Virus record (IMG/VR): IMGVR_UViG_3300011335_000211
Location: 1 to 25,822 of that record
Source: a virus
Lineage: Duplodnaviria; Caudoviricetes
DNA length: 25,822 bases
Direction: 5' to 3' (one strand)
Part shown: positions 1 to 25,822 of the stretch, piece after piece
Position numbering within the stretch: position 1 is the first letter of the stretch
Layout: every line of letters starts with the position of its first letter
Notes under the pieces: generated by a model
Databases searched by the model: none
The model's input: only the letters and a program-made list of their open reading frames with translations
Told to the model about the DNA's origin: nothing
Translations under genes and position numbers: made by a program

Positions 1-54
1 GTTACCAGTGGTGATGAAAAGATATCTGCTATAACTGTTACTATAGTTAAGTAG
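1..54 (+). CDS. terS: 3' end of probable terminase small subunit (partial)
   Basis: Frame 1 reads VTSGDEKISAITVTIVK-stop. This resembles the C-terminal tails of small terminases, and it lies directly upstream of terL. Confidence 0.6.
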   Translation, partial: VTSGDEKISAITVTIVK

Positions 55-104
55 TATAATAATAATAATAACTATATAGTATCTAACTAGGTACTAGCTT
101 TGCT

Positions 105-1253
105 ATGGATATAAAAGCGACTGCCATATTTGAGAAGAACTATGAGGCTATCTTAGGAGATAAGAGGTTTATCATTAATGAGGGTGGCTCCCGTTCATCT
201 AAGACTTACAGCCTCTGCCAGCTCATGATCATCTACTGCCTGCAGAATAACAATAAGGTGGTGAGTGTAATACGTAAGACCTTCCCTGCCCTACGTGCTA
301 CAGTGCTCAGGGACTTCATAGAGATACTAAAAGATATAGGGCTGTATAAGCAGGAGTCACACAATAAGTCTGAGCACATCTACACCTTTGCTAATGGATC
401 TATGGTAGAGTTCTTTAGTGTGGATGATGAGCAAAAGATAAGGGGACGTAAAAGGGATATAGCCTGGTGCAATGAAGCCAATGAGCTTTACTTTGATGAC
501 TTCACCCAGCTCAATATGAGAACAGAGGACAAGTTAATCTTTGACTACAACCCATCTGATAGTGCTTCTTGGCTGTATGAGTTACCTGCAGATGAGAGCA
601 TAAAGATAAAGAGCACCTACAAAGATAACCCCTTCCTCCCTGATAGTATCAAAGCTCAGATAGAGGATCTTAAGAGAACAGATGAGGCACTGTATCAGAT
701 CTATGCTCTAGGTGAGAAGGCTATCTCTAAGAGTAACATCTACTCTAACTGGTCCTTCATAGCTCATAGGCCTGCTAAGTTTGTTAAGTATGTATATGGG
801 CTTGACTTTGGATACAATCACCCCACAGCTTTGATGAGGGTATACTACTGTGACAATGATATCTACATAGAGCCTGTGATATATGAGAGCTACCTCACTA
901 CTACCATGCTCATAGAGAAGTTAGCAACCCTGGGCATAGAACAGACTGTCACCATCCTAGCAGATTACTCACGTCCAGAAATCATACAAGAAATGAACAT
1001 AGCAGGGTATGATGTACAGAACGCAAACAAAGTGGTAAAGAAAGGGATAGACAACCTTAAGAGCTTTGGGGTGATCTGTCAAGATGATAAGGCACTGAGG
1101 AGGGAGTATGAGAATTACAAGTGGAAGAAAATAGGGGACTTCATAACTGATGAGCCTGTCAAATTATTTGATGATGCTATGGATGCAATTAGATACGCCA
1201 CTACTCACATAAGGCAGGAGTATTACACAGATGATAGTTACTATGCATTCTGA
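105..1253 (+). CDS. terL: Terminase large subunit, PBSX/Terminase_3-like
   Basis: Walker A-like GGSRSSKT, Walker B-like WCNEANE, coupling motif DYNP, RNase H-fold nuclease motifs GLDFGY and DDAMDAIRY. Confidence 0.95.
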   Translation: MDIKATAIFEKNYEAILGDKRFIINEGGSRSSKTYSLCQLMIIYCLQNNNKVVSVIRKTFPALRATVLRDFIEILKDIGLYKQESHNKSEHIYTFANGSMVEFFSVDDEQKIRGRKRDIAWCNEANELYFDDFTQLNMRTEDKLIFDYNPSDSASWLYELPADESIKIKSTYKDNPFLPDSIKAQIEDLKRTDEALYQIYALGEKAISKSNIYSNWSFIAHRPAKFVKYVYGLDFGYNHPTALMRVYYCDNDIYIEPVIYESYLTTTMLIEKLATLGIEQTVTILADYSRPEIIQEMNIAGYDVQNANKVVKKGIDNLKSFGVICQDDKALRREYENYKWKKIGDFITDEPVKLFDDAMDAIRYATTHIRQEYYTDDSYYAF

Positions 1254-1443
1254 TACGCTACATAAGATACAAGTGGTGCAGGCATACATCCACCATAAGA
1301 CTGGTAAGCAGGTGAGGATAGTATTCAATAGACCTGATAGAGTGCAGCAACATCTAGCCATGCTAGATCATGCATACTTGGTAGCCATGAGTGGCTTTAA
1401 AAACAATAATAGTAATGGAGATAATATAGGTAAAGAGAAGTAA
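1243..1443 (+). CDS. Small hypothetical protein
   Basis: ORF fills the gap between terL and the next gene. The start is either ATG 1243 (MHSDTL) or 1231. Its stop overlaps the next ATG (TAATG). Confidence 0.55.
   Translation: MHSDTLHKIQVVQAYIHHKTGKQVRIVFNRPDRVQQHLAMLDHAYLVAMSGFKNNNSNGDNIGKEK
1401..1432 (+). promoter_or_regulatory. Putative late promoter motif AAACA-N16-TAATATAG (copy 1)
   Basis: AAACA at 1401-1405 and TAATATAG at 1422-1429. Same spacing as the copies at 8580, 11049 and 13631. Confidence 0.55.
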
Positions 1444-2921
1444 TGGCATTAGTAGCGCAAGCAACCCCACAATTAATAGTCCCTGCATACAACCCTGTTA
1501 AGTATATATACAGCAGTAGCAATGTTAACCTACAGGGCTTTAAGTTTATCTATGATATATATCAGAGTGGTACCCTAAATAAGATAGCAGAGTACAGGGT
1601 GCTACCAACTTATAGCACTGGCTTTGGGGAGATAGATCTATCTAAGCTCTTACAGGCACAGGTGAGCTATGACCTTAACCTGACAAACACCTCAGTATAC
1701 AACGCTCCAGGATCCCACTACAAATATGATGTAAGGATAGGTGAGGAGTATTTGACTACCACTACATATGTCTTAGCACTCACTCAATATCTAACAGCTC
1801 CCTATGCAGGTAAGGTGAGAATAAACGTAGCTAACACATTTGTGGTAGGGGATCAGATTAACATCACACAGAACTTACCTGGCCCCACAGCCAACCCAAA
1901 CTTAGAGGGACTCTTCACTGTGCTAGTAGCTAACCCTCTATACATAGTGGTTAATAGTTTATGGTCTTTGGTTACCAATGCAGGTACAGGTGGTGCCATA
2001 ACCTATGCAGATGGGAGAAAGACAGTTGTACGTAACCTAGCTCAACAGCTCAACAAGTATGTATTCAATGGAGCTATTAAATGGAGTGAGTGGCCTAACT
2101 ACAACTATCAGGACTATATGCTCAATGGAGTCTTTGATAAGTTCCTGACTACCTTCCCTGCAAAAAACATCGAGATGTATGCTACCCTATCTCAGGATAT
2201 GTGGGTAGATGCTATAGCTAATGGATCACCTACTGCACCTGATACAATGGTCTTTGAAAATGATGGTGGTAATATCTTTGAAAAGAACGTAACAGCTGTA
2301 GATTATGTGAGTGGTATATCGGTAGGGCCTAACAACTTTGGGGTACTTGCCCTGGTCTTTGGATCAGGTAACTTAATAGAGCCTACCACTGAGTACTATA
2401 CCTTTCACTATGAACGTAATGGGGTAGTAAGCTCAGCAACGTACAGAATTAATATAGATAGGAGGATCCGTACCACTGAGTACAGCATCTTATTCTTAGA
2501 TAGATTAGGCTCATGGGGTAGCTTTGCCTTTAGCCTTAATAGCTATGAGAAGGGTAACGTAACACGAGAGCAATTTAATAGAGATGTGGCAGGATATATC
2601 AATGGTGTAAATCAATGGGACTATGATCTCACTGATAGAGGTATGACTAACACTTACATAAGCACTGAGACCACAATAGACTTAGCTACTAACTTCATGA
2701 CTATGGATATGGCTAACTATTTTACTGAGCTGATTAGCTCACCTTTCACCTATGTAAAGCAGAGCTCTTATGCTAATGACTGTGATATACCTGATAGCAC
2801 TGAGTACATCAGCTGTAATATAGTGACCTCAGACTTTCAGATCTATAACCAAAGGAATAAGAATTTAATTAAGCAGAACGTAACTATAAAGCTAGCTAAT
2901 AACAATATCGTAAATGGTTAA
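1443..2921 (+). CDS. Virion structural protein, probably tail tip/distal tail component
   Basis: 492 aa, beta-strand-like, rich in T/N/Y/V. Contains a segment (NTFVVGDQINIT...LEGLFTV) resembling the FCCH-like insert seen in phage structural proteins. Coupled to the following tail gene and tape measure gene. Confidence 0.6.
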   Translation: MALVAQATPQLIVPAYNPVKYIYSSSNVNLQGFKFIYDIYQSGTLNKIAEYRVLPTYSTGFGEIDLSKLLQAQVSYDLNLTNTSVYNAPGSHYKYDVRIGEEYLTTTTYVLALTQYLTAPYAGKVRINVANTFVVGDQINITQNLPGPTANPNLEGLFTVLVANPLYIVVNSLWSLVTNAGTGGAITYADGRKTVVRNLAQQLNKYVFNGAIKWSEWPNYNYQDYMLNGVFDKFLTTFPAKNIEMYATLSQDMWVDAIANGSPTAPDTMVFENDGGNIFEKNVTAVDYVSGISVGPNNFGVLALVFGSGNLIEPTTEYYTFHYERNGVVSSATYRINIDRRIRTTEYSILFLDRLGSWGSFAFSLNSYEKGNVTREQFNRDVAGYINGVNQWDYDLTDRGMTNTYISTETTIDLATNFMTMDMANYFTELISSPFTYVKQSSYANDCDIPDSTEYISCNIVTSDFQIYNQRNKNLIKQNVTIKLANNNIVNG

Positions 2922-5790
2922 GATACAACTAAGTACAGGCTTCCTAGATGTTAAAGAGGGTACTGCCTTCCCTTTGAATTTTCAGGTAGGAGATATCAGG
3001 GATATTAGTAAGAGACAAGGTAACTTCTCTAAGACCATTACACTCACTGGTAGCAAGAATAATAACAATCTACTTAACCACTACTATGATGTGAATATAG
3101 TGGAGGGCACCTTTAACATTAATGCTCTCACTACCTGTGCAGTTATTCAGGATGGCATCCCAATAATGGAGGAGTGCTCTATGCAGTTAACAGGGGTGGT
3201 AAAGAGTCAGCTCACAGATGGCTATGAAGAGCAGGTAACCTATGAGGTGCTTATCAAAGATAGCAAAGCAGATTTCTTTACAGCTATAGCTAACAAGGAA
3301 TTAACTGATATAGACTTCTCAGACCTTAACCACACCTATGATGCATTCAATGTGGTGGCTAGGTTTAGTAACACTGTAGCTAATGGCTTCAAATACTTTT
3401 TACCTGGATCAGGTGATGCTGTATATAACACTCAGGAATTTAAGCCTGCCATCTTTGCTAAGACTTACTTTGATAGGATTTTTGCAGATGCTGGCTTTAC
3501 TTATGACTGGCCTTCTTTGTCTTATGATAGATTTGATAAGCTATTTATCCCTTATAATGGAGGGGTGGATAACTTTGATTATAATGACTATCTAGTAAAA
3601 GCAGAAAAGACAGCAGCCACTACTATCAATGGAGTTAACAACTGGGCAGGATTTACTAACATAGCTCAAGTAGCTACCACACAATCTGCTGCCACTAAGA
3701 TTAACTTAACAGGATGGACTGAGCTAGATGATATACAAAATATATTTAACCCTATCACAGGTGTATACTCTACACCTTTTATCATAAGTTCGGCTAATGC
3801 TCAGAGCTATGATTATAGCGTTACTATGACGTATACTTTAAACCTGGTGAATACATCAGGAGGCACTTTGTATGGTAGTGCTAGTGGATCAGCAGCCAAT
3901 GTATATTACAAGCCTGCTATAGGTGTAAGTGCAGGTACGCAACCTATTATCTTTAGTAACTTATATACTAACACATCACCTACTGCTACTTTGTTAGGTG
4001 TGCAAAATGCTATACAGTGCCCTTTAACTATACCTAATGGTACTACATCTTTACTAACACAAACAGTACAGACTACAATACCACTTAGTTACAATTTACT
4101 TAATAACTTATCATCTGCTACTATAGGATTAAATGTAAGTCAACATTATGCCACTATAGGTAACGCTGCATCTGTAAGAAACTGGAGGAAAACTTCCCCA
4201 TCAGGTGTAGCTCCTGCATCAGGGCAAGTAGTTATACAGGCTGTTATCTCTTCTATACTAATTACTATTGTACCTAGCAGCACAATCTATGCAATAGGTG
4301 GTACAATAGAGGTTAATGATTACGTGCCTAAAAAGATAAAGCAGAGTGATTTCATTAAGGGCATATTCAATATGTATAATATCTATGCTCAAGTAGATAA
4401 CACCCAACCTAACAAGCTACTAATACAAAATAGGGATGCCTTCTACGATAGTGGTACTGAGGTGGACTGGACTAGTAAGCTGGCTAAAGACCAGGAGCAA
4501 AACTTATCTTTTCTCCCTGAGCTCACCTCAAAGAAAATGATATTAACATACGCTGCAGATAAGGATAACCCTAACACCACTTATACCAATGCTACTAGCA
4601 ATATATATGGACAAGCTGAGGTTATCTTTGATAATGAATATGTAAAGGAGGTAACTACTAAGCCTGTATTGTTTAGCCCTACACCTGTTATTAAAACTGT
4701 CTTTGGTGCTTATGTACCCATGATAGCAGGCTCAGCTCCTGAGACTAATATACGTATCTTATACGATAAGACTACAGCAGGACAGCCACTAGCTACCTGT
4801 GGGCAGTTTTACATCTATGACTATTTATCTGTAGGACAAATTAACCTTACAAGCTATCCTTTAGTGGGCCACTTTGATGATCCACTCACTCCTACCTTTG
4901 ATATCAATTTCGCTATCTGTGATTTTTACTATTACCAACCTTTAAACCTTACAGAAAATAATCTATACAATAGATACTGGAGGAGGACCATGGGGCAGAT
5001 AAACAACGGTAAGATGCTCACTGCTATGTTTAATCTTAAGGAGCCTGATATCCAGGCTATGAAATTAAATGATAAGATTAGGATAGATAACTCATGGTGG
5101 AATATCAATAAGATAATTGATTATGATGCCAACGCTAATAATCTTACTAAGGTAGAGCTGATCAGTATAGATACTGAGATTAACTTTACACCGTTCATGG
5201 GACCTAGTGGCCCAGTGATACCTACTCCTCCTGCAGGGATAGGCCCTATACAAATGTTAGCCATGAGTAGTGTTAATACTACTAGGATGGTTACATCTAA
5301 TGTATTTTCTAATCAGGCAACAGCAACTGTAGAGGGTAGAGGTAATGTGATAGTGGGTGGCACTAGATCAGTGATAGTAGGAGATGATCGTATCATCAGT
5401 GAGAATACTCTAGCAGCTGATAGCTTAATTGTTAGCAGTTTGAATGGAGTATCTACAGGCATAGTGCCATTAATATATATAGCTATCTTAACTCAAGCAG
5501 GGATAACAGATCCTATAGCACAGGTTAAAAATGATAGCTTAGGTGGTGTTACCTGGACTAGAACAGGGGTAGGTATTTATGAGGGATATCTAGATGCTTA
5601 CGAGCCCTTATATATATCTAGCACTAATTTGCCTACTATAATAATTAATAACGTGGCTTATGATGGGGTGGTTTCTGCTACCTACACAGTGAGCTCTAAT
5701 ACTATATCTGTAACCACCTCACAAATAGGGGTAGGCTTTGCAGATGGATACCTAACAGATACAACAATAGAAGTTAAATACTACATATAA
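2914..5790 (+). CDS. Large tail tip/baseplate-hub-like protein
   Basis: 958 aa. The N-terminus (PLNFQVGDIRDISKRQGNFSKTITL) and KLNDKIRIDNSWWNINKI resemble Bacteroidota phage tail proteins. Has a central T/S/N-rich insert and lies next to the tape measure gene. Confidence 0.7.
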   Translation: MVKIQLSTGFLDVKEGTAFPLNFQVGDIRDISKRQGNFSKTITLTGSKNNNNLLNHYYDVNIVEGTFNINALTTCAVIQDGIPIMEECSMQLTGVVKSQLTDGYEEQVTYEVLIKDSKADFFTAIANKELTDIDFSDLNHTYDAFNVVARFSNTVANGFKYFLPGSGDAVYNTQEFKPAIFAKTYFDRIFADAGFTYDWPSLSYDRFDKLFIPYNGGVDNFDYNDYLVKAEKTAATTINGVNNWAGFTNIAQVATTQSAATKINLTGWTELDDIQNIFNPITGVYSTPFIISSANAQSYDYSVTMTYTLNLVNTSGGTLYGSASGSAANVYYKPAIGVSAGTQPIIFSNLYTNTSPTATLLGVQNAIQCPLTIPNGTTSLLTQTVQTTIPLSYNLLNNLSSATIGLNVSQHYATIGNAASVRNWRKTSPSGVAPASGQVVIQAVISSILITIVPSSTIYAIGGTIEVNDYVPKKIKQSDFIKGIFNMYNIYAQVDNTQPNKLLIQNRDAFYDSGTEVDWTSKLAKDQEQNLSFLPELTSKKMILTYAADKDNPNTTYTNATSNIYGQAEVIFDNEYVKEVTTKPVLFSPTPVIKTVFGAYVPMIAGSAPETNIRILYDKTTAGQPLATCGQFYIYDYLSVGQINLTSYPLVGHFDDPLTPTFDINFAICDFYYYQPLNLTENNLYNRYWRRTMGQINNGKMLTAMFNLKEPDIQAMKLNDKIRIDNSWWNINKIIDYDANANNLTKVELISIDTEINFTPFMGPSGPVIPTPPAGIGPIQMLAMSSVNTTRMVTSNVFSNQATATVEGRGNVIVGGTRSVIVGDDRIISENTLAADSLIVSSLNGVSTGIVPLIYIAILTQAGITDPIAQVKNDSLGGVTWTRTGVGIYEGYLDAYEPLYISSTNLPTIIINNVAYDGVVSATYTVSSNTISVTTSQIGVGFADGYLTDTTIEVKYYI

Positions 5791-8150
5791 TGAACGAAGT
5801 AGAAATACCCATAAAAGTCTCAGGCCTCGGTGCCATTAAAGCAGAACTAAGAGCACTAAAAGGTGAGATAGCTAATGCTACAGATCCTGCAGATATTGCT
5901 AGACTGTCTCAGGAGGCAGGTGTACTATCTGATAAGATAAAGGATGCTAATGAAGCAGTGGCTGTCTTTGCATCAGGTTCTAAATTTGAGCAGGTTAGTA
6001 ATGGATTGGGTGGTATTAAGAATAGCTTAATGAGTTTAGACTTTGAAGAGGCAGCTGCTAAGTCTAAGACTTTTGCTACCACTTTGGGAAGTATTAATAA
6101 GACTGATATTACTAAGTCTTTAAAAGGTATGACTGAGACTGCAGGTACATTAGGTAAAGCGTTCTTAAAATTAGGAGCTCAGATATTAGTAAACCCCTTC
6201 TTTTTAATACCTATCATAATTATTGCTATCATAGCTGCAATAGCTTTAGTACTTAATAAATTTGGCTTATTACAAGGTGTCATAGATGCTTTGATGATGC
6301 CTGTTAATGCTTTGATAGCTGGCTTTAAAATGCTTACAGATTGGATGGGGCTTACTGATCATGCAGGAGAAGAGAGAGGTAAGAATGAGATGGCTAGAAT
6401 GGATAGAGAAGCAGCTGCAGGTGAGGCTAGAATGAAGAGGTTAGATGAGGCTAATAAGTCTGAGATGAGTGACTATGATAGAAAGATAGCACTGGCTAAG
6501 GCAGAAGGCAAAAGTACTGTAGAGTTAGAACGTGCTAAGATAAAAGGATCTATTGCATATCAAACAGCAGTAATAGCAGAAAATAGATTAAAGCTACAGA
6601 CCATCTATCTTAACCTTCAGGAGCTACAGACTTTAAACATAGAGGATGCTGAAAAAAAGAAGAGACAAGAAGCAGGTAACAAAGCAATGGCAGAAGCTAG
6701 AGCTCTTATCACCTCAATGGGTGAGGCTAGAAAGAACAGCTTTAATGAATTAAAAATACTAGATCTTAATGAGATTAAAACACAAAAAGAGAAAGTAGCT
6801 GCAGGTAAGAAAGGTAATAAGGATAATAAGAATAATCTTAAAGAGCAGTTAGATGATATCAAAGAATTTAATGCAGATAAAGAGAAGCTAGAAGCTATGA
6901 CTATTCAAAACAACCTTACTCTTATGAGTGATGGTGTAGAGAAAGAGAAGGCTATTAGACAGCAGGCCTTTATGGACTTTAAGGATGGCTACCTAAATGA
7001 AAGAATGAAGGAAGAGATAGGAGCTTTAGATAAGCAATTTTTAGCTAAGAAAATTACAGAGGAGCAATACAATGCACAATTAGCTGAACTAAAATTAAAT
7101 GCTGTTAAGAAATTAAGTGCAGATGAGTTACTAGTCCTTACTCAGGCAGCTGAGCTTAAGCAGAAGGATATGCAACAAATTGAACTCAATGCTGAAAATA
7201 ATAGACTAGCAGGAGAGCAGATGATAGCAGATGCTAAGTTTGCTGCCATGGCTGAAGGTACTGAAAAGGAATTACTAGCACAGGCTGCAGGATATGAGAA
7301 ACTAAGAGCAGATGCACTGGCTAATGTTACTCTAACAGAAGAGCAAAAGAAAGCACTGATAGCTGTATATGATGAGCAGGAGAAAGCACAGATAGCTACT
7401 CAGTTAGCTGAAAAGAAAAAAACTCAGGAGGATCTATTACTATCTATGCAGGATGAGGCAACTCAAAAGAGGGAAGCAGAGAACTTACAATTTGCATTAG
7501 ATATGGAAGCTGCTAATGGTAACTATGAGACAATTCAGCTACTTAAGAAAGCACATGAGGATAATCTAGTGAATATAGAAGCTGAGGCTAATAATGCTAA
7601 GGTGGAGTCAGCACAAAAAGAAAGGGATGCAAAGCTATCACTAGCAAAAGATACACTAGATGGCCTATCTAACTTAGGTGGTATGCTTATTAAAGACCAA
7701 AAGAAACTAGAGAAATTTAACAAGGCTAGTGCCCTTATTCAAATAGGTATTGATACTGCTAGAGCTATCTCATCTTTAGTGGCAGCTGCACAAAGTAACC
7801 CATTGAATGGTGTAACATTTGGTGCTGCAGGTATTGCACAATTTGCTAGTGGTATTATTCAGATTGTTACCAATGTAGTTAAGGCTAAACAGATACTATC
7901 CTCCCCAGGTTCTACACCTGCTGCAGGTGGTGGTGGTGGAGGTGGTGGAGGTGGTGAGTCCACTTCTACAGCTACAGCTTTGCCTCAAGCAGCACAACTA
8001 TTTGGAGGTGCTAACACAGGTGGTACCATGAGTGCAGGAGGGAACTCTAATGAGTCAGGTAATATGACTGTAACAGCTGTAGTAAGTGAAACACAAGTAA
8101 CATCCACACAACAGAAAATAAACCGTATAAATAAATCATCAGAACTATGA
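5790..8150 (+). CDS. Tail tape measure protein
   Basis: 786 aa, A/E/K/Q-rich coiled coil, hydrophobic segment (ILVNPFFLIPIIIIAIIAAIALVL), Gly-rich C-terminal region. Confidence 0.85.
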   Translation: MNEVEIPIKVSGLGAIKAELRALKGEIANATDPADIARLSQEAGVLSDKIKDANEAVAVFASGSKFEQVSNGLGGIKNSLMSLDFEEAAAKSKTFATTLGSINKTDITKSLKGMTETAGTLGKAFLKLGAQILVNPFFLIPIIIIAIIAAIALVLNKFGLLQGVIDALMMPVNALIAGFKMLTDWMGLTDHAGEERGKNEMARMDREAAAGEARMKRLDEANKSEMSDYDRKIALAKAEGKSTVELERAKIKGSIAYQTAVIAENRLKLQTIYLNLQELQTLNIEDAEKKKRQEAGNKAMAEARALITSMGEARKNSFNELKILDLNEIKTQKEKVAAGKKGNKDNKNNLKEQLDDIKEFNADKEKLEAMTIQNNLTLMSDGVEKEKAIRQQAFMDFKDGYLNERMKEEIGALDKQFLAKKITEEQYNAQLAELKLNAVKKLSADELLVLTQAAELKQKDMQQIELNAENNRLAGEQMIADAKFAAMAEGTEKELLAQAAGYEKLRADALANVTLTEEQKKALIAVYDEQEKAQIATQLAEKKKTQEDLLLSMQDEATQKREAENLQFALDMEAANGNYETIQLLKKAHEDNLVNIEAEANNAKVESAQKERDAKLSLAKDTLDGLSNLGGMLIKDQKKLEKFNKASALIQIGIDTARAISSLVAAAQSNPLNGVTFGAAGIAQFASGIIQIVTNVVKAKQILSSPGSTPAAGGGGGGGGGGESTSTATALPQAAQLFGGANTGGTMSAGGNSNESGNMTVTAVVSETQVTSTQQKINRINKSSEL

Positions 8151-8581
8151 ATTCCTTACAAGCCATAACAAACCACATCATTGCTTTTTACACAGCTCAC
8201 AAACAAGTTTTTAAAGTGGGTAGTGATTTCAAAGAACAGCTTTACAACTTTGCTACTCAAGATGAGAAATACCCATTAGTGTATATAGTGCCTAGTGGAG
8301 TGGTGCCTACAGAAAATACTACAGAGTTTAACTTTGATATTTACTGCTATGATATCATACAAAAAGATAGAGCTAATATCATCACTATTCTAAGTGATAC
8401 GCAACAGATCCTTAGTGATTTGAATATCTACTTTAATGATAGTAATGACTTTAGCTTTGATGTGGTAGGAGTGCCTACCTTTACACCTTTGAATAATGAT
8501 CTACTAGATTACGCTGCAGGGTATCAGATGAGTATCACACTAACAGTCAATGATTGGACTGATTGCGCAGTGCCAATATAA
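8147..8581 (+). CDS. Probable tail terminator/tail completion protein
   Basis: 144 aa, acidic. YPLVYIVP...FNFDIYCYD...AGYQMSITL pattern is typical of tail terminators. ATGA overlap with the tape measure gene. Confidence 0.6.
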   Translation: MNSLQAITNHIIAFYTAHKQVFKVGSDFKEQLYNFATQDEKYPLVYIVPSGVVPTENTTEFNFDIYCYDIIQKDRANIITILSDTQQILSDLNIYFNDSNDFSFDVVGVPTFTPLNNDLLDYAAGYQMSITLTVNDWTDCAVPI

Positions 8582-8613
8582 ACAAATCAATTTAATAATA
8601 TAATATAGTTATG
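8580..8613 (+). promoter_or_regulatory. Putative late promoter motif (copy 2)
   Basis: AAACA at 8580-8584, TAATATAG at 8601-8608, then TT-ATG. Confidence 0.6.
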
Positions 8614-9315
8614 GGATGGTGGGGTAATTGGAGGCAAACAGCTCCAGCACATATTGGAAACTTACAGGCAACAGATCTGCTAGACTGCACCTCTATCATT
8701 GGGGGAGTAGAAGTCAATAATACTATTACAGGTGCTCAGATAATTGCAGGGGCCAGTGGTGGTAGTGCTACATGGGGAGCTATCACAGGAACGCTATCAG
8801 CTCAGACTGATTTACAAACAGCTTTAAATGCTAAGCAGACTAAGACAGTACTACAATCAATTGCAAGTACGACTATAGTTACTAATAATACTAATGAGGT
8901 AAATATAATATCTGTAGCCATACCTACCAATATCAACTATTCTATGCTACGCTGTTCGTTTATTGTAAGGGTAGTTACATTGGGTGCAGCTTCTCCTAGG
9001 ACTAGAATAAGGATGAGTACTTTCGCTAACCCTACCAATGCACAATTAACAGCTGCCACTCAAATAGCCACTAATGCAATAGGTTCTACAGGGATGGTAT
9101 CCATCTATAGAACTATGCCTGTAATAGGAGGTGTATCAGGAACTATAAAAGCCTTTGCTACAGGCTCAAATGCTAATGCAGATTACGGGCAGATATCAGC
9201 CTTTGATTTAGTTTCTAAAGACTTTACTACTCAGCAGTACTTACACTTCACAATACAGAATAATACACTAACAGCAAACACTCAAAGTTATGGGGTGCTA
9301 GTAGAAAATCTATAA
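8611..9315 (+). CDS. Tail fibre/decoration-like structural protein
   Basis: Contains WGAITGTLSAQTDLQTALNAKQ, a linker type recurrent in phage fibre proteins, followed by a T/S/N-rich beta-type C-terminal domain. Confidence 0.55.
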   Translation: MGWWGNWRQTAPAHIGNLQATDLLDCTSIIGGVEVNNTITGAQIIAGASGGSATWGAITGTLSAQTDLQTALNAKQTKTVLQSIASTTIVTNNTNEVNIISVAIPTNINYSMLRCSFIVRVVTLGAASPRTRIRMSTFANPTNAQLTAATQIATNAIGSTGMVSIYRTMPVIGGVSGTIKAFATGSNANADYGQISAFDLVSKDFTTQQYLHFTIQNNTLTANTQSYGVLVENL

Positions 9316-9317
9316 TA

Positions 9318-9770
9318 ATGGGAAGAAACGCTAATACAGGAGAATTTAATGTGCTTTATCCTACTAGGAGAAGGATGGCAACTATATTGAAACGCATACT
9401 TAAGAATGATATAGTAGATGGTGAAGGTACCCTAGTAGAAAGTATCAGGATCAATGCTAAGATTACAGGCTTTGAAAAATTAGAGATACAGATAGTAGCC
9501 ATGTATTACTTTATCTTTTTAAATAACGGTGCTTTCTTATGGAATGGTGGTGTAATTACTCCTAGAGATTATGTAGCACAATTTACATCTGAGCTAAACG
9601 CTGCAGGTATTACTGCTGAGATATACTCCCAATATACTGAGTGGCTTACTAAAAAATATCCACTTGTAGAAGCTATAGAAGTATTAGAAAAAAACCAAAG
9701 GATAGTTTATACATTTGAAGCACTAGATCCTCCTGCAGGATTTACACCTGGCTTCCCTCTAGATGTCTAA
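9318..9770 (+). CDS. Putative neck/tail completion protein (HK97 gp10-like)
   Basis: 150 aa, basic N-terminus, DGEGTLVESI (cf. xTGxLxxSI) and YFIFLNNG (cf. YxxFVExG) patterns. Confidence 0.5.
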   Translation: MGRNANTGEFNVLYPTRRRMATILKRILKNDIVDGEGTLVESIRINAKITGFEKLEIQIVAMYYFIFLNNGAFLWNGGVITPRDYVAQFTSELNAAGITAEIYSQYTEWLTKKYPLVEAIEVLEKNQRIVYTFEALDPPAGFTPGFPLDV

Positions 9771-10496
9771 TTCTTTTTTCATACCCATCATATTGAATAC
9801 ATAGGTAAGGGGTAGAGCTCCTATCTTATCAGACTTAGTTAGATCATTATTGCACAGGCCGTATATCATACGCTCCCAACTCCACTTACTATCTTTCTTA
9901 GCATCCTCCTCCTCTTTCAACTCCTCAGGTGTGAGCTCTGCTTTCTCTTCTGTTGTTAGCTCAGGTAACTCCTCACCTTGGAATAAGTTTTGGTAAGTCT
10001 TTAGAAAATTATCCCTGAACTTTAGGAACTCATTAATAATACCATACACATCTGTAATAGGAAGGTCTAAGAACTTATCAGCTCTGATAGTACAGTCATA
10101 TTCATACGGCTCTATTATCTCCTCACCCCACTCATTAACTTTGCTTTGCCTGTACAGTACTCCACAGATATTAGCTAGGTTAGTTATGTAGTTATGGGTA
10201 AAATAATAGTCAAGGTCTATGTACTCATATAGGCACAGTTTATTGAAGGGCTTAAGCTTCATACCTAGAAGCTCTGACTTGAATTTATTGGATGGCTGTG
10301 AGAGTGCCCATTTGCACTGGTCCACCAAAGCATTAAGCTCATCTATATCAATATCCTCAATATCCTCAGTAGGCTCATTTGTTATGATAGAAAGTATCTC
10401 ACTATTATAGTAGTAAGCACCCTGCTCTTTATCTATCTCAGATATCTCAATGAACTGCTCAAGAGTTATCTCACTCCACTGTTTCGGTAGGTACAT
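9759..10496 (-). CDS. Acidic hypothetical protein, probable tail assembly chaperone (paralogue 2)
   Basis: 245 aa. Starts LPKQWSEITLEQFIEI. The C-terminal W..MIYGLC..D....IG.LPL..VF pattern resembles gpT-like chaperone ends. Confidence 0.6.
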   Translation of the reverse strand: MYLPKQWSEITLEQFIEISEIDKEQGAYYYNSEILSIITNEPTEDIEDIDIDELNALVDQCKWALSQPSNKFKSELLGMKLKPFNKLCLYEYIDLDYYFTHNYITNLANICGVLYRQSKVNEWGEEIIEPYEYDCTIRADKFLDLPITDVYGIINEFLKFRDNFLKTYQNLFQGEELPELTTEEKAELTPEELKEEEDAKKDSKWSWERMIYGLCNNDLTKSDKIGALPLTYVFNMMGMKKELDI

Positions 10497-11037
10497 ATTC
10501 TACTGTTTCGGTAGGCACATCCTCTACTTGTTTTTTTATTTTGTTAGCAACAAACATAATGTAAGGGATGCATAACTCTGCTTTCAACTTTCTTATGTGC
10601 TTAGACTTTAACTTAAGGTGAGCTTCTGTATAGTGCTCTGCTTTGGTAAGGTGATCTGCTTTAAACATTACAGCCATCATATCTGATATGTATCCCTTCT
10701 GTTTGTGGATGGCTATCTTTTCTATTAGCTTTGTTTCTCTTACTGTTAGCTTTAACTCTGCAGTATAGGTGTAGCCATCTAGCTCTAGTGTACCTACAGG
10801 CTCAGTATTTGCCATTGGTTCCTGAGCAGAATTAAACTCTTTAACAATATCAATAAAATCTGCTATATCAAAATCAAAGAACTCACTTTCAGGGATGCCT
10901 AAAAATTCAAAGATTTGCAGATGCCTATCCACAGGGTCCAGCTCTTTATTATTGTTAATATCTGTAATTGCTTCGAACTGCTCAATAGTTAGCTCTTCAA
11001 TTCTGTTGGGGATCTCCCTTCCTAAAATAGTTACCAT
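10471..11037 (-). CDS. Acidic hypothetical protein, probable tail assembly chaperone (paralogue 1)
   Basis: 188 aa. Starts IPNRIEELTIEQFEAI, similar to the downstream gene. Preceded by a minus-strand TATATTTG box. Confidence 0.6.
   Translation of the reverse strand: MVTILGREIPNRIEELTIEQFEAITDINNNKELDPVDRHLQIFEFLGIPESEFFDFDIADFIDIVKEFNSAQEPMANTEPVGTLELDGYTYTAELKLTVRETKLIEKIAIHKQKGYISDMMAVMFKADHLTKAEHYTEAHLKLKSKHIRKLKAELCIPYIMFVANKIKKQVEDVPTETVEYVPTETVE
10474..10521. repeat. 24-bp tandem duplication
   Basis: Core ACTGTTTCGGTAGG at 10478-10491 and 10502-10515. Encodes DVPTETVE/YVPTETVE on the minus strand. Confidence 0.9.
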
Positions 11038-11048
11038 AGTTAATTTTT

Positions 11049-11082
11049 TTACAAATATAAGAATTATTATAATATAGGTATG
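11049..11082 (+). promoter_or_regulatory. Putative late promoter motif (copy 3)
   Basis: TTACA-N16-TAATATAG-GT-ATG. The 15-mer TATAATATAGGTATG is identical to the copy at 13650-13664. Confidence 0.6.
11052..11059 (-). promoter_or_regulatory. Bacteroidota-type -7 promoter box (TATATTTG) for the minus-strand gene pair
   Basis: CAAATATA on the plus strand, 14 nt upstream of the minus-strand ATG at 11037. Confidence 0.65.
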
Positions 11083-12042
11083 GCAAAAGATAATCTACCT
11101 GTTTACAAAATTACTATAGATCCTGAATACTCTGAAAATGGGGAGGACCTTGGTATAGAACAAATAGCTTTTACATCCACTCCTGCTATCAAAGTAATGG
11201 GTATGGCTTTCAATAGTCAGGTTAAGCCTATGATATTTACAGATGATGTTAAGTATCGTATAGTGGCACCTGCTCTTATCCCTATGGAGATCTATAGAAA
11301 AGATGATGAGGATGGCAAAGAGTACTATGTTAAATTTACCATAGAAGAGATAGAGAAAATTCATGCAAAGTTTATGAAGGACATGTCTAATAAAGACTTG
11401 TTCAATTTAGAGCATGATACTACTGAGACTGTACCTGCTTATGTATTAGAAGCATGGATAGTAGATAACCCTACTAAAGATAAGGCTTACTCTTCATTTG
11501 GTATAGAAGTACCTACAGGTACCTTAATGGTAACAGCACAGGTAACTGATGTTGAGTACTATAACCATCTAGTAGATAATGATCAGGTAGGCTTCTCAAT
11601 AGAGGGATACTTAGGTATGAAATTAAAAGAGCAACAACTAAAAACTAAAATAAATATGAACAAATTACCTGATGGAGAGCACACTATCGAGGGTAAAATC
11701 TATGTTGTAGTAGACGGAGAGATTACTGAGATACGTGATGCTGAAGTAGTGGAGGCCTCTGAAGAGGTAGCCCTAGAAGATACAGTAGTAGAAGAGGAGG
11801 AAGTAGTAGAAGAGGAAGCTATGGCTGTAGATCCTGTCCTAGATGCTGAGGCAATACTAGCAATAGTAAAGCCTGCTTTAGATGCAGAAGTAAATAATTT
11901 AGTAGCTATGATAGCTGATTTAAAAAATCAATTAGAAGAGGCTCTAGTAGTAGAAACAGAAGAGGAGGTAATGGAGGAGGCTGTAGCTTTGAGCGTACAG
12001 CAAAGACTAAGTAACTTTAATAAATTTAACACAAACAAATAA
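11080..12042 (+). CDS. Prohead protease (XkdF-like) fused to acidic scaffold domain
   Basis: IVAPALIP, FNLEHD, EAWIV and GFSIEG motifs of XkdF-like proteases. Glu-rich coiled-coil C-terminus. Directly upstream of the capsid gene. Confidence 0.8.
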   Translation: MAKDNLPVYKITIDPEYSENGEDLGIEQIAFTSTPAIKVMGMAFNSQVKPMIFTDDVKYRIVAPALIPMEIYRKDDEDGKEYYVKFTIEEIEKIHAKFMKDMSNKDLFNLEHDTTETVPAYVLEAWIVDNPTKDKAYSSFGIEVPTGTLMVTAQVTDVEYYNHLVDNDQVGFSIEGYLGMKLKEQQLKTKINMNKLPDGEHTIEGKIYVVVDGEITEIRDAEVVEASEEVALEDTVVEEEEVVEEEAMAVDPVLDAEAILAIVKPALDAEVNNLVAMIADLKNQLEEALVVETEEEVMEEAVALSVQQRLSNFNKFNTNK

Positions 12043-12053
12043 AAACAAAAACA

Positions 12054-12980
12054 ATGAGAAAATTAAGATTTGACTTAAACAATGGTGCAGGGGCAACCCT
12101 TACACCCAATGCTGAGAGCTTTTACTCTCAGGCTTACCTAGGATCATCAGATATCGTAGACAACTTTCGTACTTTACCAGGTGTAAAGTTTGAGGTTAAA
12201 ATCGGTACAGTAACTTTTGGTGATATTTTACAACCATCTACATGTGCTTTTACTGCACCAACTGATCAGCTTACAGCTAAATTGATGAGTGTTTGTGCTT
12301 TATCTTCAATGGCTCAAATTTGTCAATTTGACTTAGAGCAGTCTTTTGTATCTTTACAAATGGCAGCAGGTTCAAACGGAGATTTCTCTGTAGCTAACTT
12401 CATGAACTTTTACTGGAGTGAAATGGCTAACTCTATCAATGGATCTATCGAGACTTTGAGATGGCAAGGTGATACTGGTTCTTTAACCCCTTCACTTGCT
12501 TTGTGTGATGGTTATGAGGTACAATTAGGAGCAGCTCTTTCAGGAGTTATCCCTTACACTGCTATGACAATTGCCCCTACTTTTGCTCAGATGTTAGCTA
12601 ATTTACAGGCTGCTTTTGCTTTATTACCTGCTAACATTGCATCCCGTACTGCAGATCTACGTATCTACTTACCAACTCAATTAGTAAACATCTACCGATT
12701 AGGTGTAGCAAGTGGTAACACTAATGCTTATATCACTCAGGATCTATCTTTAACTTACTTAGGTATCAAAATAGTACAGTGTCCAGGGATGTCTAATGAC
12801 CATTTGGTTATCACATTGAAGGATAATTTAGTATACTTGTTTGATGGTGAAGGTGATCCATCTGATCTACGTGCAGTAAACTTAGCTGATACAGTAGCTG
12901 AGCCTTACATTCGCACACGTGCAAATATGAAAATTGGCTTTAATTTTGTTAATCCAGGTGAGATCGTTTACGGATCTTAA
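12054..12980 (+). CDS. Major capsid protein
   Basis: 308 aa, follows the protease/scaffold gene, strong A-rich start context, followed by a hairpin. LRWQGDT...CDG and YLGIKIVQCPGM patterns resemble Bacteroidota phage capsid proteins. Confidence 0.8.
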   Translation: MRKLRFDLNNGAGATLTPNAESFYSQAYLGSSDIVDNFRTLPGVKFEVKIGTVTFGDILQPSTCAFTAPTDQLTAKLMSVCALSSMAQICQFDLEQSFVSLQMAAGSNGDFSVANFMNFYWSEMANSINGSIETLRWQGDTGSLTPSLALCDGYEVQLGAALSGVIPYTAMTIAPTFAQMLANLQAAFALLPANIASRTADLRIYLPTQLVNIYRLGVASGNTNAYITQDLSLTYLGIKIVQCPGMSNDHLVITLKDNLVYLFDGEGDPSDLRAVNLADTVAEPYIRTRANMKIGFNFVNPGEIVYGS

Positions 12981-12991
12981 TATTAATTCAT

Positions 12992-13011
12992 AGAGGGGGG
13001 CAACCCCCTTT
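12992..13011 (+). terminator. GC-rich hairpin after capsid gene (partial terminator or stabiliser)
   Basis: AGAGGGGG-GCAA-CCCCCTTT: GNRA tetraloop with only a short T tract. Confidence 0.65.
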
Positions 13012-13029
13012 ATATAAAACTATATAATC

Positions 13030-13575
13030 ATGCCAACAACATGCCAGGCCTTAGAGGCCATTTTAAAAAGTTGCGATTCTAACAGTGGAGGTATCTATGG
13101 AATATGGATAACCCCTCAAGATAACATTGCATCTATCACCCCTACAAATCCATCTGCAGGTGCAGCATGGGATATTACAGCTATAACTCTAGCAGCTCCA
13201 CTTGTGTTATTTGAAAACTTTTACATTCGTAGGAATACATCTAGTTTTACAGAAGAGGCTGCTATTGATTTAATCAATGGATCATCTTTTGTTACTGCTA
13301 CTATCTCTTTAATGTTTCAACGTAGAGAAGCTGATAAGTCTAGATCTATTAAAATTCTTGGATCAGGACAGCAGTATCTTACTGCTATTGTTTTAGATGC
13401 TAATGGTCTTTATTGGTACTTCCCTTACTTACAAGTTACAGGTGTAGCTGAAGGATCAGGTACTGCTCGTGCAGATGGTTCTAAATACGCTGTTACTTTA
13501 CTTTCGGAGAATGAGTACTTAGCTTATGAGGTAACTATGAGTACTGGTGCTTTAGCTGCTATCGGAGTATCTTAA
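13030..13575 (+). CDS. Major tail tube protein
   Basis: 181 aa with C..N.GGI, AIVLDANGLYW and SGTARADGSKYAVTL patterns. Follows the capsid gene and ends at a strong terminator. Confidence 0.7.
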   Translation: MPTTCQALEAILKSCDSNSGGIYGIWITPQDNIASITPTNPSAGAAWDITAITLAAPLVLFENFYIRRNTSSFTEEAAIDLINGSSFVTATISLMFQRREADKSRSIKILGSGQQYLTAIVLDANGLYWYFPYLQVTGVAEGSGTARADGSKYAVTLLSENEYLAYEVTMSTGALAAIGVS

Positions 13576-13597
13576 TATCCTTAACACGCTTAAAATT

Positions 13598-13624
13598 AGC
13601 CCTGCAATTAGTGGGGCTTTTTTT
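13598..13624 (+). terminator. Rho-independent terminator
   Basis: AGCCCTGC-AATTA-GTGGGGCT followed by a T run. Confidence 0.85.
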
Positions 13625-13630
13625 ATTTCT

Positions 13631-13664
13631 AAACATTTGAGTAACATCATATAATATAGGTATG
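13631..13664 (+). promoter_or_regulatory. Putative late promoter motif (copy 4)
   Basis: AAACA at 13631-13635, TAATATAG at 13652-13659, then GT-ATG. Lies immediately after a terminator. Confidence 0.65.
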
Positions 13665-14012
13665 ATATACATTGAACAGGGAGTGATTAACCAGGTAGTG
13701 TTAACCTTAACAGAGGTTACAACTGTACCCACCCCTCACTATCTATTTGCTTTCACTAATGAAATGAATACTACAAGTAGCACTCAGTTATTTACTACTG
13801 CAGATACTAGCTCATACCCTGAAAGGTACAATCTTTTTGTACTTGATGAGCCTGTAGATATTATTTTAAAGCAAGGGCAGTTTATATATCAAATTTATGA
13901 AAGCTCAGTACCCTATGTACTACCTTTAACTATTGCACAGTCCACAGGAGTGGTGATAGAAGAAGGTAGGATGGTGGTAAGTGGGCCAGTAGGCACCTCA
14001 ATATACGATTAA
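13662..14012 (+). CDS. Hypothetical virion protein
   Basis: 116 aa beta-rich ORF heading the portal operon. Confidence 0.6.
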   Translation: MIYIEQGVINQVVLTLTEVTTVPTPHYLFAFTNEMNTTSSTQLFTTADTSSYPERYNLFVLDEPVDIILKQGQFIYQIYESSVPYVLPLTIAQSTGVVIEEGRMVVSGPVGTSIYD

Positions 14013-14014
14013 CT

Positions 14015-15301
14015 ATGGCATGGTATAATAATTTTTTTAAGAAAGAGAGCACAGGACCTGAAGTGGTGGAGGGATATCAATCTTTTAGCACCCCATTCTT
14101 ACCTGTAGGTAAAGGTGATTTATCCCTGCCCTATGTTAATGGTAGATATGCCACTAATATGTGGGTAAGATTTGGTAATGATAACCTATATCCTCAGCTA
14201 CTTAATCAAATGTACTTTTCTAGCCCATTACATGGTGCCATAGTAGACTATAAGACTAATGCAGTGATAGGTGGTGGCTTTGCTTTGGCAACTGACAAAC
14301 TTACTACTCCTGAAAAGCTACAGCTTTATATGTTTGAAAGGAAAACTAAATTAAAGCATATTGTTAAGGCTGTAACAAGGCAACTTATTGTACACAATAG
14401 AGTATATTTCAAGCTGTTTTTTGATAATGAAAAGAAATTAGTTAAGATAGAGAATGTATCACCTGAGAAAGTAAGGATATCACGTTTTAATGATATGTAT
14501 TATTTATGTGAGGACTGGAGTACTAACATAGATGTAAGACAAATAAAGCCTTATCACGTAGCATGCCCTGACTATGAGCAGTTATATTGCTATGAGATTA
14601 AATCACTAGGGCAGGATTACTATTCACTACCACAATATACCTCAGCTTTAAACTTTGCTTTCTTATCAGGCGAGCTCAGCTACTTTGCTAAGTCTAATAT
14701 ACAAAACTCTGTTTTTCCATCTTTTGCTATGATGTTTCCTAAGAGGCCACAATCTGAGGAGGAGAAACACATGATTAAAGAAACTATTGATAGAATGAAA
14801 GGGGCTGCTAATGCTGGTAAAGCTGTTGCTTTCTTTGCTAACTCACAGGATCAGTTGCCTAAGATAGAAGCCATGCCAACTAATGGTAATGATAAGTTAT
14901 TTCAGGAAGCCTCACAGCTTAATACAGAACAGATTTGTTTTGCTCACACTATAGATCCTATCTTAATGGGAGTACGTACTACAGGAAGCCTAGGAGGTGG
15001 TGCAGATATTAAGCAGGCCTATGTGATATTTGAGAAGAATGTAGTAATGGAGCTAAGAGGATGTGTTGAGCACATATTCAACGAGTTACTAACCATCTCC
15101 AAGATACCTGCTAATTTTACTATCAATAACTTTCAGGTAATAGATGAGAGCATAGTAGAGCTAGAGGGTGATGCTTCCAGGATCAACAACCTTATCAGTG
15201 CTATGCACCCAACTGTTGCTCAGAAAATACTAGATAATATGACAGTAAATGAGATACGAGCTCTAGCTGATTTACCTCCACTTAATAACACCCCTGCATA
15301 A
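14015..15301 (+). CDS. Portal protein
   Basis: 428 aa with FGNDNLYPQ, SPLHGAIV, GAANAGK, QICFAHTIDPILMG and MTVNEIRALADLPP (cf. portal T.NE.R...GL.P) patterns. Confidence 0.85.
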   Translation: MAWYNNFFKKESTGPEVVEGYQSFSTPFLPVGKGDLSLPYVNGRYATNMWVRFGNDNLYPQLLNQMYFSSPLHGAIVDYKTNAVIGGGFALATDKLTTPEKLQLYMFERKTKLKHIVKAVTRQLIVHNRVYFKLFFDNEKKLVKIENVSPEKVRISRFNDMYYLCEDWSTNIDVRQIKPYHVACPDYEQLYCYEIKSLGQDYYSLPQYTSALNFAFLSGELSYFAKSNIQNSVFPSFAMMFPKRPQSEEEKHMIKETIDRMKGAANAGKAVAFFANSQDQLPKIEAMPTNGNDKLFQEASQLNTEQICFAHTIDPILMGVRTTGSLGGGADIKQAYVIFEKNVVMELRGCVEHIFNELLTISKIPANFTINNFQVIDESIVELEGDASRINNLISAMHPTVAQKILDNMTVNEIRALADLPPLNNTPA

Positions 15302-15867
15302 TGCTATACTTCATAACAGAAACTTATCTTAAAGTTAATACTCCTATCACAGCTAATGTGGATGTTACTGATGTAACACCATACATAGCTACTCAGGCAG
15401 CCTTAAGGATACAGCCTATTTTAGGCACTACTTTCTATAACTATTTGCTTGCAGCGTACAATGCTCAGACACTTAACCCTGATGAGGTAGATTTAGTAGA
15501 GTTTATACAGCCAGTGATAGCTTGGAGATCTGCAGAGGATGCTGTTTTTGGACTTACCTACCAACTTAAGAACAAAGGACTACAAACACAATCAGGTGAC
15601 TACTCAGCTAGTGTATCTCGTAATGAGGTAGCCTTTGGGATGGAGCACTACGCACAGAAAGCTAGCTTTTTTGAGCAGAGACTTATTAGATGGTTGCTAA
15701 CTAACAGAGCACTGTTCCCTCAGTTTATATCTACCACTAACATGGATACTGATCTTAGGCCTATGTTTAATAACTGTAGCTGTATCACCCAATGGCAAAC
15801 AACTTGCACTGGTATGTGTGGCAACTTCAGAGAGAATGGATATAACAACTCTATACTTATCTTATGA
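15301..15867 (+). CDS. Probable head-tail adaptor/connector protein
   Basis: 188 aa helical protein coupled to the portal gene (TAATG). AQ..RIQPILGT.FY pattern. Confidence 0.6.
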   Translation: MLYFITETYLKVNTPITANVDVTDVTPYIATQAALRIQPILGTTFYNYLLAAYNAQTLNPDEVDLVEFIQPVIAWRSAEDAVFGLTYQLKNKGLQTQSGDYSASVSRNEVAFGMEHYAQKASFFEQRLIRWLLTNRALFPQFISTTNMDTDLRPMFNNCSCITQWQTTCTGMCGNFRENGYNNSILIL

Positions 15868-16355
15868 GACTACAGCTAGCCATCTTATTAGCCTCAATTA
15901 AACAATACATTATTCAATTATTAGCAGTAGTATCAGCTTTCTTTTTGCCTATATCAGGTATCTTATTTTTAATTGGCTTTGCTATTTTGGTGGATACTAT
16001 TACAGGGATATGGAAGGCTAAAAAATTAAAACTAAAAATTACATCACGTAGACTATCTGCTATCATATCTAAACTACTACTTTATGAGGTGGCTGTAATT
16101 GGCTTCTATCTTATAGACTTTTGGATCCTTAATGATATTATCTTAAAGTTTTTTTCAGTGCCTCTAATGCTTACAAAAATACTTAGCCTGATCCTGGTGA
16201 GCATAGAAGTGATGAGCATAAATGAAAATTACAAAGCAGTGAAAGGTATAGACATTTGGCAGGGTATGAAAAACTTATTTGCCAGGGCTAAAGAAATTAA
16301 ATCAGATCTCAATGGACTTAGACATAACCAAGATAATACAACACCGATTATCTAA
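15864..16355 (+). CDS. Holin (Phage_holin_4-like)
   Basis: Several hydrophobic segments, DTITGIWKA and EVMSINEN motifs, directly upstream of the endolysin. Confidence 0.85.
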   Translation: MRLQLAILLASIKQYIIQLLAVVSAFFLPISGILFLIGFAILVDTITGIWKAKKLKLKITSRRLSAIISKLLLYEVAVIGFYLIDFWILNDIILKFFSVPLMLTKILSLILVSIEVMSINENYKAVKGIDIWQGMKNLFARAKEIKSDLNGLRHNQDNTTPII

Positions 16356-16959
16356 AGATCAATACGTAGATGAGCTTACTGACAAGAGACAGATCTATTT
16401 GCACCATACTGCAGGTGGACCTGATGCTGTATCTGTAGCTAAATTCTTTAATCAGAAAGTAGGTAAGGTAGCCACTGCTTTTATCATAGGTTCTAAGGGT
16501 ACAATAGTACAGTGCTTCAGCTCAAAAAATTGGGCTTATCACCTGGGCCTTAAACAAGAGGTATTTAGTGAAGCAGGAGTAACTTACAGGAGCTTGGATA
16601 GATTATCTGTAGGGATAGAGATATGCAACTATGGACCACTAACTAAAAAGAACGGCTACTACTACAACTATGTAGGAGGTAAAGTAGATTATACTCAGCT
16701 TACTATCTTAGACAAGCCATACAAAGGGCACATATACTGGCAAATGTATACGGATGAACAAATAGAGAGCACTAGACAGCTTCTAGTGTACCTTTGTGAT
16801 CAGTACAATATCCCTAGAGATTACTTTGCTAGCATATTTGATATAGACAAAAGAGCTTTGAGGGGTGAGACAGGTATATTTACACACAATAGTGTGAGAA
16901 AAGATAAGAGTGACATCTATCCCTGCCCTAGAATGATAGCAATGCTAGAGAACTTATGA
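16312..16959 (+). CDS. Endolysin, N-acetylmuramoyl-L-alanine amidase (Amidase_2)
   Basis: Zn-amidase motifs IYLHHTAG, SVGIEICN and THNSVRKDKSD. ATG 16312 is preferred over TTG 16279. Confidence 0.9.
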   Translation: MDLDITKIIQHRLSKDQYVDELTDKRQIYLHHTAGGPDAVSVAKFFNQKVGKVATAFIIGSKGTIVQCFSSKNWAYHLGLKQEVFSEAGVTYRSLDRLSVGIEICNYGPLTKKNGYYYNYVGGKVDYTQLTILDKPYKGHIYWQMYTDEQIESTRQLLVYLCDQYNIPRDYFASIFDIDKRALRGETGIFTHNSVRKDKSDIYPCPRMIAMLENL

Positions 16960-17402
16960 GATACATCCTACCAATTATAGCACTATGCCTATTAGGCTCC
17001 TGCTCAAATGCTAAAAAAGCACAATACCACTACAAAAAAGCTGTTAAGTTTGGCTTGCAGTTAGTACAGGATAGCGATACTATTAGAATAATATCAGTGG
17101 ATAGCCTACCAGTGGTGGTAAATGATACTATCATATGGGAGAAGGTAATCAGAACTAAAGATACTATTATCAATTTTAAGAATATCTATGTACCTAAGAC
17201 CAGGTGGCAAACTAGAATTGAGTACAGATATAAAACGCAACTTGTAAAGCAGGATGTACTGAAATATAAGTACATATATAAAACAGAAAAAAAGCAGAAA
17301 GCCAAAACTAATTGGATGCTGTTTGTATATGGGCTAATAGCAGGATTTGTAGTAAGTTTTGTGCTCAGAATACTTGACAAACTATACAACCCCTTTAAAT
17401 AA
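16956..17402 (+). CDS. Lipoprotein with C-terminal TM helix, candidate unimolecular spanin
   Basis: Signal peptide with lipobox LLGSC and C-terminal hydrophobic WMLFVYGLIAGFVVSFVL. Coupled to the endolysin gene by ATGA overlap. Confidence 0.65.
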   Translation: MRYILPIIALCLLGSCSNAKKAQYHYKKAVKFGLQLVQDSDTIRIISVDSLPVVVNDTIIWEKVIRTKDTIINFKNIYVPKTRWQTRIEYRYKTQLVKQDVLKYKYIYKTEKKQKAKTNWMLFVYGLIAGFVVSFVLRILDKLYNPFK

Positions 17403-17406
17403 CTTT

Positions 17407-18285
17407 ATGATTAGACACTCAAAAAATGTTCATGAGCTTTCACTAGAAGGCCTTGAAGTAAGGATAGCTATGCTTAGTGATTTGCACTGGGATAACCCAC
17501 ACTGTGATAGAGATTTATTAAAGAGGCACCTAGACTATTGCTTAGAAGAGAATATACCTGTAATTATTAATGGTGATATGTTCTGCTTAATGCAGGGGAG
17601 GGGTGATAATAGGAGAAATAAATCTGATATAAGACCTGAGCACAATAATGCTATGTATTTAGACTCTATCGTCAATACAGCTGTGGAGTGGTTTATGCCC
17701 TATGCTCATATTATTAAATTAGTAGGCTATGGTAACCATGAAACTGCTATAATCAAATTTCAAGAAACTGATATCCTGCAGCGTTTTGTGGATAATATAA
17801 ATTTTAGAGCAGGATCTAATATGCAGTTAGGTGGTTATGGTGGATGGGTAGTAATTAAGCAATCTACTAGTAAAAGTAATACCACATCCTTCTCTACTAA
17901 GATTAAGTACTTCCATGGATCAGGTGGTGGTGGGGTAGTTACCAAAGGTGCTATCAATTTAACCAGGGCCTTGGAGCTTTATGAGAACTTTGATGTGTTT
18001 AGTATGGGCCACATCCATGAGAACAGTAGCAGGAATGATGTAAGAGATAAATTGGAAACACACTCAGCATCAGGATACGCTTTGAAGCAGAAACAAATAC
18101 ACCTAATGCTCACAGGTACCTATAAAGAGGAGTATGGTGATGGATCTAAAGGATGGCACGTAGAGAGAGGTGCACCCATTAAGCCATTAGGTGGTAGGAT
18201 ACTCACCATTAAATGTATAAGAGATAGTAGATCAGGAGATAAAAAAACTATAAAATATATAGATAGTCACAAATTTAATATGTAA
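17407..18285 (+). CDS. Calcineurin-like metallophosphoesterase
   Basis: All five motifs present: SDLH, NGD, GNHE, FHG, GHIH. ATG 17407, just after the upstream stop, is preferred over GTG 17359. Confidence 0.85.
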   Translation: MIRHSKNVHELSLEGLEVRIAMLSDLHWDNPHCDRDLLKRHLDYCLEENIPVIINGDMFCLMQGRGDNRRNKSDIRPEHNNAMYLDSIVNTAVEWFMPYAHIIKLVGYGNHETAIIKFQETDILQRFVDNINFRAGSNMQLGGYGGWVVIKQSTSKSNTTSFSTKIKYFHGSGGGGVVTKGAINLTRALELYENFDVFSMGHIHENSSRNDVRDKLETHSASGYALKQKQIHLMLTGTYKEEYGDGSKGWHVERGAPIKPLGGRILTIKCIRDSRSGDKKTIKYIDSHKFNM

Positions 18286-18294
18286 GTTTGCACT

Positions 18295-18366
18295 GGTTAA
18301 TACGCCCAATGTGTTACCACAACCCCTCTGCATCTTTGGTTAGTTTGGCAGGGGGGTATTTTTTTG
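18295..18366 (+). ncRNA. Candidate ~70-nt small RNA / terminator hairpin with antisense loop
   Basis: TAAGTTTG box at 18283-18290, small hairpin 18294-18319, 10-bp stem 18322-18331/18348-18357 with a 16-nt loop, then a T run. Confidence 0.5.
18322..18365 (+). terminator. Rho-independent terminator closing the late/lysis region
   Basis: ACCCCTCTGC...GCAGGGGGGT followed by ATTTTTTT. Confidence 0.7.
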
Positions 18367-18484
18367 CACAATAAACTGAGTAGGTTTAGTGAGCAATTAT
18401 ACAAAGATTTGTGACACAATTTTACTGTAAAAGCTAACCACTACCGTATATTTGCATGAATTTTTCCACTATAAAGTTGCTTAC

Positions 18485-18542
18485 AACTAACATAGTAGCT
18501 ATAATGGTGCCTTAATGTAAGATATAACTAACATATTAGCTA
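18485..18542 (+). repeat. 17-bp direct repeat AACTAACATA(G/T)TAGCTA
   Basis: Copies at 18485-18501 and 18526-18542, one mismatch. Confidence 0.8.
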
Positions 18543-18648
18543 CTTTTTGTCAAGTATATTTAAGGTTATTACCTTACTTATCATGTATAAATTCAGGCTA
18601 TTCCCTTACATTACTTATTTAGAATGATTATTGATAACGTATTTATGT

Positions 18649-18677
18649 AAACAATTAATTGTTTGTTCGTATATTTG
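18649..18677 (+). promoter_or_regulatory. Early promoter (TATATTTG) with perfect 16-bp palindromic operator candidate
   Basis: AAACAATTAATTGTTT at 18649-18664, TATATTTG at 18670-18677, ATG at 18703. Confidence 0.65.
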
Positions 18678-18702
18678 CTTCACTAATTTAAACTAACCAA
18701 TT

Positions 18703-18873
18703 ATGAACAAAGACGAAATGATTAAAATTATTTTAGCTTACGCAAACGAGCTAAATGACAACTACATTGAAAACCGGGACGCTTTCGGAATTTTAGACGA
18801 CGACACAAAACGCGCAGTTGCAAAATGGCTTGTGATTGATGAATTAATGGAACGCTTAAACTTAAAAAAATGA
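18703..18873 (+). CDS. Small hypothetical protein (56 aa), first early gene
   Basis: Manually translated MNKDEMIKIILAYANELNDNYIENRDAFG...RLNLKK. Not in the ORF track. Has a promoter and A-rich start, and ATGA overlap with the next ORF. Confidence 0.75.
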   Translation: MNKDEMIKIILAYANELNDNYIENRDAFGILDDDTKRAVAKWLVIDELMERLNLKK

Positions 18874-19007
18874 GAAAGAAACTATCCGACCTAATCTATT
18901 ACTTTACACCCCTCACTGATGAGCATAGAGACATTTTAAGCACCTCTGCTGTGTTTATATTGTTTTGGGTGGCAATCTATACATTATCTTATATTACTAA
19001 CCTTTAA
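18870..19007 (+). CDS. Small membrane protein (45 aa)
   Basis: MRKKLSDLIYYFTPLTDEHRDILSTSAVFILFWVAIYTLSYITNL, one TM helix, translationally coupled. Confidence 0.65.
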   Translation: MRKKLSDLIYYFTPLTDEHRDILSTSAVFILFWVAIYTLSYITNL

Positions 19008-19018
19008 AACGCTTTAAA

Positions 19019-19351
19019 ATGAATTTAGAAGATTTACAAGTTGAGAAGTATACAGCATCTATATGGTATGAGACTTATCATATTGAATTTATACTTGATT
19101 TTGAGTGGAGCTTTGTCTCTTTTGATCCTGAAACTAATGAGTGCATAGTAGATGTATTCCTAGTGAAAGGTGAGCAGTGGTGTAATAACGTATGCCATCC
19201 CTTCACTCCTAATAAAGATGAGCTGAAAGAAATAATAACAGCTATTGAGGATAGCATCCTAGAAGACCCTGAGAGATTTGGTGTATGCCAGTGGGAAATG
19301 GATAACAAAGAATATCAAAAAGAACTTAACAATGATAGAGATGATAGATAA
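19019..19351 (+). CDS. Acidic hypothetical protein
   Basis: 110 aa ORF in a tightly packed early cluster. Confidence 0.7.
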   Translation: MNLEDLQVEKYTASIWYETYHIEFILDFEWSFVSFDPETNECIVDVFLVKGEQWCNNVCHPFTPNKDELKEIITAIEDSILEDPERFGVCQWEMDNKEYQKELNNDRDDR

Positions 19352-19517
19352 TACAGCACCTACACCCACTCACTTTAGCCTTAAGGCAAAGATGGAGTGG
19401 TGGAAAAATAAAAAGAGTGAGGGAGATAAAGGGGGGAGCTTCAACCTACAGCTTTACTTAGACTACCTCAGCTTACAGGATCATAAACCTAAAGACCAGG
19501 CTAATGAAACGCTTTAA
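19332..19517 (+). CDS. Small hypothetical protein
   Basis: Likely start ATG 19332 or 19341 (in frame with the track ORF at 19278). Overlaps both neighbours. Confidence 0.6.
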   Translation: MIEMIDNTAPTPTHFSLKAKMEWWKNKKSEGDKGGSFNLQLYLDYLSLQDHKPKDQANETL

Positions 19518-19659
19518 AGTAACCTACAACTATTTTGATGGTGGTAAGAAAAGGATAGGCATCAGGATCTTAGAAGCCCTGGATAGAGATCACGCAATAA
19601 TGTTAATGGCTATGTGGCCCAAACTAATACTAAAAGTAGAACAGTATGAAAAAATATAG
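19504..19659 (+). CDS. Small hypothetical protein (51 aa)
   Basis: Manually translated MKRFKVTYNYFDGGKKRIGIRILEALDRDHA...EKI. Fills the gap with overlaps on both sides. Confidence 0.65.
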   Translation: MKRFKVTYNYFDGGKKRIGIRILEALDRDHAIMLMAMWPKLILKVEQYEKI

Positions 19660-19816
19660 AGTATGGCTAGAGGATATCGTAGAGCCTAATGGTGGCTTTT
19701 GGTGGAACTGCTACCTAGGTGATGATGGTAAATTGTATGATTATATCTATACAGATCAGCAGGCAGATACACTAGAGTGGTTTATTAAACATGATTATAT
19801 AATAGAAGAGTTATGA
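19646..19816 (+). CDS. Small hypothetical protein (56 aa)
   Basis: Manually translated MKKYRVWLEDIVEPNGGFWWNCYLG...IIEEL. ATGA overlap with the next gene. Confidence 0.65.
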   Translation: MKKYRVWLEDIVEPNGGFWWNCYLGDDGKLYDYIYTDQQADTLEWFIKHDYIIEEL

Positions 19817-20433
19817 ATATCAAAGCAGAAGTAATTAAACGCTACCCATTTGAAAGCACTGCTCTAATAGCTCAGGATCTAGGGGTAAAAATAGGGAAGG
19901 TGTATAACATAGCTTATAGGTTTAAGATATATAAGGATAGCACCTACCTTAAGACCGCAGCAAGTGGTAGATATAAGGAAGGGATGAGAAGTGGTGAGGC
20001 CTTCCAATTTAAGCCAGGGCACATCCCAAAAAACAAAGGGCAAAAGATGCCTGCAGATGTTTATGAGAAGGTGAAGCATACCATGTATAAGAAAGGCAGC
20101 AAGCCATACAATACTCAACCCATTGGAACCATCCACAATAGAGCAGATACACAGGGTAGACTTTACCAATATATCAAAATTAAAGACTGTCACTGGGAGC
20201 TACTGCAAAGATATGTATGGACTCAGGCAAATGGGGAGATACCTGCAGGATATGTAGTGATATTCTTAGATGGCAATTATTTAAACTGCGAGCTTAACAA
20301 TTTGCAAGTAATAAGCAGAAGAGAAAATATGGCACGTAATACAATACAAAGATACCCTGCTGAGCTGCAGGAGATAATGAAATTAACATGTAAACTAAAA
20401 CGTAAAACAAATGGCAAACAACAAACTAAGTGA
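19813..20433 (+). CDS. HNH_3-like endonuclease-domain protein
   Basis: FKPGHIPKNKG and YVW...GEIPAGYVVIFLDGNYLNCELNNLQVISRRENM (HNH_3 pattern, with His positions substituted). Confidence 0.75.
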   Translation: MNIKAEVIKRYPFESTALIAQDLGVKIGKVYNIAYRFKIYKDSTYLKTAASGRYKEGMRSGEAFQFKPGHIPKNKGQKMPADVYEKVKHTMYKKGSKPYNTQPIGTIHNRADTQGRLYQYIKIKDCHWELLQRYVWTQANGEIPAGYVVIFLDGNYLNCELNNLQVISRRENMARNTIQRYPAELQEIMKLTCKLKRKTNGKQQTK

Positions 20434-20653
20434 TTTAAGAGATCACATCTTTATGGCATTAGAAAGATTATCTGATGAGGGATTAACAACAGAGCAGGTG
20501 GCTAGTGAAGTAGACAAGGCAAAAGCAATAGCTCAGCTCAGTGCTTCTATTATAGCCAGTGCTAAGGTAGAGATAGATTATATAAATGCAGTAGGATTAG
20601 TGGATAGTCAAAGTGAGCTATTCAAATCAGTTAACCCAAAACTATTACAATGA
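20411..20653 (+). CDS. Conserved helical phage protein
   Basis: NKLSDLRDHIFMALERL...KAKAIAQL pattern, a type recalled as a frequent neighbour of this HNH family. Confidence 0.7.
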   Translation: MANNKLSDLRDHIFMALERLSDEGLTTEQVASEVDKAKAIAQLSASIIASAKVEIDYINAVGLVDSQSELFKSVNPKLLQ

Positions 20654-21012
20654 CTAGACTAGAAGAGGTGCAATACATAATAGATAAATTTGATCTTAAA
20701 GAGAAATGCAGGTATATGCCTGTACTATATCGCAGATACTACCTGTATCATGTGCTCCAAAAGGATGGCATGACCTTATCTCAGATAGGTAGGTTATTTA
20801 ATCAAAGCCATGCAACAGTTATAAATGGTATGACTAAGCACACCATCTACACAAAGCAAAAGGATCCTGCTTATATGCTGCACACAAAAGAGCTCAGAGA
20901 GCAGTTTGTGCTGCCACAATACTATAAGCCCCTTAAACAGCGTGTTTTGGAGTGCTACACTATTGATAAATTAGAGAAACTTAAAGAGCAGATCAGATGC
21001 AACTATTACTAA
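20650..21012 (+). CDS. DNA-binding protein with DnaA C-terminal (domain IV)-like HTH
   Basis: TLSQIGRLFNQSHATVING resembles the DnaA signature SLxxIGxxFxRDHTTV. Confidence 0.7.
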   Translation: MTRLEEVQYIIDKFDLKEKCRYMPVLYRRYYLYHVLQKDGMTLSQIGRLFNQSHATVINGMTKHTIYTKQKDPAYMLHTKELREQFVLPQYYKPLKQRVLECYTIDKLEKLKEQIRCNYY

Positions 21013-21013
21013 C

Positions 21014-21262
21014 TGTGCAAAGTAAAAATAGAAAAAATAAGTTTGCACATAAGTTTGCACAAAAAATAGTATTGATTATCAGATACTTAATGGCAAAAGT
21101 GCAAAGTTTTGAGAAAAAGCCCCTACCCTATATATAATGTACTACCACTTGAAAAAAAAAAAGTAAAAAAAAAGTCAAACTTTGCACAAAGCCACGCCAG
21201 TACTAGGGGAAGGTGTGCAAAGTGGGGTGCAAAGTTGATTGTTAATAAAAAAAGATTGCACA
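21014..21262. repeat. Iteron-like repeat array, probable replication origin
   Basis: GTGCAAA(G/C)T copies on both strands near 21015, 21040, 21052, 21099, 21179, 21215 and 21227, plus a degenerate copy near 21255. Long A tracts at 21152-21173. Upstream of the primase-helicase. Confidence 0.75.
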
Positions 21263-21263
21263 T

Positions 21264-21296
21264 TTTGTATCAGTATTGAATTAATTAATATATTTG
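21264..21296 (+). promoter_or_regulatory. Bacteroidota-type promoter for the replication operon
   Basis: TTTG (21264-21267)-N21-TATATTTG (21289-21296), matching the -33/-7 consensus. Confidence 0.7.
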
Positions 21297-21300
21297 TCAA

Positions 21301-21387
21301 GATAATCACCCTGATTAACAAAACATTTTGAGAGTATAAACCCCTGCCATCTTATCATAGGGTGATTTATCGGCAGGGGCTCTCTTT
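21301..21387 (+). promoter_or_regulatory. Structured 5' leader of the primase-helicase gene
   Basis: Stem CCCCTGCC/GGCAGGGG (21341-21348/21372-21379). Its loop is complementary to 21301-21315. Confidence 0.6.
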
Positions 21388-21401
21388 AATATAGGAAAAA
21401 T

Positions 21402-23750
21402 ATGAACTTAATTGACTATGCTAATGAGCTCCAAAGTGAAGGACTTAACCCTCTACCACTTAAAGATAATAAAGCCCCAATGCTTGAAGCAGGGCATAAG
21501 TTTTTATATGAGCCTATTGATAATATAGAAAGTAGATTTTCTAATGCTCAAAAAATAGGTATAGCCTGTGGATTAGTTAGTGAATTTTACTGTATCGATT
21601 TTGATGCTCATAATGATGAGGATATAAGTGAGATATATAATGATTTTATAGCTGTACCTTCTGTAGCTAATATGATATTTGAGGGTATGCTATCCTGTTA
21701 CTCTACTGCAGGAGGTGGATATCATGTATATTTTAGAAGTAAGGATAAGATTAACGGCCAGGTGTTCTCTAAATATAGCACAGGATCTACAATGGTAGAG
21801 CTTCGAGGCAATGGGCAGTATGCTGCCTGCTATCCATCTACAGGATATACTAAGGTAAAAGGTGATGAGTACATTAAGTTAAGCTATTTTGAGGATGATA
21901 TAAATAACCTATTTGATCTAATCAAATCATATAACCAACATCACTCTATTACTTTACCTCATAAAAATACTACAGATAAAAAATGGGCAGAGACATGGAA
22001 AGATACTACTCCTGATGGAAAGTATAACCTAGAAGGTGAAGAGGAGGCTAAGGAGCTGCTTAAGAAAATAGGGTGGCAGTTTTGTAAGAAGAGAGCTGAT
22101 GGATCAGAGTACTGGACCAGGCCTAACAAAGATATAAAAGATGGTTTCTCAGCTACTTTCGGACATCAAAAGAGTATGTTCTATATCTTTAGTGAAGATG
22201 GTAGCTCTATTGAGCCCTTTAGTAGTAAACAAAGCTATTCACCATTTAACATATACACCTTAGTTAATCACCAGGGAGATTGGAAAAAAGCTAAGGATGA
22301 ATTGAAATTAAGGTATAATATGCCTGATGATGACTTTTGGAGTACTACACAAAATGGAGCTTACAATTTAAACAATTTAAGGTTTAAGAAGTTCTTAGAT
22401 AATCATGACTTTTTTAAGAATAGCCCTGAGCCTAATGGCACATTTCAGATGATTAAAAAGGAAGGTATATTTTTAAACCAAGTATTTGAGAAAGATGTGA
22501 AAGATTACGTATTAGATTACATCTTAGATAATAAGAAACCTGAGGGAGTATATAACCTGATGAGTGGTAACCTTAAGTTTTTTAAGAGGGAGTTTTTAGG
22601 TATATTGAGTAGCAGAGATATATCCCTACTAAAAGATACTAAAGATTGTGCCTACTTATTTTATACAAATTGCATAGTTAAGGTTACTAAAGATGATAAA
22701 GAGGTGCTATCTTATGCCGATATGGATCTATCTATATGGAGAGACCAGGTAATAGATAGAGATTTTGTAAAAGTAGATCACCACAAATCAGAATTTCGCA
22801 CTTTTATATGGAATATTTCAGGCAAAGATAGAGATAAGTACAAAGCATTTCAGACTGTTATAGGTTACCTCCTGCACAGTTATAAGGATAGAAGTAATAA
22901 CAAAGCAATTATCTTTAATGATGAGGCAATATCTGATGTACCTAATGGTAGAAGTGGTAAAGGTTTATTTTGGAATGCAATGGGCCATCTTAAGAAGGTG
23001 CAGAGCTTAGATGGTAAGACCTTTGATTTTCTTAATAAGTTCCCTTATCAAAATGTATCTACTGCCTGTCAGATATTAGTATTTGATGATGTAAAAAAGA
23101 AGTTTAATTTTGAGAGCTTATTTAGTGTGATCACTGAGGGTATCACCATTGAGTACAAAGGTAAGGACAGTATAAAGCTAGATGTAACTAACAGCCCTAA
23201 GATTATCATCACAACTAACTACACCATCTCAGGTAACAGTGCATCCTTTAATGCTCGAAAGTATGAAGTAGAGATGGCTAATACCTTTAGTGATAAGTAT
23301 ACTCCTGTAGATCTATTTGGCCATGAGCTCTTTAATGATTGGGATGATCAGGAATGGGCCTGCTTTGATAACTACTGCCAGGAGTGTATACAAATATATC
23401 TTAATAAAGGGCTTATACCTATGCCTACTAAGAATTTAGAATATAGAAAGATATTAGATGATATTAGCAGTGAGATGTATTTCTTTTTTGAGGATCTCAA
23501 AGCTGATACTTTCTACTCAGTTAAAGAGGAGCTCTTTGATAGCTTTAATAATCGCTTCCCTGAGAAGAGGAGCTATACTACTCAGAATAAGATAACTATA
23601 AATTTTAGGAAGTGGTGCGAATATAAAGGGTATACTCCTGATGATAATAGGAATGGTGGCAGCACTAAGCTATCCTACAGCTTACAGGAAAAAATAGAAG
23701 AGGAAGAGGATATATGGGATGGTATAAATAGAACAGCAAATAAAATATAA
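21402..23750 (+). CDS. Bifunctional primase-polymerase (Prim-Pol/AEP) fused to P-loop helicase
   Basis: AEP motifs CIDFD and STAGGGYHVYF. Walker A GRSGKG, Walker B ILVFDD, motif C IITTN (SF3-like). Confidence 0.9.
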   Translation: MNLIDYANELQSEGLNPLPLKDNKAPMLEAGHKFLYEPIDNIESRFSNAQKIGIACGLVSEFYCIDFDAHNDEDISEIYNDFIAVPSVANMIFEGMLSCYSTAGGGYHVYFRSKDKINGQVFSKYSTGSTMVELRGNGQYAACYPSTGYTKVKGDEYIKLSYFEDDINNLFDLIKSYNQHHSITLPHKNTTDKKWAETWKDTTPDGKYNLEGEEEAKELLKKIGWQFCKKRADGSEYWTRPNKDIKDGFSATFGHQKSMFYIFSEDGSSIEPFSSKQSYSPFNIYTLVNHQGDWKKAKDELKLRYNMPDDDFWSTTQNGAYNLNNLRFKKFLDNHDFFKNSPEPNGTFQMIKKEGIFLNQVFEKDVKDYVLDYILDNKKPEGVYNLMSGNLKFFKREFLGILSSRDISLLKDTKDCAYLFYTNCIVKVTKDDKEVLSYADMDLSIWRDQVIDRDFVKVDHHKSEFRTFIWNISGKDRDKYKAFQTVIGYLLHSYKDRSNNKAIIFNDEAISDVPNGRSGKGLFWNAMGHLKKVQSLDGKTFDFLNKFPYQNVSTACQILVFDDVKKKFNFESLFSVITEGITIEYKGKDSIKLDVTNSPKIIITTNYTISGNSASFNARKYEVEMANTFSDKYTPVDLFGHELFNDWDDQEWACFDNYCQECIQIYLNKGLIPMPTKNLEYRKILDDISSEMYFFFEDLKADTFYSVKEELFDSFNNRFPEKRSYTTQNKITINFRKWCEYKGYTPDDNRNGGSTKLSYSLQEKIEEEEDIWDGINRTANKI

Positions 23751-23752
23751 CT

Positions 23753-24346
23753 ATGAAAAATTATGTAATGAATGAAAATGAGCAGATTTTATATAACCGA
23801 GAAGGTATGTATAAATGGGAGGAATGGAGTAATGAGTTAGATTTATTAAATTGCTCAGGTGAGCATGAATTGGAGTATAGATATTTTATAGGTGATAGTG
23901 GTAGAATAAGTTTATATTCTCAATGTATTCAATGTGGTCATAGAGATGGTAATGGTAGCAGCTTAAAACATAACTTAGTGCCTGATCTTAAAGAAAAAAT
24001 ACAGTTAAAACAAATAAATAAATTTGACACAAAATTATTAAATGAAAAAAGCCCTACCTATGAAAAGTATTTTGCATATAGGTCACAAAAATTAGAAGAA
24101 AATAAACAAGTAGAAAAGGCTTACCGAAAGGAGTTTTATAGTGAATATATGAAATCTGATAAATGGAAAGCAATTAGGTTAAAAGTATTAAAACGAGATG
24201 ATTATCTTTGTCAAGCCTGTTTAGATGCACCAGCTCAAGATGTTCATCATAAAACATATGAGAATATAGGTGATGAGTTAATGTATGAATTGATTTCAGT
24301 ATGTAGACATTGCCACTTTAACCGTATACATAAAGATAAACTATGA
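23753..24346 (+). CDS. HNH endonuclease
   Basis: W..IRLKVLKRDDYLCQAC...DVHH...L.SVCRHCH, plus an extra N-terminal CIQCG motif. Confidence 0.85.
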   Translation: MKNYVMNENEQILYNREGMYKWEEWSNELDLLNCSGEHELEYRYFIGDSGRISLYSQCIQCGHRDGNGSSLKHNLVPDLKEKIQLKQINKFDTKLLNEKSPTYEKYFAYRSQKLEENKQVEKAYRKEFYSEYMKSDKWKAIRLKVLKRDDYLCQACLDAPAQDVHHKTYENIGDELMYELISVCRHCHFNRIHKDKL

Positions 24347-24804
24347 ACAAACAAAACAAACAGAGACTACATGAGCTCGAGGAGAAGTACATGAGCTACA
24401 GGTACCCATCAGCACCAGGGCACATCATCCCCTTCACTAAGTACTCAGATGCTACAGCTAATGGATTAACTAGATGCATTACTGACTTCCTTAACCATTC
24501 AAAGCACCAAGCTGAGAGGATTAATACAATGGGAGTATTCAGGCAGTCATATAGAACAGATGGCACTAAGACTGCAGGGCAGTGGACTAAGGGCACAGGC
24601 ACTCCAGGATCTTCTGATATATCCGCTACTATTTATGGGAGATCTGTAAAGATAGAAGTTAAGATTGGTAAGGATAAGCAGTCAGTAGTGCAGAAGCAAT
24701 ATCAGGCAATGATAGAAGCTGCAGGAGGGATCTATATCATAAGCAAGACCTTTGATGATTTTGTGGAGTGGTATGATGAATTTAGCCAAAACTACCAAAA
24801 TTAG
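24343..24804 (+). CDS. VRR-NUC / PD-(D/E)XK nuclease
   Basis: PGSSDI...KIEVK...QS..Q..YQ..IEAAGGIY motif. Confidence 0.8.
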   Translation: MNKQNKQRLHELEEKYMSYRYPSAPGHIIPFTKYSDATANGLTRCITDFLNHSKHQAERINTMGVFRQSYRTDGTKTAGQWTKGTGTPGSSDISATIYGRSVKIEVKIGKDKQSVVQKQYQAMIEAAGGIYIISKTFDDFVEWYDEFSQNYQN

Positions 24805-24863
24805 CCACCTTTGGCGAAGTATAACACTAAAATATAATTAACGTACATCCTTAAAATATAGAA

Positions 24864-25067
24864 ATGAAAGCAACCCTAGAATTTAATCTGCCTGAGGACC
24901 AGGAGGACTTTAACCATGCTACCAATGGCTTCAACTATTACATGGCACTTGTAGAGATGGATCAGTGGTTACGAAGTGAGTACAAATACAATGGTAAAGA
25001 GGATATGTATGAGGTGAGGGAGAAGCTAAGAGAAATAATTTTAGAAAATAATGTGAAAATAGATTAA
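24864..25067 (+). CDS. Conserved small phage protein
   Basis: 67 aa. MKATLEFNLPEDQEDF is a recurrent N-terminus in aquatic phages (from recall). Confidence 0.75.
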   Translation: MKATLEFNLPEDQEDFNHATNGFNYYMALVEMDQWLRSEYKYNGKEDMYEVREKLREIILENNVKID

Positions 25068-25074
25068 TAAGTAG

Positions 25075-25082
25075 TATATTTG
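25075..25082 (+). promoter_or_regulatory. Bacteroidota-type -7 box for the recombination operon
   Basis: TATATTTG 22 nt upstream of ATG 25105. Confidence 0.65.
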
Positions 25083-25104
25083 TAAACAATTAATAAACTA
25101 ACCA

Positions 25105-25656
25105 ATGGAAAAAACAACTACAAGGGCTGTAAAGCCTAAGGAGGTTGAGCAGCAGCCTGCTCCCTTCTATGTGAGGCTTCACCAAGCTAAACAACTAATC
25201 GGTAAAGTACATAAGAACGCTACTAACCCCCACTTCAAGAAGTCCTATGCAGATATCAATTCTATCCTAGAGACTGTAGAGCCTATCTTATTACAGCATG
25301 ATCTGTTATTACTACAGCCTATAGAGGGTGGTAGTGTGTGCACTCAGATAGTATGCATATACACTGGATTTAGTATCTCTAGCTGTATGACTTTAGATCT
25401 TAGCTTAGATGCACAGAAGCAGGGCTCACAGATCAGCTACTTTCGTAGGTACACTATACAGAGCTTACTTACTTTACAAGCTACAGATGATGATGGGCAT
25501 ATAGCAGCAACTGCTAAGCCTAAGATGGATGCAAAGAGATTTGCTGAGGCTGTTAAAGCTATAGCTGATGGTAAGTATACTGTAGAGAAGTTAAAGGATA
25601 GCTTTGATCTTAATGATACTCAGATTAATTCACTCCTACTAATACCTATGATATGA
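25105..25656 (+). CDS. erf: ERF-family single-strand annealing protein
   Basis: KNATNPHFKKSYADINSI and GSQISYFRRYTIQSLL...DDDG signature. Confidence 0.9.
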   Translation: MEKTTTRAVKPKEVEQQPAPFYVRLHQAKQLIGKVHKNATNPHFKKSYADINSILETVEPILLQHDLLLLQPIEGGSVCTQIVCIYTGFSISSCMTLDLSLDAQKQGSQISYFRRYTIQSLLTLQATDDDGHIAATAKPKMDAKRFAEAVKAIADGKYTVEKLKDSFDLNDTQINSLLLIPMI

Positions 25657-25822
25657 AAATTAGATGTAGCTCAATAGGTAAGATAATGACTTCACCCAAA
25701 ACTAAGGGGGAGGTACTAGCACAAACAACTAAGACGTATATCCAGGGCTTAGCCCTGGCACACGTTTATGGTAACAGAAAGGAGTTTACTTCTAAGTATA
25801 CAGATAAGGGTAATGAGTGCGA
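25653..25822 (+). CDS. Probable lambda-exonuclease/YqaJ-like nuclease (5' part, truncated by window end)
   Basis: MKIRCSSIGKIMTSPKTKGE...SKYTDKGNEC. ATGA-coupled to erf, matching the usual SSAP-exonuclease pairing. Confidence 0.7.
   Translation, partial: MKIRCSSIGKIMTSPKTKGEVLAQTTKTYIQGLALAHVYGNRKEFTSKYTDKGNEC

Follow-up and report, generated by a model that had tools for sequence, protein, structure and literature searches.

A hairpin element at 18283-18365 of an uncultured phage genome likely encodes, as judged from its sequence, an antisense small RNA of ~70 nt: behind a promoter-type box lie two hairpins, of which the second is a terminator with a 16-nt loop. We give about an even chance to the reading that this RNA acts in trans, is also carried on the 3' ends of the upstream transcripts, and serves as a timing switch by keeping early and recombination genes from being translated. 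A bolder formulation, for which we would put the chances a little under even, is that the terminator of the late block doubles as a trans antisense RNA silencing a portable start module of early and recombination genes; it would then do as an RNA what the RegA protein does in T4, and no phage small-RNA circuit would have been described before it in a phylum without Shine-Dalgarno pairing or Hfq.

The window, that is, the whole stretch of DNA that was analyzed (25,822 bases), is the entire record for this phage genome. Upstream of the element are genes for the large terminase subunit (105-1253), the portal (14015-15301), and a holin-like protein and amidase (15864-16959). The last gene of this upstream block (17359..18285, plus strand) encodes a metallophosphatase, or DNA-repair-exonuclease-like protein (PHROG 7339, E = 2.7e-17), which scores 21.1 bits against Pfam Metallophos, slightly below the 21.5 cut-off. 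Small open reading frames (ORFs) run from 18703 onward, together with two HNH endonucleases, and are accompanied by a primase-polymerase (21402-23750) and by erf, an ERF-family recombinase (25105-25656, plus strand; Pfam ERF, E = 1.7e-16). A protein with a weak match to the DnaA C-terminal helix-turn-helix is encoded at 20650-21012. A tRNA/tmRNA scan of the window returned none.

The family is apparently an uncultured, lytic one of Bacteroidota type. No cultured phage is close: a blastn search of 17900-19400 against 50,697 phage records gave no match, and, judged by the portal protein, the closest is Nonlabens phage P12024S/L, with 23% identity. The five near-complete relatives yielded no tyrosine or serine recombinase (integrase or resolvase). 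The loop and 3' arm of the hairpin gave 0 matches in 185,579 species genomes, so these offer neither a prophage copy nor a clue to the host.

The hairpin element and its conservation

The element begins with the box TAAGTTTG (18283..18290, plus strand), a -7 type sequence (TAnnTTTG) that we predict to be the small-RNA promoter; the TAA stop of the phosphatase gene is the first three bases of this box. The predicted RNA occupies 18295..18365 (plus strand; covariance model 90.7 bits), starting 4-5 nt past the box and ending in a T run. Its predicted first base opens hairpin 1, which was taken from the fold (18295..18318, plus strand). Hairpin 2 (18322..18357, plus strand) is an intrinsic-terminator stem in which CCCCTCTGC (18323-18331) pairs with GCAGGGGGG (18348-18356), giving nine pairs, one of them T-G, with A18322-T18357 as a possible tenth. 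Its 16-nt loop (18332-18347) holds the seed TTGGTTAGTTT (18336..18346, plus strand) inside an invariant core, CTTTGGTTAGTTT (18334-18346). The terminator T run of seven T (18359..18365, plus strand) is conserved in the alignment. The box, the T run, and the 16-nt loop with its seed had been described in an earlier note on this DNA, and every position given there is correct.

Hairpin 2 thus has what an intrinsic terminator has, a GC-rich stem of 9-10 pairs and then seven T. A simple terminator has a short (3-8 nt), sequence-free loop, whereas this loop is 16 nt long and its core does not vary; a consensus terminator scan with loops of 3-8 nt does not list it. We take the loop start, UUUGG, to fit the YUNR U-turn pattern of many antisense loops. 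The earlier note had suggested an Rfam scan, and no family matched the element: cmscan of 17500-19500 with all 4227 families, at E values up to 10, gave seven weak matches, none over 18283-18366. The c4 model is included in Rfam. A reverse ORF of 40 aa (18297-18419) was considered and dropped, as the DNA 3' of the terminator is not conserved. As a side observation, TTTGCAC boxes occur at 18287 and 18363, one on each side of the hairpin element. Counting against the promoter reading of the box, 11 bases of the window's box region, TAAGTTTGCAC, recur twice at 21038-21060, within repeats resembling DNA-binding sites.

In the window itself, the fold of 18283-18370 (-27.6 kcal/mol, z = -2.0) only modestly beats shuffled sequence, with 9 of 200 shuffles equally good, and the case therefore rests on the relatives. 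The neighboring phosphatase gene matches ~980 IMG/VR stretches, and 593 of the 599 examined encode a relative of its product; the best 80 of the ~980 matches were retrieved as relatives' loci. The exact 34-nt hairpin is found in 22 stretches, and the alignment comprises 34 distinct versions of the element.

Throughout these 34 versions the loop core is invariant (34/34), and 100% of the terminator stem cells are paired. Both sides have changed at 3 of the 10 pairs, for example from G-C to A-U in seven sequences, and the stem covariation score is 0.281, against 0.167 in shuffles (0/500 as high) and at most 0.095 with slid partners. Both hairpins fold in all 28 distinct sequences; the position of hairpin 1 is occupied by at least six different sequences, yet a hairpin forms there in 28 of 28 distinct relatives. 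The conserved structure is accordingly backed by compensating changes and joined to an intrinsic terminator, as expected of a small RNA. To this extent the reading of the earlier note is supported: the hairpin is conserved and structured, with an invariant loop and a box of Bacteroidota promoter type at a fixed distance.

Variants of the loop were sought in IMG/VR and in metagenome contigs with a search anchored on the stem that left the 18-nt loop free. Family members made up 49 of the 55 IMG/VR matches and 24 of the 49 metagenome matches, and all of them (49/49 and 24/24) carry the same loop core, so that no loop variant was found in either set; the two counts are not independent, since many JGI contigs duplicate IMG/VR records. 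In the loop-less clades the phosphatase gene is followed either by a plain tetraloop terminator or by no hairpin at all. A covariance model, R1, was run on 36 sources, which comprised the window, truncated loci, and clades B and C; only the window's own copy was significant, the second-best score being 19.8 bits (E = 0.25), and the model found no homologue in the loop-less clades. Part of the hairpin's conservation needs no small RNA, because it is the sole terminator between the upstream block and the early genes.

All 34 distinct relatives retain a TAnnTTT(G/A) box at constant spacing to hairpin 1, as TAAGTTTG in 14, TATATTTG in 12, TAATTTTG in 7, and TAATTTTA in 1. It overlaps the TAA stop in 22 of them. 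In the other 12 the stop sits 13 nt upstream and there is a separate, perfect TATATTTG at equal spacing to hairpin 1; this recreation of the box downstream of the stop argues that the box itself is under selection.

The Bacteroidota -7 element is given as TAnnTTTG, with a refined consensus of TAHHTTTG, and Flavobacterium johnsoniae transcripts begin 4-5 nt past the box (PMC6847099). By that rule the RNA would start at 18295/18296, which is the first base of hairpin 1. The window's TAAGTTTG has a G at -9 and so departs from the refined consensus, which the boxes of 19 of the 34 relatives fit; G at -9 is almost absent among 241 probable F. johnsoniae promoters (PMC6847099).

Among metatranscriptome runs, only two, both belonging to a single study, contain 6-7% of the sampled words. 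Relatives' short contigs span 18323-18367, with the gene end and the early promoter on separate contigs. Such contigs give no ends, strand, or level, and the libraries may hold DNA; higher contig depth over the hairpin is in any case expected, since this stretch is common to many strains.

The complementary motif at gene starts

The reverse complement of the loop seed, AAACTAACCAA, stands at two gene starts, each behind a TATATTTG box, as the earlier note had reported. Target 1 (18690..18700, plus strand) lies in a leader of ~21 nt and stops 2 nt short of ATG 18703, the start codon of the first early gene, which encodes 56 aa; the early promoter box (18670..18677, plus strand), with a predicted transcript start near 18682, is conserved in relatives. 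Target 2 (25095..25105, plus strand) shares its last A with the erf ATG and follows a box (25075..25082, plus strand) that is conserved in 80 erf loci. In all, intergenic TATATTTG boxes, which fit the Bacteroidota -7 element, are found on the plus strand at 18447, 18670, 21289, and 25075 and on the minus strand at 11052. A palindrome, AAACAATTAATTGTTT, is also present at 18649-18664, with a half-site at 25084.

The enrichment that the earlier note proposed to check is clear for exact copies. Over both strands the 11-mer has three exact sites, against a mean of 0.02 in 100 dinucleotide shuffles, none of which reaches three; allowing one mismatch adds no further site, the expectation then being 0.85, and three or more occur in 5 of 100 shuffles. 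The partial matches listed in that note at 18433, 18485, and 18526 are present (CTAACCA at 18434, AACTAAC at 18485 and 18526, the latter two belonging to a 20-nt direct repeat). They lie outside any start region, and the model does not need them.

Among distinct contexts with at least 700 nt of downstream sequence, target 1 is exact in 48 of 50, within 1000 nt downstream of the element. One relative (L163) has a variant matching 10 of 11 bases, and in another (L167) an inserted reverse-strand gene pushes the early region out of range. The register of motif to ATG is -1, 0, +1, or +2 in 47 of the 48 contexts, the remaining one having no nearby ATG. The gene that follows differs among relatives, and the gap between motif and promoter box is 12-25 nt, or there is no box. 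A function coupled to the start codon, with the distance to the promoter left free, fits a role at the RNA level. A Kozak-like positional element was dropped from consideration because the register varies.

Each of the five near-complete relatives has one copy of the loop and exactly two exact sense sites, both at start codons and behind promoter-type boxes. The second of these lies 3-8 kb away in 5/5, at the start of an Erf-type gene in four (two Erf types) and of another gene in one. A conserved seed is thus matched by conserved complementary sites, as expected of a base-pairing small RNA encoded in trans.

The erf site varies. In 80 erf loci it is exact in 41 and matches 10 of 11 bases in 18 more, with ACTAACC kept in 79; in the inexact sites the 5' end reads TAAC or CAAC, or an extra C has been inserted. 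These variants are uncompensated, since the loop core is identical in all 24 contigs that hold both the element and erf, and there is no covariation between loop and target because the loop never varies. As to the start-region pairing put forward in the earlier note, the motif's position is supported (48/50 at the early-gene start, 5/5 at a second start); compensating change at the erf site does not appear.

Loop and motif come and go together. Of the 62 loci whose downstream sequence is long enough, 35 carry both and 27 lack both; a lone loop or a lone motif is never seen. Loop-bearing relatives show 76-91% identity in the neighboring protein and loop-less ones at most 75%, so the co-occurrence follows a single clade split and counts for roughly one evolutionary event.

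By calculated energy, the target sites rank first and third among plus-strand duplexes with the loop, target 1 being the best at -17.1 kcal/mol; the second-ranked duplex is at an internal site near 4470 and is rich in G-U pairs. Duplexes of the two leaders with the loop have energies of -14.7 and -14.3 kcal/mol, and opening the loop costs 1.55 kcal/mol, as against 0.67 and 0.22 kcal/mol for opening the leaders. At target 1 the complementarity runs over the AUG (16 nt, 88%, two mismatches). Cofolding of the RNA with the leaders was left out, as it cannot represent loop-to-strand pairing.

A proposed timing switch and its rivals

We propose that an RNA of ~70 nt (18295-18365) is made from its own predicted box and that its loop pairs with leaders and start codons, at 18690-18705 for the first early gene and 25095-25107 for erf. 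The paired loop would occupy leaders of ~20 nt and so block ribosome binding or initiation. Flavobacterium does not use Shine-Dalgarno pairing to initiate translation and instead relies on a start region that is A-rich and free of structure (PMC6847099); a duplex there would plausibly block initiation. Because the same hairpin also ends the structural, lysis, and phosphatase block, every transcript of that block would have the loop as its 3' terminus; anti-early RNA would then accumulate in the course of infection, giving a timing switch that shuts off early and recombination proteins.

We infer that transcription starts from the box, that the RNA pairs in vivo, that it represses and does not activate, and that it serves in timing. 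Repression is assumed solely because the leaders are unstructured. The earlier note had left timing and immunity as options; with no recombinase in the five near-complete relatives and no copy in the species genomes searched, timing is favored and immunity is unlikely.

A different function for the leader motif is one alternative, which we think unlikely: it may mainly be a preferred translation-start or cassette-boundary module, the small RNA being real and acting otherwise. The RNA might then have its pairing partners among host transcripts, act by titrating a factor, or be there to protect or activate early messages. The motif does recur at successive gene starts (two in relative L001, three in L303), accompanies unrelated genes as a portable module would, and is A-rich like the start regions favored in Bacteroidota (PMC6847099). 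The leaders are already unstructured, which leaves no evident anti-structure role, with end protection possible. Against this, the register of motif to ATG shifts over four positions, whereas the known determinants are position-specific (A at -3, -6, -12, and -13; PMC6847099), and such a module leaves the frozen exact complement in the loop, and its joint gain and loss with the motif, unexplained. A distinctly unlikely reading makes the hairpin merely a terminator and the 11-mer a duplex-DNA site of a phage regulator, present at two early promoters and inverted in the terminator. At about +9 to +19 of two promoters the motif would be in the classical position of an operator, and the intergenic region is full of elements resembling protein sites (the AAACAATTAATTGTTT palindrome, the TTTGCAC boxes). 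A DNA site, however, need not sit in the loop of a stem with compensating changes, and its spacing to the promoter box is 12-25 nt, or there is no box, whereas that to the ATG is fixed within 3 nt; moreover, a loop of 16 nt is unusual for a simple terminator, and related clades use a plain tetraloop.

Pairing in cis has, in our estimate, a slim chance. On this view, transcripts that run past the terminator would have their first early gene silenced by pairing between the loop and the early leader, ~340 nt further downstream. Loop and target 1 always share a strand, lie 100-650 nt apart, and are found as an inverted repeat (16 nt, 88% complementary); yet in the five near-complete relatives the second exact site lies kilobases off (3-8 kb) behind its own promoter box, a strong GC stem and T run should leave little read-through, and the conserved box before hairpin 1 would be superfluous. 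That a conserved terminator loop and a conserved leader coincide with no functional link is very improbable. The test was post hoc, the finding having been picked after the sequence was read, and covariation is absent; but 0/100 shuffles yield three exact sites, two frozen elements are exactly complementary over 11 nt with both targets at start codons, and co-occurrence is perfect (35/0/0/27).

Comparison with known systems

P1/P7 c4 RNA exposes in its loops complements that pair with the ribosome-binding region of a phage message and block its translation (PMC12197685); the proposed RNA of the element shares with it the phage origin and a target message elsewhere on the same strand. The element differs from c4 in having no Rfam match, in belonging to another host phylum, one without Shine-Dalgarno pairing, in carrying one seed in the terminator loop where c4 has two loop segments, and in its proposed targets, early and recombination genes as against an antirepressor. 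c4 is excised from the very transcript that also carries its target. A recombinase search of the five near-complete relatives of the present phage found no lysogeny genes.

P4 CI RNA turns off early expression by pairing, through an exposed sequence, with complementary sites that recur in phage transcripts; it causes premature transcription termination and confers prophage immunity. The element's sites are instead at start codons, in a phage family in which no integrase was found. What the element appears to have of the c4/CI mode, on its sequence, is a loop-exposed complement aimed at phage start regions in trans.

In function a protein offers a parallel. T4 RegA, of a lytic phage, occupies the start regions of many early messages and thereby turns them off late in infection; the job proposed here is the same, with an RNA loop, not a protein, as the proposed effector. 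P22 sar and lambda OOP are short phage RNAs, each with a promoter and a terminator of its own, and pairing is the means by which they reduce the expression of a phage regulator (PMC12197685). Both are cis-encoded on the opposite strand and fully complementary, whereas the element would be trans-encoded with a seed of 11-16 nt.

Small RNAs from operon 3' ends and those of Bacteroides thetaiotaomicron (PMC7366714) resemble the element in that a terminator hairpin doubles as the body of the regulator. A likeness to Bacteroidota small RNAs would also lie in acting without Hfq, through exposed single-stranded seeds at start regions. They differ in being cellular, none is known to be related in sequence, and the element's seed sits in the terminator loop. 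To our knowledge, phage regulatory RNAs come almost only from temperate phages of Proteobacteria and Firmicutes, and among the papers listed by full-text literature searches there was no described phage small RNA of Bacteroidota.

The proposed circuit is compact and testable, with one 70-nt RNA, an 11-nt seed, and two or three start regions, in a phage family represented by environmental contigs in the hundreds. From it one could learn how bacteria that initiate without Shine-Dalgarno pairing turn translation off, and the pair of seed and leader could serve Flavobacterium genetics as a small orthogonal control part. On this analysis we rate the element as a putative variant of the antisense RNAs of the P1 c4 and P4 CI kind, in a phylum without Shine-Dalgarno pairing and not linked to lysogeny.

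Complements of the loop and copies of the leader motif in relatives

In many relatives (e.g., L007, L009-L011, L014, L015, and L036), the second early gene starts ATGAGAAAGAAACTAACCGACC. Codons 4-7 of the gene are here a near-complement of the loop of the small-RNA element, the two-hairpin unit and predicted source of an antisense RNA at 18283-18365 on the plus strand, matching at 10 of 11 bases, and the odd base is able to form a G-U pair with the loop. The window counterpart of this near-complement (18879-18889) has decayed to AAACTATCCGA. In addition, two or three consecutive gene starts in L303, L001, and L033 carry either the leader motif, that is, the exact complement of the loop seed, or its one-base variant AAACTAACCTATG. 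Such repetition at successive gene starts suggests that the motif travels with gene cassettes.

Other hairpin elements

In L063, a relative from the clade that lacks the loop, a different mini-unit occupies the same position (3420-3510), 3' of the plain terminator. It consists of a TATATTTG box, ~45 nt of spacing, and a GCCCCAT...ATGGGGT hairpin followed by a run of T, and may be another small RNA. An unrelated hairpin is common to 23 metagenome contigs (loci within L264-L310), several of them labelled human gut, and reads CCCCTCTG, CCCGGCTCCGGCCTGGGG, CAGGGGGG, and then a T run. It was retrieved through the stem pattern of the small-RNA element and is a separate conserved element.

The primase leader and a possible replication origin

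The primase-polymerase gene (21402-23750) has a leader of ~105 nt behind a TATATTTG box (box and leader together span 21289-21401). The leader contains a GC hairpin with a 23-nt loop and a stem formed by CCCCTGCC (21341-21348) and GGCAGGGG (21372-21379), and the hairpin's 5' arm and the start of its loop are similar to the small-RNA terminator (16.6 bits, E = 1.4, with the covariance model of the element). AGGGTGA near 21359 is also complementary to TCACCCT near 21306. The primase leader is thus a possible structured element with a regulatory role.

Between the primase gene and the open reading frame (ORF) at 20650-21012, TTTGCAC(A) occurs seven times, in direct and inverted orientation, within ~210 bp (21021-21233), including the tandem TAAGTTTGCACA TAAGTTTGCACA at 21038-21061. 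The ORF, directly upstream of the cluster, weakly matches the DnaA C-terminal helix-turn-helix, at 24.7 bits against a cut-off of 31.5. Together the two may represent an origin of replication and the protein that binds it. A further pair of TTTGCAC boxes, at 18287 and 18363, stand one on either side of the small-RNA element.

Additional boxes and a possible early operator

Two minus-strand genes of 245 and 188 aa (9759-11037), preceded by a TATATTTG box at 11052, lie between the tail genes and the capsid genes and have no match in PHROGs or Pfam. Ahead of the early promoter there is a second TATATTTG box at 18447, with flanks (CGTATATTTGC) identical to those of the early promoter. No ORF of at least 40 aa lies behind this box, which is followed by 20-nt direct repeats that are 90% alike (18482-18501 and 18523-18542) and by two 13-nt repeats (at 18569 and 18606). 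The stretch as a whole (18447-18669) may serve as a second, tandem promoter of the early genes, or it may be a further non-coding unit.

A perfect palindrome, AAACAATTAATTGTTT (18649-18664), is found immediately upstream of the early -7 box (18670-18677), and a half-site, AAACAATTAAT (25084-25094), immediately downstream of the erf -7 box (25075-25082). Versions of these are present in most relatives among the early-leader contexts and erf loci compared. Palindrome and half-site look like an operator for a dimeric regulator, which, if the palindrome does serve in this way, would constitute a second layer of early control.
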